The notes under the pieces: model-generated | Database searches by the model: none | The model's input: the letters and a program-made list of their open reading frames with translations, nothing else | Told to the model about the DNA's origin: nothing | Origin: an uncultured Actinomycetes bacterium | GTDB lineage: Bacteria; Actinomycetota; UBA4738; HRBIN12 | Assembly: GCA_963704885.1 (NCBI GenBank) | Contig: CAVPIB010000001.1 | Coordinates: 672,001 to 736,000 of the forward strand | Direction of reading: 5' to 3' | DNA length: 64,000 nt | Shown here: positions 1 to 64,000 of the stretch, in pieces | Layout: each line of letters begins with the position of its first letter | Numbering within the stretch: position 1 is the stretch's first letter | Program-made: the position numbers and the translations under genes

Positions 1-922
1 CCCGGTCACCCTGTCGGTGGACGAGGATGGTTCGCACCGACTGGGCGGCGCGGAGTCGGTCGCGCTCTGCGCGACCGAGGGCGGCGAGCCGCTCGCGGTC
101 CTGCGAGTCTCCGAGATCTACCGCCGGGACAAGGCTAAGGAGGCGCTCTCCGTCTACCGCACCGAGGACGTTGAGCATCCCGGCGTGAGCGCGCTCCACG
201 ACGCCGGCGACTTCTGCGTCGCCGGGGAGCTGCAGGTGCTCGACCTGCCCTCCCACGACGACTTCCTGCCCTACCGGCTCACCCCCGCCCAGACGCGCGC
301 CGCGTTCGCCGAGCGCGGATGGAACACGGTCGTCGGGTTCCAGACCCGCAACCCCATCCACCGGGCGCACGAGTACATCCAGAAGTGCGCGCTGGAGATC
401 GTGGACGGCCTGCTCGTGCACCCGCTCGTCGGCGCCACCAAGGGAGACGACGTGCCCGCCGACGTCCGTATGCAGTGCTACGAGGCTCTGTTCGAGGGCT
501 ACTACCCGAAGGACCGTGCCATGGTGAGCGTGTTCCCGGCCGCCATGCGGTACGCCGGTCCTCGCGAGGCCATCTGGCACGCCATCTGCCGCAAGAACTA
601 CGGATGCACGCACTTCATCGTGGGCCGCGACCACGCGGGGGTCGGCACCTATTACGGCACATACGACGCCCAGCAGATCTTCACCGAGTTCGGGCCCGGC
701 GAGCTGGGTATCACCACACTGAACTTCGAGCACTCGTTCTGGTGCCAGGCTTGCGAGGGCATGGCCTCCCCGAAGACCTGCCCCCACGGCGAGGAGACAC
801 GCGTCTCGCTCTCAGGCACGAAGGTGCGCGAGATGCTCCGCGCGGGCGAGCGCCCGCCGCAGGAGTTCAGCCGCCCCGAGGTCGCCGACATCTTGATCGC
901 AGCGATGCAGGGTGAGGGCTAG
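1..922 (+). CDS. sat: Sulfate adenylyltransferase (ATP sulfurylase), 5'-truncated by the window edge
   Basis: Motifs [32 protein letters not shown] and SGTKVREML; the frame is open from the window start. Confidence 0.95.
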
Positions 923-1008
923 TCCTCGATCAATTCCTCAGCCAGCAGACCCATGACGTGCGAGTTCACGTGTCGACCCTGCACGAACTCCGAGCGCCTG
1001 AGCGTTCC
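919..1008 (-). pseudogene. C-terminal remnant of a RimJ/RimL-type GNAT acetyltransferase
   Basis: Minus strand reads [29 protein letters not shown], resembling the EGxLRxxxxxxGxxxDxxxxGLL tail; its stop overlaps the sat stop (CTAG); no recognisable N-terminal part. Confidence 0.6.
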
Positions 1009-1010
1009 CC

Positions 1011-1169
1011 AGCGTTCGCGTCGCTTCGATCGACGACCTCATCCGCATGAAGCGAGCGAGCGGACGAACGAAGGACCTGCTTCACCTGGAGCATCTGGCG
1101 GCGCTCCGTGAGGAGATCGAGGCGTTCCGCGCCCAAGGGCTCGATCCCCAGCAGGGCGACCCGAGTTGA
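1011..1169 (+). pseudogene. C-terminal remnant of a nucleotidyltransferase-family protein
   Basis: Reads SVRVASIDDLIRMKRASGRTKDLLHLEHLAALREEIE..., matching the VASxxDLIxMKxAxGRxKD tail of small NTases; in-frame stop at 999-1001 upstream. Confidence 0.65.
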
Positions 1170-1248
1170 GTCGCCTCCGGGACCACTGGTAGCCTCCCTA
1201 GGACCCGTCCGAGGGCCCCTGGTGGTCCCGAACGAGGAGGCAGACGAT

Positions 1249-2307
1249 CTGAGGCAGGTCCCGTCGCGCACGTTCCTGCGCGTAACCATCGCCACGCTGA
1301 CCCTGGCCGGCGTGCTGCTCGGCGTGCCCGCCCAAGCCAGCACCAAGGATGAGCTGGACGCTGCCCGGGAGCAGCTCTCGGCCAAACGGGCCGAGATGGA
1401 CGATCTCACCCGCCTGTGGCAGGAGACCGAGACCGCCTACGCGTTGGCGCAAGATGCGGTCCGCGACGCCCGGTTCCAGATAGGTTCGCTCGAAGCCCGG
1501 CTCGTCCGCGTGCAGAAGAGGCTCGATGCTCAGGTGCGCTCGGTCTACATCTCCAGCGGCAACGCGGCGATCGGCGCGTTGTTAGGCTCGGACTCGTTCG
1601 CGGACTTCGCGGACCGATTGCAGTTCGCGACCAACATCGTGCAGGGCGGCGAGGACCTGGCCATATCGGTCTCCGTCGAGACCGAGCGCCTGCGGCGCGA
1701 ACGGGCACGGTTGACCCTCGAGGCGCAGAACGAGGCTCAGGCGGCCGCCTCACTGCAGAGCCAGAGGACGGCACTAGATGCGAAGCTCGGCGAGTTTCAA
1801 TCCACGGTGAACGAGCTCTATGAGAAGTACCAAGACCAACTGGATGCCCAGCAGGCGATCGGGCTGCCGCCGGCCGGGGGCGGGGGAGGCGGCGGCTCGT
1901 TCCCTCCGACTTCGTCCGGCGCTGTCTCGATCTGTCCGGTGCAAGGGCCGGTGTCGTTCGTAGATTCGTTCGGCTGGCCGCGTCCCGGAGGGCGCAGCCA
2001 TGAGGGGATCGACATGATCTCGCCCTACGGGACGCCGGTCGTGGCGGTCCATGGCGGCAACGCCGTGCAGTCCCCCAACTCGCTGGGCGGCAACGCCGTG
2101 ATCCTGTATCACGCCGGGAGCTCGGACTGGACCTACTACGCGCACTTCAGCTCGTACGGGGCCAGCGGCAACGTCGCTGCCGGTCAGGTGATCGGCTACG
2201 TGGGCGCCACCGGTGACACCGGCGTCAACCACCTGCACTTCGAGTATCACCCCGGCGGCGGCTCGGCGATCAACCCCTACCAGACGCTGCTCGCCGTCTG
2301 CTTCTAG
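1249..2307 (+). CDS. Secreted coiled-coil M23-family peptidoglycan endopeptidase
   Basis: Signal peptide ending AQA, long coiled coil, HEGID and HLHFE zinc motifs; GAGGAGG at 1234-1240 precedes an in-frame CTG at 1249 (start uncertain). Confidence 0.88.
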   Translation: MRQVPSRTFLRVTIATLTLAGVLLGVPAQASTKDELDAAREQLSAKRAEMDDLTRLWQETETAYALAQDAVRDARFQIGSLEARLVRVQKRLDAQVRSVYISSGNAAIGALLGSDSFADFADRLQFATNIVQGGEDLAISVSVETERLRRERARLTLEAQNEAQAAASLQSQRTALDAKLGEFQSTVNELYEKYQDQLDAQQAIGLPPAGGGGGGGSFPPTSSGAVSICPVQGPVSFVDSFGWPRPGGRSHEGIDMISPYGTPVVAVHGGNAVQSPNSLGGNAVILYHAGSSDWTYYAHFSSYGASGNVAAGQVIGYVGATGDTGVNHLHFEYHPGGGSAINPYQTLLAVCF

Positions 2308-2330
2308 TCGCGCGACGTAGGATGTGCGCC

Positions 2331-2867
2331 GTGAGCGACCAACGCACCGGCAACCGTCGCATCGACCGGATCCGCGACGAGGACTACGTCCGCGATCTGG
2401 ACGGGCTGGCTCTCGACGATCTCCGGACCCGTCGCGACGACTGCCTGGCCGAGCGCGAGTACCTCTCGCTTCTCCGTCGGCTGGTCCAGGGACGCGCGGA
2501 GATCCTCCGCGCAGAGCTGGACGCACGTGAAGCAGGTGAGGACCGTGGTCCGTTGGTGGATCGCCTGGCCCAGATACTGGCGGGGGACGAGCAGTCCAGC
2601 GGCTCCCGCGGGGAGGCGGTCCGGGTGGGGCTACCCGAGGAGGAGATGCTGCTCGCCCGCCGCCGGATCGAGCGGTTGGTCGCCGATGCCGGCATCTCCG
2701 ATCCGGCGTCCCTCGACGACGAGAAGCTGTCCGCCGCGGTCGAGCTGTTGGCGACCGAGGAGCGCGAGGTCTCGGGTGCGCGGGCCGACGTCATCCGCGT
2801 CCTGGATGCCTTGCAGGACGAGCTGAAGCGCCGGTACCGGGAGGACCCGACGCTCGTCCTCAGCTGA
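2331..2867 (+). CDS. RsiG/AmfC-family anti-sigma factor-like protein
   Basis: GNRRIDRI N-terminus, LSLLRRLVQGRAEI and EREVSGAR helices, LKRRYRE C-terminus. Confidence 0.8.
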   Translation: MSDQRTGNRRIDRIRDEDYVRDLDGLALDDLRTRRDDCLAEREYLSLLRRLVQGRAEILRAELDAREAGEDRGPLVDRLAQILAGDEQSSGSRGEAVRVGLPEEEMLLARRRIERLVADAGISDPASLDDEKLSAAVELLATEEREVSGARADVIRVLDALQDELKRRYREDPTLVLS

Positions 2868-2883
2868 GCGCCGGGGTTGAGCG

Positions 2884-3894
2884 TTGGGCGCCGTCCCGCT
2901 CGTCCACGTCATCCGCTCCGGCCTGGTCGAATCCGTCCACCTGGGTCACGTGGCGGTGTGCGACGCCGACGGCCGGCTGGTCGCCTGGGCCGGTGACCCG
3001 AAGCGTCCCGTGTTCGCGCGTTCCTGCATGAAGCCGCTGCAGGCGGCGGTCTCGCTGAAGGCGATCGACGAACCGATGCCCGACCGGGAGGTGGCCGTGA
3101 TGTGCGCCTCGCACAACGGAGAGCCGATCCATGTGGGCGCCGTGAAGGCGGTACTGAAGCGCGCCGGGCTCGGGCCAGATGCGCTTCGCAACCCGCCCGA
3201 CTGGCCGCTGGACCCCGAGGCGATGGCCTCGGCGCACCTCAAGCACCGATTGTTCATGGATTGCTCGGGCAAGCATGCCGGGATGCTCCTGGCCTGCGTT
3301 CGTGCCGGCTGGGACACGGACACCTACATGCGCTCCAGCCATCCGCTGCAACGTCGTGTGCTGCGGGCCGTGCTCCGAGCCACCGACCTGGAAGGGGTGA
3401 CGGTCGGCGTCGATGGGTGCGGCGTTCCCGTGCACGGCATGCCGCTTCGATCCATGGCCACGCTGTTCGCGCGCCTGGCCGAGCCCGAGCGACTCGGAGA
3501 CCTGGGCTCCGATGTGGATCGGGCCGTCGAGGCGATGCTCGCGGAGCCGTACCTCGTAGGCGGGCGTCACGGCTGGGATACCGAGGTCATGAAGGTGACC
3601 GGCGACGTCGTGGCCAAGTGCGGGGCCGAGTCGCTCGAGTGCGCGGCCATCCTGCCCTCCGGTCTGGGTGTCGCCGTGAAGATCGAAGACGGGGGCGACC
3701 GTGCGGGTGCGCCCGCCGTCATCTCCGTGCTGCGCCAGCTGAACAGCCTCTCCTCGGCGCAGGCCCGGGAGCTGACTCCGTTCGGCGAACCGGAGGTGAT
3801 GGGCGGCGGGAAGCCGGTCGGTCGCCTGGAGTCCGTCTTCCAGCTCCATTGGCGGGGCAAGGGATCGACAGCCCGAAAGGGCGGTCGCGCGTAA
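2884..3894 (+). CDS. Rhizobium-type (class 3) L-asparaginase family protein
   Basis: RSGLVESVH, RSCMKPLQA, CASHNGE, CSGKHAGM, GVDGCG and KCGAE motifs. Confidence 0.88.
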   Translation: MGAVPLVHVIRSGLVESVHLGHVAVCDADGRLVAWAGDPKRPVFARSCMKPLQAAVSLKAIDEPMPDREVAVMCASHNGEPIHVGAVKAVLKRAGLGPDALRNPPDWPLDPEAMASAHLKHRLFMDCSGKHAGMLLACVRAGWDTDTYMRSSHPLQRRVLRAVLRATDLEGVTVGVDGCGVPVHGMPLRSMATLFARLAEPERLGDLGSDVDRAVEAMLAEPYLVGGRHGWDTEVMKVTGDVVAKCGAESLECAAILPSGLGVAVKIEDGGDRAGAPAVISVLRQLNSLSSAQARELTPFGEPEVMGGGKPVGRLESVFQLHWRGKGSTARKGGRA

Positions 3895-3903
3895 CATCGC
3901 TTG

Positions 3904-5142
3904 ATGGCCCCACCTCGCGTCGCGGTGCTCTCGGTGCACACGTCGCCGCTTGACCAGCCCGGCTCGGGCGACTCCGGCGGGATGAACGTGTACATCCGCG
4001 CGGTGGCCGAACGTCTCACGGAGCACGAGATCGAGGTCGACCTGTTCACGCGCCGCCGCGGCGGAGACGTCGAGGACATCATCGACATCGCGCCGGGCGT
4101 TCGGGTGCTCAACGTGAAGGCCGGACCCTACGCCCCGATACCCAAGACCGATCTCCCTCGCTATCTGCCGGAGTTCCTTGGGGGCGTGTTGCGCCGCGCC
4201 CGTCAAGACGGGCGCGGCTACGACATCCTGCACAGCCATTACTGGTTGTCGGGCTGGGTCGGCAGCTCCGCCAAGGAGATCTGGGGCGTCCCGCTGGTGG
4301 CGTCGTTCCATACCCTCGGCAAGGTGAAGAACTACTCCTTAGCCGGTGGGGAGCAACCTGAGCCGCCCGCCCGTCTGGCCGGCGAGGAACGGGTGATCGC
4401 GGGCGCGGATCGGATCTTGGCGCCGACGCCGGCGGAGGCTGCGCAGCTTGTCGGTCTGTATCGGGCCGATCCCGGTCACATCCGGATCGTCCCGCCGGGC
4501 GTCGACCACACGATCTTCTTCCCGCGCAAGCGCGCCGACGCGCGTGAGCGGCTCCACCTCTCTGGCCTGAGGCTGGCCGTCTACGTGGGGCGACTCCAGC
4601 CGCACAAGGGACCCGACATCGCCGTGCGCACGCTGGCCGAGGCGGTGGCTCGCGATCCCGAGCTCACGCGCGACCTGATGCTCGCGATCGTCGGAGGTCC
4701 GAGCGGTACCGGCCAAGGGGTCGAGGTGGCGCGGCTCATGGAGCTCGCCTCCGCGCTCGGCGTCAGCCACCGGGTGATCCTCTTCCCGCCGTTGCCGCAG
4801 GCGCGCCTGGCCGATGTCTACGCGGCGGCGGACGTGGTGCTGGTCCCGTCCCGATCGGAGTCGTTCGGTCTGGTGGCGCTCGAGTCGCAGGCGTGCGGCA
4901 CGCCGGTCGTGGCGGCATCCGTCGGTGGTCTGCGGTTCGTGGTGTCTGACGGGCGCACCGGATTCCTGGTTGAGGGTCACGACCCGTCCGATCACGCCGA
5001 TCGCATGCTGCGGATCCTGGCCGACCCGGTCCTGGCCGCCGACCTGGGCGTCGCGGCCGCCCGCGAGGCGCTGAGGTTCACCTGGGACGCGACGGCGTCC
5101 CAGCTGGCCGGGATCTACCGCGAGCTGACGGCGGCATCGTGA
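3904..5142 (+). CDS. mshA: D-inositol-3-phosphate glycosyltransferase (mycothiol biosynthesis)
   Basis: VHTSPLDQPGSGDSGGMNVY, HSHYWLSG, GRLQPHKGPD and ESFGLVALE. Confidence 0.92.
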   Translation: MAPPRVAVLSVHTSPLDQPGSGDSGGMNVYIRAVAERLTEHEIEVDLFTRRRGGDVEDIIDIAPGVRVLNVKAGPYAPIPKTDLPRYLPEFLGGVLRRARQDGRGYDILHSHYWLSGWVGSSAKEIWGVPLVASFHTLGKVKNYSLAGGEQPEPPARLAGEERVIAGADRILAPTPAEAAQLVGLYRADPGHIRIVPPGVDHTIFFPRKRADARERLHLSGLRLAVYVGRLQPHKGPDIAVRTLAEAVARDPELTRDLMLAIVGGPSGTGQGVEVARLMELASALGVSHRVILFPPLPQARLADVYAAADVVLVPSRSESFGLVALESQACGTPVVAASVGGLRFVVSDGRTGFLVEGHDPSDHADRMLRILADPVLAADLGVAAAREALRFTWDATASQLAGIYRELTAAS

Positions 5143-5681
5143 TAGCCGGCGAACGGGTCACGCTTCGCCCGGTCGCCGAACAGGACTACCCGTTGATACA
5201 GGCGTGGCAGAACGACCCCGAGGTCTGGTGGCTGATGGACTACGAGGGTCCGTTCTCCCTGGCGGACATAGCCGAGAGCGAGCGGCGCGCTCGCGAGGAG
5301 GGGCATCCCTACACCGTCGAGTTCGAGGGACGTCCCATCGGGCGGATCGGCTTGAACAACATCCGTCGCCGTGACCGGATCTGCGCCCTGTACGTGTTCC
5401 TCGGCGATCGCTCGGCGTGGGGCGACGGTCTGGGGACCGACGCCATCGACGCCTTGCTGGCCCATGCGTTCGACCGGTTCGATCTTCATCAGGTCGAGCT
5501 CTGGTCGTTGGCCGACAACGAACGGGCGATCCGCGCCTACCGGCATTGCGGGTTCCACGAGACGGCGCGGCTCGCGGATCGCTCTTGGAAGGACGGTCGA
5601 TGGGTGGATCACGTCGTCATGACGGTGACGCCCGAAGTGTTCCGTAAGACCCGCATGGCCCGTGACCAGCGGGAACGCTGA
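5139..5681 (+). CDS. RimJ/RimL-type GNAT N-acetyltransferase
   Basis: GERVTLRP, WGDGLGTDA and NERAIRAYRHCGF. Confidence 0.88.
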   Translation: MIAGERVTLRPVAEQDYPLIQAWQNDPEVWWLMDYEGPFSLADIAESERRAREEGHPYTVEFEGRPIGRIGLNNIRRRDRICALYVFLGDRSAWGDGLGTDAIDALLAHAFDRFDLHQVELWSLADNERAIRAYRHCGFHETARLADRSWKDGRWVDHVVMTVTPEVFRKTRMARDQRER

Positions 5682-5768
5682 CATCGACCTCACGCTCCGC
5701 CGATTTGTCACTCTTTGTCTCAGGCCTTCTACCTGCGGATATATACCCTGACCTGCGGAAACATGAAG

Positions 5769-5797
5769 TTGACCGCGCCTCGACTCGCCGCTAGATT
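5769..5797 (+). promoter_or_regulatory. Housekeeping sigma-type promoter for the structured RNA candidate
   Basis: TTGACC (5769-5774), 17-nt spacer, TAGATT (5792-5797); the predicted start near 5804-5805 coincides with the 5' strand of the closing stem. Confidence 0.75.
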
Positions 5798-5804
5798 TCG
5801 CTTC

Positions 5805-6101
5805 GCTCCAAGCAGTCGAAGTGCCGACGCGAAGGAACCGGACGGAGCACCGGAGAAGCCGCAAGGTGGATCAGGTGCTCCAGGCTCGGGTAGGCCGCAA
5901 GGCCGAAGCGAGCCGGCTGGGAAGGTCGCAAGGCCGGAACGGCGCCTCAGTCAGGCGAACCGCAAGGGGAGCAGGGCCGGGGCACCGCCGCCGGGCAAGC
6001 CGCAAGGCGAGCCCACGGCGGCGGGCCGTCGGGAACGCCGCAAGGCGGGCCCGCGGGGTCCGGGAGGCCGCGCGATGGCGCGGAGGTTGCTTGGAGCACC
6101 A
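5805..6101 (+). ncRNA. Candidate structured ncRNA with six GCAA-tetraloop hairpins
   Basis: CGCAAGG at 5860, 5896, 5927, 5961, 6001 and 6039; 5805-5817 pairs with 6085-6097; followed by ACCA; flanked by a promoter and a terminator-like hairpin. Confidence 0.75.
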
Positions 6102-6173
6102 GAGCCCGAGGGGCTGACGGTGGCTGGGAGCTTCGGTTCCCGGCGAGCCGGAGGTCCCTCGGGTTCTCTATTT
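6101..6173 (+). terminator. Long terminator-like hairpin with a UUCG loop
   Basis: AGAGCCCGAGGG (6101-6112) pairs with CCCTCGGGTTCT (6156-6167); inner GCTGGGAGC-TTCG-GTTCCCGGC; weak CTATTT tail. Confidence 0.55.
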
Positions 6174-6204
6174 CGTGACCCTCATCGGCTACTGTCCCGA
6201 TGCC

Positions 6205-6849
6205 ATGGGAACCGCAAGCACGCGACCGACCGACGCCTCCGCTCGTCGCGATCAGACCGTCGAGGTGGCGATGCGCCATTTCGCTGAGCGCGGGTACCGC
6301 GGCGCACGCGTCGAGGACATCGCCACAGAGGTCGGGGTCGCCAAGGGCACGGTCTTCCTGGACTTCACCTCGAAGGAAGGACTGTTCCTGGCGGCTTACC
6401 AACGGGCGGTCTCGATGCTCCCGGCGTGGCTGGATGCACCCTCGGAGATCGTGGAGCAGGGGTTCTGGGCCATCGTGGACTGGTGGCTGGAGCGCACGGA
6501 GGAGATGGGAGAACAGGACTGGGTGGCCAACCGGGTCTCCATGATGGGCCGCAACGACACGGGGTTGGGGCTCCGGCGGCCGATCGACAGGTTCATGCGG
6601 AGCGAGGATCCCTACGGCACGCTCGAGTTCGTGGAGTTCGGCGTGCGGCGCGGGGAGGTTCGCGACGATGTCGACGCCGAGATGCTCGCCTCCATGCTCG
6701 ATTGGCTGGCCGTGAGGTTCCAGGACGCGCTGGTCTCGGTGGACCTCGATCCGGGCCTGATCCACCGCAAGCCGGAACGCCGTTCGATGCGCATCAAGGA
6801 GTTCGTAGAGGTGCTGCGTGGCGGCATCGATGTCCAGCCCGAGGACTGA
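6205..6849 (+). CDS. TetR/AcrR-family transcriptional regulator
   Basis: N-terminal HTH FAERGYRGARVEDIATEVGVAKGTVFLDFTSKEGLF. Confidence 0.9.
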   Translation: MGTASTRPTDASARRDQTVEVAMRHFAERGYRGARVEDIATEVGVAKGTVFLDFTSKEGLFLAAYQRAVSMLPAWLDAPSEIVEQGFWAIVDWWLERTEEMGEQDWVANRVSMMGRNDTGLGLRRPIDRFMRSEDPYGTLEFVEFGVRRGEVRDDVDAEMLASMLDWLAVRFQDALVSVDLDPGLIHRKPERRSMRIKEFVEVLRGGIDVQPED

Positions 6850-6891
6850 TACTCCGATGCGGTACGGTGTGCGGCTGGTGAGGAGCGGACG

Positions 6892-7722
6892 ATGACGGAT
6901 CGCAGGGTGGCTTTCCTGGGCGGCGGAAAGATGGGCGAGGCGCTCATCGCCGGCCTGATCCGGTCTGGCGGGCGGACGGTTGACGAGATCACGGTCACGT
7001 GCCGGCGCGAGGAGCGCGCTCGTGAGTTGGCCGGCAAGTACGGAGTCTCGGCCACGCTCGACAACGCCGAGGCTGCGCGCTGGGCCGACATGTTGGTGCT
7101 GATGGCCAAGCCGCAAGACATGGAGGTTCTGCTCGAGCAGATCCGGGGCGAGGTGACGCCCGACGACCTGATCGTGAGCTTCGCCGCAGGGCTACGAACC
7201 TCGTTCGCCGAGAAGCACCTCCCTGACGCGGTGCCCGTGGTGCGGGTGATGTCGAACGTGCCGGTGATGGTCGACGAAGCTATGTCGGTGATCGCGGCCG
7301 GATCACACGCCGAGGACGAGCACATGGTGCTGGTCGAGGAGCTGCTCGCCTACGTCGGCCGAGTGCTGCGGCTAAAGGAAGAGCACATGGACGCGGTGAC
7401 TGCCACGAGCGGCAGCGGTCCCGCCTACTTCTTCTTGCTGGCCGAGGCCATGATCGAGGCCTGTATCCTCCTGGGGCTGTCGCGCGACGTGGCGACCGAG
7501 CTGATCATCCAGACCATGCTCGGCTCCGCGAAGATGCTTCGCGACACAGGCAAGCACCCCGTGGAGCTCCGCGAGATGGTGACGTCGCCCGGTGGAACCA
7601 CCATCGCGGCGATCCGCCACCTGGAGGAGGCCGGCGTGCGAGCCGCGTTCCTGAACGCGATCGACGCCGCCTGCAAGCGAGGCCAGGAGCTGTCGCAGGG
7701 CGGCGATGAGGATGAGGAGTAG
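6892..7722 (+). CDS. proC: Pyrroline-5-carboxylate reductase
   Basis: FLGGGKMGEA, TATSGSGPAY and VTSPGGTTIAA. Confidence 0.95.
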   Translation: MTDRRVAFLGGGKMGEALIAGLIRSGGRTVDEITVTCRREERARELAGKYGVSATLDNAEAARWADMLVLMAKPQDMEVLLEQIRGEVTPDDLIVSFAAGLRTSFAEKHLPDAVPVVRVMSNVPVMVDEAMSVIAAGSHAEDEHMVLVEELLAYVGRVLRLKEEHMDAVTATSGSGPAYFFLLAEAMIEACILLGLSRDVATELIIQTMLGSAKMLRDTGKHPVELREMVTSPGGTTIAAIRHLEEAGVRAAFLNAIDAACKRGQELSQGGDEDEE

Positions 7723-7727
7723 GCAGT

Positions 7728-7850
7728 ATGGGTAGGGGAGACCGCAACCAGATCCGCTGGGCGCACGACCGTGAGCGCAGGAAGAAGGAGCGCGAGGCGA
7801 GGCAGGCAGCCGAGCGCGGGGCGGCCAGGAAGGCCGCGAAGAAGAAGTAG
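7728..7850 (+). CDS. Small basic protein (40 aa), absent from the ORF track
   Basis: MGRGDRNQIRWAHDRERRKKEREARQAAERGAARKAAKKK*; GAGGAG upstream; fills the gap after proC; GC3-rich codons. Confidence 0.6.
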   Translation: MGRGDRNQIRWAHDRERRKKEREARQAAERGAARKAAKKK

Positions 7851-7861
7851 TCCGATCCAGG

Positions 7862-8650
7862 CTAGTCGCGCGGCCGCAGGCGGTTCCGGAGGGTGCCGAT
7901 CCCTTCGGCGGCTAGCTCTATCTGCGCGCCGGGCCACAGCCGCCGCGACGGGTCGAGGTCGGCGCCGCGGAACGGACCGAGCGCGAACGCGTCCCCCCGC
8001 TCCAGCACCGCGAAGCGTGACGCCTCGCTGATCAGCCCGTAGAGGCTCTCCGCCGCGCCGTTCAGGTTGCCCTTCGCGACCTCCTCACCGTCGACCTTGA
8101 CCTGGACGATCATCGTCTGCGGGTCCAGCTCGTCGGCGGTCACGACGCACGGGCCGATCGCGAGCGGCAGCCCTTCGGCGGTCGCGAGCGGGTCGCCGCT
8201 CGCCTCGTGCGCCCTCCAGTCGCTCACCAGCGTGTAGCCGAAGATGTTCGGCCGGATGTCGTCGATAGACGCCTTCGCCGTCTCTCGGGCGAGCACCGCG
8301 GCGACCTTCGGCTCGTAGTCGATCCACGCCGCGCCTTCGGGCCACGGCACGTCCTGCTCGGGCCCGACGATCCGTCGCTCGACCCCGGGTGCGTCGGGAG
8401 TGAGCAGCGAGGTAGGGAAGAGCGGGGGGAGCACGCGCGCCTGCTTCACGACGCAGCGAGCTACCTCGTCTTCACGTTCGAGGGCGGCACGGGCGGCGTC
8501 CATCACGGTTCCGCCGCTGCTCGCCACCAGGGCTTCCAAGGTGGTGGGGAAGGCCGGATGCCCAACGACGTCGGGCAGGTCGACCACCTCACCCCCGAGG
8601 ATCGCTCCCAGTCGCCGGTGCCCCCTCCGGTCGTAGGTCACGAGCCTCAT
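7862..8650 (-). CDS. Fumarylacetoacetate hydrolase-family protein with divergent active site
   Basis: MRLVTY N-terminus, IDYEP, IFGYTL and IGPCVVTADEL, EGIGTLRN C-terminus. Confidence 0.8.
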   Translation of the reverse strand: MRLVTYDRRGHRRLGAILGGEVVDLPDVVGHPAFPTTLEALVASSGGTVMDAARAALEREDEVARCVVKQARVLPPLFPTSLLTPDAPGVERRIVGPEQDVPWPEGAAWIDYEPKVAAVLARETAKASIDDIRPNIFGYTLVSDWRAHEASGDPLATAEGLPLAIGPCVVTADELDPQTMIVQVKVDGEEVAKGNLNGAAESLYGLISEASRFAVLERGDAFALGPFRGADLDPSRRLWPGAQIELAAEGIGTLRNRLRPRD

Positions 8651-8810
8651 CAGGGAGCCGAAGCATACGCCCGCCCACCTGCGATTTCCGGCTTTCCACC
8701 GACGAACTGGCGGTCACCGGTCGATGGGCGATGGATGGGGTGCTCGGCTACGCTACCGACCGCACGACCAGCGGGTTTCTCAACCGTTCTTAAGGAAGGG
8801 GCGAGCTCCT

Positions 8811-10373
8811 ATGGCAGAGGGTTTCCGCGTGACCTACGCGACCATGTCGGCCGACAACGAAGAGCTGCACAAGCATTACGACGAGGGGATCGACCAAGCC
8901 AAGGCCGAGCTCGGCAAGACCATCCCGGTCGTCGTGAACGGCGAGGAACGTCCCGGCGAGGGCACCTACGAGCTTGAGTCGCCGACGGACGGCACGCTGC
9001 TCGCGCACATCTCGCAAGCCACACGCAAGGACGTCGAGGACGCGATCGCCGCGGCGAAGGGCTTCGCCGTCGAGTGGGATCGGATGGGCTGGAAGAAGCA
9101 CGTCGAGATCATCAACAACGCGGCAGACCTGATCACAGAACGCCGCAACATGCTGTCGGCGCTGATGGCGATGGAGGTCGGCAAGAACCGCCTCGAGGCG
9201 CTCGGCGACGTAGAGGAGACCGCCGACCTGATGCGCTGGAACGCGAAGGAGATGGTCGACCACAACGGCTTCAACGTGCCGATGCAAGCGATGGGTGCGG
9301 CCGGCGACTACTACGACGTGCTGCGGCCGTTCGGCGTCTGGGCCGTGATCAGCCCGTTCAACTTCCCGATGGCGCTCTCCGGCGGCCCGTCCTCGGGAGC
9401 CCTCGTCGCGGGCAACTGCGTCGTCTTCAAGCCGGCGCACCAGGGTGCGCTCCTCGGATACAAGCTCTATGAGATCTACCGCGACGCCGGTGTGCCCAAC
9501 GCCGCGTTCCACTACATCCCCGGTCGCGGCTCGATCGTCGGGGACATCATCGTGCACCACAAGGACGTCGATGGGATCACGTTCACCGGCTCGTACGAGG
9601 TCGGGATGGGCATCTACCGCACGTTCGCGTCGGACTACCCGAAGCCAGTGATCTGCGAGATGGGTGGGAAGAACCCGGCGATCGTGACGAAGAGCGCGGA
9701 CCTGGACAAGGCGACCGACGGCGTGATGCGGTCGGCGTTCGGCTTCGGTGGGCAGAAGTGCTCAGCGGCGTCACGCGTGTTCGTGGAGCGCGAGGTCTAC
9801 GACGACTTCGTCGCACAGCTCAAGGAGAAGACCGAGAAGATCAAGATCGGCAACCCGTTGGAGAAGGACGTCTACCTCGGCCCCCTGATCAACCAGGCGG
9901 CGATCGATACCTTCGAGGAAGCGGCCCAGGAGGCGCGCACGGTCGGCACGATCGTGACCGGCGGTGAGCGCCTCACGGACGGCGAGTTCGCCAAGGGCAC
10001 CTTCGTCCAGCCGACCGTGGTCGAGGTCCCCGACGACAGCTGGATCTGGAAGAAGGAGCTGTTCGTTCCGTTCGTCGCGGTGAAGTCGTTCGACGAGTTG
10101 GACGACGCGATCGACGAGGCGAACTCCAGCGAGTACGGCTTGACGGCCGGTCTCTACAGCGAGGACCGGGCCGAGATCGACGAGTGGCTCGACCGGATCC
10201 AGGCGGGTGTGGTGTACGTGAACCGCCGCGCCGGCGCGACCACGGGCGCGTGGCCCGGCGTTCAGCCGTTCGGCGGATGGAAGGGTTCCGGCACGACGGG
10301 CAAGGCGGGAGGCGGTCCCTACTACGTCACCCAATACATGCGCGAGCAGTCGCGGACGGTGATCGAGGAGTGA
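8811..10373 (+). CDS. Aldehyde dehydrogenase (P5C dehydrogenase-like)
   Basis: ISPFNFP, FTGS, CEMGGKN, GQKCSA, ELFVP and QPFGGWKGSG. Confidence 0.9.
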   Translation: MAEGFRVTYATMSADNEELHKHYDEGIDQAKAELGKTIPVVVNGEERPGEGTYELESPTDGTLLAHISQATRKDVEDAIAAAKGFAVEWDRMGWKKHVEIINNAADLITERRNMLSALMAMEVGKNRLEALGDVEETADLMRWNAKEMVDHNGFNVPMQAMGAAGDYYDVLRPFGVWAVISPFNFPMALSGGPSSGALVAGNCVVFKPAHQGALLGYKLYEIYRDAGVPNAAFHYIPGRGSIVGDIIVHHKDVDGITFTGSYEVGMGIYRTFASDYPKPVICEMGGKNPAIVTKSADLDKATDGVMRSAFGFGGQKCSAASRVFVEREVYDDFVAQLKEKTEKIKIGNPLEKDVYLGPLINQAAIDTFEEAAQEARTVGTIVTGGERLTDGEFAKGTFVQPTVVEVPDDSWIWKKELFVPFVAVKSFDELDDAIDEANSSEYGLTAGLYSEDRAEIDEWLDRIQAGVVYVNRRAGATTGAWPGVQPFGGWKGSGTTGKAGGGPYYVTQYMREQSRTVIEE

Positions 10374-11722
10374 GCCTGGAGGACATGGAGATCGAGGGGC
10401 TCGCGCACGCGAAGGCCCCGAACCTGATCACCGAGATCCCCGGGCTGAACGCCCAGGAGGTGCTGGACCGGGACGCCCGCGTGACGAGTCCCTCGCTCCC
10501 CCGCGCTTACCCGTTCGTCCCGAAGCGGGGTGCCGGGTCGGTCGTCGAAGACGTCGATGGGAACATCTTCCTGGACCTGAACGCCGGGATAGCGGTGACC
10601 TCGACGGGGCATTGCCACCCGAAGGTCGTCGAGGCGATCCAGCGTCAGTCGGCCGAGCTGATCCACTATTCGGCGAGCGACTTCTTCCTGCCGATCTATT
10701 CGGAGGTAGCCGAGCGCCTGGATGAGATCGCGCCCATGTCCGAGCCGGTGCGTTCGTTCCTGACGAACTCGGGGACGGAAGCGGTCGAGGCCGGGATGAA
10801 GCTGGCTCGATGGGCGACGGGCCGTCAGTACATCCTGGGGTTCTACGGCTCGTTCCATGGACGGTCCTACGGCAGCGTTTCGCTCACCGCCTCCAAGGCG
10901 AACTACCGCGCAGGGTTCGGTCCCCTTCTGCCCGGCGTGATCCACGCCTACTACGGCGACGGGCGTGACATGCAGATGGCACCGGGCTCCGCTGAGGACG
11001 GGTTCCCCACCATCGACTACATCGAGCACTTCTTGTTCAAGAAGATGGTGTCGGCGCGCGAAGTGGCCGCGATCGTGGTCGAGCCGGTGCTGGGCGAGGG
11101 CGGCTACATCGTCCCGCCCGACGGATGGTTGCGGGCGCTCCGCGAGCTCTGCGATCGCCACGGCATCTACCTGATCTGCGACGAGGTGCAGTCGGGCATA
11201 GGCCGCACGGGCAAGATGTGGGCGGTCGAGCATCCCGGCGTGGAGCCCGACATCCTGCTCGCTGGCAAGGGGATGGCGAGTGGGATGCCGCTCGGCGCCA
11301 TGATCGCCAAGGACTCGAAGATGACGTGGACGATCGGAACGCACGGGTCGACGTACGGTGGCAACCCCGTGTCGTGCGCCGCGGCACTTGCCACGCTCGA
11401 CGTGATCCAGGAGGAGCAGCTGCTGGAGAACGCCGACAAGGTGGGCGGCGTGATGTTGAACGGGCTCCGTGACATGCAGGATCGCCACCCCAGCATCCGC
11501 GAGGTGCGAGGCTTGGCGCTGATGATCGGGATCGAGTTCCCCGACCATGACTTCGCAGCGGGGGTGGAGCATCGGTTGTTCCAGAAGGGCTTGCTGGCCC
11601 TCGGGTGCGGTGACAACGCGATGCGGATGTCGCCCGCGCTCACGTTCCGTGAGGACCAGGCGCGGACCGCGCTCGAGATCTTCGAGGGCGTGGTCGCCGA
11701 CGCCGAGTCCTCCGATGCGTAG
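10370..11722 (+). CDS. Class III PLP aminotransferase (4-aminobutyrate/ornithine aminotransferase-like)
   Basis: NSGTEAVE, FHGRS, EPVLGEGG, DEVQSGIGRTG, GKG and HGSTYGGNP. Confidence 0.9.
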   Translation: MSLEDMEIEGLAHAKAPNLITEIPGLNAQEVLDRDARVTSPSLPRAYPFVPKRGAGSVVEDVDGNIFLDLNAGIAVTSTGHCHPKVVEAIQRQSAELIHYSASDFFLPIYSEVAERLDEIAPMSEPVRSFLTNSGTEAVEAGMKLARWATGRQYILGFYGSFHGRSYGSVSLTASKANYRAGFGPLLPGVIHAYYGDGRDMQMAPGSAEDGFPTIDYIEHFLFKKMVSAREVAAIVVEPVLGEGGYIVPPDGWLRALRELCDRHGIYLICDEVQSGIGRTGKMWAVEHPGVEPDILLAGKGMASGMPLGAMIAKDSKMTWTIGTHGSTYGGNPVSCAAALATLDVIQEEQLLENADKVGGVMLNGLRDMQDRHPSIREVRGLALMIGIEFPDHDFAAGVEHRLFQKGLLALGCGDNAMRMSPALTFREDQARTALEIFEGVVADAESSDA

Positions 11723-11731
11723 GTCGTCGGC

Positions 11732-12121
11732 GTGACCGTCTCCGTCGATACCCTCACGTTCGACTGCCACGATCCGAAGCTCGTCGCCGACTTCTGGTGC
11801 ACGGCGCTCGGGTATCGGCTCGTGGATATCGACGACGAAGGCGCGGAGATCCGGCCCGTCGATGGTTCGGGCTGGACGCTGCTCTTCTTGATCGTTCCCG
11901 AGGGCAAGAGCGTCAAGAACCGCGTGCATCTGGATCTGCGCCCCAGTGTGTCGATGGCCGACGAGGTGGCTCGATTGGAAGCGGCCGGTGCCACCCCTTC
12001 GCGACGGGTGGACGAGGGAGGCAGCTTCTGGACCGTGATGGCCGACCCGGAGGGGAACGAGCTCTGCGTCCTTCGCGGCCCCGCGGATGGCTGGACGCCG
12101 GAGGGGTCGGTGGATGGCTGA
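11732..12121 (+). CDS. VOC/glyoxalase-like protein
   Basis: FDCHDP, KNRVHLDL and WTVMADPEGNELCV. Confidence 0.9.
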   Translation: MTVSVDTLTFDCHDPKLVADFWCTALGYRLVDIDDEGAEIRPVDGSGWTLLFLIVPEGKSVKNRVHLDLRPSVSMADEVARLEAAGATPSRRVDEGGSFWTVMADPEGNELCVLRGPADGWTPEGSVDG

Positions 12122-13037
12122 GTCGAAGGTGGCCACCATGCACGACGCCGTCGCGGCCTTCGTCCGCGACGGCGACACCGTCGCGATCGAAGGCTTCACC
12201 CACCTGATCTGCTTCGCCGCGGGTCACGAGATCATCCGGCAGCGTCGCCGCGACCTGACGCTCTGCCGCTTGACCCCCGACGTGGTCTACGACCAGATGA
12301 TCGGGGCCGGCGTCGCATCCAAGCTGGTGTTCTCTTGGCTCGGCAACCCGGGCGTGGGTTCGCTCCACGCTATCCGCAGGCGTATCGAGAACGATGACCC
12401 GGCACCGTTGGAGATCGAGGAGTACTCGCATTTCGGGATGGTCTGCCGCTACGTGTCCGGCGCCGCTAACCTGCCGTTCTTCCCGATCCGCAGCTACTTC
12501 GAGTCGGACATCCCGAAGGTCAACCCGAACATCAAGGCGATGCGCTCGCCGTATGCCGACGGCACCGAGATCCACGTCGTGCCGCCGCTCAAGCCCGACG
12601 TGTCGATCGTGCACGCGCAGCGTGCCGACGCGAGCGGCGATGCTCAGATCTGGGGGCTGCTCGGTTGCCAGAAAGAGGCGGCGTTCGCGGCCGACCGTGT
12701 GATCGTGGTGTGCGAGGAGCTGGTCGAGGAGTCCGTGATCCGCGCCGATCCCAACCGAACCGTGATCCCAGGGGTGATCGTGGATGCCGTGGTCGAGGAG
12801 CCGTTCGCCTGCCATCCGTCTTTCGCGCAGGGCTACTACGACCGCGACAACGCGTTCTACCTGAAGTGGGATGAGATCGCGCGGGACGCGGCGACGCTCG
12901 ATGCCTGGCTGGACGAGTGGGTCCACGGCCTGGCCAACCACGCCGAGTACGTGGAGAAGATGGGCGCGGCGCACTGGGACCACCTTCGGCCCGAGTCGGC
13001 GATGTCGGGCGAGGTCGACTACGGGAGGTACGCGTGA
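12114..13037 (+). CDS. CoA-transferase subunit A (GctA/CatI-like)
   Basis: EGFTHLICFAAGHEIIRQ, FSWLGNPGVGSLH and HAQRAD. Confidence 0.88.
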   Translation: MAESKVATMHDAVAAFVRDGDTVAIEGFTHLICFAAGHEIIRQRRRDLTLCRLTPDVVYDQMIGAGVASKLVFSWLGNPGVGSLHAIRRRIENDDPAPLEIEEYSHFGMVCRYVSGAANLPFFPIRSYFESDIPKVNPNIKAMRSPYADGTEIHVVPPLKPDVSIVHAQRADASGDAQIWGLLGCQKEAAFAADRVIVVCEELVEESVIRADPNRTVIPGVIVDAVVEEPFACHPSFAQGYYDRDNAFYLKWDEIARDAATLDAWLDEWVHGLANHAEYVEKMGAAHWDHLRPESAMSGEVDYGRYA

Positions 13038-13810
13038 GCGACGCCGTCGCCGGGTACTCCAAGTCCGAGATCATGATCGCCGCGAGCGCGCGGCAGCTGA
13101 ACGCGGTCAGCAACTGCTTCGTTGGTGTGGGACTGCCGAACATCGTCTGCAACCTGGCGCAGCGCACCGTCTCGCCTCACCTGCAACTGGTCTACGAGTC
13201 GGGCGTATTCGGCGCTCGGCCGGAGCGCTTGCCGCTGTCGATCGGGGACCCGACACTCGTCACCGGCGCCACCGCGATCACGTCGATGTTCGAGCTGTTC
13301 GCCTACTACTTGCAGGCGGGGCTGATCGACGTGGCGTTCCTGGGCGCCGCGCAGATCGACAGGTTCGGCAACATCAACACCACGGTGATAGGCGACTACG
13401 CCAAGCCCAAGGTCCGCCTGCCAGGAAGCGGCGGCGCGTGCGAGATCGCGATCAACGCCCGACAGGTGATGGTGATCATGCGCCAGGGGACCCGTTCGTT
13501 CGTGGACACGATCGACTTCCGGACGTCGCCGGGACACTCGGGTGATCCGGACCACGACGCCGCGCGAGGCTGGTGGGGGAGCGGCCCGACCAGCGTCGTG
13601 ACCGACCTGGGGACGTACGTCTTCGATGAACGGACGGGCGAGATGACGCTCACCACGCTGCATCCCGGTGTCAGCCTCGAGCAGGTGCGCCAAGGGATGG
13701 GCTGGGACCCGAAGGTCGCCGACGACGTTGGCGAGACGTCGGCGCCGTCGGCAGAGGAGCTCCGGTTGATCCGCGAAGAGCTCGACCCGCTCGGCGTCTA
13801 CACGAAGTAG
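13034..13810 (+). CDS. CoA-transferase subunit B (GctB/CatJ-like)
   Basis: FVGVGLP, VYESG, AQIDRFGNINTT and RLPGSGGA. Confidence 0.88.
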   Translation: MSDAVAGYSKSEIMIAASARQLNAVSNCFVGVGLPNIVCNLAQRTVSPHLQLVYESGVFGARPERLPLSIGDPTLVTGATAITSMFELFAYYLQAGLIDVAFLGAAQIDRFGNINTTVIGDYAKPKVRLPGSGGACEIAINARQVMVIMRQGTRSFVDTIDFRTSPGHSGDPDHDAARGWWGSGPTSVVTDLGTYVFDERTGEMTLTTLHPGVSLEQVRQGMGWDPKVADDVGETSAPSAEELRLIREELDPLGVYTK

Positions 13811-13833
13811 CCACGAGCGGTACCGTGTCGGCC

Positions 13834-14022
13834 ATGCCGGAGCGCGACCACGAGCCCGAAGCCTCGCCCTGGGCGGACCCCGCCGAGATGCAGGATCCTG
13901 AGCCGGACTGGGCGAAAGGCATCCGCGACCAGAGGAAGGCCCGGGCCGAACGCCTCCGAAAGGTGTTCGAGGGCTTCGACGGCAAGCTCCAGAAGAAGCC
14001 TGAACCTCCGGGGTCCGGATGA
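13834..14022 (+). CDS. Small hypothetical protein
   Basis: Fills the gap; stop overlaps the next ATG (ATGA); TACCGT 7 nt upstream. Confidence 0.55.
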   Translation: MPERDHEPEASPWADPAEMQDPEPDWAKGIRDQRKARAERLRKVFEGFDGKLQKKPEPPGSG

Positions 14023-15329
14023 GCCACGTCTTCCCACGCGTGCTGACCCGTGTTCTGCCGACGGCGGTGTCGGCCGAGGGCGCCTGGATCGTGGATGCCA
14101 ACGGCAAGCGTTATCTGGACGGTTCGGGCGGGGCGATCGTGGTGAACGTCGGTCACGGCGACCGTGAGCTGATCGATGCCGCGGTCGCGCAGCTGCACAA
14201 GACCCAGTACGTGCACGGCACGATGTTCACGACCGAAGCGGTCGAATCCTACGCCGACGAGCTGGCGCCGCATCTCCCCATGGACGATCCACGGATCTAC
14301 CCGGTGTCGGGAGGGAGCGAGGCTATCGAGACCGCCATCAAGATGGCGCGGGCCTATCACATGGCGCGTGGCGAGGAAGCTCGAACCGCCATCATCGCCA
14401 GGAGGAGCTCGTATCACGGCAATACGCTCGGCGCGCTGGACGTGAGCGGCAAGGAGCCCATCCGCAAGCCGTATACGGCTTGGCTCGGCCGGTTCCTGCA
14501 CGCGCCCGCGGCCTACGAGTACCGGTGCGGGAACCCGCAACACCCCGAGGAGTGCGGGGCGTGGCACGCCGCCGAGCTCGAGCGGATGGTCTCGCTGGCC
14601 GGGCCCGAGAACGTGGCGGCCTTCGTGGCCGAGCCGGTCGGGGGCGCGACGCTCGCTGCGGCGGTCCCGACCGACGACTACTGGCCGGCCGTTCTGGATG
14701 TCTGCCGTCGCCACGGCATTCTCGTGATAGCGGACGAGGTCATGACAGGGTTCGGCCGGACGGGTCGCTGGTTCGGCGCGGACCACTGGGGCGTCCGCCC
14801 CGACATCTTGACCGCCGGCAAGGGCAGCACTAGCGGCTACGTGCCGTTCGGGTTCGCCGCTGCCACCCGCGAGGTGTTCGACACCGTCGCCTCCGGAGGG
14901 TTCGTTCACGGTTTCACGTGGTCGCACAACGCGCTCGGCGCGGCGGTTGGTAGTGCGGTCCTGCGCCGCCTAACCGAGGGCGGGCTGGTCGAGCGGAGCG
15001 CCGAGCTCGGCGAGCGCCTCCGCAAGGAGCTGGCCGTGGCGCTCGAGGATTGCCCGATCGTCGGGGACGTTCGCGGGATCGGCATGATGGTCGGGGTGGA
15101 GTTGGTGCGCGACCGCGAGACGGCGGATCCGTTCGCTCGGACCGAGCAGGCGGCGGAGCGTGTCACCGCCGCTGCTCGCGAGGCGGGTCTGCTTCTCTAC
15201 TCGAGCACCGGTCATGTCGACGGGACGAAAGGCGACCTGATCATGCTGGGACCGCCGTTCTGCATGACCGACGACGACGCGTCGATCCTGGTGGAGCGCA
15301 CCGCTGCCTCGATCTGCTCGGTCGCGTGA
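14019..15329 (+). CDS. Class III PLP aminotransferase
   Basis: SGGSEAIE, SYHGNT, DEVMTGFGRTG, GKG and HGFT. Confidence 0.9.
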   Translation: MSHVFPRVLTRVLPTAVSAEGAWIVDANGKRYLDGSGGAIVVNVGHGDRELIDAAVAQLHKTQYVHGTMFTTEAVESYADELAPHLPMDDPRIYPVSGGSEAIETAIKMARAYHMARGEEARTAIIARRSSYHGNTLGALDVSGKEPIRKPYTAWLGRFLHAPAAYEYRCGNPQHPEECGAWHAAELERMVSLAGPENVAAFVAEPVGGATLAAAVPTDDYWPAVLDVCRRHGILVIADEVMTGFGRTGRWFGADHWGVRPDILTAGKGSTSGYVPFGFAAATREVFDTVASGGFVHGFTWSHNALGAAVGSAVLRRLTEGGLVERSAELGERLRKELAVALEDCPIVGDVRGIGMMVGVELVRDRETADPFARTEQAAERVTAAAREAGLLLYSSTGHVDGTKGDLIMLGPPFCMTDDDASILVERTAASICSVA

Positions 15330-16399
15330 GCGACAGGGTCGGACTCGTCCTGTGTCCCGAAGCCAAGATCTACGATCACGGCCCCGAACATCCCCTCCGG
15401 CCCGAGCGCGTGCTCCTGACCTGGGAGCTGATCCACTCCCTGGGTCTGGACGACCTCGCGAACGTCGAGCGGTTGACCTGTCAGGCTGCAGACGACGCCA
15501 CGCTCCAGTTGGTGCATACGCCTGCGTTCATCGACGCAACGCGGCGCGCCGGAGATGGCGAGACCGGAGACTGGAGGCGGTTCGGCTACGGCCCCGGCGA
15601 CAATCCGATCTTCGACCGGATGCACCACGCCGGAGCGCTGGTGGCCGGGGCGTCTGTGGAGGCCGCGCGGTCGGTGTGGGCCGGGGAGGTCGAGCATGCG
15701 TTCAACGCAGCCGGAGGGCTTCATCACGCCATGCCCGATCGGGCGTCGGGGTTCTGCGTGTACGACGACCCGGCGATAGCCATCGCGTGGCTCCTGGAGC
15801 ATGGCGCGGAGCGGGTGGCCTACGTCGACGTGGACGTGCACCACGGCGACGGCCCGCAGTTCATCTTCTGGGACGATCCGCGCGTGCTCACCGTCTCGAT
15901 CCATCAGTTCGCGCCGTGGTTCTTCCCCGGCACCGGTGATGCGAGCGAACGGGGAGGCTCGGAGGCATCGGATAGCGCCGTGAACATCCCGCTCCCTCCC
16001 TTCACGGGCGACGAAGAGTGGCTGCATGCGTTCCGAGGCGAGGTGCCCAGGCTGGTCAGGGGGTTCCGTCCCGACGTGTTGGTGACCCAGCTCGGTTGTG
16101 ACACCCACGCCACCGACCCGCTGGCGCAGATGCAGCTCACCACCCGCGCCTACCGCGAGGCGGCGAAGGAGCTCCACGACCTGGCGCACACGGCGGCGAG
16201 CGGACGTTGGGTGGCAACCGGGGGGGGCGGATACCAGTGGGCTCGGGTCGCTCCGCGAGCGTGGACGCTCTACTTCGCCGAGATGGCCGGTGCCGAGGTA
16301 CCCGATCGGCTCCCCGACCGGTGGATCGAAGAGGTTCGCGGACTCGTCGGCGGCGATGTGCCAACCACGTTCTCCGAGTTGGCGGTCGACCCGGCATGA
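15326..16399 (+). CDS. acuC: AcuC/HDAC-family zinc deacetylase
   Basis: HPLRPER, GGLHHA, GFCVY, DVDVHHGDG, FFPGTG and GGGGY. Confidence 0.85.
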   Translation: MSDRVGLVLCPEAKIYDHGPEHPLRPERVLLTWELIHSLGLDDLANVERLTCQAADDATLQLVHTPAFIDATRRAGDGETGDWRRFGYGPGDNPIFDRMHHAGALVAGASVEAARSVWAGEVEHAFNAAGGLHHAMPDRASGFCVYDDPAIAIAWLLEHGAERVAYVDVDVHHGDGPQFIFWDDPRVLTVSIHQFAPWFFPGTGDASERGGSEASDSAVNIPLPPFTGDEEWLHAFRGEVPRLVRGFRPDVLVTQLGCDTHATDPLAQMQLTTRAYREAAKELHDLAHTAASGRWVATGGGGYQWARVAPRAWTLYFAEMAGAEVPDRLPDRWIEEVRGLVGGDVPTTFSELAVDPA

Positions 16400-17811
16400 T
16401 CGCGCGCACCAAGCTCATCTGCACGCTGGGCCCGGCTACGAACACGCCCAAGTTCGTGAGCGGTCTGGTCGCGGCCGGCGCCTCTATCTTCCGGCTGAAC
16501 TTCTCGCACGGCGCGCCGAAGGACCACGCGCGCGCCGTCAAGCTGGTGCGCGACGCCGAGGCGAAGGCCGACCGTTCGCTCGCCGTGATGGTGGACCTCC
16601 CCGGCCCGAAGGTTCGGCTCGGGACGCTCCAGCCGGATCCGCGCAGGTTCGTAACCGGCCAGATCTTCGTCTTGGGTCCGGACGCGCCTGCGGGTCGGGA
16701 CGGAGCCACCACCACCTACCCTGGGCTGGCGAAGGACCTGCGCGTGGGCGACCGCGTCCTGCTGGCCGACGGCGCCGTCGAGCTGACGGTCGTCGCGATC
16801 GAGGACGGGTTGGTCCGCACGGAATGCGTTCGCGGCGGGACGGTTCGGTCCGGCCAGGGCGTGAACGTCCCCGCCGAGCGTCTCAGCCTGCCCGCCGTCA
16901 CCGACCGAGACCGTGAAGGGCTGACGCGTGCGCTGGAGCTCGGCGTCGACCTGATCGCCCAGTCGTTCGTACGAGGCCCCGGCGACGTCCAGGAGCTTCG
17001 AGCGCTCATGGGGGACCACCCCGTGCCGCTCGTGGCCAAGATCGAAACGAAGCCTGCCGTGCAGGAGATCGCCGGGATCTTGGATGCGACCGACGCGCTC
17101 ATGGTCGCCCGCGGCGACCTGGGCGTTGAGCTGCCGATGGAGGAGATCCCACTGCTGCAGAAGGATCTGATGCGCGCGGCCCGCCAGGTCGGCCGACCGG
17201 TGATCGTGGCCACGCAGATGCTCGAGTCGATGATCCGCGCGCCGAGGCCCACGCGCGCGGAGGCCACCGACGTGGCGAACGCCGTCCTGGATGGCGCAGA
17301 CGCCATCATGCTGTCGGGCGAGACGGCCATCGGCCGCTACCCGTTCGAAGCCGCGGCGGCGGCGTCTCGGATCGCCGCGGCGGTCGAGGCGCGCGCGCTG
17401 GAGTACCGCGCCGCACAACCCGCATGCAGCCACTCGGGTGAGGGCGCGGCCGTGGCGCACGCGGCGGCGGCCGTGGCCACCGAGGACCGCGATGTGATCG
17501 CCATCACGTGCTACACCGAGACCGGCCGGACGGCGCAGCTGCTCGCGGCCGAACGTCCGGGTGTGCCGGTGTTCGCGTTCATCCCCGACGAACGCGTCCG
17601 CCGGGCGAACGCGCTGCTCTGGGGTGTCACGCCGCTTCCCGCAGGCAAGCCCGTCGACACCGACGAGATGATCGCGCTCATGGATGAAGGCCTTCAGGCT
17701 CATGGCTTGGCCAAGCCGGGCGACGCGGTCGTCATGGCAGCGGCCTCACCCGCCGGCAAGACCACCACGAACATGCTCAAGATCCACCGCGTAGGCTCTC
17801 CCGTCCGCTAG
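16396..17811 (+). CDS. pyk: Pyruvate kinase
   Basis: RTKLICTLGPA, RLNFSHG, AKIET, MVARGDLGVE, ATQMLESM and MLSGETA. Confidence 0.95.
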   Translation: MIARTKLICTLGPATNTPKFVSGLVAAGASIFRLNFSHGAPKDHARAVKLVRDAEAKADRSLAVMVDLPGPKVRLGTLQPDPRRFVTGQIFVLGPDAPAGRDGATTTYPGLAKDLRVGDRVLLADGAVELTVVAIEDGLVRTECVRGGTVRSGQGVNVPAERLSLPAVTDRDREGLTRALELGVDLIAQSFVRGPGDVQELRALMGDHPVPLVAKIETKPAVQEIAGILDATDALMVARGDLGVELPMEEIPLLQKDLMRAARQVGRPVIVATQMLESMIRAPRPTRAEATDVANAVLDGADAIMLSGETAIGRYPFEAAAAASRIAAAVEARALEYRAAQPACSHSGEGAAVAHAAAAVATEDRDVIAITCYTETGRTAQLLAAERPGVPVFAFIPDERVRRANALLWGVTPLPAGKPVDTDEMIALMDEGLQAHGLAKPGDAVVMAAASPAGKTTTNMLKIHRVGSPVR

Positions 17812-17826
17812 CCGTAGTATGCCGAC

Positions 17827-18018
17827 ATGAGCGGATACGGTGTTCCTGGCGTGCCGGGTAGGTCCGGAGGCACGGATCCCGAGAGCACGCGGCTCGACGA
17901 GAAGGAACTCCAGGCGGCCGCCGAGCGGCACGAAGCGGAGGAGAGGGCGCACGCGAGCGAGAAGCCGCGCGACCCGCGATCCTTCTCTCGGCTCTTCAAG
18001 CGCCGTTCTTCGCGCTAG
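17827..18018 (+). CDS. Small hypothetical protein
   Basis: 63-aa ORF filling the gap, TAGTAT 6 nt upstream (leaderless-like). Confidence 0.5.
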   Translation: MSGYGVPGVPGRSGGTDPESTRLDEKELQAAAERHEAEERAHASEKPRDPRSFSRLFKRRSSR

Positions 18019-18029
18019 TCCGTAGCGGA

Positions 18030-18512
18030 CTAGTTGCGATCCAGCGATCCGACGATCGCGTCGACCAGCCATGTGAGATAGCCGTAGAGCGCGAAGGCGC
18101 CCGCGCGAGGATCCTGCGGTGGGAAGTCGGCGTCGCTCGTCTCCTCGGTGATCTCGAGTCGTGTGCCCAGAACCAAACGCAGGTCGTTCGTGACCGAGAG
18201 CCACGCGAGCAGGTCGTCCTCGGAGAGCTGTTCCGCGTCCACGGTGGCGTTCATCCGTTCGATCGCCGCCAGGCGTCCTTTGCTCAGGTCGCCGCCGGCC
18301 ATCCCTTCGAACTCCAGGTTCCGGATGGGATCGTCCAGGTAGGCCGGCGGGTTCAGACGCGCCATGGCTGGGTCGCTGGACGGATCCTCATGTTCGAGCA
18401 GGTCGCGTAGCTGGTCCGGCAGGGGGCGAAGCACATCGCGCTCGCTCGCGTCCAACCGGAGCTCGTACTTGCCACGGCGCGTGCGCCGAACCGGATCGTC
18501 CTCGCCCGTCAC
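18030..18512 (-). CDS. DUF2017-like protein
   Basis: DPAMARLNPPAY, WLSVTNDLRLVLGTRLEI; downstream of clpS as is usual in actinobacteria. Confidence 0.85.
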   Translation of the reverse strand: MTGEDDPVRRTRRGKYELRLDASERDVLRPLPDQLRDLLEHEDPSSDPAMARLNPPAYLDDPIRNLEFEGMAGGDLSKGRLAAIERMNATVDAEQLSEDDLLAWLSVTNDLRLVLGTRLEITEETSDADFPPQDPRAGAFALYGYLTWLVDAIVGSLDRN

Positions 18513-18516
18513 GGAC

Positions 18517-18816
18517 TCAGACGTCCTTCTGCATCGTGGCCCACAGGCCGTGTGCGTGCAGCCGGGAGACGTCGAACTCGGCCTTCTCGCGAGCCCCGCT
18601 CGACACGACCGCCTTGCCCTTCGTGTGGACGTCCATCATCAGTTTCTCCGCCTTCGTCCGCGAGTAGCCGAAGAGCTTCTGGAAGACCCAAGTGACGTAG
18701 GACATCAGGTTCACCGGGTCGTTCCAGACGATGACGATCCACGGCGGGTCCGGTTCGGTGACCTCGTCGCCCTCTGGGGGTTCGAGCCTGACCGGCGCCG
18801 TGATCGTCTCGGCCAT
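18517..18816 (-). CDS. clpS: ATP-dependent Clp protease adaptor
   Basis: [34 protein letters not shown] and GLWAT. Confidence 0.95.
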
Positions 18817-18821
18817 CAGCG

Positions 18822-19622
18822 TCAGGCCTCCGCGTCGCCGGCGCCGGTTCCCTTGATGTCGAGATCGCGGATGCGGCGAACGCCCCACCTGTACAACGGC
18901 GGCGTGAGCACCCGGAAGGCTTGCAACGGACTCACCCACCGCGGTACCGAGAGCTCTGGGGTGATCTCCTCCTGGACCACGCGGACGATCGCTCGAGCCA
19001 CCCGGTCGACGGGTATCACCAGGCGCTGATCCAGGTTGTCCTGAGGGAAGCCTTCGGTGGAGACCAATCCCGGGTTCACTGCCGTCACCAGCACGCCGGC
19101 ACGTTCGACCTCGTAGGAGAGCGATTCGGAGAACGCCACGACCGCGTGCTTCGTCGCCGTGTAGACGGCGGCACCCGGTCCCGCGAAGCGCCCTGCCAGG
19201 GACGCCACGTTCACGATATGGCCGTGCCTCCGCTTGATCATCCCCGGCAGGAACGCCCTAGTTCCGTAGATCACACCCAGCAGGTTGACGTCGACCACGC
19301 GCTCGATCTGCTCGTAGGTGAGATCCGCGAACGCGCCGCCACCTGGGATACCCGCGTTGTTCACCAAGATGTCGCAGGGACCGTACGCCTCCTTCACGAC
19401 TGCCGGGAGCGAGGCCAGCTGTTCGGGGTCGGTGACATCGCATCGGATGGCGAGCGCGGTCCCCCCGGCGCGCTCGATCCGGTCGGTCAGGTCGTCGAGT
19501 CGCTCCTTCCGCCGGGCCGTGAGCACCACCTTCGCGCCCCGCTGCGCGAGCGCGACGGCCGCCGCCTCGCCGATCCCGGACGATGCTCCGGTCACGACGG
19601 CCACGGTCCCCTTCAGTTGCAT
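18822..19622 (-). CDS. SDR-family oxidoreductase
   Basis: [12 protein letters not shown] and YTATK. Confidence 0.92.
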
Positions 19623-19647
19623 GCACGCTCCTCTACCCTTGGGTGCG

Positions 19648-20499
19648 ATGGACGTTATCGAAGCCCACGCCCGGCGACTGCCCGCGCTGGACCATCGCTG
19701 GGTTCCTCGACCCTACCCCCACTCGGAGTTGGCGAGCGCTCTCGAGGGCGGGCGCGTGGCCGGGGTGGCCACGCATCCGTTGGACAACGTCCGCAGGAAT
19801 GCTCGGATGCTGCTGGAAGGCGACCCCGACAAGCGGTTCGGCCTGACGGGACTCTCCGACGGACTCGCGCTCGCCGACGTCCTGCGATTGGTGTCGGCGG
19901 GGGCAGGAGAGACGATAGATCCGGACCAGGAGTACGGAGAGGTGCACATCCACCCGGGTCCGATCCTGGCCGCATGCGAGGCACTGGGTGCGCGCCTCGC
20001 GACGGCCGCTTCACGCGGCGAGGGGGTCCTGATAGCCACCGGGCACCCGGGCGGTCTCGATCTCTTGTATCGCGAGCTGGAAGGACTCCTGATCGCGAAC
20101 GGCGGCCGCGTCGTGAAGCCGGCCGAAGGCGAGAACTGGCGCGACCCGGATCTTGATCACGACTGGTTCGTCGGCTATCTCTCCGGTGTGGGGATGCTCA
20201 CCGACGGGCGCGTGCCCCGACATACGCATCGTCCAGACGGCATGCACACGATGCTCGCCCACGACATCCCCGACCTCGTCTTGGCCGATCACGGGTTCGC
20301 CGGGGCGGCGATCGAGGCCGGGATCGAGACCGTCTGTGTGGCCGACGTGAACGACCCGGCCCTGATCGTGGCCAAGGCGCAGGGGCGGACCGACATCGTG
20401 GTCGTGATGGACGATCACGTGGAGCCGGACGCCTATTGGCCGTGCTTCCAGGCCGCCGCGTCCGCGTTCCAGCAGGTCAGGGGCACGCTTCCCAACTAG
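19648..20499 (+). CDS. Actinobacterial putative phosphatase-family protein
   Basis: VAGVATH, ATGHPGGL, HTH, PDLVLADHGFAGAA, ADVNDPAL and MDD. Confidence 0.75.
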   Translation: MDVIEAHARRLPALDHRWVPRPYPHSELASALEGGRVAGVATHPLDNVRRNARMLLEGDPDKRFGLTGLSDGLALADVLRLVSAGAGETIDPDQEYGEVHIHPGPILAACEALGARLATAASRGEGVLIATGHPGGLDLLYRELEGLLIANGGRVVKPAEGENWRDPDLDHDWFVGYLSGVGMLTDGRVPRHTHRPDGMHTMLAHDIPDLVLADHGFAGAAIEAGIETVCVADVNDPALIVAKAQGRTDIVVVMDDHVEPDAYWPCFQAAASAFQQVRGTLPN

Positions 20500-20541
20500 G
20501 GCTATCCCGGGGACCACCCCTTCCCCTACAATCCGCCCATC

Positions 20542-20739
20542 GTGAGGAAAGAACCTTTCACCGAGGCTCGGCTGTTGACCGTGAACGAGGTCGCAGACCT
20601 CTTGCGCGTATCCAGGATGACCGTCTACCGGCTGATCAAGACAGGGGAGATGTCCGCCTTCAGGGTGGGCAGGGGCTATCGCCTCCGCGAGGAGGACATC
20701 GACAGCTACCTGACCGAGCGCTACACCGAGGCCGGATAA
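20542..20739 (+). CDS. Excisionase-like HTH DNA-binding protein (Rv0500A-like)
   Basis: LLTVNEVADLLRVSRMTVYRLIKTGEMSAFRVGRGYR. Confidence 0.88.
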   Translation: MRKEPFTEARLLTVNEVADLLRVSRMTVYRLIKTGEMSAFRVGRGYRLREEDIDSYLTERYTEAG

Positions 20740-20801
20740 CCGGCAGAGCGCTCACGCGCACACGCGGCGCCGAACCTCCGTGAACCGACGGAGGAGGGTC
20801 C

Positions 20802-21692
20802 GTGAACGAGCACGACCGGCTCGTGGACCGAGCCGCGCGCGATGCGCACACCGCGCTGTTCATCGGCGGCATCGACGCCGGGAAAAGCACGCTGGCTCGT
20901 GCCGTGGCGGCGTTCGCGCTCCAGCTCGGGCGTTCCGTCGCCTACCTCGACGTGGATCTGGGTCAGAAGACCGTGGGCCCTCCCGGCGCGGTGGCCCTCA
21001 AACGACTGCGGTCGGCCGACGACCTCACCCTGGATCGGCTCGCGGTGCCCGACGCGGTGGCGTTCGTGGGAGCCACCTCGCCGCAGGGCCACCTGTTGCC
21101 ACTCGTGACGGGTATGGCGCGGCTGCACGCCAGAGCCCTCGAGGAGGGCGCGGACCTGGTCGTGGTCGACACGAGCGGGATGGTCTCGGGCATCTACGGC
21201 CAGCTCGTCAAGTATCACAAGGTGGAGATCCTCCGGCCCGATCTGGTGGTGGGTCTGCAGCGCGGTGAGGAGCTCGACCCGTTGCTCGGGGTGATCGAGC
21301 GATTCTTCAGCGCCGACGTGATCTCGGTCGGCGTACATCCAGCGGTCGTGTCCACGAGCGTGGAGCAGCGAGCCGAGCATCGCCAGCGGTCCATGGCGCG
21401 CTACTTCGAGGGCACGCTCAGCAGGTTCCGGATCCGACCAACCGTGTTCATGCCGACGCTTCCGCCCCTGTTCGATCTGCGGCAGCTCGACCGGTTGCTG
21501 GTCGGTCTGTCGGATGGCGCCGGCGGCTATACGGGCATGGGATACCTGGAGCACCTGCCCGCCGAAGACGCCCTTCGGTTGATCTCGCCTGTGGCAGATC
21601 CGCCCAAGGCCCTTAGACTGGGCTCCGTCCGGCTGGAGGAGACCTACCGCGCCAAGCGCGTCGACCTCCGGAACCTGTTCGGAACAGAGTGA
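20802..21692 (+). CDS. Clp1/Nol9-like polynucleotide 5'-hydroxyl kinase family P-loop protein
   Basis: Walker A GGIDAGKST, DVDLGQxxVGPPG, FVGATSP, VVDTSG and a C-terminal RxxxR clasp-like segment. Confidence 0.8.
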   Translation: MNEHDRLVDRAARDAHTALFIGGIDAGKSTLARAVAAFALQLGRSVAYLDVDLGQKTVGPPGAVALKRLRSADDLTLDRLAVPDAVAFVGATSPQGHLLPLVTGMARLHARALEEGADLVVVDTSGMVSGIYGQLVKYHKVEILRPDLVVGLQRGEELDPLLGVIERFFSADVISVGVHPAVVSTSVEQRAEHRQRSMARYFEGTLSRFRIRPTVFMPTLPPLFDLRQLDRLLVGLSDGAGGYTGMGYLEHLPAEDALRLISPVADPPKALRLGSVRLEETYRAKRVDLRNLFGTE

Positions 21693-21705
21693 GAGTGAGG
21701 GTCGT

Positions 21706-21807
21706 TTGGGGTCGCTGATCAAGAAGCGCCGCAAGAAGATGCGCAAGAAGAAGCACAAGAAGCTCCTGAAGCGAACGCGCCACGCGCGGATGAAGCTGGG
21801 CAAGTAG
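21706..21807 (+). CDS. 30S ribosomal protein bS22 (AURKAIP1/COX24 domain), absent from the ORF track
   Basis: TTG start; MGSLIKKRRKKMRKKKHKKLLKRTRHARMKLGK*. Confidence 0.92.
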   Translation: MGSLIKKRRKKMRKKKHKKLLKRTRHARMKLGK

Positions 21808-21828
21808 CCCCCAGGAGGTCCTCGTCCG

Positions 21829-22590
21829 TTGCGCGCCGCGGTCCGCCTCCTTCCGATCCTTCCCGCCACGCTCGTCCTCGCCTTGATCTCGTCGGCCTGC
21901 AACCAGGCTGAGGAGATCCGCGCGCAGGCCCTCGCCAACTCGCAGGCGGTAACGTTCGCGGCGTCGGACGGCGTCGAGCTCGCCGGCCGGGTGTTCGGCC
22001 CCGAGGACGCCACCGCCGGTGTCGTCCTGGCGCACATGCGGCCCGCCGACCAGAGCTCCTGGTTCGATCTCGCGGACCGTGTCGGAGGCCTTGGGTATCG
22101 CGTCCTGACGTTCGACTTCCGTGGCTACTGTCCGGGCGGCGACGCGGGGTGCTCGAAGGGGAAGAAGGAGATCTCGGCCATCTGGCAAGACGTCCAGGGA
22201 GCGGTCGACTACCTGAAGGCGCAAGGCGTTCGTCGCATCGGTCTGGTCGGTGCCAGCATGGGCGGCACGGCCTCGCTCGTGGTCGCTTCTCGACCCGATG
22301 AGGCGATCGTGGCCGTAGTGACCCTTTCTGCGCCGGCATCTATCGACGGGCTGGTGGCCGGACCCGACGTCGTGTCAGCGACGACCGCGGCCAAGCTGTT
22401 CATCGCCGGTAACGGCGACGGGGTCGCAGCCAAGTCGGCGCAGACGTTCTACGACCAGAGCGCGCCGCCTAAGCGCGTGGAGATCTTGACCACGGCGGAT
22501 CATGGAACGGATCTGCTTGAGGGCAATCAGGGCGAGATCGCGCGGAACCTGATCATCGGCTGGCTGGGGCAGTACGTGCCGATCTCATGA
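21829..22590 (+). CDS. Alpha/beta-hydrolase lipoprotein
   Basis: Lipobox-like ISSAC, FDFRG, GASMGG nucleophile elbow, HGT. Confidence 0.85.
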   Translation: MRAAVRLLPILPATLVLALISSACNQAEEIRAQALANSQAVTFAASDGVELAGRVFGPEDATAGVVLAHMRPADQSSWFDLADRVGGLGYRVLTFDFRGYCPGGDAGCSKGKKEISAIWQDVQGAVDYLKAQGVRRIGLVGASMGGTASLVVASRPDEAIVAVVTLSAPASIDGLVAGPDVVSATTAAKLFIAGNGDGVAAKSAQTFYDQSAPPKRVEILTTADHGTDLLEGNQGEIARNLIIGWLGQYVPIS

Positions 22591-23372
22591 CCAGGCCGAT
22601 CGTCTTCTTGACCGACTACGGACTTGCGGATGAGTTCGTGGGTGTTTGCCGCGGCGTCATGCTGCGGATCGCGCCTGATGCCCGGATCGTGGATCTGGCG
22701 CACGCGATCCCGCGACAGGACGTGCTCCGGGGTGCGCTGACGCTTGGACGTGCGACCACCTACATGCCCGCCGACGCGGTGTACGTCGGCGTGGTGGATC
22801 CGGGCGTGGGCACGGAGCGCCGATCTATCGCGGTGCTCGCCGCCTCGGGAGCGGCCCTGGTGGGACCGGACAACGGGCTGTTGTCGCTGGCGTGGGAGGC
22901 ACTCGGGGGAGCCGAAGCGGCGATCGAGATCGCGGCCGAGCACGTCGTACTGCAGCCGGTGTCGCGAACGTTCCACGGGCGGGACGTCTTCGCGCCGGCC
23001 GCGGCGCACCTGGCGGTGGGGATGCCGCTCGATGAGTTGGGGTCGGCGCTGGCCGTCGACGAGCTCCGTGTCCTGGAGCTGCCCGGTCCGATGGTCGCCG
23101 CGGGTGCGATCGGTGCGAGGGTCACCGGCATCGACGGGTTCGGCAACGTCGAGCTGAACGTGGTCGCAGGCGATCTTGAGGCCGCCGGGTTGGGACCGAT
23201 GCTGACCATCCGCGGCAAGCTGGCGCCACGGGTTGGGATCTTCGCCGACGTCCCGCAGGGGACGCTGGCTGCGATCATCGACTCGCAAGGCCAGCTCGCG
23301 CTGGTCGTGAACCATGGCAGCGCCGCCGAGATGCTCGGCCTGTCAGTAGGGAAGACAGTGGTCCTGGAGTAG
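22587..23372 (+). CDS. SAM hydroxide adenosyltransferase / chlorinase-fluorinase family (DUF62)
   Basis: FLTDYG, VVDPGVG, GPDNG, TFHGRDVFAP and IDGFGN. Confidence 0.9.
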   Translation: MTRPIVFLTDYGLADEFVGVCRGVMLRIAPDARIVDLAHAIPRQDVLRGALTLGRATTYMPADAVYVGVVDPGVGTERRSIAVLAASGAALVGPDNGLLSLAWEALGGAEAAIEIAAEHVVLQPVSRTFHGRDVFAPAAAHLAVGMPLDELGSALAVDELRVLELPGPMVAAGAIGARVTGIDGFGNVELNVVAGDLEAAGLGPMLTIRGKLAPRVGIFADVPQGTLAAIIDSQGQLALVVNHGSAAEMLGLSVGKTVVLE

Positions 23373-23395
23373 GGCGGGGGACCTCGAAGCGTGTA

Positions 23396-23554
23396 TCAAG
23401 GCGTTGGCGTCGGGGAGAAGCTGGGGAGCTGTCCGGGGCTCGTCGGACCTTGGAGGGCCGGGCGATCGCCCGAAGCGATGACCAGTTGGGCGATCCCGGC
23501 AACGAGCAGCAACACCGTCAGCACGATGATCATGATGAGGGTGGGCCGGCGCAC
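23396..23554 (-). CDS. Small single-TM membrane protein (52 aa), absent from the ORF track
   Basis: MRRPTLIMIIVLTVLLLVAGIAQLVIASGDRPALQGPTSPGQLPSFSPTPTP*. Confidence 0.6.
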   Translation of the reverse strand: MRRPTLIMIIVLTVLLLVAGIAQLVIASGDRPALQGPTSPGQLPSFSPTPTP

Positions 23555-23563
23555 AGCTCGAGG

Positions 23564-24427
23564 CTAGCAGCGATCCGGTCGCGGCCGTGATGCTAAGAGC
23601 TCGCTGCCGACGCGCTGACCCACCGGCATCAGGAGCCGCCTCTCCACGTTCTCGCGCATCGAGATCATCAGCTCGCGCAGCCGAGCCGGCTCGGTGAGGG
23701 AGCGCCGCAGGTCGACCTCGAGCGACACCGCGCCCCGATAGGGGCTCGTCGCGAGGTCGTCAAGGAAGGCATCGATCGGAAGCACGCCTTCTCCCGGCGG
23801 CAGGTGCGAATCCCACCCCTTGCCGGCGTTGTCGGAGAGATGCACGTGCCGCAGCCGGCCGTTGAACCGTCGCTGGACCTCGACGAGGTCGTGCGATGCG
23901 ACCGCGGCATGGCTGGTGTCCAGCACCAGATCAGGCAACCCGTCGAGCGCCTCGAGATCCTGGTCGGCGTGGAACGTCACGGCTCTGCCCGCCACGTGGA
24001 CCGGGAACATGTTCTCCACGGCGACCGTCACGCCCGTCCTTGCCATCAGGGCCGGGAGGCGCTCCTCCAGCCATCGGCGGAACGAGCGTTGCCAGCGGTA
24101 GGGCGGGTGGGCGACCACCAGGGGAGCGCCGGCCGCCTCGGCCACTTCGACCGCCCGTTCGATCTTCCCGATCGGATCTGGACCCCATACGCGCCGAGTC
24201 ATCAGGAGACAGGGAGCGTGGATCGCGCCGATCGTCAGCCCGTGCGCCGCGGCGAGCTGCCGCATCCGGCGTGGATCCTGGCTGGCCGGATCCCGCGTGA
24301 CCATGACCTCGACGCCCGTGTACCCGGTCTCTTCGAGCAGGCCGAACGTGGCGTCGAGCGGGCGCGCGAAGAACGCGGCCGAGGAGAACAAGACCCTTGG
24401 GGAAGGGGAAGACATCACTGGCATCAT
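23564..24427 (-). CDS. Sugar phosphate isomerase/epimerase family TIM-barrel protein
   Basis: GVEVMV, IHAPCL, VAHPP, AVENMF, LDTSH, HVHLSD and LEV. Confidence 0.85.
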   Translation of the reverse strand: MMPVMSSPSPRVLFSSAAFFARPLDATFGLLEETGYTGVEVMVTRDPASQDPRRMRQLAAAHGLTIGAIHAPCLLMTRRVWGPDPIGKIERAVEVAEAAGAPLVVAHPPYRWQRSFRRWLEERLPALMARTGVTVAVENMFPVHVAGRAVTFHADQDLEALDGLPDLVLDTSHAAVASHDLVEVQRRFNGRLRHVHLSDNAGKGWDSHLPPGEGVLPIDAFLDDLATSPYRGAVSLEVDLRRSLTEPARLRELMISMRENVERRLLMPVGQRVGSELLASRPRPDRC

Positions 24428-24473
24428 ACGCGACTCGAACCGCGCGCCCGAAAGCCTCTATATCCTCTTGCGT

Positions 24474-25181
24474 ATGTGGATCTTCCCGTTAGCGGCGGCG
24501 GTGGTCGCACTGCTGTTCGCCGCCCTGCTGGGCAAGCAGTTCCTACTGCGCCGGCGGTCGTATCAGCTGCTTTGGGCGCTCGCGATGCTGATGTACGCGG
24601 CGGCGTCGGCCGCGGTGGTGATCGGAGCCCTGAACGGTTGGAGCCGGCTGGATCTCCAGCTGTATTGGCTGTTCGGGGCGGTACTCAACGTGCCGTTCCT
24701 TGCGGCAGGGGAGCTCCAGCTGCTGATACGCAACCGTACCGCCGAGCTGATCCTCGACGTGTTGCTCGTGTTCTTGGTGGCGTACGCGTTCTCGGTCGTA
24801 CGTGTGGCCGCTACCGACGCCACGGCTCTGGCGGAGCAGCTGCCATCGGGCAAGCACGTCTTCGGTGACGGGGCGCCCGCGCACCGGCTCCCGCAATTGA
24901 TCTCGATCCCGTCTTACCTGATCCTCGTCGGAGGCGCGCTCTGGTCCGCCTGGCGGATGCGTGGTCGTCCCGAGCTTAGGGATCGCTTCGTGGGGACGCT
25001 CCTGATCGTACTGGGCGCCACGATCATCGCGGGGTTCGGCTCGGCGTTCGCGGCGCTCGGCAAGCTCCCTCTCTTCTCTATCGCCCTCCTCGCGGGGATC
25101 ACGGTGATGTTCTGGGGCTTCCTGCGGGCGTCCCGCACGGCTCCGGAGCGGGCTCCGGCTGCCGCATCCACGTCTTCCTGA
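24474..25181 (+). CDS. Multi-pass membrane protein, unknown function
   Basis: About seven hydrophobic segments; TATCCT 7 nt upstream of the ATG. Confidence 0.75.
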   Translation: MWIFPLAAAVVALLFAALLGKQFLLRRRSYQLLWALAMLMYAAASAAVVIGALNGWSRLDLQLYWLFGAVLNVPFLAAGELQLLIRNRTAELILDVLLVFLVAYAFSVVRVAATDATALAEQLPSGKHVFGDGAPAHRLPQLISIPSYLILVGGALWSAWRMRGRPELRDRFVGTLLIVLGATIIAGFGSAFAALGKLPLFSIALLAGITVMFWGFLRASRTAPERAPAAASTSS

Positions 25182-25201
25182 CCGGTCGTGGGGGCGGAGG
25201 C

Positions 25202-25915
25202 CTAGGTTGCCGCCTGCCACACCGGATCTAGGGGCGCAGCCGGGACGGATCCGGCTGGCTCCACCGTGATCAGGATCCGGTCGAACACATTGGGATCGAA
25301 TCCGAGGTGCACGACCGTGAGACCCCGTTCTGGCAGGAACTCCGCGGCGAACGTCGGTTCGATCCCCGAGACCAACCACACCCGATAGACGGTTCCGGGC
25401 GGGGGAGACGGCAGGTCGCGTCCCACCAGGTAGAACTCTTCCACCCCGGGCTCCGAGATCTCGGTGATGGGGTCGGTGCTCGCCGAGTTGGCGTCGACCG
25501 ACGCCATGGAGGCTCCCGGCCGCCGGGCGAAGTCGAACGCCTGGGCGATGTCGTTCATCCGGGACTGCGTGTTGTTGGCACGGACCCCTTGGGACACGGT
25601 GAGGCCGGCCAATCCCACCACTGCCACGACACTCGCCGCTACAGCGAACATGGCGCCGGGGCGTCGGCGGGGACCCTGGATCCCGAGATCCCCGTGGAGG
25701 CGGGGCAACAGCGTCTCGGGCGGGTCGAGCGGTTGGGTCGCGAGCGCCAGATCCGCGGCAACCCCCTGGAAGACGGCGAGCGAGTCCCGGCATGCCGGGC
25801 AGGATGGAACGTGCTCGGAGAGCAGGTGGTCGGCCCGGACGGCGTCCTCGCCAGAGAGGCTTCGCAGTACGTAGCCGGCCAGCAGCTCCTCGATCGCTTC
25901 GTGGCTCTCCGTCAC
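25202..25915 (-). CDS. Zinc-finger anti-sigma factor (RskA-like)
   Basis: HVPSCPAC ZAS motif, one TM helix, VYRVWLV and ITVEPAGS. Confidence 0.88.
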   Translation of the reverse strand: MTESHEAIEELLAGYVLRSLSGEDAVRADHLLSEHVPSCPACRDSLAVFQGVAADLALATQPLDPPETLLPRLHGDLGIQGPRRRPGAMFAVAASVVAVVGLAGLTVSQGVRANNTQSRMNDIAQAFDFARRPGASMASVDANSASTDPITEISEPGVEEFYLVGRDLPSPPPGTVYRVWLVSGIEPTFAAEFLPERGLTVVHLGFDPNVFDRILITVEPAGSVPAAPLDPVWQAAT

Positions 25916-26484
25916 ATCTGATCCTCTCGGTAGAGCACCCGGCGGAGCTTGCGCATCGCCGCCAACGTCCTGGTCTTCACGGTCCCGATCGGGATCCCCA
26001 GCTCTTGGGCGATCGCGGCCTGCGTTTCTCCCTGGTAGTACGCCATCTCGAGCACCTGTCGTTGGTCCGGGGAGAGCGTCTCGAGCGCTTCTCGGAGCTC
26101 CCGGCGACGGATCCCCAGGAAGTCCTTGTCCACGACGTCTTCCGCTACGTCTTCGCCGGTCAGCGGCTCGAGGTTCGCCGCACGCTCGCTTCGTTTGCGC
26201 AGTCGCTCCTCCCGGCGGACCGTGTCCACCGCTTTATGGTGCACCAGAGAGAGGAAGAACGTGCGGAAGGCACCGCGTGCGGGGTCGAACGCTTCAGGGG
26301 CTCGCCACAGCGCCAGGAAGGCGTCGTGGACGGCGTCTTGCGCCAGGACCTGTTGCCCGGTCAACCGATATGCCAGCCCGAATGCGGTAGGGCCGTAGCG
26401 ACGGTACAGCTCGTCGAAGGCGCCGCGATCACCCGCGGAAAGGCCGCGGTGGAGCTCCAGGTCGTCTAGATCGGCTTCAGGCAC
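25912..26484 (-). CDS. ECF sigma factor (SigK-like)
   Basis: AFDELYRRY, FDPARG, IAQELGIPIGTVKTR; paired with the anti-sigma gene. Confidence 0.9.
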   Translation of the reverse strand: MPEADLDDLELHRGLSAGDRGAFDELYRRYGPTAFGLAYRLTGQQVLAQDAVHDAFLALWRAPEAFDPARGAFRTFFLSLVHHKAVDTVRREERLRKRSERAANLEPLTGEDVAEDVVDKDFLGIRRRELREALETLSPDQRQVLEMAYYQGETQAAIAQELGIPIGTVKTRTLAAMRKLRRVLYREDQM

Positions 26485-26543
26485 GTGGGCTCAGTTGTAT
26501 CACCCAGATCTGAGGCGGCGGCTCGGCTCTGTAGCATCGAAGC

Positions 26544-26795
26544 GTGCGCGTCACCCTCTATTCGCGGCCCGGTTGTCATCTGTGCGACGCTGCACGTGCC
26601 GTGCTCGAGGCCGAGCGTGAGGCGACGCCGTTCGAGCTCCGAGAGGTCGACATCCAGGACGACGATGCCCTTGAACATGCTTACGGCGTCCGGATCCCAG
26701 TGGTCGAGATCGACGGCGAGGAGCGGTTCGAGTACGAGGTGGATCCGCGCGAGCTCTCTCGCGTGCTCCACGATGCGGCAAGTTCTGCCGACTGA
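26544..26795 (+). CDS. Glutaredoxin-like protein (DUF836)
   Basis: TLYSRPGCHLCD and IPVV; directly upstream of rex. Confidence 0.9.
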   Translation: MRVTLYSRPGCHLCDAARAVLEAEREATPFELREVDIQDDDALEHAYGVRIPVVEIDGEERFEYEVDPRELSRVLHDAASSAD

Positions 26796-26864
26796 GCTTG
26801 TGCACTTGAGAACGCTAACGACGGTCCGTTACCCTTGCCCGGTGGACCCGAGGAGCGGTTTCCG

Positions 26865-27548
26865 ATGGTGAAGGGTCGACCCATCCCAGAGGCCACCGTC
26901 GGACGCCTCCCCGTCTACCTCCGCGCCCTGGTCGACCTCGCTGAGTCGGGGGCGGGTACGGTTTCGTCCGAGTCGCTCGCCGAGGCTGCTGGCGTTAACT
27001 CCGCGAAGGTCCGGAAGGACCTATCGCACCTGGGCTCCTACGGCACGCGGGGAGTGGGTTACGACGTCGCCTACCTGATCCACCAGATACGTCGGGAGCT
27101 CGGGCTCACGAAGGACTGGCCCATCGTTATCGCCGGCATCGGCAACCTGGGTCACGCGCTGGCGAACTACCGTGGGTTCCCCGAACGAGGCTTCAGTGTC
27201 GCCGCCCTGGTGGACGTGGATCCGGCCAAGGTCGGTCAGCGGATCGGCAGCCTCGCCGTTCAACACGTCGAGGAGCTGTCAGCCCTGGTGCGGGACCTCA
27301 AGATCGCGATCGGGGTCATCGCCACGCCTGCCGCTGCCGCCCAAGACATCGCCGATCGGATGGTTCACGCCGGGATCCGCTCCATCCTCAACTTCGCTCC
27401 GGCGGTGATCACGGTGCCCGACCGCGTGTCCGTCCGCAAGGTGGATCTGGCCATCGAACTCCAGATCCTGGCGTTCTACGAACAGCGCAAGGCGACCCTC
27501 GCGGAGGTTCGTCGTCGCGGACGGGCGGTCGCCGATGTTCCCCGCTAG
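26865..27548 (+). CDS. rex: Redox-sensing transcriptional repressor Rex
   Basis: IPEATVGRLPVYLRAL, VRKDLSHLGSYGTRGVGY, GIGNLG and ILNFAP. Confidence 0.95.
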   Translation: MVKGRPIPEATVGRLPVYLRALVDLAESGAGTVSSESLAEAAGVNSAKVRKDLSHLGSYGTRGVGYDVAYLIHQIRRELGLTKDWPIVIAGIGNLGHALANYRGFPERGFSVAALVDVDPAKVGQRIGSLAVQHVEELSALVRDLKIAIGVIATPAAAAQDIADRMVHAGIRSILNFAPAVITVPDRVSVRKVDLAIELQILAFYEQRKATLAEVRRRGRAVADVPR

Positions 27549-27662
27549 CTACTTGGCGATCGTGATCCAAAGCAGGAACACCACGGCCAGAACCATGACG
27601 CCGAACAGGATGAACTGGATGCTCCCCTGATCCAGGAGGGGAATGGTCTCAGCACCGATCAT
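27549..27662 (-). CDS. Small single-TM peptide (37 aa) ending the Rieske/cytochrome b operon, absent from the ORF track
   Basis: MIGAETIPLLDQGSIQFILFGVMVLAVVFLLWITIAK*; strong RBS GGAAGGAGGG upstream. Confidence 0.7.
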   Translation of the reverse strand: MIGAETIPLLDQGSIQFILFGVMVLAVVFLLWITIAK

Positions 27663-27692
27663 CGTCGTCTCCCTCCTTCCCGTGACGTTGGC

Positions 27693-28439
27693 CTAGGCCG
27701 GTCCGAACCACGCGGGCGCGCTGCCACCGAGGAGGAACTCCTTGCGCTTCTTCTCCGCGCGGTCGAGGAGCGGCAGATGCAACAGGAACAGTAGCGTCGA
27801 CCCGATCATGAACATGATCGAGTACCGGGGCACGCTCCCCGAGTCGTGGTAGAGCGAGAGCGTCGTGAGCGGTCCGCCACCTGAATAATGTGCCTGCACG
27901 ACGGCGAGCGGCGTCTTGTCGTCTTCAGCCGTGGCGAATCGCACGCTATCCACAGAGAACTGAGTGGCCAGGACGGCGTCGCTTGCGAATTCCTCGCGGT
28001 CCAGCTCCTCGTTCGCCTGCTCCGCCAGGAACGAGGTCGCTGCGCTGGTCGCCGTCTCGACGGATCCCTCCTGGCTCTTGGTCGGCGTCTGCCACGGGCT
28101 CGACGGATAGTCGTCGAACGTCGTGTAAAGCTCGTTGGACGCCGACAGACCTGCCTCCACCACCACCCACGCTGGCTCGGCTCCACGTGGTCCCTGGTTG
28201 GTGGGAGTACCCGGGCCTTGTGCCCAGAACCCGAAGTACCACAACGAGGAGTGGATCATCAGCCAACCCGCGAAGCACACGGCCAGGATGAGGTAACCCA
28301 TCCATTTGCCGAACACGAACGACAGCATCAGATACACGCTGCCCACGAACAGGATCAACGCCACGACGGTGACCCCGGCGCCCTTGAAAAGGGTGCCGCA
28401 CTCGATGTGCAACCCTAAGCACGTGGAGGAGTCGATCAT
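27693..28439 (-). CDS. Membrane protein in the Rieske/cytochrome b operon
   Basis: Two N-terminal TM helices, a soluble domain, one C-terminal TM; coupled to the cytochrome c gene. Confidence 0.75.
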   Translation of the reverse strand: MIDSSTCLGLHIECGTLFKGAGVTVVALILFVGSVYLMLSFVFGKWMGYLILAVCFAGWLMIHSSLWYFGFWAQGPGTPTNQGPRGAEPAWVVVEAGLSASNELYTTFDDYPSSPWQTPTKSQEGSVETATSAATSFLAEQANEELDREEFASDAVLATQFSVDSVRFATAEDDKTPLAVVQAHYSGGGPLTTLSLYHDSGSVPRYSIMFMIGSTLLFLLHLPLLDRAEKKRKEFLLGGSAPAWFGPA

Positions 28440-29179
28440 CAGGCGCTCGCCTGCGGTGAGGCCGACTCCGACGCCGGACTCGTCGGGCTAGCGGACGGAG
28501 AAGCGGCCGCCTTGGCGGCGTCGGCATTGACGCACACGTTCTCCTCGAACGGCACGTTCTCCTCGTTCACGAAGACCAGGTAGTTCACGATGTCGTTGAT
28601 CTGCTGGTCGTCGAGCGCCCCCTCATACCGGATGCTCCACGACGGCATGCCGGCTGCGGCCCGCCCCCGCTCGATCACGGTGTAGATGTCATCGAGCGAC
28701 AGGATCTGGGTGTGTCCCGTCGACGGACCGCCGCAGATCGTGGACAGGTCGGGTGGATATGCGTAGCCGCCCTGGAACGCGATCACGCCTCCTCTTAGCT
28801 CCGGTCCGTGGCAGCGGACGCAGCCGACCCCCAGCTGGTTCTCCTCGCTGAAGAGCTCCACGGCGCGGCGGCCGCGGTCGATCGCCTGCGTCTTCAGTTC
28901 CTCCTCCTGTTTCAGGTTGGCGGAAGGCTCGATCAACCAGGTGTACGGGAGCCAGATAACGAAGAACGTGACCAGTACCACGCCCCAGCCCTGAAGCTTC
29001 TGTAGCAGCGGCGTCTCGAGCGCCGGATCTGACGGGCCGGGCTCCATGGCCGGGGGGATGTCTGGCGCCTGCTCGCGCGTCACACGTCCGCGCAGGACGA
29101 ATGCGCCGGCGGCGAGGACCACGAAGACCCCGCCCAGGACGAGCAGGATCACCCCCGCCGTGTCGCTCAACGCCAACAT
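28439..29179 (-). CDS. Membrane-anchored monoheme cytochrome c
   Basis: Two TM helices, CVRCH heme motif, GMPSW axial Met. Confidence 0.88.
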   Translation of the reverse strand: MLALSDTAGVILLVLGGVFVVLAAGAFVLRGRVTREQAPDIPPAMEPGPSDPALETPLLQKLQGWGVVLVTFFVIWLPYTWLIEPSANLKQEEELKTQAIDRGRRAVELFSEENQLGVGCVRCHGPELRGGVIAFQGGYAYPPDLSTICGGPSTGHTQILSLDDIYTVIERGRAAAGMPSWSIRYEGALDDQQINDIVNYLVFVNEENVPFEENVCVNADAAKAAASPSASPTSPASESASPQASA

Positions 29180-29195
29180 CGTCGCTCGACCCTCC

Positions 29196-29900
29196 CTATC
29201 CCGGGGCCACGCAGAAGGGTCCCTGGGGTGGTTCGCTGATCGTGTCCGCGCCGCGGGGCGGCCCCAGTATCACCTGGGATGTGTCCACCAAGACGTTGCC
29301 GCTCTCGAGCGTGATCTTGAACCTGTCCATGCCGCGGGGCGCCGGCCCCAGCTCATACTCCCCAGCGAAGTTGTACTTCGAGCCGTGACACGGACACTCG
29401 AACCACTTCGACGAGCCGCAGAACGGCACCCGGCAGCCCAGGTGCACGCACCGCTGGTAGAGAGGCATGATCCCGTCCGTCGTCACGCCTTCCGCCGGGT
29501 AGTCGGCATCCGGGGTGACCTTGCCCTCCCAGGACACCACGTAGAAGCGGCCGGCGCCGTTGTACACGGGCCCGTCGGCCAGCTCTGCCTTTATGTCGAC
29601 CAGCGTTCCGGCGTTGATCACCGACCCGAAGCCACCCTTGAGGCTTGGCCACATGAACGCGATGGAGGCTCCCCCGAACTGCGCGCCGAACACGAGCAGC
29701 GAAGTCAGGAGTGACTTGCGGAAGAAGTCGCGCCGAGACATCGGGGGCAGGGACCTCTTCGGCACCGCATCGCCTTCGGCTGCTGCCTTCTGCGCCTTGG
29801 CGGCCCGTAGGAACGAGAGCCCGAACACCACCGCGAAGATGTCGAGCGCGATGAAGACCACTATCGCGGCCGTGACCCCTGTGGAGAGCGCGATCGTCAT
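29196..29900 (-). CDS. Rieske 2Fe-2S subunit
   Basis: SRRDFF Tat-like motif, CVHLGC and CPCHGS. Confidence 0.92.
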   Translation of the reverse strand: MTIALSTGVTAAIVVFIALDIFAVVFGLSFLRAAKAQKAAAEGDAVPKRSLPPMSRRDFFRKSLLTSLLVFGAQFGGASIAFMWPSLKGGFGSVINAGTLVDIKAELADGPVYNGAGRFYVVSWEGKVTPDADYPAEGVTTDGIMPLYQRCVHLGCRVPFCGSSKWFECPCHGSKYNFAGEYELGPAPRGMDRFKITLESGNVLVDTSQVILGPPRGADTISEPPQGPFCVAPG

Positions 29901-30739
29901 AGGTCGAAGAACACCCCCTGCGCCCACGGCCAGACCCAGTTGTACCCGGGGCCGCGGAGGAAGCTCCCGATGATCGTGAGCGTGGCCCCGAAGCAGAAAA
30001 GGAGGGTGAACATGGTGATCGCGATCTTGCGATCACCCGGTTTCACGCTTGGGTTGCGGTCGACGAAGGGCACCGCCGCAAGTCCGACCAGGATGAAAGT
30101 GGGGATCGTGATCCCAGCGATCATGGGGTGGAAGTAACGCAGCAGCTCCTGCAGACCCAGGAAGTACCAGGGGGCCTTCGATGGGTTCGGCGTCAGGTTG
30201 GGGTTCGCAAGCTCACGCAGCGGCGCGTTCAGGAACGTGGAGAAGACGAGCACGCCGGCCGAGAGGATGAGCATGGCCACGAACTCCTCGATGAGCAGGT
30301 GCGGCATGACGTTCACTCGGTCACCCTGCTCGCGCTCAACCCGCTGGATGCCCTCGGGGGGCACCAGCGCCAAGAGACGGTGCTTGTCGTCCGCACCCTT
30401 CTTGGGCGTGGGGATGTTGCCTGTTGGAAGAGGCGCGGCGCGCACCGGCGAGGTGGTGGAAGCTGCCACCGCCATGACCGCTCCGACGCCCACCGGTACG
30501 GGCGCGGCTGCAGGCACTCCCGCGTCACCGTTGCCTGTCGGAGCGGCTGCGGCCGGAGTCGCCGCCGCCGCGGCGGCGGGGTGCTCGTGGACCTCGTCGG
30601 GATGTGCCTTGCGGTAGGCGGCTACGGCAGCCCGCCGAGCGCGGCCTTCGGCGATGCGCTTGTCCACTCCGGCCGTGGTCTGGGCGTCCAGCGTCTGCTG
30701 GTACACCTCCAGATCCTTCGGCAGCTCCTCCCAGTTCAC
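29897..30739 (-). CDS. Cytochrome b subunit IV-like (C-terminal half of a split cytochrome b) with N-terminal extension
   Basis: PLRELANPNLTPNPSKAPWYFLGLQELL (PEWY-equivalent), VPFVDRN; AGGAG before GTG 30739. Confidence 0.85.
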   Translation of the reverse strand: MNWEELPKDLEVYQQTLDAQTTAGVDKRIAEGRARRAAVAAYRKAHPDEVHEHPAAAAAATPAAAAPTGNGDAGVPAAAPVPVGVGAVMAVAASTTSPVRAAPLPTGNIPTPKKGADDKHRLLALVPPEGIQRVEREQGDRVNVMPHLLIEEFVAMLILSAGVLVFSTFLNAPLRELANPNLTPNPSKAPWYFLGLQELLRYFHPMIAGITIPTFILVGLAAVPFVDRNPSVKPGDRKIAITMFTLLFCFGATLTIIGSFLRGPGYNWVWPWAQGVFFDL

Positions 30740-30749
30740 GATGTCGCTC

Positions 30750-31520
30750 CTAGAGTGGTCCGGAGATCCCGCCGTCCTTGCGGATCCGCCAGAAGTGGAC
30801 CGCAAGGAAGATCACCAACACGAACGGCAGCGCCAACACGTGGAGCACGTACCACCGGAGCAGCGTATTCGGCCCGACGACCACGCCGCCCAGGAGCAGG
30901 AAGTTGGCCTGCTTCGCGATGAACGGCGAATAGCCCGCGAGAGACGTGCCCACCGTGACCGCCCAGATCGCCAGCTGGTCCCAAGGCAGCAGGTAGCCGG
31001 TGAACGAAAGACCGAGCGTTAGGAACAGCAGGATCACGCCCACGACCCAGTTGAACTCGCGCGGTGGCTTGTAGGCACCCGTGTAGAAGACGCGTGCCAT
31101 GTGCAGCGTCACCGACAGAACCATCAGGTGCGCGCCCCATCGGTGCAGGTTGCGGACCAGGTCGCCGAAGAAGACCGATGTCCTGATGGACTGCATGTCG
31201 GCGTAGGCGACCGCACCACCCAGGTCGGCCATCGGCCGGTAGAAGAACATCAGGAAGATGCCCGTGACGGTCAGCAGGATGAACAGGAAGAACGAGAGTC
31301 CGCCCAGGCAGAACGTGTAGGTCAGCTTCAGCCCGTGGCGCTTCACCTTCACCGGGTGCAGGTGGTAGAGCACGTTGTTCATGGTTGCTAGCGCGCGGTC
31401 GCGTGAGGTGTCCTTGTAGCCCTTGCGGAAGAGCGACCCCGGCCGGAAGATCGACTTCCAGACCTCGGTTTCTCGGATGCGGTCGCCCACCTCGCTCGGT
31501 GACGGCGGCTTCAGCTTCAC
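30750..31520 (-). CDS. Cytochrome b6-like (N-terminal half of a split cytochrome b)
   Basis: [53 protein letters not shown]. Confidence 0.92.
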
Positions 31521-31565
31521 CCGGCTTCCCTTCTCCCGTTCATGCCCACCGGTCCGATGGAGACC

Positions 31566-31964
31566 TCACTCAGCCTCCGCCTGCGCCATAGGGACCTGAG
31601 CCATGGCGCGTGCGCCGCCGGCTCCGCCTTCCGGCAGTCGCGCATAGTACAGCGTGTCGGTGGGACAACGATCCACGCAGACCGAGCAACGGGTGCATGC
31701 GTTGTCGTCAACCACGAAGACCGCCGTCGAACTGTTGACCTCGGCGCCCACCGAGTCCTCTTCGGCCCCTTCTACGATCTCCGGAGACATCATGAAGATG
31801 CAGTTCCATGGACACACGTCCTCGCATGCCCGGCACAAGATGCAGTTGTCCGGGTCGAGCATGAGGTGCTTGGGCGACTTGACCCCTATCGCCAGCCACG
31901 CGGGGTCGACGGCCTCCACCACGTAGTCGTCGTGGATGTCGACCTCGGTCTTGGTGAAAGGCAT
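31566..31964 (-). CDS. 2x[4Fe-4S] ferredoxin
   Basis: CILCRACEDVCP and CTRCSVCVDRCP. Confidence 0.9.
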   Translation of the reverse strand: MPFTKTEVDIHDDYVVEAVDPAWLAIGVKSPKHLMLDPDNCILCRACEDVCPWNCIFMMSPEIVEGAEEDSVGAEVNSSTAVFVVDDNACTRCSVCVDRCPTDTLYYARLPEGGAGGARAMAQVPMAQAEAE

Positions 31965-31972
31965 GACAGTCC

Positions 31973-32341
31973 CTACCGGTATCCGCCCGTTGGGCGGACG
32001 TCGCCAGACTGTCCGCGGAGCTTCCGACGCCAGTTCTGGGCGATCGTCGCGACGACCAGGATCGTGATGATCGGACCGGTCACGAGTCCCATAGCGACCG
32101 CGTCCCGCAGTTCCATCAGCCAGAAGCCGTTCGGCCCCGACCCGTTCCACTTGAGCTGCTGGTCGGCGAAGTAGAGCCACCACGATGGGATAACGGACGT
32201 GGTGATCATGATGAAGAACGTGAGTCCCAGGGAGAAGACGACCGCCTTCGTCCAGTTCCACTCGAAGGTCTTCAGCAGCGCCTCTACGCGCGCCTTCGGC
32301 TTGGCCAGACGCGACGGCTTCACGACCTCCACCTGGCTCAT
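31973..32341 (-). CDS. Two-TM membrane protein, first gene of the Rieske/cytochrome b operon
   Basis: Two hydrophobic helices, ends in GGYR; TATAAT upstream on the minus strand. Confidence 0.7.
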   Translation of the reverse strand: MSQVEVVKPSRLAKPKARVEALLKTFEWNWTKAVVFSLGLTFFIMITTSVIPSWWLYFADQQLKWNGSGPNGFWLMELRDAVAMGLVTGPIITILVVATIAQNWRRKLRGQSGDVRPTGGYR

Positions 32342-32410
32342 GCCTGCATCGTCTCCATAGGCGGGGCGATTATAGCCATGCGCGGTTGGGCCGGATCGTG
32401 TGGACAGCTC

Positions 32411-32428
32411 TTGTGAATCCTTTCACGA
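32411..32428. promoter_or_regulatory. Rex operator
   Basis: TTGTGAATCCTTTCACGA, one mismatch to TTGTGAAnnnnTTCACAA, between divergent respiratory operons. Confidence 0.8.
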
Positions 32429-32537
32429 GACACCACTATGCCGTCCTCCCACGGTCGTCGCAACCCACCGAGGCCACCTCTCGCCCGGACGAGGGCTGTC
32501 CGTACACTGGTAGCCCTAGCCGCCATCCGAGAGGTCG

Positions 32538-33266
32538 ATGATCGCCGACATCGTGCAGACGGGTCTCGCGTCGTGGTGGGCGCCCGCGCTCGCGTTCGCT
32601 GCGGGGATAGTGTCGTTCGCCTCGCCGTGCGTCTTCCCGCTGGTGCCGGGGTATATCTCATTCGTCACGGGGGAGCGCGCCATCGATGGCGAGTCGCGCC
32701 GACCGCTCGTCCCCATCCTGCTGTTCATAGCTGGCTTCACGCTGGTGTTCACGCTCATGGGTGCGTTCGCCGACACGTTCGTGAGGATCTTCAGAGCCGA
32801 GACGGGTCAGAAGATCGCCGGAGTCGTGGTCGTAGCGATGGGTGTCCTGACGATCGTGTTCGCGATGCGGCGCGGGGGTCCCGCGCTCTACACGGAGCGC
32901 AGGCCGTTCCTGACGAAGGTGCGACCCGGAACCGTGGGGGCCATGCCTCTAGGTATGGCGTTCGCGGCGGGGTGGACGCCCTGCCTCGGCCCGGTCCTGA
33001 CCGGCATCCTGGCGATCGCGACCATCCAGAGCTCGGTCCAGGGGGTCCTGCTGCTCGTGGCGTACTCGCTCGGCCTGGGGGTGCCGTTCCTGTTGGTCGG
33101 GCTCGGCGTGCAGCGGTTCGTGGGCGCGTTCGGGTGGGTGAAGCGCAACTACGCGTGGATCGCGGGTGCGTCGGGAGCGCTCCTCGTCGTGGTCGGCGTG
33201 ATGCTCATGACGGGGACCTTCACGCGACTGTTCGCGCCGCTCAGCCGGTTCGCACCCGGGCTGTGA
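32538..33266 (+). CDS. ccdA: Cytochrome c biogenesis protein CcdA
   Basis: SFASPCVFPLVPGYIS and AGWTPCLGPVL. Confidence 0.93.
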   Translation: MIADIVQTGLASWWAPALAFAAGIVSFASPCVFPLVPGYISFVTGERAIDGESRRPLVPILLFIAGFTLVFTLMGAFADTFVRIFRAETGQKIAGVVVVAMGVLTIVFAMRRGGPALYTERRPFLTKVRPGTVGAMPLGMAFAAGWTPCLGPVLTGILAIATIQSSVQGVLLLVAYSLGLGVPFLLVGLGVQRFVGAFGWVKRNYAWIAGASGALLVVVGVMLMTGTFTRLFAPLSRFAPGL

Positions 33267-33320
33267 ACGCCGCGCGGCCGTGCCCGTTCCTGCGTCGACC
33301 GTAGGATAGAGCGACTCTCG

Positions 33321-34895
33321 ATGCCCTCCAGCCGCGTGACCCTCCGGCAATCCAGCGCCCTGGTCTGGCGGACCCTGCGGTCCATGCGGACGGCGCTGAT
33401 CCTGCTGCTCATGTTGGCGCTCGCTTCGGTGGTCGGCTCGCTCGTACCCCAGTTGCCGAACTCCCCAGAACGGGTCGCCCGTTACCAGCTGGATCATCCA
33501 CTGTTGGGCGCCGCGTATGGGCGTCTAGGCCTGTTCGACGTCTACGGGTCGTGGTGGTTCGTCTTGATCACGACCCTGCTGTTCGTCTCGTTGGTGGCCT
33601 GTCTGCTGCCCCGCACGCGCGCGTTGATCCGCACGCTCCGACAGCGACCGGTGCAGGCCCGAGAGATCGACGGGTTCCGCCTCTACCAGGAGCGTTCGGT
33701 GCCGGCGGATCCCGCCCGAGCGATCGACGGTTCGCATCGCGTGTTGAGGCGGCGGTTCTTCCGCGTGGCGCGCGACGGCGACGGTCGCCAGGCTCTCGCC
33801 GCCGAGAAGGGCTCTCTCCGCGAGATCGGCAGCCTGCTCTTCCATTGGGCGTTCCTGTTGATCGTCGTCGGTGTCATCTACGGGAAGGGGACCGGGTTCA
33901 CCGGACGCGCGGTCGTGATCGAAGGGAGGACGTGGATAGATGCCCAGGCGAACTACGACGGCCAGATCCGCACGGGCCGCTTCTTCCAGGGCGACTTCAC
34001 CGGTATCGGGATCCATCTGCGTGGCTTCGAGGACACATATCGACGTACGGGCCAACCGATGGACTTCGTGTCCCACGTCGACCTGCTGGACCCCCAAGGG
34101 AACCTGGTACGGAAGGCCGACATCCGTGTCAACCATCCCGCCTCGATAGACGGTGTTGAGATCTATCAGTACGGATTCGGATGGGCGCCGGTCGTGGAGG
34201 TCCGCCGGGACGGCGAGCTGATCGCGGCCGAGCCCCTCACTTTCGTGCAGGATACGGCGCCGGCGGGTGTCCCCCAGCTGGCGATGCCTTGGTACGGGGT
34301 GCTGAAGCTCGCATCGCTCGACCCGCAGATCGGTATCCAGCTCGAGCTTTGGCCCGACAGCCGCGCGTTCGTGCAGCAACTGCAGACCGGGCAACCGGTA
34401 CCTATGATCCAGGCGTTCCAGCCGTTCATGCGATTCGCGGTGTTCCGGGGCCAGCTCAGGGATCTGTCCTCGCTGACGCTTGACACGAGCGTGATGGACG
34501 CGGGGACGCGCGGGATCGTCGGCGCCGGAACCACGGTCGACCTGCGGTCCGGCGAGCCCGTCGAGGGCGACCAGGCACCCACAGGCCTGACGATCTCGTT
34601 CCCCGAGCTGCGGCAGTACAGCGTCCTGCAGGTGAGCCGGGATCGAGGGGTGCCCCTGGTGCTCGTTGCCGCTATCCTCGTCCTTCTCGGCCTGCTGCCG
34701 GCGCTGTACACGTCTCGGCGCAAGGTCTGGGTCCGGGCAGAGCCGAACGGGAGCGGCACCGTCTTGAAGGTTGGAGGTTTCGCGCTGCAGCGAAAGGCTC
34801 AGTTCGAGGAGGAGTTCGCGAAGCTGGTGGACGCCATGGCGCTTGCCGCGGATGCCCCCGCCGCGAAGGAGGGAGAACGGGTGAACTCGCGATGA
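33321..34895 (+). CDS. resB: Cytochrome c biogenesis protein ResB/Ccs1
   Basis: LRSMRTALILL, GLFDVYGSWWF, SLVAC, LLFH and VNHP. Confidence 0.9.
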   Translation: MPSSRVTLRQSSALVWRTLRSMRTALILLLMLALASVVGSLVPQLPNSPERVARYQLDHPLLGAAYGRLGLFDVYGSWWFVLITTLLFVSLVACLLPRTRALIRTLRQRPVQAREIDGFRLYQERSVPADPARAIDGSHRVLRRRFFRVARDGDGRQALAAEKGSLREIGSLLFHWAFLLIVVGVIYGKGTGFTGRAVVIEGRTWIDAQANYDGQIRTGRFFQGDFTGIGIHLRGFEDTYRRTGQPMDFVSHVDLLDPQGNLVRKADIRVNHPASIDGVEIYQYGFGWAPVVEVRRDGELIAAEPLTFVQDTAPAGVPQLAMPWYGVLKLASLDPQIGIQLELWPDSRAFVQQLQTGQPVPMIQAFQPFMRFAVFRGQLRDLSSLTLDTSVMDAGTRGIVGAGTTVDLRSGEPVEGDQAPTGLTISFPELRQYSVLQVSRDRGVPLVLVAAILVLLGLLPALYTSRRKVWVRAEPNGSGTVLKVGGFALQRKAQFEEEFAKLVDAMALAADAPAAKEGERVNSR

Positions 34896-35848
34896 CCGAT
34901 CTGCAGTGGGGGCGGCTGTCCAACGACGCGTTCAACGTGGCGTTGTTCGCCTACGTCGCGGCGATGGTGGGGTACTTCGCCTTCCTTGCGTTCCGTCGCG
35001 ACCCCATCTGGTTGCTCTCACGGACCGTCGCGTACGTGGGCCTGGGTGCGAACATCGTTGCGGTGGTCGCGCGTGCGTTCGCGGCCAACCGGGTCCCGTG
35101 GGGCAACATGTACGAGTACTCGATCCTGCTGGCGTTGCTGGTGGTGGCCGGGTACCTGCTGATCGTGGAGGGGCACTATAAGGTCAGGACGCTCGGCGGG
35201 TTCGCGCTCATGTTCGCGGTGTTCACCATGGCCGTCGCGGTCTCGTTCTTGTATGTGGAGCCGCTGCCCCTGGTGCCGGCTCTCAACTCCTACTGGATCA
35301 AGATCCACGTCGTGGCCGCGATCTCCGGCTCGTCGCTCTTCGCACTGGGCGGGGGTGTGCTCACCATGCTGTTCCTGTTCCAGGATCGACGGGAACGACG
35401 GCAGCTCGCCGCGTTCCGATCTCAGGACCCGCCACCGATCATGGGGGGCTCCGTGGACGCGGACGCCCCGCCGGGGTTCGCGCCCGACGCCGAGGAGCCG
35501 GCGGCCGTGCCCGGCGACCGGCGTGGGTTCTTGCCGGTGGCGGCCGCGCTCGACGTGATGGCTTACCGGGTCATAGCCTTCGCGTTCCCGATCTGGACCT
35601 TCGCGGTGATCGCAGGCGCCATCTGGGCGCAGGAAGCGTGGGGTCGCTACTGGGGGTGGGATCCCAAGGAGACCTGGTCGTTCGTCACCTGGGTGATCTA
35701 TGCGGGGTACCTTCACGCTCGCTCGACGTCGGGCTGGAAGGGTCGCCCGGCTGCCGTCGTGGCGCTCGTGGGCTTCGTCTCGCTGTTGATCACCTACTAC
35801 GCGGTGAACCTATGGATCGTCGGTCTGCACTCGTACAAGGGCTTCTAG
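34892..35848 (+). CDS. ccsA: Cytochrome c biogenesis protein CcsA/ResC
   Basis: VPWGNMYE, WIKIHV and GAIWAQEAWGRYWGWDPKETW (WWD domain). Confidence 0.93.
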   Translation: MTDLQWGRLSNDAFNVALFAYVAAMVGYFAFLAFRRDPIWLLSRTVAYVGLGANIVAVVARAFAANRVPWGNMYEYSILLALLVVAGYLLIVEGHYKVRTLGGFALMFAVFTMAVAVSFLYVEPLPLVPALNSYWIKIHVVAAISGSSLFALGGGVLTMLFLFQDRRERRQLAAFRSQDPPPIMGGSVDADAPPGFAPDAEEPAAVPGDRRGFLPVAAALDVMAYRVIAFAFPIWTFAVIAGAIWAQEAWGRYWGWDPKETWSFVTWVIYAGYLHARSTSGWKGRPAAVVALVGFVSLLITYYAVNLWIVGLHSYKGF

Positions 35849-35947
35849 TGGTAGGTGAAAAGGCTGTCATCTGAAGGGTGGTACAGTGCGCGCGCCTCGG
35901 CGCCCGCGACGGCGTCGGTCCGACCGCACCGGGGAGGCTCTGGGAAC

Positions 35948-37045
35948 TTGCGGAAGCGGCTGCTCTGGGTCTTGGGCCCACTGGCCCTCGGGCTGTTGCT
36001 CGCATCCTGCGCCCCGAACGCCGGTCAGGATTCGCTGAAGCCCGAGGGTCCGTACGCCCAGACCATCTACGATCTCTTCGTCCCCATCTTCTGGGTCGCG
36101 GCGGCGGTGTTCGTGATAGTGGAGGGCGGCATCGTCCTCATCCTGATCAAGTATCGCCATCGCAAGAACCGCGACCAGATGCCGGCGCAGTCCCACGGCA
36201 ACACGCGTCTGGAGATCGGCTGGACCATCTTGCCCGCGGTCGTGCTGGCGTTCGTCACCGTTCCGACGGTGGCTACCATCTGGGATCTGGCGAAACCGCC
36301 ACCGCCGGATGCCCTCCATGTCACGGTAGAGGGTCACCAGTGGTGGTGGGGATTCCGCTACACCGATCCCGACATGACCACCGCTTTCGGCGAGAGCGAT
36401 CCGATCGTGGTCGGCGATGTGATGGTGATCCCCACCGGCCGAACCGTCTACCTCGACCTTTCGGCCGTGGCCGCCGGTGCCAAGGACGACGCGGGCGTGC
36501 CCGACTACGCCGTGATCCATTCTTTCTGGGTGCCGCAGCTGGCGGGCAAGCAGGACGTGGTGCCGGGTCGGACGAACCACATCTTGCTCCAGGCCGACCA
36601 GCCCGGGACCTACTACGGACAGTGCGCCGAGTTCTGCGGGCTACAGCACGGCCGGATGAAGTTCCGAGTGCTCGCGCTCTCGCCGAGCGATTTCGAAGCC
36701 TGGGTCGCGAACGAGAAGCAACCTGCGGTCACGCCGCAGGAAGCGCTGGCGCGCCAGGGCGCCGATCTGTTCGCCAACGGCGTGGGCAGTGGCGGGCAGT
36801 GCATCGCATGTCATGCGATCGGTGGCTTGAACGCAGGGGTCGACGCCGGGCCGAACCTCACCCACTACGCCGCCGAGTCCCATTCCTGCTTCGCCGGGTG
36901 CAACTGGGACACCCGCGACATCGACGCGCTGAAGGCCTGGCTCCGCGACCCGGGCGCGGTGAAGCTAGGAGCGAAGATGCCCAACTACGACCTGACCGAG
37001 CCCGAGATCGACGCTCTCGCCGCCTACCTGATGAGCCTGACATGA
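35948..37045 (+). CDS. ctaC: Cytochrome c oxidase subunit II with C-terminal cytochrome c domain (caa3-type)
   Basis: Lipobox LASC, HQWWW, VIHSFW, CAEFCGLQHGRM CuA motif, CIACH; start uncertain (35855 or 35948). Confidence 0.92.
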   Translation: MRKRLLWVLGPLALGLLLASCAPNAGQDSLKPEGPYAQTIYDLFVPIFWVAAAVFVIVEGGIVLILIKYRHRKNRDQMPAQSHGNTRLEIGWTILPAVVLAFVTVPTVATIWDLAKPPPPDALHVTVEGHQWWWGFRYTDPDMTTAFGESDPIVVGDVMVIPTGRTVYLDLSAVAAGAKDDAGVPDYAVIHSFWVPQLAGKQDVVPGRTNHILLQADQPGTYYGQCAEFCGLQHGRMKFRVLALSPSDFEAWVANEKQPAVTPQEALARQGADLFANGVGSGGQCIACHAIGGLNAGVDAGPNLTHYAAESHSCFAGCNWDTRDIDALKAWLRDPGAVKLGAKMPNYDLTEPEIDALAAYLMSLT

Positions 37046-37049
37046 GGAG

Positions 37050-38949
37050 GTGGGTCGGACGGCGAGCGTGAGCGTTCCCGCGGGCAGGGCTCGGGGCGTC
37101 CGGCGGCCTGCCGCGTTGACGGGGTTCTGGAGTTGGTTCACCACCGTGGACCACAAGAAGATCGGGATCCTGTACGGCGTCACGGCGTTCGTGTTCTTGA
37201 TCATCGGTGGGTCCGAGGCGCTGCTTATCCGCGCACAGCTGGCTCGCCCGGATCAAACCCTGCTGAATGCCGATCAGTACAACCAGCTCTTCACGATGCA
37301 CGGCATAACCATGGTGTTCCTGGTAGTGATGCCGATGTCGGCGGCGTTCTTCAACTACTTCATCCCCCTGATGATCGGGGCGCGCGACGTGGCGTTCCCT
37401 CGGTTGAACGCGTTCAGTTTCTGGGTCTTCTTACTGGCGGGACTGTTCCTCTACTCGAGCTTCTTCTTGGGCGGCGCCCCCAACGGCGGCTGGTTCGGAT
37501 ACGCACCGAACTCCACGACTGACCCCGAGATAGGAATGACTTTCTACGCGATCGGTCTGTTGATCGCCGGCATCGCGTCCACGGCGGGTGCGGTGAACCT
37601 GGGCGTCACGGTGATCAACATGCGCGCTCCGGGGATGTCTTTCTTCCGCGTGCCCGTGTTCGTCTGGATGGGGCTGGTCGTCCAGCTGCTGTTGGTGTTC
37701 TCGCTGCCTATCATCACCGTCGGCCTGTTCGAGCTGTTGTTCGACCGCAGGTGGGGGACGCACTTCTTCGATCCGACCGCGGGCGGCGACCCGATCCTTT
37801 GGCAGCACCTGTTCTGGCTCTTCGGCCACCCGGAGGTCTACATCCTGATCCTGCCCGCGTTCGGGATCATCTCCGAGACGATCCCCGTCTTCAGCCGCAA
37901 GCCGCTGTTCGGCTACCAGTTCGTGGTCTTCTCGGGCATCGCGATCGGGTTCATCGGCTTCGGCGTGTGGGCGCACCACATGTTCGCCGCGGGACTGGGT
38001 CCGGTGGCGAACACGGCGTTCGGCATCTCCACGGCGATCATCGCCATCCCGACCGGGGTGAAGATCTTCAACTGGATGGCCACCATGTATGGAGGTGACC
38101 TGCGATTCAAGACACCCATGCTGTTCTCGGTAGGGCACGGTGACCATGTTCGTGATCGGGGGTCTTATCCGGCGTGACGCACGCGATCGTGCCTGCCGAC
38201 TACCAGCAGACCGACACCTACTACATCGTGGCGCACTTCCACTACGTTCTGTTCGGCGGCGCCATCTTCGGTCTCTTCGCAGGTATGTACTACTGGTGGC
38301 CGAAAGTGTTCGGCCGTCTCCTCTCCGAGGGCATGGGCAAGGTCCACTTCTGGTTGATGATCGTGGGTTTCAACCTGACGTTCGGACCTATGCACGTCCT
38401 CGGCTTACAGGGCATGATCCGCCGCGAATACACGTACCCGGAGTCGCTTGGACTCACGTTCTGGAACGAGATCGCTACTCTCGGGTCGTTCATGATCGCG
38501 CTCGCGATCTTGGTGTTCATCGTTAACGTGGTCCGCACCCAGCGCAAGGCACCCGGGCTAGAGAACGACGACCCGTGGGACGCCCGCACGGTCGAGTGGA
38601 TGACCTCGTCTCCGCCTGCGGTCCACAACTTCGATGAGATCCCCGAGATCCACTCCTTGGACGAGTTCTGGCACCGCAAGTACGCCGAGGACAAGAGCGG
38701 ACGGCTGGTGCCGGTGGTGGCTGGAGCGGCGCCAGAGCAGGAGGCCGGCCACGAGCAGGGGGCCACGAGCAGGGGTCAGGACATGCGATCCACCTGCCCA
38801 GCCCCTCCTACTGGCCATTGGTGGCGTCGTTCGGCTTGCCGCTCATGGGATACGGCGTCATCTACTCCTGGTGGCTGGTAGCTGCGGGTGCAGTGACCCT
38901 GTTGGTCGGCCTCTACGGCTGGGCCCTCGAGCCCTCGGTGGCGGAGTAG
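37050..38949 (+). pseudogene. ctaD: Cytochrome c oxidase subunit I, interrupted by three frameshifts (real or assembly error)
   Basis: DHKKIG, FTMHG, FWLFGHPEVY, WAHHM, then AHFHY in another frame, then IHLPSPSYWP in a third segment. Confidence 0.85.
38747..38774 (+). repeat. 14-bp perfect tandem duplication inside ctaD
   Basis: GGCCACGAGCAGGG twice (38747-38760, 38761-38774). Confidence 0.9.
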
Positions 38950-38952
38950 CCG

Positions 38953-39570
38953 ATGGCCGACGCCGCGGTCGCCAAGGTGCACGACGAGCATCAGACCACC
39001 ACAGGCTTGCCGCACACCAAGCTCGCCATGTGGCTCTTCTTGTCCTCGGAGTGCTTGCTCTTCGGGGCGTTGATCACCACCTATGTGCTCTATCGCGGAG
39101 CGAGCACCGAGGGGCCGTATCCGGCCGAGGTCTTCGACATCGCGTACACGTCGGTTTCGTCGTTCGTCCTGCTCGCCAGCTCACTCACCATGGTGCTGGC
39201 GCTCGCGGCGGCTCAGAAGCGGGACTTCACTCGGATGCGACTGTGGCTGCTCGCGACCGCGATGCTCGGACTGACCTTCGTGGGCGGCCAGGTCTACGAA
39301 TTCACCGTCTTCTACGACGAAGGTCTGTCCATCACCCAGAATCTGTTCGGCACCACGTTCTTCGTGCTCACCGGGTTCCACGGCGTGCACGTGACCGTTG
39401 GGATCCTGATGTTGCTTTCACTGACGGGGTTGTCCTTCGCCGACCGTCTGCCAGCGGATCCGGCGTTCCCCGTGGAGATGGTCGGTCTGTACTGGCACTT
39501 CGTTGACATCGTGTGGATCATCATCTTCACGGTGGTGTACCTGATCCCCACCGGCCCGGTGCCCGAGTAG
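38953..39570 (+). CDS. ctaE: Cytochrome c oxidase subunit III
   Basis: MWLFLSSE, LTGFHGVHV and GLYWHFVDIVW. Confidence 0.93.
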   Translation: MADAAVAKVHDEHQTTTGLPHTKLAMWLFLSSECLLFGALITTYVLYRGASTEGPYPAEVFDIAYTSVSSFVLLASSLTMVLALAAAQKRDFTRMRLWLLATAMLGLTFVGGQVYEFTVFYDEGLSITQNLFGTTFFVLTGFHGVHVTVGILMLLSLTGLSFADRLPADPAFPVEMVGLYWHFVDIVWIIIFTVVYLIPTGPVPE

Positions 39571-39576
39571 GAAGAC

Positions 39577-39930
39577 ATGGCGGATATGCAGACGGATCGC
39601 ACCACGACCGAGATCGAGGAGATGCACGAGGAAGGGACACACGCGCACGGCCGACACCCGAGCGCGAAGGAATACGTGCGGATCTTCCTCATCCTCTGCG
39701 CGGTGACAGCTGTGGAGGTCGCGCTCTACTACGTGCGAGACGAGCTGGGCTCCGTGTTCATCCCGATGCTGTTCGGTTTCGCCTTCCTGAAGTTCGCGCT
39801 CGTCGTGCTCTGGTTCATGCATCTGAAGTTCGACGACCGGAGGTACGCGCGCTTCTTCGTGATGGGACTGGCCGGCGCCGCCACGCTCTACCTCATCGTC
39901 CTCATCACCTTCGGGGTCTTCGCGACGTGA
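39577..39930 (+). CDS. ctaF: Cytochrome c oxidase subunit IV
   Basis: HPSAKEYV, TAVEV and WFMHLKFD. Confidence 0.85.
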   Translation: MADMQTDRTTTEIEEMHEEGTHAHGRHPSAKEYVRIFLILCAVTAVEVALYYVRDELGSVFIPMLFGFAFLKFALVVLWFMHLKFDDRRYARFFVMGLAGAATLYLIVLITFGVFAT

Positions 39931-39934
39931 GGCT

Positions 39935-40765
39935 ATGACGCTTCCCGACTGGCACCCGCATCTGGACGTCTGGCTCCTGCTCGCCTCGATCGTCCTCGCC
40001 TACGTGATCGCCGGGCGGCGACACGCGATCGACACGGGCGAGCAGGTCGACGTTCGCCGACGGACGTTCTTCCTGACCGGGATGGCCGTTCTCTGGCTGG
40101 GCGCGGACTGGCCGATCCACGACCTGGGGGAGAGCTACCTGTACCACTTGCATATGGTCCAGCATCTGCTGTTCACGCTGGTGGCGCCTCCTCTCCTGAT
40201 CGCGGGCATGCCGCCCTGGTTGCTCCGCAAGCTCCTTCGCGCGCGCTTCGTCTCGTCGGTCTTCCGTGTGCTTTCCAAGCCCCTGGTCGCTCTGATCCTG
40301 TTCAATGGTGCCCTTCTCTTCGTGCACTGGCCGGCGGTCGTGCTCGCCTCCGTCACCTCAGAGTGGACCCACTTCGGCTTGCACGTCCTGTTGACCTCGA
40401 CCGCGCTGCTGATGTGGTGGCCGGTGATGTCGCCGCTCCCCGAGTATCCGGCGCTACCGGCGCCGGGCCAGATGCTGTATCTGTTCCTGCAGTCCCTGGC
40501 GCCCACGATCCCGGCTTCGTTCCTGACGTTCGGTGACCACGCCTTGTATCCCGTGTATGCGACGTTCCCGCGGATCTGGGGGGTAGGCGTTCTGACCGAC
40601 CAGCTGATGGCGGGGCTCATCATGAAGTTGATCGGCGGTGCGATCTTCTGGGTGTTCATCGCCGTGATCTTCTTCCGCTGGTACAGGTTGGAGGAACGTG
40701 AGGGGTGGGACGCTTCCCGCTACCGCGACGTCGAGCGAGAGATCCAGGTAGAGATGAGCCGATGA
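39935..40765 (+). CDS. ctaG: caa3 oxidase assembly factor CtaG
   Basis: WPIHD, HMVQHLL, MWWPV and DQLMAGLIMK. Confidence 0.85.
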   Translation: MTLPDWHPHLDVWLLLASIVLAYVIAGRRHAIDTGEQVDVRRRTFFLTGMAVLWLGADWPIHDLGESYLYHLHMVQHLLFTLVAPPLLIAGMPPWLLRKLLRARFVSSVFRVLSKPLVALILFNGALLFVHWPAVVLASVTSEWTHFGLHVLLTSTALLMWWPVMSPLPEYPALPAPGQMLYLFLQSLAPTIPASFLTFGDHALYPVYATFPRIWGVGVLTDQLMAGLIMKLIGGAIFWVFIAVIFFRWYRLEEREGWDASRYRDVEREIQVEMSR

Positions 40766-41778
40766 CGGATCAGGTCACGGAAAGCCCCCCCCCGGCGCCC
40801 GAGCGACACGGACAGGCCCGTCAGAGCCTGGTGCTACCGGTCGTGCTGCCGATCGCGATCATGCTGATCATCGGGTTGGTGCTGCTCGGCTTCTCCCGGG
40901 TGCTGCTGTCGGTGTCGGCCGGCGCCGCCACGGCAGTGGCGCTGGTCGTGGCGGTCTCGATCATGGTGGTCGCGATCATCGCCGCGTCGCGTTCGCGGCT
41001 GTCGAACGGCTCGCTGTTCTCCATGGTCGGCGCGGTGGCGGGCATCGCGATGCTGACCGGAGGCGTGGCGATCGTGGCGATCGGGACAGGGGAAGAGGGC
41101 CCAGGCTCCGAGTCCCAGCAGGTCTCGATCGCGGCACCGGAGGGGGCGGCGGCGAGCGGGTTCGCGCCGACCACGCTGCAGGTGGAGGCCGATCGGCCGA
41201 CCGCCCTTGAATTCGACAATCAGGATCCCGGCGTGCAGCACAACGTGGAGATCTTCGAAGAGGATCCGGCGGAGGACCCGCAGTCGACGCCGTTGTTCAG
41301 CGGAACCATCATCGCGGGGCCGTTGTCGACCACCTACGAGGTGCCGCCGCTCGCTGCCGGGGCGTACTTCTTCCGTTGCCAGATCCACCCGTCGACCATG
41401 AGGGGCACTCTCGACTCGGGAGAGGCCGGGGGAGGCATCTCGGTCGTCGCGGAGGCGTTGCAGTTCGATACGACGGAACTGGACCTGCCCGCAGCGCAGC
41501 CCGTGACGATCTCGTTCGAGAACAAGGACGCCGCCATCCCGCACAACATCGCGATCTACACCGACGACACGGCATCGACCCCTCTGTTCCAGGGTGAGCT
41601 GTTCCCCGGCATCGCCACACAGACCTACAACATCGAACCTCTCGAGGTGGGGGAGTACTACTTCCAGTGCGACGTGCACCCCACCATGAACGGGACCGTG
41701 GTGGTCTCGGCGGGTGACGCAGGGGGCGGACAGGGTGAGGGGTCGTCCGGCGGCTCGAGCGAGTCGCCCTCGGGCTGA
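40762..41778 (+). CDS. Membrane protein with two tandem cupredoxin domains
   Basis: Three TM helices, then HN...CQIHPSTM and HN...CDVHPTM type-1 copper motifs. Confidence 0.85.
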   Translation: MTDQVTESPPPAPERHGQARQSLVLPVVLPIAIMLIIGLVLLGFSRVLLSVSAGAATAVALVVAVSIMVVAIIAASRSRLSNGSLFSMVGAVAGIAMLTGGVAIVAIGTGEEGPGSESQQVSIAAPEGAAASGFAPTTLQVEADRPTALEFDNQDPGVQHNVEIFEEDPAEDPQSTPLFSGTIIAGPLSTTYEVPPLAAGAYFFRCQIHPSTMRGTLDSGEAGGGISVVAEALQFDTTELDLPAAQPVTISFENKDAAIPHNIAIYTDDTASTPLFQGELFPGIATQTYNIEPLEVGEYYFQCDVHPTMNGTVVVSAGDAGGGQGEGSSGGSSESPSG

Positions 41779-41802
41779 GTCGTTCGCGACGCCCCTGTTA
41801 GC

Positions 41803-42339
41803 GTGAGGTCGATGCTTCGCCGACCCGCGGTCGCTCCGATCTTGGCCTTGCTGGTGATGGCGCTCGCCTGTACGGATGGGGGTGACGCCTCAGGCGATCC
41901 GCTCGGCGCGAAACGTATAAGCTCCCCGGCTCCGCCACTCGCCGGAGACGATCTGGACGGTGGGTCCATCGCGCTGGTGGACCTTAAGGGCGATGTCGTC
42001 GTGGTGAACTTCTGGGCCACCTGGTGCACTCCCTGCCGCGACGAGCAACCCGCGCTGGAGCGGGTCCATCGGGAGTACGAGGATCGAGGCGTCGAGTTTC
42101 TGGGCGTCGACGAGCGCGACGATCTGGCCGCGGCCCGCGCCTGGGTGGATGAGTTCGATGTGACCTACCCGAGCATCCAGGATCCCTCCGGGGCGTGGGC
42201 GGACGACTTCGGGCTCTTCGGCTACCCGGACACATTCGTGATCGATGCCACGGGGACGATCCGGTGGGCCGTCTACGGGCAGGTGGGCGAGGAGCAGCTA
42301 CGACAGCTGATCGATCTGACCCTGGCGGCGCGGGACTGA
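41803..42339 (+). CDS. resA: TlpA/ResA thiol-disulfide oxidoreductase lipoprotein
   Basis: VVVNFWATWCTPCRDE and GYPDTFVID. Confidence 0.85.
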   Translation: MRSMLRRPAVAPILALLVMALACTDGGDASGDPLGAKRISSPAPPLAGDDLDGGSIALVDLKGDVVVVNFWATWCTPCRDEQPALERVHREYEDRGVEFLGVDERDDLAAARAWVDEFDVTYPSIQDPSGAWADDFGLFGYPDTFVIDATGTIRWAVYGQVGEEQLRQLIDLTLAARD

Positions 42340-42349
42340 CCCGCCTAGA

Positions 42350-44167
42350 TCAGCCGGCCACGACCAGGGCGTCCACCGCCACGGCCCCGAAGAGCGCCGC
42401 CAGATAGACGATCGAGTACGTGAACACTCCCCATGCGCGAGCGGCTCCTGCGTCGCGCCACAGGCGGAGCGTTCTGTAGACGAAGACACCGCCCAGTACG
42501 ACGGCCGTTCCCAGATAGATGGGGCCCATGCGTCCAACCGGATACAGGAGAAGCGTCGTGCCGAAGAGCAGGAGCGAGTACAAGAAGATCTGGCGGCGCG
42601 TCTCGTCCTCGCCTCGCACCACGGGCAGCATGGGCACCCCCGCGGCGGCGTAGTCCCCGGCGTATCGCATCGAAAGGGCCCAGAAATGCGGCGGCGTCCA
42701 CACGAAGATGATCGCGAACAGGACCCACGCGGGCGCGGCAAGCGATCCGGTGACGGCAGCCCACCCAACCAGGGCCGGCACCGCGCCCGCCGCTCCACCG
42801 ATCACGATGTTCTGAGCCGTCGTTCGCTTCAGCCACATCGTGTACACGAACACGTAGAAGGCGATCGCGGACAGCGCCAGGGTTGCCGCCAGCACGTTCA
42901 CCGTGATCGACAGGAAGAAGTACGAGATACCGCCGAGCACGAAACCGAATCGGAGCGCGTCCGGCGGCGCGATCGTGTGAGCCGGGAGAGGACGCCGGCG
43001 GGTGCGGCGCATCAGCTGGTCGATGTCGCGGTCGAGATACATGTTGATGGCGTTCGCCGATCCAGCCGCCACCGTGCCCCCGAGCAGGGTGGCGAGGATC
43101 AGCCAGATCGAGGGCATGCCCTGAGAGGCGAGGATCATCGCCGGCACGGTGGTGATGAGCAGCAGCACGATGATCCGTGGTTTCGTGAGCTGGACGTACG
43201 CGGTGACCGTGTCGCGCAACGACCCTCCCGGTGGCGACGGCTGCTCGCCCGTCGCCTGCGCCGGTTCGCTCGCGCTCATCGCGAGCCTGCGCGACACGCC
43301 CGCCAGAGCCACGAGCGCCGACCAGATGAGGACCGAGAGCGCAACGTGGAGCACCACCGTCCAAGGCCGCAGGCGGAAGAAGACATTCAGCGCCCCCGAC
43401 GCGATCTGAGCTGCGAACAGACCCAGCGCCAGCGAGGAGAGCCACACGAGTTCCCCAGATCGCTCGATCATCGTTCGCGCCCTGATCGCCACCCAGAGCA
43501 CCATCACGGCTACCGCCGCCGCAAGGATCCGATGCACGAACATCGCGGTCGCCGCTCCCCCCAGCGCCGGCACGAGCCGTCCGTCCATCAGCGGCCAGTC
43601 CGTGAACGCGAGACCGGCGGCGGTCGCGCGGACGTACGTACCCACCAGAAGCAAGGCGCCCGTCGCGCCTGTTACGACCAACGCCAGTCGCGCGAACGCT
43701 TGGCCCTCGCGCGTCGCGCGGCCGGCTCCCCGCGGCCGTTCGACCAGGAACGCGTTCACTGCCACGACGATCACGTCTGCCACGAACGCCAAGGCTACGG
43801 CGAAGTGAGCCGTGACCCACCAGGGGTTCAGCTCGGTGTTCACCACGACGCCGCCGAGGACAGCTTGTCCCAAGACGAGCGGGATCGCGGCGAGCGCAGG
43901 CCACACGATCGACGGGACGGTCCGGTATCGCCTCCAAGCGACGGCCGCGGTCGCCACCACGAGCACGGTCACGACGAACACCAGGAAGCGGTGCGAGAAC
44001 TCGATGAAGGAGTGGATGCTGCCCGATGGGAACAGCCTGCCCGGCTCGCAGTTAGGCCAGGTGGAGCACCCGAGTCCGGAGCCGGTTCCGCGAACCAGCC
44101 CGCCCACGGTGAACAGCGCGATCGTGGCGGCAGCAGTGGCGACGGCGAGCTTCTGGAAGCGGGTCAT
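42350..44167 (-). CDS. Fused heme A synthase (CtaA) and heme O synthase (CtaB)
   Basis: N-terminal GLVRGTGSGLGCSTWPNC and IEFSHR; C-terminal LTKPRII, DRDIDQLMRRTRRRPLP and WTPPHFWAL. Confidence 0.9.
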   Translation of the reverse strand: MTRFQKLAVATAAATIALFTVGGLVRGTGSGLGCSTWPNCEPGRLFPSGSIHSFIEFSHRFLVFVVTVLVVATAAVAWRRYRTVPSIVWPALAAIPLVLGQAVLGGVVVNTELNPWWVTAHFAVALAFVADVIVVAVNAFLVERPRGAGRATREGQAFARLALVVTGATGALLLVGTYVRATAAGLAFTDWPLMDGRLVPALGGAATAMFVHRILAAAVAVMVLWVAIRARTMIERSGELVWLSSLALGLFAAQIASGALNVFFRLRPWTVVLHVALSVLIWSALVALAGVSRRLAMSASEPAQATGEQPSPPGGSLRDTVTAYVQLTKPRIIVLLLITTVPAMILASQGMPSIWLILATLLGGTVAAGSANAINMYLDRDIDQLMRRTRRRPLPAHTIAPPDALRFGFVLGGISYFFLSITVNVLAATLALSAIAFYVFVYTMWLKRTTAQNIVIGGAAGAVPALVGWAAVTGSLAAPAWVLFAIIFVWTPPHFWALSMRYAGDYAAAGVPMLPVVRGEDETRRQIFLYSLLLFGTTLLLYPVGRMGPIYLGTAVVLGGVFVYRTLRLWRDAGAARAWGVFTYSIVYLAALFGAVAVDALVVAG

Positions 44168-44239
44168 CTCAGATGGCGGGTTGCGCCCGGCCCATGATAT
44201 AGACCGGGCGGCCGAGCCGGGCTTGCGATACTGGTGCCG

Positions 44240-45109
44240 ATGGCTGCCCATCCGATCGCCGCTTTGTCGCCCACGCTGCTCGAGCAGCGTGATCGGCTCG
44301 AAGGTGTTCTGCGCGCGTTCCTGATCGAGGTCCGTGCCGAGGCAGCCATGATCGCGGCGGACGCCGCGCTCCCGATCGACGAGGTGATCCGGCTGGTCGA
44401 GGCGGGCGGCAAACGACTTCGCCCGGCCTTCTGCTACTGGGGGTTCCGGGCCGCCGGGGGTCGGGGGGAGGAGCAGATCGCTCTGGCGGCTGCCGCGATG
44501 GAGCTGCTCCACACCATGGCCCTCATCCACGATGACCTCATGGACGCCACGCCCGAGCGACGGGGTGTGCCGTCCAGCGCCCAACATCTATCGGACGAGG
44601 CGCGCAGGCGTGGCACGCCCGATCCCGAAGGCACGGGTCGCTCACTGGCGATCCTCGCCGGGGACCTCGCCGCCGTTCTGGCCGATCGAGCGTTGTTGAC
44701 CGCGGGGTTCGACCCCGGCGTCCTGCTCCCGGCGCTCGATCGCTACCACCGGATGCGCGAGGACATGGCCCTCGGTCAGTGCCTGGACGTGCTGGGCACG
44801 GAAGGGCCCGGGTTGCCGGTCGTGGCCGCGCTCAAGGGCGGGTCCTACACCGTGGAGGGGCCGCTCGCGATCGGCGCCATGCTGGCCGGCGCCGGCCAAC
44901 CGACGCTGGATACCTTGGCGGCCTACGGACGACCCCTTGGTCTCGCGTTCCAGGTCCGGGACGATGAGCGGGACGGCGACGCCGCTCCCGTCCCGGGACG
45001 CGTGGCCTCATTGGTGGCCGACGCCAAGGCCGCGCTCGACCCTTCGGACCTGGATCCGGCAGCCTCAGACGTGCTGAAAGTGCTCGCCGACCTTGTGCGG
45101 GCCTCATGA
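44240..45109 (+). CDS. Polyprenyl diphosphate synthase family protein, short C-terminus
   Basis: GGKRLRP, LIHDDLMD..RRG, GQCLD and FQVRDD. Confidence 0.85.
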   Translation: MAAHPIAALSPTLLEQRDRLEGVLRAFLIEVRAEAAMIAADAALPIDEVIRLVEAGGKRLRPAFCYWGFRAAGGRGEEQIALAAAAMELLHTMALIHDDLMDATPERRGVPSSAQHLSDEARRRGTPDPEGTGRSLAILAGDLAAVLADRALLTAGFDPGVLLPALDRYHRMREDMALGQCLDVLGTEGPGLPVVAALKGGSYTVEGPLAIGAMLAGAGQPTLDTLAAYGRPLGLAFQVRDDERDGDAAPVPGRVASLVADAKAALDPSDLDPAASDVLKVLADLVRAS

Positions 45110-45537
45110 GCGCCGACCTCGAGATCTTTCGACGCGCGTTCCGCGACGTCTCGGATTGCAGGCTGGCCACGATCGATCCGGCCGGAGCCCCGCATGTCGC
45201 CCCTCGCTGGTTCGTTTGGCTGGAGGACGGCTTGTTCGTCGCGACCAGACGCCTGGATACCAGCTGGTCCAACGTCGAGCGCGACCCGAGGGTATCCGTG
45301 GTGGTCGACCAGGGCCGGGACTGGAACGATCTGGCGGGAGTCCGAGTCGACGGTGCCGCCGAGGCGATCCCTGCCGAGCATCCGGAGATCAGGGGCGTCA
45401 TGTCCGCCTGGCATGAGAAGTACCGATCGCTGGTGTCGGGGGACGGGTTCGAGCGCTTCACCCAACAGGTGGTAGGCCTCGGATTCCTCCGCGTAGAGGC
45501 CAGCGCCGTACATGCGTGGGATCACAGGCCCCGCTGA
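45106..45537 (+). CDS. Pyridoxamine 5'-phosphate oxidase-like (flavin/F420 split-barrel) protein
   Basis: RLATIDPAGAPHVAP, NVERDPRVSVVVD and C-terminal WDH. Confidence 0.8.
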   Translation: MSADLEIFRRAFRDVSDCRLATIDPAGAPHVAPRWFVWLEDGLFVATRRLDTSWSNVERDPRVSVVVDQGRDWNDLAGVRVDGAAEAIPAEHPEIRGVMSAWHEKYRSLVSGDGFERFTQQVVGLGFLRVEASAVHAWDHRPR

Positions 45538-45582
45538 TGGCCCGGGGGATTGTTCGCCCGACGGGGCCGGGCGTAGGCTGCT

Positions 45583-45600
45583 TTGTGAAGCCGTTCACAT
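45583..45600. promoter_or_regulatory. Rex operator 1 upstream of menJ-nuo
   Basis: TTGTGAAGCCGTTCACAT, one mismatch to consensus. Confidence 0.85.
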
Positions 45601-45616
45601 GCGGGGTAGCCTGACT

Positions 45617-45634
45617 TTGTGAATCTGTTCACAA
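45617..45634. promoter_or_regulatory. Rex operator 2 upstream of menJ-nuo
   Basis: TTGTGAATCTGTTCACAA, perfect consensus. Confidence 0.9.
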
Positions 45635-45653
45635 GCGCGATAAGGGGGAGCGC

Positions 45654-46898
45654 GTGAACCAGATCGAGACGGATGTCCTCGTCGTTGGCGCGGGCCCGGG
45701 TGGGTCTGCCACGGCGTATCACCTCGCTCGTCACGGCATAGACGTCACGCTCGTCGAGCGGTCCGCGTTCCCACGGGAGAAGGTGTGCGGCGACGGGCTG
45801 ACGCCCCGCGGCGTGGCGGCCGTGCTGAAGATGGGGGTCGACCCCGACGACCCGCGGTTCGAGCGCGCGAAGGGTCTGCGCGTCTACTCGCGGGACGCCA
45901 TGATCGAGCTCCCGTGGCCCGAGCTCTCGAGCTGGCCCGACTACGGGCTCGTCATGACGCGCCACGACTTCGATCACATCCTTGCCGAGCGGGCTCAGAA
46001 GGCGGGCGCGCGCTTGATGGAGCGAACCGAGGCGGTGCAGCCTGCGCTGATCGATGGATGGGTGCGTGGCGCCACCATCCGCTCGGTCGAAGACGCAGAT
46101 GCGGAGCCGATCGAAGTCCGCTCGCGCTTCGTGATCGCCTGCGATGGCGCCGCCTCGAGGTTCGCGAAGCCGGCTGGGGTCGTGCGTGACCCGGGCCGGC
46201 CGCTCGGGATCGCCGCCCGGCGTTACTACCGCACCGACTACCACCCGGGGCCATGGCTCGAGTCTTGGCTGGATCTGTGGGAAGGGGACCTGCTGCTCCC
46301 TGGCTACGGATGGTTGTTCCCGGTCGCGGGCGGCACGATAAATCTAGGAGCGGGCCTCCTCAATACGTTCAAGAACTTCAAGGATGTCTCCGCGCAACGC
46401 CTCTTCAACGCTTTCGCCACCATGCTCCCAGCGTCCTTCGGGATCTCGGAAGACTCGGCCGAGGGCCGGATGCTCTCGGGGCCGCTCCCGATGAGCTTGA
46501 ACCGGTCGCCGCAGGCCGTCCCGGGGATGCTGCTGGTGGGCGACGCTGCGGGGGCCGTGAACCCCTTCAACGGAGAAGGTATCGCCTACGCCATGGAGAC
46601 GGGTGAGATCGCCGCGGATCTGGTTCACGAGGCGCTCGTCAAGGATCGACCGGGGATCGCGATGATGTACCCGGCGGTCCTGCGGGAACGCTACGCGCGC
46701 TACTTCAGGATCGGCCGAGGCTTCGCTCGAGCCGTGGGCAAGCCCTCGATCATGGGCCTCGCGACCCGCTTCATGTTGCCTCGACCCGTGGTCATGAACT
46801 TCGCGCTCCGCGTGATGGGCAACTTGAGCGACGGGCGGGACGGGGACATGCAGGACAGGCTCTTCCATCTGCTGGAACGGCTCGCGAAGGCGTCTTGA
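45654..46898 (+). CDS. menJ: Geranylgeranyl reductase family / menaquinone reductase
   Basis: VVGAGPGGS, FPREKVCGDGLTPR, GYGWLFP and GDAAGAVNPFNGEGIAYA; directly upstream of nuoA. Confidence 0.8.
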   Translation: MNQIETDVLVVGAGPGGSATAYHLARHGIDVTLVERSAFPREKVCGDGLTPRGVAAVLKMGVDPDDPRFERAKGLRVYSRDAMIELPWPELSSWPDYGLVMTRHDFDHILAERAQKAGARLMERTEAVQPALIDGWVRGATIRSVEDADAEPIEVRSRFVIACDGAASRFAKPAGVVRDPGRPLGIAARRYYRTDYHPGPWLESWLDLWEGDLLLPGYGWLFPVAGGTINLGAGLLNTFKNFKDVSAQRLFNAFATMLPASFGISEDSAEGRMLSGPLPMSLNRSPQAVPGMLLVGDAAGAVNPFNGEGIAYAMETGEIAADLVHEALVKDRPGIAMMYPAVLRERYARYFRIGRGFARAVGKPSIMGLATRFMLPRPVVMNFALRVMGNLSDGRDGDMQDRLFHLLERLAKAS

Positions 46899-46923
46899 AG
46901 ACCATGGAAGTAGGATGCCGCCC

Positions 46924-47358
46924 GTGCTGAGCGAGTACCTGCCGATACTGGTTCTGGCGGCGCTCGCGTTCGTCTTCGCGGTGGCGTCGCTCGCCGCCTC
47001 GTCAGCCTTGCGCCCCAACCATCCGGATCCCGTGAAGCTCTCCGCTTACGAGTGCGGTAACGACCCGGTCCGGCTTCCGCGAGGCGAGCGATTCTCGGTG
47101 AAGTTCTACGTTGTCGCGATGCTCTTCATCATCTTCGACATCGAGACGATCTTCCTCTTCCCGTGGGCGGTGTCGTTCCGCCAACTCGGCATGTTCGGCC
47201 TCGTGGAGATGGCCATCTTCATCGCCCTCGTGTTCGTTGCTTATGTGTACGTGTGGCGTAAGGGCGGACTGGACTGGTCGAGCGCGTCCGTGACCGCGGT
47301 CGAGGCGTCCGCCGAGACAGAGGCGGAGGCTCCCAAGGAGGTCGTCGGTGCCGGTTGA
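46924..47358 (+). CDS. nuoA: NADH-quinone oxidoreductase subunit A
   Basis: [20 protein letters not shown]; TAGGAT 7 nt before GTG 46924. Confidence 0.93.
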
Positions 47359-47866
47359 GCGGATCGAAGGACTCCATACGGGATCGACGCCAGAGGAGAT
47401 CGAGGAGGAGGTCCAGCGCGGGATCTTGCTGACGTCGCTCGATCGGGCCGTGGGGTGGGCCCGCAAGCAGTCGATGTGGCCGGCGACGTTCGGTTTGGCG
47501 TGTTGCGCGATCGAGATGATGTCGACGGGCGCAGGGCAGTACGACCTGTCGCGCTGGGGGATGGAGTTGTTCCGGGGTTCCCCGCGTCAGGCGGATCTGA
47601 TGATCGTGGCCGGCAGGGTCTCGCAGAAGATGGCGCCGGTCCTTCGCCGGATCTACGACCAGATGCCCGAGCCGCGGTGGGTCATCTCGATGGGCGTGTG
47701 CGCGTCGGCCGGCGGCATGTTCACCAACTACGCGATCGTCCAAGGCGTGGACACCATCGTCCCGGTCGATGTCTACGTTCCGGGTTGTCCTCCCAAACCG
47801 GAGATGTTGATGCACGGCATCCTGAAGCTGCAGGAGAAAGTCCGGACCGAGGGGACGTTCAAGTGA
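47348..47866 (+). CDS. nuoB: NADH-quinone oxidoreductase subunit B
   Basis: [18 protein letters not shown] and [10 protein letters not shown]. Confidence 0.95.
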
Positions 47867-48363
47867 CGCCCGCTGAGCTGACCGACCGGCTTCGGGGGCG
47901 ATTCGCGGACGTGCTCCTGGCTCGCGACGAGGTCACCGTCATCGTGGACCGGGACGATGTACCCGCGACCCTCGTCGCGCTTCGCGAAGACCCGGATCTT
48001 TCGTTCGACTTCCTCTCGTGCCTGACGGCTACGGACCGGCCTGACGCCGACCCTCGCTTCTGGGTCGTGTACGAGCTCCGTTCGATGGAGGCGAACCATC
48101 GCCTCCGCGTTAAGGCGGGAGCCCCCGATGCCGACCCGCGCGTTCCTTCCGTGACGGACCTGTTCCCCACGGCCAACTGGCAGGAGCGCGAGGTATTCGA
48201 CTTCTTCGGCGTCGTCTTCGAGGGCCACCCGGATCTGACCAGGATCCTGCTCCCCGATGATTGGGAGGGCCATCCCCTCCGCAAGGACGAAGAGCTCGGA
48301 GGTGTGAACACCCGTTTCCACGGAGCGTTCATCCCGCCCGTCGACCAGCGCACGACGATCTAG
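47863..48363 (+). CDS. nuoC: NADH-quinone oxidoreductase subunit C
   Basis: [13 protein letters not shown] and WEGHPLRKD. Confidence 0.93.
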
Positions 48364-48367
48364 AGCG

Positions 48368-49636
48368 ATGCAGGGAACGCCGACCGACGCCCCGCTCCGC
48401 GGCTCCTCCGGAGAGATCCGGCAGGAGACCATGATCGTCAACATGGGCCCGCAGCACCCTTCGACGCACGGCGTACTGCGGCTCCTCTTGGAACTCGACG
48501 GCGAAACGGTGATCACCTGCAAGCCGATCGTCGGATACCTGCACACCGGCATCGAGAAGAACACCGAGTACCGGACGTGGATGCAGGGCATCACCTACGT
48601 CACGCGCGCCGATTACTTGTCGCCTTTCTTCAACGAGCTCGGGTACTGCCTGGCTGTCGAGCGCTTGCTGGGGATCGAGGCCCCGGCGCGCGCGCAGGTG
48701 ATCCGCGTCCTGTTCTGCGAGCTGAACCGCATCTCCTCACACCTGGTGTGGCTGGCGACCGCTGGCCTCGAGCTGGGCGCGGTGAGCGTGATGCTCTACG
48801 GCTTCCGCGAGCGCGAGGTCCTCATGGACGTCTTCGAGTCGGTCACGGGGCTCCGCATGAACCACGCCTACTTCCGGATCGGCGGCGTGATCATGGATAT
48901 CCACGACGAAGGCGTAAAGAAGATCCACGACTTCCTGCGTGTGATGCCGGGCAGGATCGACGAGTTCGAGTCGTTGTTGTCCGAGAACCCGATCTGGATC
49001 CAGCGCAATCAAGGGGTGGGCGTGCTCACGTCCGAGGACGCCTTGGCCCTGGGCGTCACCGGCCCTATGTTGCGTGCGGCGGGCGTGTCCGCGGACCTTC
49101 GGAAGGACATGCCCTACTCCGGCTACGAGACATACGACTTCGACGTTCCCGTGCGGACCGAGGCCGACTCCTATGCCCGCTATGCCGTCCGGATGGACGA
49201 GATGCGGGAGTCCATGCGGATCGTGGAGCAGTGTCTGGAGCGCCTCGACGAGCCGGGACCGGTGATGGTCGAGGATCCGAAGGTGGCGTGGCCGGCCCAG
49301 CTCGAGGTCGGTCCGGACGGCATCGGTAACTCGACGGCTTACGTCCGACACATCATGGAGGAGTCCATGGAGGCGCTCATCCACCATTTCAAGATGGTGA
49401 CCCACGGCGTAGAGGTGCCCGCCGGAGAGGTCTACCAGGCCGTGGAGTCGCCGCGGGGAGAGCTCGGTTTCTACGTGGTCTCGGACGGTGGACACACGCC
49501 GTACCGCGTGAAGATCCGCGATCCCTCGTTCGTCAACCTGCAGTCGACCCCGCTCATGGTCGAGGGGCACCTGATCGCCGACGCGATCGCCTCGATCGCC
49601 AGTCTGGATCCCGTCATGGGGGGCGTCGACCGCTGA
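48368..49636 (+). CDS. nuoD: NADH-quinone oxidoreductase subunit D
   Basis: [24 protein letters not shown] and C-terminal GGVDR. Confidence 0.95.
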
Positions 49637-50229
49637 TGGCTCTGTTCGAAGCAGGCACGCTCGATGAGGCGCGGTCGATCATGGCGCGATATCCAGTGGG
49701 GCGCGAGCGCTCGGCCGTGATGCCGCTGCTCTATCTGGCGCAGTCGATCGAGGGACGCGTGACGCGCGAGGGGCTGCGTGAGATCGCGGGACTGCTCGGG
49801 TTGACCACCGCCGAGGTCGAGGCCGTCGCCAGTTTCTACACCATGATCCGGCTGCGCCCGACGGGCCGGCACGTGATCTCGGTCTGCACGAACCTGTCCT
49901 GCGCACTGCGGGGAGCCAAGGACGTCTACGAGGCCGCACATCGAGCCGCCGGCATCCCTCACGGGCAGGAGCTCTCGGACGACCAGGTCATCACCCTGCA
50001 CGAGGAGGAGTGCCTGGGCGCGTGCGAGAAGGCTCCGGTCGTATCGGTCGACTTCGTCTATCACGACGACGTGAGTCCGGAGCGCATGGCCGAGATGGTT
50101 GAAGTGCTGCGCCGGGGCGAGGTGCCCTCGCCGTCGCGAGGCGAAGCTATCGCGGACTTCCGCGCCGCCTCACGGGTGCTGGCGGGATTCGAGCCAGATC
50201 ACGAGCCGAAGCACGAGGTGAACGCGTGA
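49636..50229 (+). CDS. nuoE: NADH-quinone oxidoreductase subunit E
   Basis: VASFYTM, CTNLSC and ECLGAC. Confidence 0.93.
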   Translation: MALFEAGTLDEARSIMARYPVGRERSAVMPLLYLAQSIEGRVTREGLREIAGLLGLTTAEVEAVASFYTMIRLRPTGRHVISVCTNLSCALRGAKDVYEAAHRAAGIPHGQELSDDQVITLHEEECLGACEKAPVVSVDFVYHDDVSPERMAEMVEVLRRGEVPSPSRGEAIADFRAASRVLAGFEPDHEPKHEVNA

Positions 50230-51515
50230 GCCTCGCATTCGAACGCGTGATCACCGCCAACTGGGGCGACGAGGCTGTCCGGTCGCTGGATGGCTACGTG
50301 GCGAAGGGGGGCTACTCAGCACTACGGAAGGCGCTCGGGATGCCACCGGAAGACGTGATCGAGGTCGTGAAGGACTCCGGCCTCCGCGGCCGCGGAGGCG
50401 CCGGGTTCCCGACCGGGATGAAGTGGTCGTTCGTGCCGCAGGACACGGGCAAGCCCACCTACGTCACGGTGAACTTCGACGAATCCGAGCCCGGAACTTG
50501 CAACAACCGCGAGCTGGTGGAGCGTGAGCCGCACCAGATGCTCGAGGGCGCCATGATCGCGGCCTACGCGATCCGGTGTCACACGGTATTCGTCTACTGC
50601 CGTGGCGAGTTCCTGTGGCCGGGCACGGTCGTGCAACGCGCGATCACCGAGCTCTACGCGAAGGGCTATGCCGGCGAGGGCATCCTGGGGTCTGACTACG
50701 ACCTCGACGTCGTCCTGCACCGCGGCGCCGGGGCGTACATCTGCGGTGAGGAGACCGCGCTGCTCTCGTCGCTCGAGGGATTCCGCGGGCAACCACGGTT
50801 GCGGCCGCCGTTCCCCGCCGTCGAGGGTCTCTACTCGTCGCCGACGGTGATCAACAACGTCGAGACGCTCTGCAACGTCCCGCACATCGTCAACCGAGGC
50901 GCCGACTGGTTCAAGAGCCAGGGGACCGAGAAGGCGCCCGGCACGAAGATGTTCACGATCTCGGGCAAGGTCGAAAGTCCCGGGAACTATGAATTGCCGC
51001 TCGGTACTCCGTTCCGCGTGTTGCTCCAGGAGTACGGCGGCGGTGTTCTCCATGGGAAGGCGCTCAAGGCCTGGACGCCCGGCGGATCGTCAACGCCGAT
51101 GCTGACCGCCGATCACCTGGATGTCGGCCTGGACTTCGAGTCGATCGCGGCAGCCGGGTCGTTGCTCGGGACGGGGGCCGTCATGGTCATGGACCAAGAC
51201 GACTGCGTCGTGGAGGCTGCGCGCAGGTTGGTGGCGTTCTACGCGCACGAGTCCTGCGGCAAGTGCACGCCCTGTCGCGAGGGAACGTGGTGGGCGGCGC
51301 GGGTGCTGGGTCGCATCGAGGACGGCTACGGTCGCCCGGAGGATCTCCCACTCCTGGGCGAGGTCGGACAGAACATCTTGTTCCGGGCGTTCTGCGCCCT
51401 GGCCGACGGGGCGGTCTCGCCCATCTCGTCGACGCTGCAGCACTTCATGGGCGAGTTCGAAGAGCATGTGAGGCTCGGGCGCTGCCCCCTCGATCCGCAG
51501 GAGGTCGCGTCGTGA
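50226..51515 (+). CDS. nuoF: NADH-quinone oxidoreductase subunit F
   Basis: GLRGRGGAGFPTG, GAGAYICGEETAL and ESCGKCTPCREG. Confidence 0.95.
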   Translation: MSLAFERVITANWGDEAVRSLDGYVAKGGYSALRKALGMPPEDVIEVVKDSGLRGRGGAGFPTGMKWSFVPQDTGKPTYVTVNFDESEPGTCNNRELVEREPHQMLEGAMIAAYAIRCHTVFVYCRGEFLWPGTVVQRAITELYAKGYAGEGILGSDYDLDVVLHRGAGAYICGEETALLSSLEGFRGQPRLRPPFPAVEGLYSSPTVINNVETLCNVPHIVNRGADWFKSQGTEKAPGTKMFTISGKVESPGNYELPLGTPFRVLLQEYGGGVLHGKALKAWTPGGSSTPMLTADHLDVGLDFESIAAAGSLLGTGAVMVMDQDDCVVEAARRLVAFYAHESCGKCTPCREGTWWAARVLGRIEDGYGRPEDLPLLGEVGQNILFRAFCALADGAVSPISSTLQHFMGEFEEHVRLGRCPLDPQEVAS

Positions 51516-53920
51516 CCGATCGTCAGACGGTCACGCTCACGGTAGACGGCAAGGAGGTAACCGTCCCGGCGGGAACTCTCATCATCCGGGCGGCCGAGCA
51601 GCTCGGGATCGAGATCCCGCGCTTCTGCGACCACCCGCTGTTGGAGCCCGTCGGCGCGTGCCGCCAGTGCTACGTGGAGGTCGAGGGGCAGCGGAAGCTG
51701 TTCACCTCGTGCACCACCTCGGTGGCACCAGGGATGGCCGTGAAGACGCAGAACACCTCGAACCAGGTCCACGACGCTCAGGTCGCGAACCTGGAGTTCC
51801 TGCTGCTCAACCACCCGCTCGACTGCCCGATCTGCGACCGAGGTGGGGAGTGCCCCCTGCAGGACCAGGCGCTGGCGTTCGGGCCGGGGGAGAGCCGCTA
51901 CATCGAGGCCAAGAGGACCTTCCCCAAGCCGCTGGCTCTCTCTCCGCTCGTAGGTCTGGACCGCGAGCGTTGCGTCCTGTGTGCGCGATGCACCCGCTTC
52001 TGCGACCAGATCTCAGGCGACCGGTTCATCGAGCTGTTCGCGCGAGGCGCTAACGAGCAGGTGGCCATCGCGCTTGGCGAGGATTTCCGCTCGCCGTTCA
52101 GCGGCAACACCGTTCAGATCTGTCCGGTCGGCGCGCTGACCGCGACTCCGTACCGATTCGTCGCTCGCCCGTTCGACCTATCCACGGTGGACACCGTCTG
52201 TCCGCACTGCAGCGCCGGCTGCAACATCAAGCTGGACATGCGCCGCGGCGAGGTCGTGCGGCAACTGGCTCGGGACAACCTGGAGGTGAACGACGCCTGG
52301 CTATGTGACAAGGGTCGGTTCGCGTTCCGGTTCCCGGACTCCGCCGACCGGATCACCACCCCTCTGATCCGCGACCACGGGCTGGAGCCTGCTTCATTCG
52401 GCGAGGTACTGACGCGTGTGGCCGAGTGGTGTGCCGGTAAGCGGGTGGCGTTCCTCACGGGCGGCCGGCTCATGGACGAGGACTACTACGCCCTTTCGAA
52501 GCTGGCTCGGACGGTCTTCGGCACCAACGACCTGGATCACCGGCGCGACGAGGGAGCGGGGTTCGCGGAAGCTGCGATCGCTTCGCGCGCCACACGCGAT
52601 CAGGCGGTGACGTACGAGGACATCGAGCGGGCCGCCGTGATCGTGGTCGCGGGCCTGGACGCCGAACAGGAGGTCCCGATCCTGCACCTGCGGCTGCGCA
52701 AGGCTGCAGCGCGCGGCGCGAAGATCTACGTGCTGCACCCTCGGCGCACGCGGCTCTTCGATGTAGCGGAGCACATCCTGTGCCGGCCGGGCGAGGAGCA
52801 GAACGTGATCTTCCGAGAGCGCCCAGGGGTCATGGAAGCGCTCAAGGACGCTGGTTCTCTCGGCGTGGTCATCGCCGGACCGCGGTTGGCCGACGTCGGC
52901 GGATGGGTCCTGGCCGTCGCCGAGGTCGCGGGCGTCGCCGGGGCGCGATTCGCCTATGTGAGCCGTCGGGCGAACGACAGGGGCGCCCTGGTGGCCGGCG
53001 TGCACCCGGGGCTGCTCCCGGGTGGTCGGGAGTTCGGCGTGGCTGAGGAGCGGACCGAGGTCGAGCGCGTCTGGGGGCCGATCATCGTCGGTGACGAGGG
53101 GCGGAACTGGCGCGGGATCCTCCAGGCATGCACCGACCGTAAGATCGATGTGCTCTTCATGATCGGGGTCGACCCGCTCCGGGACTATCCGGATGGCCCG
53201 CTCGCGCTCCGTGCGCTGGAGAACGTCCGGTACAAGGTCGTCCAGTCGCTCGAGCTGGGATCCCTAGCGGCCTACGCTGATGCCTTCCTCCCGGCCGCCG
53301 CGTTCTTGGAGAAGAACGGTCACATCACCACGTGGGAAGGACGCAACCAGCGCATCCGTCCGATCCGAGGCGCCGCCGGCATCTCGCTCCCGGACTGGGA
53401 GATCTTCGCGAGCCTGGCGCTCGCATCGGGTGGCGATCTGGGGTTCGAGACGCTCGACGAACTCCACGACGAGATGGGCCGCCTGCTGGCGCCGCGTGAG
53501 CCGAGGGAGCGATACATCGCCGACACCGATCCAGGCCCGCTCGACCTGCCCGAGGGTGCACTGCAGCTCTTCAGCTACCCGCTCCTCGTGGACGAGGGGC
53601 GCCTGTCCGAGGGGGCCGACGAGTTGAAGGCCGCGTTGGGCGAAGAGCCGTTCGTCGAGATGCACGTGGATGACGCCGCGCAACGAGGCCTCGACGACGG
53701 CGCGATGGCCATCGTGCGCACCCCGGCCGGGGAGGTCGCGCTTCCGGTTCGCGTCACCGAACACATCGCGCGCGGGACAGTGTTCGTGCCGTTCAACCAG
53801 CCGGGGTTCGCCGCGAACTCGATCCTGGCGGGTTCGTTCACGATCACGGCCACCGTCGAAGCAGCCGAGTCCCTGACCGAACCTCAGCCGGTGGATGCCT
53901 CGGTGGGGGGTGATGGCTGA
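51512..53920 (+). CDS. nuoG: NADH-quinone oxidoreductase subunit G
   Basis: IPRFCDH, GACRQC, HPLDCPICDRGGECPLQD, CVLCARCTRFC and CPHCSAGC. Confidence 0.95.
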   Translation: MTDRQTVTLTVDGKEVTVPAGTLIIRAAEQLGIEIPRFCDHPLLEPVGACRQCYVEVEGQRKLFTSCTTSVAPGMAVKTQNTSNQVHDAQVANLEFLLLNHPLDCPICDRGGECPLQDQALAFGPGESRYIEAKRTFPKPLALSPLVGLDRERCVLCARCTRFCDQISGDRFIELFARGANEQVAIALGEDFRSPFSGNTVQICPVGALTATPYRFVARPFDLSTVDTVCPHCSAGCNIKLDMRRGEVVRQLARDNLEVNDAWLCDKGRFAFRFPDSADRITTPLIRDHGLEPASFGEVLTRVAEWCAGKRVAFLTGGRLMDEDYYALSKLARTVFGTNDLDHRRDEGAGFAEAAIASRATRDQAVTYEDIERAAVIVVAGLDAEQEVPILHLRLRKAAARGAKIYVLHPRRTRLFDVAEHILCRPGEEQNVIFRERPGVMEALKDAGSLGVVIAGPRLADVGGWVLAVAEVAGVAGARFAYVSRRANDRGALVAGVHPGLLPGGREFGVAEERTEVERVWGPIIVGDEGRNWRGILQACTDRKIDVLFMIGVDPLRDYPDGPLALRALENVRYKVVQSLELGSLAAYADAFLPAAAFLEKNGHITTWEGRNQRIRPIRGAAGISLPDWEIFASLALASGGDLGFETLDELHDEMGRLLAPREPRERYIADTDPGPLDLPEGALQLFSYPLLVDEGRLSEGADELKAALGEEPFVEMHVDDAAQRGLDDGAMAIVRTPAGEVALPVRVTEHIARGTVFVPFNQPGFAANSILAGSFTITATVEAAESLTEPQPVDASVGGDG

Positions 53921-55038
53921 TGGACTGGCTCGACTGGCTGCTGCTGGTCGTCCGTGTCGTCATCGTGTTCTTCGCGCTGCTGATCTCGGTGATGATCTAC
54001 ATCTGGATGGAGCGGAAGGTGATCGCGGACTTCCAGACGCGCGTCGGGCCTATGCGCGCGGGGCCCAGAGGGATCCTCATCACGCTGGCCGACGGCATCA
54101 AGCTGTTCTTCAAGGAAGGCATCACGCCCACCAACGCCGACCGAGCCGTGTACATCGTGGCGCCCGTGATCGCAATGCTCCCTGCGTTCCTGGCGTTCGC
54201 GGTCATCCCGTTCGGTACGCACGTGACGCTGTTCGGCCGCGAGGTGCCCTTCCAGATCGCCGACCTGAACATCGGCATCTTGTGGGTGCTGGCCATGACG
54301 TCGATCGGCGTGTACGCGGTGGTGCTCGCCGGGTGGTCGAGCGGTTCGAACTACCCGCTGCTGGGCGCGATCCGGTCGTCGGCGCAGATGATCTCCTATG
54401 AGGTGGGCATGGGGCTCGCCCTGGTGGCGGTGCTGATGTACTCGGGGCATCTGAGCATGTCGGAGATAGTGGCGCAGCAGGACAAGGTCTGGAACGTCAT
54501 CCCTCAGTTCCCGGCCTTCGTGGCCTATCTGATCGCCGGTCTGGCCGAGACGAACCGCCCGCCTTTCGACTTGGCCGAGGCCGAAACGGAGCTCGTAGCC
54601 GGGTTCCACACCGAGTACTCCGGGATCAAGTTCGCCATGTTCTACCTGGGGGAGTACGTGTATACGGTTACGGTGGCCGCCATCGCGGTGACCCTGTTCC
54701 TGGGTGGCTGGCGCGGACCGCATCCCGACGTGCTGCCGTGGCTCTGGCCGTTCCTCTGGTTCTTGCTCAAGGTGACCGCGGTGATCTACGTCTACATCCT
54801 GGTTCGGGCGACCTTGCCCCGGATGAGGTACGACCGTCTCATGGACTTCGGGTGGAAACGGCTCATCCCGTTCGGTCTGGTGTGGGTGCTCGTGACCGGA
54901 GCCGTGGTCGTGGCTCCCGATGAGTTCAGCCGTAAGACCGTCCTTACCGCCCTCGCGGTGATCTTCGGCGTCGTGACCCTCGCCATGCTCGTGGCGCCGC
55001 TGTTCACGTCGAAACCCGATCGGGAGGTGGCGTCGTGA
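53920..55038 (+). CDS. nuoH: NADH-quinone oxidoreductase subunit H
   Basis: ERKV, ADGIKL, AQMISYE and [14 protein letters not shown]. Confidence 0.95.
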
Positions 55039-55538
55039 CGGAACCCGAGGGCCCCCCAAGGCAGAGCATCATCGACGGGGCCGTAGCGATCGCGAAGGGC
55101 ATGGGAACGGTCTGGAAGCAGACGTTCCGCCGAGACAATACGGAGCGGTACCCGGAGGAGATCGTGCCCACGCCGGAGCGCTCGCACATCGGGCGTCACC
55201 TGCTGAACAAGCATGAGAACGGCCTGGAGAAGTGCATCGGTTGCGAACTCTGCGCGTTCGCCTGTCCGGCCGACGCGATCTGGGTGGAGGGTGCGGACAA
55301 CGACCCCGAGGACCCGACCTCTCCCGGCGAGCGGTACGCGAAGGACTACCAGATCAACTACCTGCGCTGCATCATGTGCGGCCTCTGCGTCGAGGCTTGT
55401 CCCACGCGGGCGCTGACGCTCACGAGCTACTACGAGATGGCGTTCACCTCGCGCGAGGACGCGATCTGGACGAAGGAGCAGCTGCTCGAAGCGCCCCCGG
55501 AACTCGGCACCGATCCGGTGGACCGGGAGGGTCGGTAG
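55035..55538 (+). CDS. nuoI: NADH-quinone oxidoreductase subunit I
   Basis: [12 protein letters not shown] and [12 protein letters not shown]. Confidence 0.95.
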
Positions 55539-56128
55539 TGCAGGCCGACCTCATCTTGTTCTGGGTGTTCGCGCCGCTCTCGGTCGGGAGCGGCATCGCC
55601 ATGCTGCTCATGCGCAACGCCGTCCACGCGGCCCTCTTCCTGATCGTGAACTTCTTCTGCCTGGCGATCTTCTATCTGATCCTCGGGGCCTCCTTCCTGT
55701 TCGCGGTTCAGATCATCGTGTACGCGGGCGCGATCATGGTGCTGTTCCTCTTCGTGATCATGCTTCTCGGAGTAGATCGAACCGAAGACCTGCGTGAGCG
55801 ACGGCTGGTCGCCCAGCGTCCGATCGCCATCGTGCTGGGCGCAGGCCTCGTGCTCGAGGTCGTCTTCGCGGTGCGCGCGGGGATCGGTTTCTCCCGTCTG
55901 GCACCGGCCGGTTTCGACGCCATCAACGAAGGCGGGAACACCCAGGCATTGGCTGAGGTGTTGTTCCGCGACTACTTCCTCCCGTTCGAGGTGACCTCGG
56001 TTCTGCTGATCATCGCCGCGATCGCGGCGATGGTGCTGGCTCAGCGGAAGGCGCGGACGATCACCCAGGCCGAGATGGACGCGCGGGCCGACGTCGCGGA
56101 GACCCTGACACCGGAGCGGACGCGATGA
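55538..56128 (+). CDS. nuoJ: NADH-quinone oxidoreductase subunit J
   Basis: [19 protein letters not shown] and PFEVTS. Confidence 0.93.
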
Positions 56129-56426
56129 GCGCGCCGATCGCCTACTTCCTGGTGTTGTCGGGCATCCTGTTCGCGATCGGTAGCGTCGGGGTATTGGTGC
56201 GCCGCAACGCGCTCTTGATCTTCATGTCGGTCGAGCTGCAGCTGAACGCGGTCAACCTGGCGCTGGTGACCTTCTCGCGGATGCACGGCAACCTGAACGG
56301 CCAAGTGATGGCCTTCTTCTCTATGGTCGTCGCGGCCGCTGAGGTCGTCGTCGGGCTGGCGATCATCGTGTCGGTGTATCGGAGGACCCGCTCCGTCGAC
56401 GTGGACAGGGCGGAGGCGCTCCGCGG

Positions 56427-56430
<4 letters not shown>
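56125..56430 (+). CDS. nuoK: NADH-quinone oxidoreductase subunit K
   Basis: RRN, MSVEL and [11 protein letters not shown]. Confidence 0.95.
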
Positions 56431-58306
<1,876 letters not shown>

Positions 58307-58310
<4 letters not shown>

Positions 58311-59851
58311 CCGATCACCTGCTCACGATCGTCACGTTCCTCCCTCTGATCGGGGTGGCAGTGCTCCTCGCGTGGCGAGCCGCCCCGGACAACAACGTCC
58401 GCGCGGTCGCCATGCTCACGGCCATCGCCACGTTCATCGTCTCCCTGGCGGTCCTCGGGCGCTTCGATCTTGCAGACGCAGGGTTCCAGATGGTGGAGCA
58501 GGCCATGTGGGTGAAGACCGTTGGTCTGCAGTACCTCGTTGGCGTCGACGGCGTGAGCCTGTGGATGATCCTTCTTACGACTTTCCTGATGCCCCTCGCC
58601 GTCCTCGCTTCGTGGAGGATCGAAGACAACGTCCGGCTGTACATGGTTTCGATGCTGGTGCTGGAGACCGCCGTGCTCGGGTCGTTCGTTGCCCTGGATC
58701 TCCTTCTCTTCTTCGTCTTCTTCGAGGCGATCCTGGTCCCGATGTACCTGATCATCGGCGGGTGGGGTGGAGAGCGTCGCGTGTACGCCGCCATCAAGTT
58801 CTTCCTCTACACGATGGCGGGGTCGGCCTTCCTGCTCATCGCGATCCTGTTCCTGTACGCCAAGGCTTCGGGGCCGATCGGGCACGGGACCTTCGACGTC
58901 CGGGAGCTCACCGCGGTGGCGAGCACGCTGCCGGCCGCGACCGCTCGCTGGCTCTTCCTCGCGTTCTTCGTGGCGTTCGCGGTCAAGGTGCCCCTGTTCC
59001 CGCTGCACACCTGGCTGGCCGACGCCCACACGGAGGCGCCGACCGCGGGATCCGTACTGCTGGCGGGTGTGCTGCTGAAGGTTGGCGCCTACGGCATGAT
59101 CCGCTTCAACCTGCTGCTGTTCCCCGAGGCGTCGAAGTACTTCGCCACGTTCGTTTCGATCCTTGCGGTCGTCGGCATCGTCTACGGCGCGGTACTCGCG
59201 CTGATCCAGACCGACATCAAGCGGCTGGTGGCCTACTCGTCGGTCTCTCACTTGGGGTTCGTCGTGCTGGGCATCTTCGCGTTCACCCAACAGGGTGTGA
59301 CCGGCGGCATCCTGCAGATGGTGAACCACGGCTTGTCTACCGGAGCGCTGTTCCTGCTGATCGGGATGGTCTACGAGCGAACCCATACGCGTGATCTGTC
59401 GAAGATGGGAGGACTCGCCACCGTCATGCCCTGGCTCACCGGGGCGTTCCTGTTCGCCGTCATCGCGTCCGTCGGGCTGCCGGGACTCAACAACTTCGTC
59501 GGAGAGTTCCTGGTGATCCTGGGATCCTTCGCGGTGAACCGCTGGTTCGGCTCGCTCGCCGCGATCGCTGTGGTGCTGGCGGCGATCTACCTGCTCTGGT
59601 CCTACCAGCGGATGGCCTACGGGCCCGTTCATGAGGAGCACACGATCCTGCCCGACGTCAGCCTGCGAGAGGTCCTGGTGCTGGCGCCGATCCTGTCGTT
59701 GCTGCTGGTGTTCGGAGTGTTTCCGAAGCTCCTCACCGATCGCATCGATCCGACCACATCCGCCGTCGTAGCGCATGTGGCTCCGGCGCATGAGACCGAC
59801 GTCGGCGTCTCGAGCTCGCCGGGCATCCTGGCGCAGAGGTCGACCCCATGA
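58307..59851 (+). CDS. nuoM: NADH-quinone oxidoreductase subunit M
   Basis: VKVPLFPLHTWLADAHTEAPT and KRLVAYSSVSHLG. Confidence 0.95.
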
Positions 59852-61299
59852 TCGACACGCCCAAGCTCGAGTTCGCCCCGATCCTCCCGGAGCTCTTCCT
59901 GTGCGGGGTCGCGATCGTCGGGCTGCTCTACGAGGCACTCGCGCCCAGGGCCGAACGGTTATGGCACCTGGCCTTGGCGCTCGCAGGTGTGGTCGCGGCC
60001 GCACTGGCTACGTTCCCGCTATGGCACTGGCCGGGCGACCCTACGGTCATGGCGGGCATGGTCGCGGTCGATCGCTTCTCCGTGGTGTCCCGACTCGTGC
60101 TGCTGGGGATCGCTGCCATGGGACTGCTCTTGGGCACTCACTACTTCGCGCGTTCGGGCGACGAGCCCCGCGGCGAGTTCTACCCACTCGTCCTGTTCGC
60201 GACCGCGGGGATGACCCTGATCACAGCCTCGGCCGACCTGATCTTGGTGTTCCTCTCGCTCGAGATCCTCTCGCTCTCGCTCTACGTGTTGACGGGCATC
60301 ACCGGAAGGCCGGCCGCCAACGAAGCGGCCATGAAGTACTTCCTGCTTGGAGCGTTCTCTTCCGCGTTCTTCCTCTTCGGGGTCGCGTGGGCGTACGGAG
60401 CCACCGCCACTACATCCATCGCCGCGATTGCGAATGCCCTGGCCGGCCAGACGGGTAGCCAGGCCCTGGCGCTCATGGCGTTCGCGTTCCTGGCTATCGG
60501 GTTCGGGTTCAAGGTCGCGGCGGTGCCGTTCCACATGTGGACCCCCGACGTGTATCAGGGGGCCCCGACCCCAGTTACGGCGTTCATGTCCGCCGCAACC
60601 AAGGTTGCCGCGTTCCTGGCGTTGATCCGCGTCCTCGACGTGGCGTTCCAGCCCCTCACGTGGGACTGGACGCCCGTCGTGTGGGTCCTGGCTGCGGCCA
60701 GCGTGATCGTGGGGAGCGTGCTCGCGATCGCCCAGAGCGATATCAAGCGGATGCTCGCCTACTCGGCCATCGCGCACACGGGTTTCATCCTCACCGGGCT
60801 CACAGCCGCGGACCAGACAGGGATCCGAAGCGCCATGTTCTACCTCGTCGCCTACTCGTTGATGACTCTGGGTGCGTTCGGCGTGGTGATGCTCGTCTCG
60901 GCCAGGGGAGAGGAGCAGACGGCACTCACGTCGTACGCGGGGCTCGCCAAGCGGAGCCCTCTGTTGGCCGGGCTCATGGCCCTGTTCTTGCTCTCGCTCG
61001 CGGGGATCCCGCCCACCGCGGGGTTCGTGGCTAAGGTTGGGGTGTTCGGGGCGGCGATCGGGGCCGGGTACTGGCCGCTCGCGGCGATCGGGGTCATCTC
61101 GAGCGTGGCGGCGGCCTTCTTCTACCTGAGGGTGATCGTCCTTATGTACATGCAGGAACCCCAGGGCGTGCACGACGAGGATCGCTCGGTCCTTCCCCGG
61201 GTCGCGCTCACGATCCCGGCTATCCTCACGCTGGTCCTAGGCGTCTTCCCCGGCCTGATCCTGGGGATCCTCGAGAGGGCCTCGATCCTCAGGTGGTGA
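59848..61299 (+). CDS. nuoN: NADH-quinone oxidoreductase subunit N
   Basis: EAAMKYFL, FKVAAVPFHMWTPDVYQGAP and SLAGIPP. Confidence 0.95.
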   Translation: MIDTPKLEFAPILPELFLCGVAIVGLLYEALAPRAERLWHLALALAGVVAAALATFPLWHWPGDPTVMAGMVAVDRFSVVSRLVLLGIAAMGLLLGTHYFARSGDEPRGEFYPLVLFATAGMTLITASADLILVFLSLEILSLSLYVLTGITGRPAANEAAMKYFLLGAFSSAFFLFGVAWAYGATATTSIAAIANALAGQTGSQALALMAFAFLAIGFGFKVAAVPFHMWTPDVYQGAPTPVTAFMSAATKVAAFLALIRVLDVAFQPLTWDWTPVVWVLAAASVIVGSVLAIAQSDIKRMLAYSAIAHTGFILTGLTAADQTGIRSAMFYLVAYSLMTLGAFGVVMLVSARGEEQTALTSYAGLAKRSPLLAGLMALFLLSLAGIPPTAGFVAKVGVFGAAIGAGYWPLAAIGVISSVAAAFFYLRVIVLMYMQEPQGVHDEDRSVLPRVALTIPAILTLVLGVFPGLILGILERASILRW

Positions 61300-61303
61300 T
61301 GAG

Positions 61304-62317
61304 ATGAGCCGACGCGTGATCCCTGGATTGGAGGCTCCGGACGCGGCCCTCGAGGCCGACATCCGAGCGCGGCTGGACCAGGTCGAGCAGGCGCTCGAGA
61401 AATCGGTGAAGGTCGAAGCCTCAGGACTGCTCTCCGAGACGTCTTCCTATCTGATCGCGGCCGGCGGCAAGCGCTTCCGCGCGATGCTGGTTCTGCTTTC
61501 CGGTTACTTCGGCGATCCCACCGACCCGCGGTTGATCCCCGGGTCGGTCGCGATCGAGCTGGTGCATCTTGCAACGCTCTACCACGACGACGTGATCGAC
61601 GAGGCAGATGCCCGGCGGGGCGCTCCTTCGGCGAACACGCGGTGGGACAACACCGTGGCCATCCTCACGGGCGACTTCCTGTTCGCCCGCGCCTCGGAGA
61701 TCTCAACAGAGCTCGGGACCGATGTATGTGGGTTGCTCGCTCGGACGATCGCGATCCTTTGTGACGGACAGATCCGCGAGGTTGACAGCTCGGCCAAGGT
61801 GGAGCAGTCAGAGGACAACTACCTGGAGATCATCCGCCGCAAGACGGCCTCCTTGATCGCGACATCTTGCCGGCTGGGGGGCATGCTTTCGGACGCCGTG
61901 CCCGAGCACACGGACACCATCGAGGAGTTCGGTGACGCACTGGGCATGGCCTTCCAGCTCTCCGACGACATCATGGACATCACCGCGTCTCAGCTGGAGC
62001 TGGGTAAGGAGCCCGGGTCGGACCTTCGACTCGGCGTGTATACGGCGCCCGTCCTGCACGCGTTGGCCCATGACGAACACCGAGAGGAGCTCGCTCGGAT
62101 CCTGGGTCACGGTGCACCGGACGGGGAGATGCTCGATCGAGCGTTGCAGATCGTGAGGGGCGGACGCTCGATCGACCATGCCCGGCAGGCCGTGACGACC
62201 GAGGTCGACCGGGCGATCGCGTTGGCTCGTCGGCTCCCCGAGGGGCCCGCTCAGCACGCGTTGGAGCAGCTCGCGCGCTTCCTGGCGGTCCGCTGTGGAG
62301 CGGAGCATTCGCCGTGA
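61304..62317 (+). CDS. Long-chain polyprenyl diphosphate synthase (HepT-like)
   Basis: GGKRFR, LYHDDVID..RRG, KTASL, FQLSDDIMD and GKEPGSDL. Confidence 0.9.
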   Translation: MSRRVIPGLEAPDAALEADIRARLDQVEQALEKSVKVEASGLLSETSSYLIAAGGKRFRAMLVLLSGYFGDPTDPRLIPGSVAIELVHLATLYHDDVIDEADARRGAPSANTRWDNTVAILTGDFLFARASEISTELGTDVCGLLARTIAILCDGQIREVDSSAKVEQSEDNYLEIIRRKTASLIATSCRLGGMLSDAVPEHTDTIEEFGDALGMAFQLSDDIMDITASQLELGKEPGSDLRLGVYTAPVLHALAHDEHREELARILGHGAPDGEMLDRALQIVRGGRSIDHARQAVTTEVDRAIALARRLPEGPAQHALEQLARFLAVRCGAEHSP

Positions 62318-62339
62318 TTGATCCTGCTAGGATCCGCGC

Positions 62340-62357
62340 TCGGGAAACCGTTCACAA
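62340..62357. promoter_or_regulatory. Possible Rex operator before the second nuo cluster
   Basis: TCGGGAAACCGTTCACAA, perfect right half-site, two mismatches in the left. Confidence 0.5.
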
Positions 62358-62359
62358 AC

Positions 62360-62725
62360 GTGTCTAACTACTATCAGTCGTACGCGGTAGTGCTCGCGGT
62401 CGCCGTGGCCGGCGTCGCGTTGGTCGCCGTCGCGTTCGGGGCCGCGCGATTGATAGCCCCCAGTAGGCCACTCGCCGCCAAGCTCACGACCTACGAATGC
62501 GGCATCGACCCGGTCGGCGAGGGCTGGTCGCAGAGCGAGGTCCGCTACTACATCTACGGCTTCCTCTTCGTGATATTCGATGTGGAGAGCGTGTTCCTCT
62601 TCCCTTGGGCCCGGGTCTTCGAGAGCCTGGGGTACACGGCGGTCGTCGAGATGGGCATCTTCATCGGCATCCTGGCCGTCGGGCTCCTGTACGCCTGGCG
62701 CAAAGGGGTCCTGAAGTGGGCCTGA
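62360..62725 (+). CDS. nuoA: NADH-quinone oxidoreductase subunit A, second copy
   Basis: [20 protein letters not shown] and YAWRKGVL. Confidence 0.9.
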
Positions 62726-63228
62726 TCACCGAGCGAACCCCCATCCCGAGGATCAAGCCGGTCAAGTTCATCCTGAACTGGGGCCGCCGCTACTCCCTAT
62801 GGGTCATGAACTTCGGCCTGGCCTGTTGCGCCATCGAGTTGATCGCTACGTCGACCTCCAAGCACGACTTCATCCGATTGGGAGTCATCCCGTTCGCGCA
62901 CGGACCTCGGCAGGCGGACCTGTTGGTGGTGGCCGGCACCCTCACCGACAAGATGGCGCCGGCTCTCCAGCGTGTGTACGACCAGATCCCCGACCCCAAG
63001 TACGTGATCTCCTTCGGGTCGTGCTCCAACTGTGGCGGACCGTACTGGGACTCCTACTCTGTGACCAAGGGGGTCGACCAGATCATCCCCGTCGACGTCT
63101 ACGTGCCGGGCTGCCCACCGCGACCCGAGGCGCTCCTGCACGGCATCATCCGCCTGCAGGAGAAGATCAAGGACGAGGACATCCAGGAGAAGTTCAGTGG
63201 CAGGGACTCCGCGCCCGCTCTCTCCTGA
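62716..63228 (+). CDS. nuoB: NADH-quinone oxidoreductase subunit B, second copy
   Basis: [16 protein letters not shown] and [13 protein letters not shown]. Confidence 0.92.
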
Positions 63229-63724
63229 CGACGTTGCGTCCCGTCTCCGCGCTCGGTTCGGAGAGGACATCCTCGACGCCGTCGAGCAGCACGGTCACGC
63301 GGTGGCGAAGGTCTCGATCGACAGCTACCGCGACGTCTGCCGGTTCCTACGCGACGAACCGGAGTTCGCGTGCGACTACTGCGACTTCACCGGTGGCGTC
63401 GACTTCGGCCCGGACAACGGCTTCGAAGTCGTTACGCATCTGTTCTCGACGACGCATCACCACAACATCCGTCTCAAGGTTGCTTTGCCGTACCAAGACC
63501 CGGTCTGTCCCACGATCTCCGACCTCTTCCCTACGTCGAACTGGCACGAACGCGAGACGCTCGAGATGTTCGGGATCCGGTTCGAAGGACACCCTCAGCC
63601 GGTCAAGCTCCTGTTGTCGGAGCCATTCGAGGGTCACCCGCTCCGCAAGGACTTCCCGCTGATGAGCCGCGAGGCCAAGCCCTGGCCCGGCGCCGTCGAG
63701 GGAGAGGAAGAGGAAGAGGAGTGA
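63197..63724 (+). CDS. nuoC: NADH-quinone oxidoreductase subunit C, second copy
   Basis: [12 protein letters not shown] and [10 protein letters not shown]. Confidence 0.9.
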
Positions 63725-64000
63725 GCGGCCTCTCCCTCGGTCTTGCCCAGGCGGGCACATCGATCTTCGACCAGTGGTTCTCCAACTTCTGGGTCGCCCT
63801 GATCGTGAAAGCGGTGGCGGTCCTGATGTTCTTCCTGGTGGTCCCCTTGGTGGTGGGCTACATCGAGCACAAGGTGCTGGCACACATGCAGTCGCGCCTG
63901 GGCCCAATGGAGGCTGGCATGTTCCACGGGTGGGCGCAGCTGGTCGCCGACGGTGTGAAGTTCGTGCAGAAGGAGAGCGTTATCCCCGCGGCGGCCGACG
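63721..64000 (+). CDS. nuoH: NADH-quinone oxidoreductase subunit H, second copy, 3'-truncated by the window edge
   Basis: Own translation: YIEHKVLAHMQSRLGPMEAG...QLVADGVKFVQKE. Confidence 0.88.
   Translation, partial: MSGLSLGLAQAGTSIFDQWFSNFWVALIVKAVAVLMFFLVVPLVVGYIEHKVLAHMQSRLGPMEAGMFHGWAQLVADGVKFVQKESVIPAAAD

What the first reader, a model, noticed from the sequence alone, without database searches (positions are those of the whole stretch)
5769..6173. Candidate stand-alone ~300-nt structured RNA built from six GCAA-tetraloop modules
Seen in sequence: the gap between the GNAT and TetR genes holds CGCAAGG six times (5860, 5896, 5927, 5961, 6001, 6039; spacings 36, 31, 34, 40, 38 nt). Each sits in a short hairpin above a purine-rich internal loop on a longer stem, e.g. 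GGAGCACC..GCC-GCAA-GGT..GGTGCTCC, GGCTCG..GGCC-GCAA-GGCC..CGAGCC and GGGC-AA-GCC-GCAA-GGC-GA-GCCC. The outer stems differ in sequence but keep pairing, which suggests selection on structure rather than recent duplication. Long-range pairings close the fold: GTGCC 5821 with GGCAC 5981, and a 13-bp terminal helix 5805-5817 with 6085-6097. A TTGACC-N17-TAGATT promoter starts at the 5' end and a UUCG-capped hairpin follows the 3' end. Inference: an independently transcribed ncRNA, perhaps a multivalent protein sponge (CsrB-like logic, but without GGA loops), an RNA polymerase-binding RNA analogous to Ms1/6S, or a GNRA-mediated multimerising RNA. I do not recognise it as a named family.
Basis: partly seen in the sequence, partly recalled or inferred. 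Interest (0 to 1): 0.88.

Follow-up and report, generated by a model that had tools for sequence, protein, structure and literature searches.

The report
New structured RNA gene in uncultured Actinomycetota
The gap between the acetyltransferase and TetR genes holds a real, separately transcribed, highly folded non-coding RNA that belongs to a large, previously uncatalogued RNA family of uncultured actinobacteria whose function is still unknown.

Summary
Six CGCAAGG motifs sit at the stated places. The + strand folds far better than shuffles (z -9.9). It forms a 13-bp closing helix, six GCAA-capped hairpins and a separate 67-nt UUCG hairpin, behind a TTGACC-N17-TAGATT promoter. One claimed pairing (5821/5981) fails.

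The RNA (about 5805-6169) is single-copy and matches no Rfam 15 family. Its 3' hairpin is found in 254 of 294 genomes of its class. Covariation supports the fold in the window's form (29 sequences) and in a second form (93 sequences). Contigs from RNA libraries of three studies lie on it.

The six-hairpin array is not the conserved core. Most of the class carries a different, almost invariant ~165-nt middle domain ("type A") between the same promoter, closing helix and 3' hairpin. The window's "type B" array occurs in some genera of one family. A model built from type A finds diverged relatives in other families of the phylum.

Function is unknown. My best guess is a trans-acting, protein-binding housekeeping RNA, with RNA polymerase the leading candidate (about 0.25-0.3). 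Palindromic 9-nt loops in type A also suggest RNA-RNA self-association.

The parts
5705..5718 (+). Conserved upstream motif TTGTCACTCTTTGT, about 100 nt before the start
   Evidence: Present upstream of the RNA in loci of several families. It occurs only twice in the 3.0-Mb genome.
5730..5758 (+). Two direct repeats (TACCTGCGG, TGACCTGCGG) flanking an AT-rich near-palindrome; possible regulator site
   Evidence: Conserved in position and sequence in related loci. The double-repeat pattern occurs 3 times in the genome. Function inferred only.
5769..5797 (+). Sigma-70-type promoter, TTGACC - 17 nt - TAGATT
   Evidence: Only promoter-like site in 5600-6300. A TTGAC-type -35 and a TANNNT -10 are kept in homologues across the class.
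5805..6169 (+). The RNA itself (type B form), about 365 nt
   Evidence: Contigs of four RNA-library runs from three studies lie between 5805 and 6170. One begins at 5805 and one ends at 6170 followed by 22 A. 5805 is 7 nt after the -10 and is the first base of P1.
5805..5817 (+). P1, 5' strand of the closing helix
   Evidence: Pairs with 6085-6097 in the minimum-energy fold. 100% paired in 29 type B sequences. In 93 type A sequences, 7 of 13 pairs change on both sides.
5821..5843 (+). 5' strands of the stalk helices (P2 and following) with the purine-rich AAGGAA stretch
   Evidence: Pair with 6058-6081 in the fold. Helix 2 has 4 pairs changed on both sides. The stretch resembles the AGGGAACCGA element conserved in type A.
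5844..5881 (+). Hairpin 1, GCAA loop 5861-5864
   Evidence: The apical stem is 100% paired with 2 of 3 pairs changed on both sides.
5883..5914 (+). Hairpin 2, GCAA loop 5897-5900, with a 4x4 purine internal loop
   Evidence: The apical stem is 90.5% paired with 3 of 4 pairs changed on both sides.
5916..5943 (+). Hairpin 3, GCAA loop 5928-5931, with a GGAA/GGAA internal loop
   Evidence: The apical stem is 96.6% paired. Its 5' half resembles the H2 loop region of type A.
5944..5983 (+). Hairpin 4, GCAA loop 5962-5965
   Evidence: The outer stems are poorly aligned between genera (48.6-70.1% paired).
5985..6024 (+). Hairpin 5, GCAA loop 6002-6005
   Evidence: The outer helix has 5 of 6 pairs changed on both sides.
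6026..6056 (+). Hairpin 6, GCAA loop 6040-6043
   Evidence: The apical stem is 90.5% paired.
6058..6097 (+). 3' strands of the stalk helices and of P1 (6085-6097)
6101..6167 (+). Conserved 3' hairpin with two conserved internal loops and a UUCG cap; probable terminator
   Evidence: The most conserved part of the RNA. BLAST with 6078-6172 matches 254 of 294 genomes of the class. 98.8% paired in type B. In type A, 16 of its 26 main pairs change on both sides. A contig ends at 6170.
5139..5681 (+). Upstream neighbour: GNAT acetyltransferase (Acetyltransf_3)
   Evidence: Pfam E 5.5e-22. A relative lies upstream on the same strand in 33 of 85 type A flanks, 18 of 31 type B flanks and 4 of 6 flanks from other families of the phylum.
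6190..6849 (+). Downstream neighbour: TetR-family gene with a possible -10 of its own (TACTGT 6190-6195), 9 nt before the in-frame ATG at 6205
   Evidence: Pfam TetR_N E 5.2e-14. A relative lies downstream in 40 of 74 type A and 30 of 30 type B flanks. The -10 and leaderless start are read from the sequence and are inferred.

Best explanation
Window 5805 to about 6169 (+) is a stand-alone gene for a highly structured non-coding RNA. It is transcribed from its own conserved sigma-70-type promoter and ends at a conserved 67-nt hairpin.

It belongs to an RNA family absent from Rfam 15. The family has a constant frame and an exchangeable middle domain. The frame is the promoter with its upstream elements, the 13-bp closing helix P1, a stalk carrying a purine-rich element, and the 3' hairpin with conserved internal loops. 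In most of the class the middle domain is a nearly invariant ~165-nt core ('type A'). In the window's genus and some other genera of its family it is an array of 5-11 GNRA-capped hairpins with purine-rich internal loops ('type B').

Shown here: the gene is real, its fold is under selection, it is single-copy, it is near-universal in its class, and it occurs in RNA libraries.

Inferred: it acts in trans as a housekeeping or regulatory RNA that binds an abundant conserved partner through the constant frame and the purine-rich loops. RNA polymerase is the leading candidate partner, by the same logic as 6S and Ms1. I put about 0.9 on the first part, about 0.5 on 'trans-acting protein binder', and about 0.25-0.3 on RNA polymerase specifically. 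The confidence of 0.5 given for this explanation is for the statement as a whole, up to and including 'trans-acting protein binder'.
For: - Fold: z -9.92 on the + strand against -2.81 on the - strand.
- Type B covariation, 29 sequences from 4 genera: 83.3% of cells paired against 31.4-45.2% when slid. 42 of 128 pairs change on both sides. 0 of 500 shuffles reach four of the five measures; on the fifth, further pair types, 302 of 500 do. The G and A of each GNRA loop and its closing C-G are invariant while the stems vary.
- Type A covariation, 93 sequences: 96.7% paired against 31.6-46.9% when slid. 47 of 82 pairs change on both sides. 0 of 500 shuffles reach any measure.
- Distribution: one copy in the window's own genome. 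The 3' hairpin is found in 254 of 294 genomes of the class, and in 99 of 109 high-quality ones. The type A model hits 22 of 151 genomes sampled across the phylum. That includes 7 of 10 in family f18 (98-105 bits on the five loci re-scored; 89.8 bits at the lowest) and 3 of 10 in f14 (27-37 bits).
- Promoter.
- RNA libraries: contigs of 4 runs from 3 studies lie on 5805-6170. Depths are up to several hundred in X18, and in X17 over the 3' hairpin. One contig ends at 6170 followed by A22.
- Not coding: no Pfam hit for the overlapping ORFs, and 1-, 2- and 4-nt indels within the genus.
- Other housekeeping RNAs lie elsewhere in the genome: SRP RNA, RNase P RNA and tmRNA.
- No 6S match over the cut-off in 0 of 41 relatives, including the window's own genome.
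- Likeness to Ms1 as described in PMC4191392 (passages read): about 300 nt, a conserved primary-sigma-type promoter, a terminator, a single-gene unit and high abundance, with an internal bubble and adjacent helices as the most conserved parts.
- In type A the purine-rich internal loop (AGUCAGGGAACCGA opposite AGGAAACCRAGAC) is kept even in other families of the phylum.
Against: - No binding partner was tested or can be tested here.
- The window's RNA is a multi-branched fold, not a rod with a central bubble. Its 3' stalk strand lacks the type A loop sequence.
- No 6S or any other Rfam model matches.
- The synteny typical of Ms1 (an HAD-IB hydrolase) is not at this locus. The neighbours are a GT4 glycosyltransferase, GNAT, TetR and proC (phrases in PMC9130861).
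- The 6S model also fails to ring in the Corynebacterium control, so its silence here says little.
- The near-invariant type A core is replaced wholesale in type B. That is hard to square with a single sequence-specific partner for the middle domain.
- The RNA-library evidence comes from assembled contigs. These cannot prove transcription, ends or strand (tool caveat).
Confidence: 0.5

Rival explanations
1. A self-assembling RNA. The family's main property would be RNA-RNA association. Type A would dimerise through a 9-nt loop with a self-complementary centre. Type B would associate through its many GNRA loops docking on helices or purine-rich internal loops of other copies. This could coexist with protein binding.
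For: - In 93 type A RNAs the H2 loop reads G-A-A-NNNN-A-A. The central four bases are palindromic in 75 of 93: GGCC 51, AGCU 18, GCGC 3, GAUC 2, GUAC 1.
- The other 18 (AGCC 11, GGCU 4, AGCG 3) are one change away from a palindrome.
- The middle two bases are self-complementary in 93 of 93, using GC, AU, CG and UA.
- GAUC appears again in family f18, and a GCGC-centred loop appears in f14.
- Bases 1 and 4, or 2 and 3, of a 4-nt stretch cannot pair within one loop.
- Type B hairpin 3 (GGGAAGGYC-GCAA-GGCC-GGAA) looks like the same loop closed in cis.
- From recall, not from any call: the 9-nt purine-flanked palindromic loop resembles the HIV-1 dimerisation loop.
Against: - The sequences are related, and only about four or five independent changes of the central pair are seen.
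- GC-centred loops could instead pair within the molecule, with the conserved GGCU in the next hairpin's loop. No such partner is visible for GAUC or GUAC.
- Four base pairs make a weak contact.
- The window's own RNA has no palindromic loop.
- No receptor motif for GNRA loops was identified.
Confidence: 0.2
2. A long cis-acting leader, riboswitch-like or protein-controlled, whose 3' hairpin is a conditional terminator for the TetR-proC genes that follow.
For: - The 3' hairpin ends only about 35 nt before the TetR start.
- TetR lies downstream in 30 of 30 type B and 40 of 74 type A flanks, and proC in 12 of 30 and 31 of 74.
- The type A core is almost invariant, as ligand-binding cores are.
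Against: - A -10-like hexamer (TACTGT here, TATACT in other loci) sits 9 nt before the TetR ATG in several loci. This suggests a separate, leaderless TetR transcript (inferred).
- I saw no alternative pairing that would compete with the 3' hairpin.
- The 3' hairpin is conserved in sequence in its internal loops, which is more than a terminator needs.
- Type B replaces the candidate ligand core entirely.
- About half of the type A flanks show no TetR within 1400 nt.
Confidence: 0.07
3. An RNA partner of the neighbouring GNAT acetyltransferase, for example a substrate mimic, a regulator or an antitoxin-like RNA with repeated modules.
For: - A GNAT (Acetyltransf_3) gene lies directly upstream on the same strand in the window, in 33 of 85 type A flanks, in 18 of 31 type B flanks, and in 4 of 6 loci from other families of the phylum.
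- Type B has six modules of about 35 nt.
Against: - The GNAT is missing from most type A flanks, where the GT4 gene precedes the RNA (69 of 85).
- There is no tandem sequence repeat, and type A has no repeated modules.
- The gene is single-copy, vertically conserved and has its own promoter, unlike known repeat-RNA antitoxins.
Confidence: 0.05
4. Not an RNA gene: a protein-coding stretch (ORF 5715-6287 or 5821-6117) or a repetitive or mobile DNA element.
For: Open frames of 190 and 98 codons overlap the region.
Against: - No Pfam match.
- 1-, 2- and 4-nt indels among species of the same genus.
- The middle is replaced by an unrelated sequence in most of the class while the frame is kept.
- Changes are compensatory for pairing.
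- The region is single-copy in the genome, and there is no tandem repeat.
Confidence: 0.01

Closest known systems
Ms1 RNA of mycobacteria and Streptomyces (RNA polymerase core binder)
   Same: It is actinobacterial and about 300 nt. It is a single-gene unit with a conserved primary-sigma-type promoter and a terminator, and it is abundant. Its conserved internal loop and flanking helices are its most conserved parts (PMC4191392 passages). Sequence diverges so fast that models find only close kin (PMC9130861 sections 22 and 23).
   Different: No sequence or model match. Ms1 has different neighbours, an HAD-IB hydrolase and an oxidoreductase, where this RNA has GT4, GNAT, TetR and proC. This RNA is multi-branched rather than a rod with a bubble. 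Binding was not tested.
6S RNA (RF00013)
   Same: It is a near-universal, single-copy, abundant housekeeping RNA closed by a long terminal helix. No canonical 6S is detectable in this lineage.
   Different: No model match. This RNA is about twice as long, and the window's form has no open-promoter-like bubble.
Large 'ornate' bacterial RNAs of unknown function (OLE, ROOL, GOLLD, raiA). That some of them form RNA-only assemblies is recalled, not taken from any call.
   Same: They are long, elaborately folded and widespread in a lineage, they were first seen by comparative genomics, and they may self-associate.
   Different: No Rfam match to any of them. This RNA is smaller, has two alternative middle domains, and lies in a housekeeping gene neighbourhood rather than in phage or mobile contexts.
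CsrB/RsmZ-type protein sponges
   Same: They have many similar hairpin modules on one transcript.
   Different: The loops here are GNRA (GCAA), not GGA. Type A has no repeated modules.
HIV-1 dimerisation initiation site loop (recalled, not from any call)
   Same: It is a nine-base hairpin loop with a self-complementary centre flanked by purines, like H2 of type A.
   Different: The palindrome here is four bases, not six. It is a bacterial RNA, and dimerisation is not shown.

Membership tests
Any Rfam 15 family | Match to the family's covariance model at or near its gathering score | tested here: not met
   0 matches at gathering on the 64-kb window. At E<=10 on 5500-6400 there were three chance-level hits (15-19 bits against cut-offs of 38-80). 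0 matches at E<=1 in 8 homologous loci. 0 matches at E<=0.1 in 5 loci of other families.
6S RNA | RF00013 model match | tested here: not met
   No match in the window's own genome. 0 of 41 relatives are over the cut-off. The model also misses the Corynebacterium control.
6S RNA | Rod-like fold with a large central bubble between a closing stem and a terminal stem | tested here: not met
   The window's RNA is a closing helix plus a six-hairpin junction plus a separate 3' hairpin. Type A does have a conserved purine-rich internal loop in its stalk, which I rate as inconclusive.
6S RNA / Ms1 | Binds RNA polymerase holoenzyme or core | not testable with these tools
Ms1 | Flanked by an HAD-IB hydrolase ('inhibition of morphological differentiation') gene | tested here: not met
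   The neighbours are GT4, GNAT, TetR and proC. The synteny phrases come from PMC9130861 Tables 1-3.
Ms1 | About 300 nt, own conserved sigma-A-type promoter, intrinsic terminator, single-gene unit | tested here: met
   Lengths are about 270-300 nt for type A and 311-525 nt for type B.
CsrB-type sponge | Multiple GGA motifs presented in hairpin loops | tested here: not met
   All six loops are GCAA. The loops across 29 homologues are GNRA.
Repeat-RNA antitoxin (ToxI-like) | Tandem near-identical direct repeats next to a toxin gene | tested here: not met
   Tandem Repeats Finder gives 0 rows at score 30. The neighbouring genes are housekeeping-type.
Cis-regulatory leader / riboswitch | Alternative structures that couple a sensor to the expression platform of the downstream gene | tested here: inconclusive
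   I saw no competing pairing for the 3' hairpin. A candidate separate -10 lies before the TetR gene. The downstream gene is conserved in only part of the flanks.
Kissing-loop dimer RNAs | Self-complementary loop sequence that covaries so as to stay self-complementary | tested here: inconclusive
   For type A the centre is palindromic in 75 of 93, and the middle pair is self-complementary in 93 of 93. The pattern recurs in other families. The window's type B has no such loop.

The most novel reading that the evidence does not exclude
The family is a natural self-assembling RNA. Type A would form homodimers through a DIS-like palindromic kissing loop. In some genera this contact would have been internalised and multiplied into arrays of GNRA hairpins (type B) that link copies multivalently. 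That would give an RNA-only or RNA-scaffolded assembly that is a housekeeping component of a whole uncultured actinobacterial class.
Probability: 0.2. Interest if true: 0.85.

Novelty: new variant of a known kind. Interest (0 to 1): 0.72.

Why it matters
Large, strongly conserved bacterial RNAs of unknown function are rare, and each one so far has pointed to new biology. This one is near-universal and single-copy in a class of Actinomycetota known here only from metagenome-assembled genomes, and it reaches into other families of the phylum. It appears at high depth in RNA-library contigs from the environment.

It has an unusual evolutionary pattern: a constant frame with two unrelated, equally well-folded middle domains. 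If it binds RNA polymerase, it would extend the 6S/Ms1 principle to deep-branching actinobacteria. If it self-assembles, it would be a new natural RNA architecture. Both ideas can be tested in vitro without culturing the host.

The alignments and the covariance model made here would also allow the family to be annotated in metagenomes.

Tried and rejected
- RNA-library contigs: none of the four runs laid gave a contig on 5300-5804 or 6171-6700. The two contig ends at 5805 and 6170 both carry loose letters (a fold-back piece and A22), so they are hints only.
- Upstream motif: I searched the genome for the motif TTGTCACTCTT(TGT). It gave one other site, before a DUF4193 gene, with no Rfam family nearby. 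This told nothing about regulation.
- Type A junction: RNAalifold on my own alignments gave an unconvincing pairing for the junction, and a brute-force covariation scan was too noisy there. I therefore scored only the helices P1, P2, P3, H1, H2 and the 3' hairpin. The fold of the invariant stretches (CCCUGGGAAAGCCGUAAGGC and GCCCCAAAGCCCAACGAAAGG) is unresolved.
- Ms1 comparison: I could not find the Rfam accession of Ms1 in two papers, so I could not fetch Ms1 loci for a direct comparison. The Ms1 comparison rests on passages of PMC4191392 and PMC9130861. The supplementary tables of PMC9130861, which list 824 species, were closed, so I cannot say whether any relative of this class is listed there.
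- Literature: two searches found no description of this RNA. That is all the claim 'not in print' rests on, together with Rfam 15.
- Taxon names: the class and the families f11, f14, f18 and f52 could not be named. The records are titled only 'Actinomycetota bacterium' and similar.
- Chance matches: four of the exact 19-mer matches (L110, L130, L134, L154) lack the rest of the RNA and are chance. They were dropped.
- Rows dropped from A2: those four; L075, L120 and L170 (divergent or duplicated core); the second copies in L075 and L120; L065 and L085; and 13 truncated loci.
- Rows dropped from A1: L003 and L040 (unpublished), and L014, L020 and L059 (very different lengths).
- Unpublished genomes: the tallies include handles flagged unpublished (G008 and G037; the 19 listed; G029 and G431). 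The type B list includes L003 and L040. No row of alignments A1-A3 comes from a handle flagged unpublished.
Full report
**What is in the sequence**

The region between the GNAT gene (5139-5681) and the TetR gene (6175/6205-6849) was read directly. CGCAAGG occurs on the + strand at 5860, 5896, 5927, 5961, 6001 and 6039. The whole window has 28 copies, against 9.56 +/- 2.86 in shuffles.

Folded as RNA, 5790-6175 (+) gives -245.2 kcal/mol. 100 dinucleotide shuffles give -190.96 +/- 5.47 (z -9.92), and the minimum-energy structure takes 6.8% of the ensemble. The opposite strand gives z -2.81.

The fold has these parts:
- a 13-bp closing helix P1, 5805-5817 with 6085-6097;
- a stalk, 5821-5843 with 6058-6081;
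- six hairpins, each capped by GCAA and most with a purine-rich internal loop: 5844-5881, 5883-5914, 5916-5943, 5944-5983, 5985-6024 and 6026-6056;
- a separate 67-nt hairpin, 6101-6167, with a UUCG cap.

TTGACC-17-TAGATT (5769-5797) is the only promoter-like site in 5600-6300. A start 7 nt after it would be 5805, the first base of P1. Tandem Repeats Finder finds nothing, so the modules share shape and loop but not sequence.

It pairs in 53.8% of cells, against up to 69.0% in slid controls.

**It is not a known RNA and not a protein**

- Rfam 15 gives no match at gathering on the whole window.
- At E<=10 on the region there are only three chance-level hits.
- There is nothing in 8 homologous loci at E<=1, and nothing in 5 loci of other families at E<=0.1.
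- SRP RNA, RNase P RNA and tmRNA are found elsewhere in the same genome. 6S is not found, and it is over the cut-off in 0 of 41 relatives.
- The overlapping ORFs have no Pfam match.
- Species of the same genus differ by 1-, 2- and 4-nt indels inside them.

**Relatives, and the main surprise**

The 386-nt stretch is single-copy in its genome. Within the genus it is 84-87% identical over its full length. Further away, only the first ~30 nt and the last ~90 nt still match by BLAST. The 3' hairpin alone (6078-6172) matches 254 of 294 genomes of the class. That is 99 of 109 high-quality genomes and 67 of 78 genera. By family the counts are f1 202/222, f7 23/27, f8 19/27, f6 3/9, f2 3/3, f5 2/2, f3 1/2 and f4 0/1.

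I then read the loci. Most of the class carries a different ~165-nt middle domain between the same promoter, P1 and 3' hairpin. This domain is almost invariant ('type A'). The window's hairpin array ('type B') is seen in genera g1, g2, g6, g10, g11, g40, g42 and g44 of family f1. Type B lengths are 311-525 nt, with 5-11 C-GNRA-G loops.

An exact 19-mer from the type A core occurs in 113 stretches of the species-representative genome collection. Nearly all are titled as MAGs of Actinomycetota from soil or sediment. Four are chance hits. No cultured organism appeared.

A covariance model of type A (R1) hits 22 of 151 genomes drawn evenly from the phylum. Outside the class these include f11 (228 bits), f52 (218.6 bits, an unpublished handle), 7 of 10 genomes of f18 (89.8-105.3 bits) and 3 of 10 of f14 (27-37 bits). 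There was no hit in the other large families sampled. The alignments show the same P1, stalk loop, H2 and 3' hairpin.

Type A is therefore the older and wider form, and type B is a derived one.

**Selection on structure**

Type B: for 29 RNAs from four genera, I projected the window's minimum-energy structure on a MAFFT alignment (A1).
- 83.3% of 3673 cells are paired, against 31.4-45.2% when the partner is slid.
- 42 of 128 pairs change on both sides.
- 0 of 500 shuffles reach the observed value for four of the five measures.
- The stems directly under the tetraloops are 90-100% paired and have compensatory changes.
- The outer stems score lower because MAFFT misaligns them between genera.
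- In every one of the six loops the G and the A of GNRA and the closing C-G are invariant, while GCAA, GCGA, GAAA and GUAA alternate.

Type A: for 93 RNAs (A2), I scored a hand-built structure of P1, P2, P3, H1, H2 and the 3' hairpin.
- 96.7% of 7565 cells are paired, against 31.6-46.9% when slid.
- 47 of 82 pairs change on both sides.
- 0 of 500 shuffles reach any measure.
- P1, which never varies within type B, covaries here in 7 of 13 pairs.

The sequences are related, so these figures overstate independence. The slid controls do not depend on independence.

**Expression**

Runs that hold near-identical sequence include 8 RNA libraries. I laid Logan contigs of four of them, from three studies, on 5300-6700.
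- Their pieces lie between 5805 and 6170.
- Most pieces from X6, X7 and X18 are 99-100% alike; X7 and X18 also gave a few at 90-99%.
- Summed word depths reach several hundred in X18, and in X17 over the 3' hairpin. The deepest X17 contig comes from a type A relative.
- One X18 contig begins at 5805.
- One X17 contig ends at 6170 and continues with 22 A.

Contigs cannot prove transcription, strand or ends, and RNA libraries can hold DNA. I take this as consistent with a discrete, abundant RNA of about 365 nt, not as proof.

**Gene neighbourhood**

I searched up to 1400 nt on each side of the RNA with the window's four neighbouring proteins, on flanks at least 600 nt long.

| Neighbour | Type A flanks | Type B flanks |
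|---|---|---|
| GT4 glycosyltransferase, upstream | 69 of 85 | 31 of 31 |
| GNAT, upstream | 33 of 85 | 18 of 31 |
| TetR, downstream | 40 of 74 | 30 of 30 |
| proC, downstream | 31 of 74 | 12 of 30 |

GNAT also lies upstream in 4 of 6 loci of other families. This is not the HAD-IB hydrolase neighbourhood used to define Ms1 loci (PMC9130861, Tables 1-3 read).

A -10-like hexamer (TACTGT at 6190-6195 here, TATACT elsewhere) lies 9 nt before the TetR ATG in several loci. This suggests that TetR has its own leaderless transcript, which argues against the RNA being its leader.

**What it may do**

Nothing here measures function. Four observations guide the guess.
1. The gene behaves like a housekeeping RNA gene. 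It is single-copy and near-universal, has a strongly conserved promoter with conserved upstream elements, and has high depth in RNA libraries.
2. The lineage has no detectable 6S. Actinobacteria are known to use Ms1 instead, an RNA of similar size and gene structure. Ms1's most conserved parts are an internal bubble and the adjacent helices, and its sequence diverges beyond the reach of models (passages of PMC4191392; sections of PMC9130861).
3. In type A, the element conserved furthest across the phylum, apart from P1 and the 3' hairpin, is a purine-rich internal loop in the stalk (AGUCAGGGAACCGA opposite AGGAAACCRAGAC). Its short predicted pairs show almost no covariation. This fits a recognition site.
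4. The H2 hairpin of type A ends in a 9-nt loop, G-A-A-NNNN-A-A. Its centre is palindromic in 75 of 93 sequences (GGCC, AGCU, GCGC, GAUC, GUAC). Its middle two bases are self-complementary in all 93. The pattern recurs in f18 and f14. This kind of covariation points to pairing between two copies of the loop.

There are caveats on the fourth point. The independent changes are few. The GC-centred variants could also pair with a conserved GGCU in the next hairpin's loop. The window's own RNA has no such loop. Its hairpin 3 looks like the same sequence closed in cis and capped by GCAA.

I therefore rank the explanations as follows:
- a trans-acting protein-binding RNA first, with RNA polymerase the leading candidate (about 0.25-0.3 for that target);
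- RNA self-assembly second, which may coexist with the first (about 0.2);
- a cis leader of TetR-proC (about 0.07);
- a GNAT-linked role (about 0.05);
- coding or repeat DNA (about 0.01).

**Novelty and verdict**

It is one member of a large, structurally well-supported RNA family that Rfam 15 does not hold, and that two literature searches did not find.

The window's six-hairpin array is a lineage-specific ornament on a conserved frame. By kind it is an orphan structured bacterial RNA, possibly a functional analogue of Ms1 or 6S, so I rate it a new variant of a known kind rather than categorically new.

The tallies include genomes flagged unpublished. No row of the alignments used for covariation comes from a handle flagged unpublished.

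Noticed in passing
window 6190-6207: A -10-like hexamer (TACTGT) lies 9 nt before the in-frame ATG (6205) of the TetR gene, with no Shine-Dalgarno sequence. Other loci have TATACT at the same distance. This suggests a leaderless TetR mRNA that starts right after the RNA's terminator.
   Followed up: partly
window 5705-5718; G000:C4:254893: The motif TTGTCACTCTTTGT upstream of the RNA promoter occurs only once more in the 3-Mb genome. That site lies about 25 nt before a TTGACG...TACCTT promoter-like pair, upstream of a DUF4193 gene.
   Followed up: partly
G000:C9:8265-8654 and G000:C11:10815-11204: Two full-length RNase P RNA matches (204.9 and 193.3 bits) lie on two small contigs of the same assembly. 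This could be a duplicate, a second strain or contamination (the genome's contamination estimate is 4.54%).
   Followed up: no
L075:910-1068 and L120:439-597: Two MAG records carry the type A core 19-mer twice, 140 nt apart, within one RNA locus. The core domain has apparently been duplicated in tandem.
   Followed up: no
window, whole: Outside the RNA, CGCAAGG still occurs 22 times on both strands, against about 9.6 expected from dinucleotide shuffles. This may be codon usage or further GCAA-capped hairpins.
   Followed up: no
window 3901-7722 and homologous loci: The order GT4 glycosyltransferase (mshA-like) - GNAT - RNA - TetR - proC is kept across the class and partly beyond it.
   Followed up: yes
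G000:C1:768781 and G000:C1:793858 (outside the window): Two identical 88-nt strings on the - strand lie 25 kb apart. This indicates a duplicated segment in the contig.
   Followed up: no
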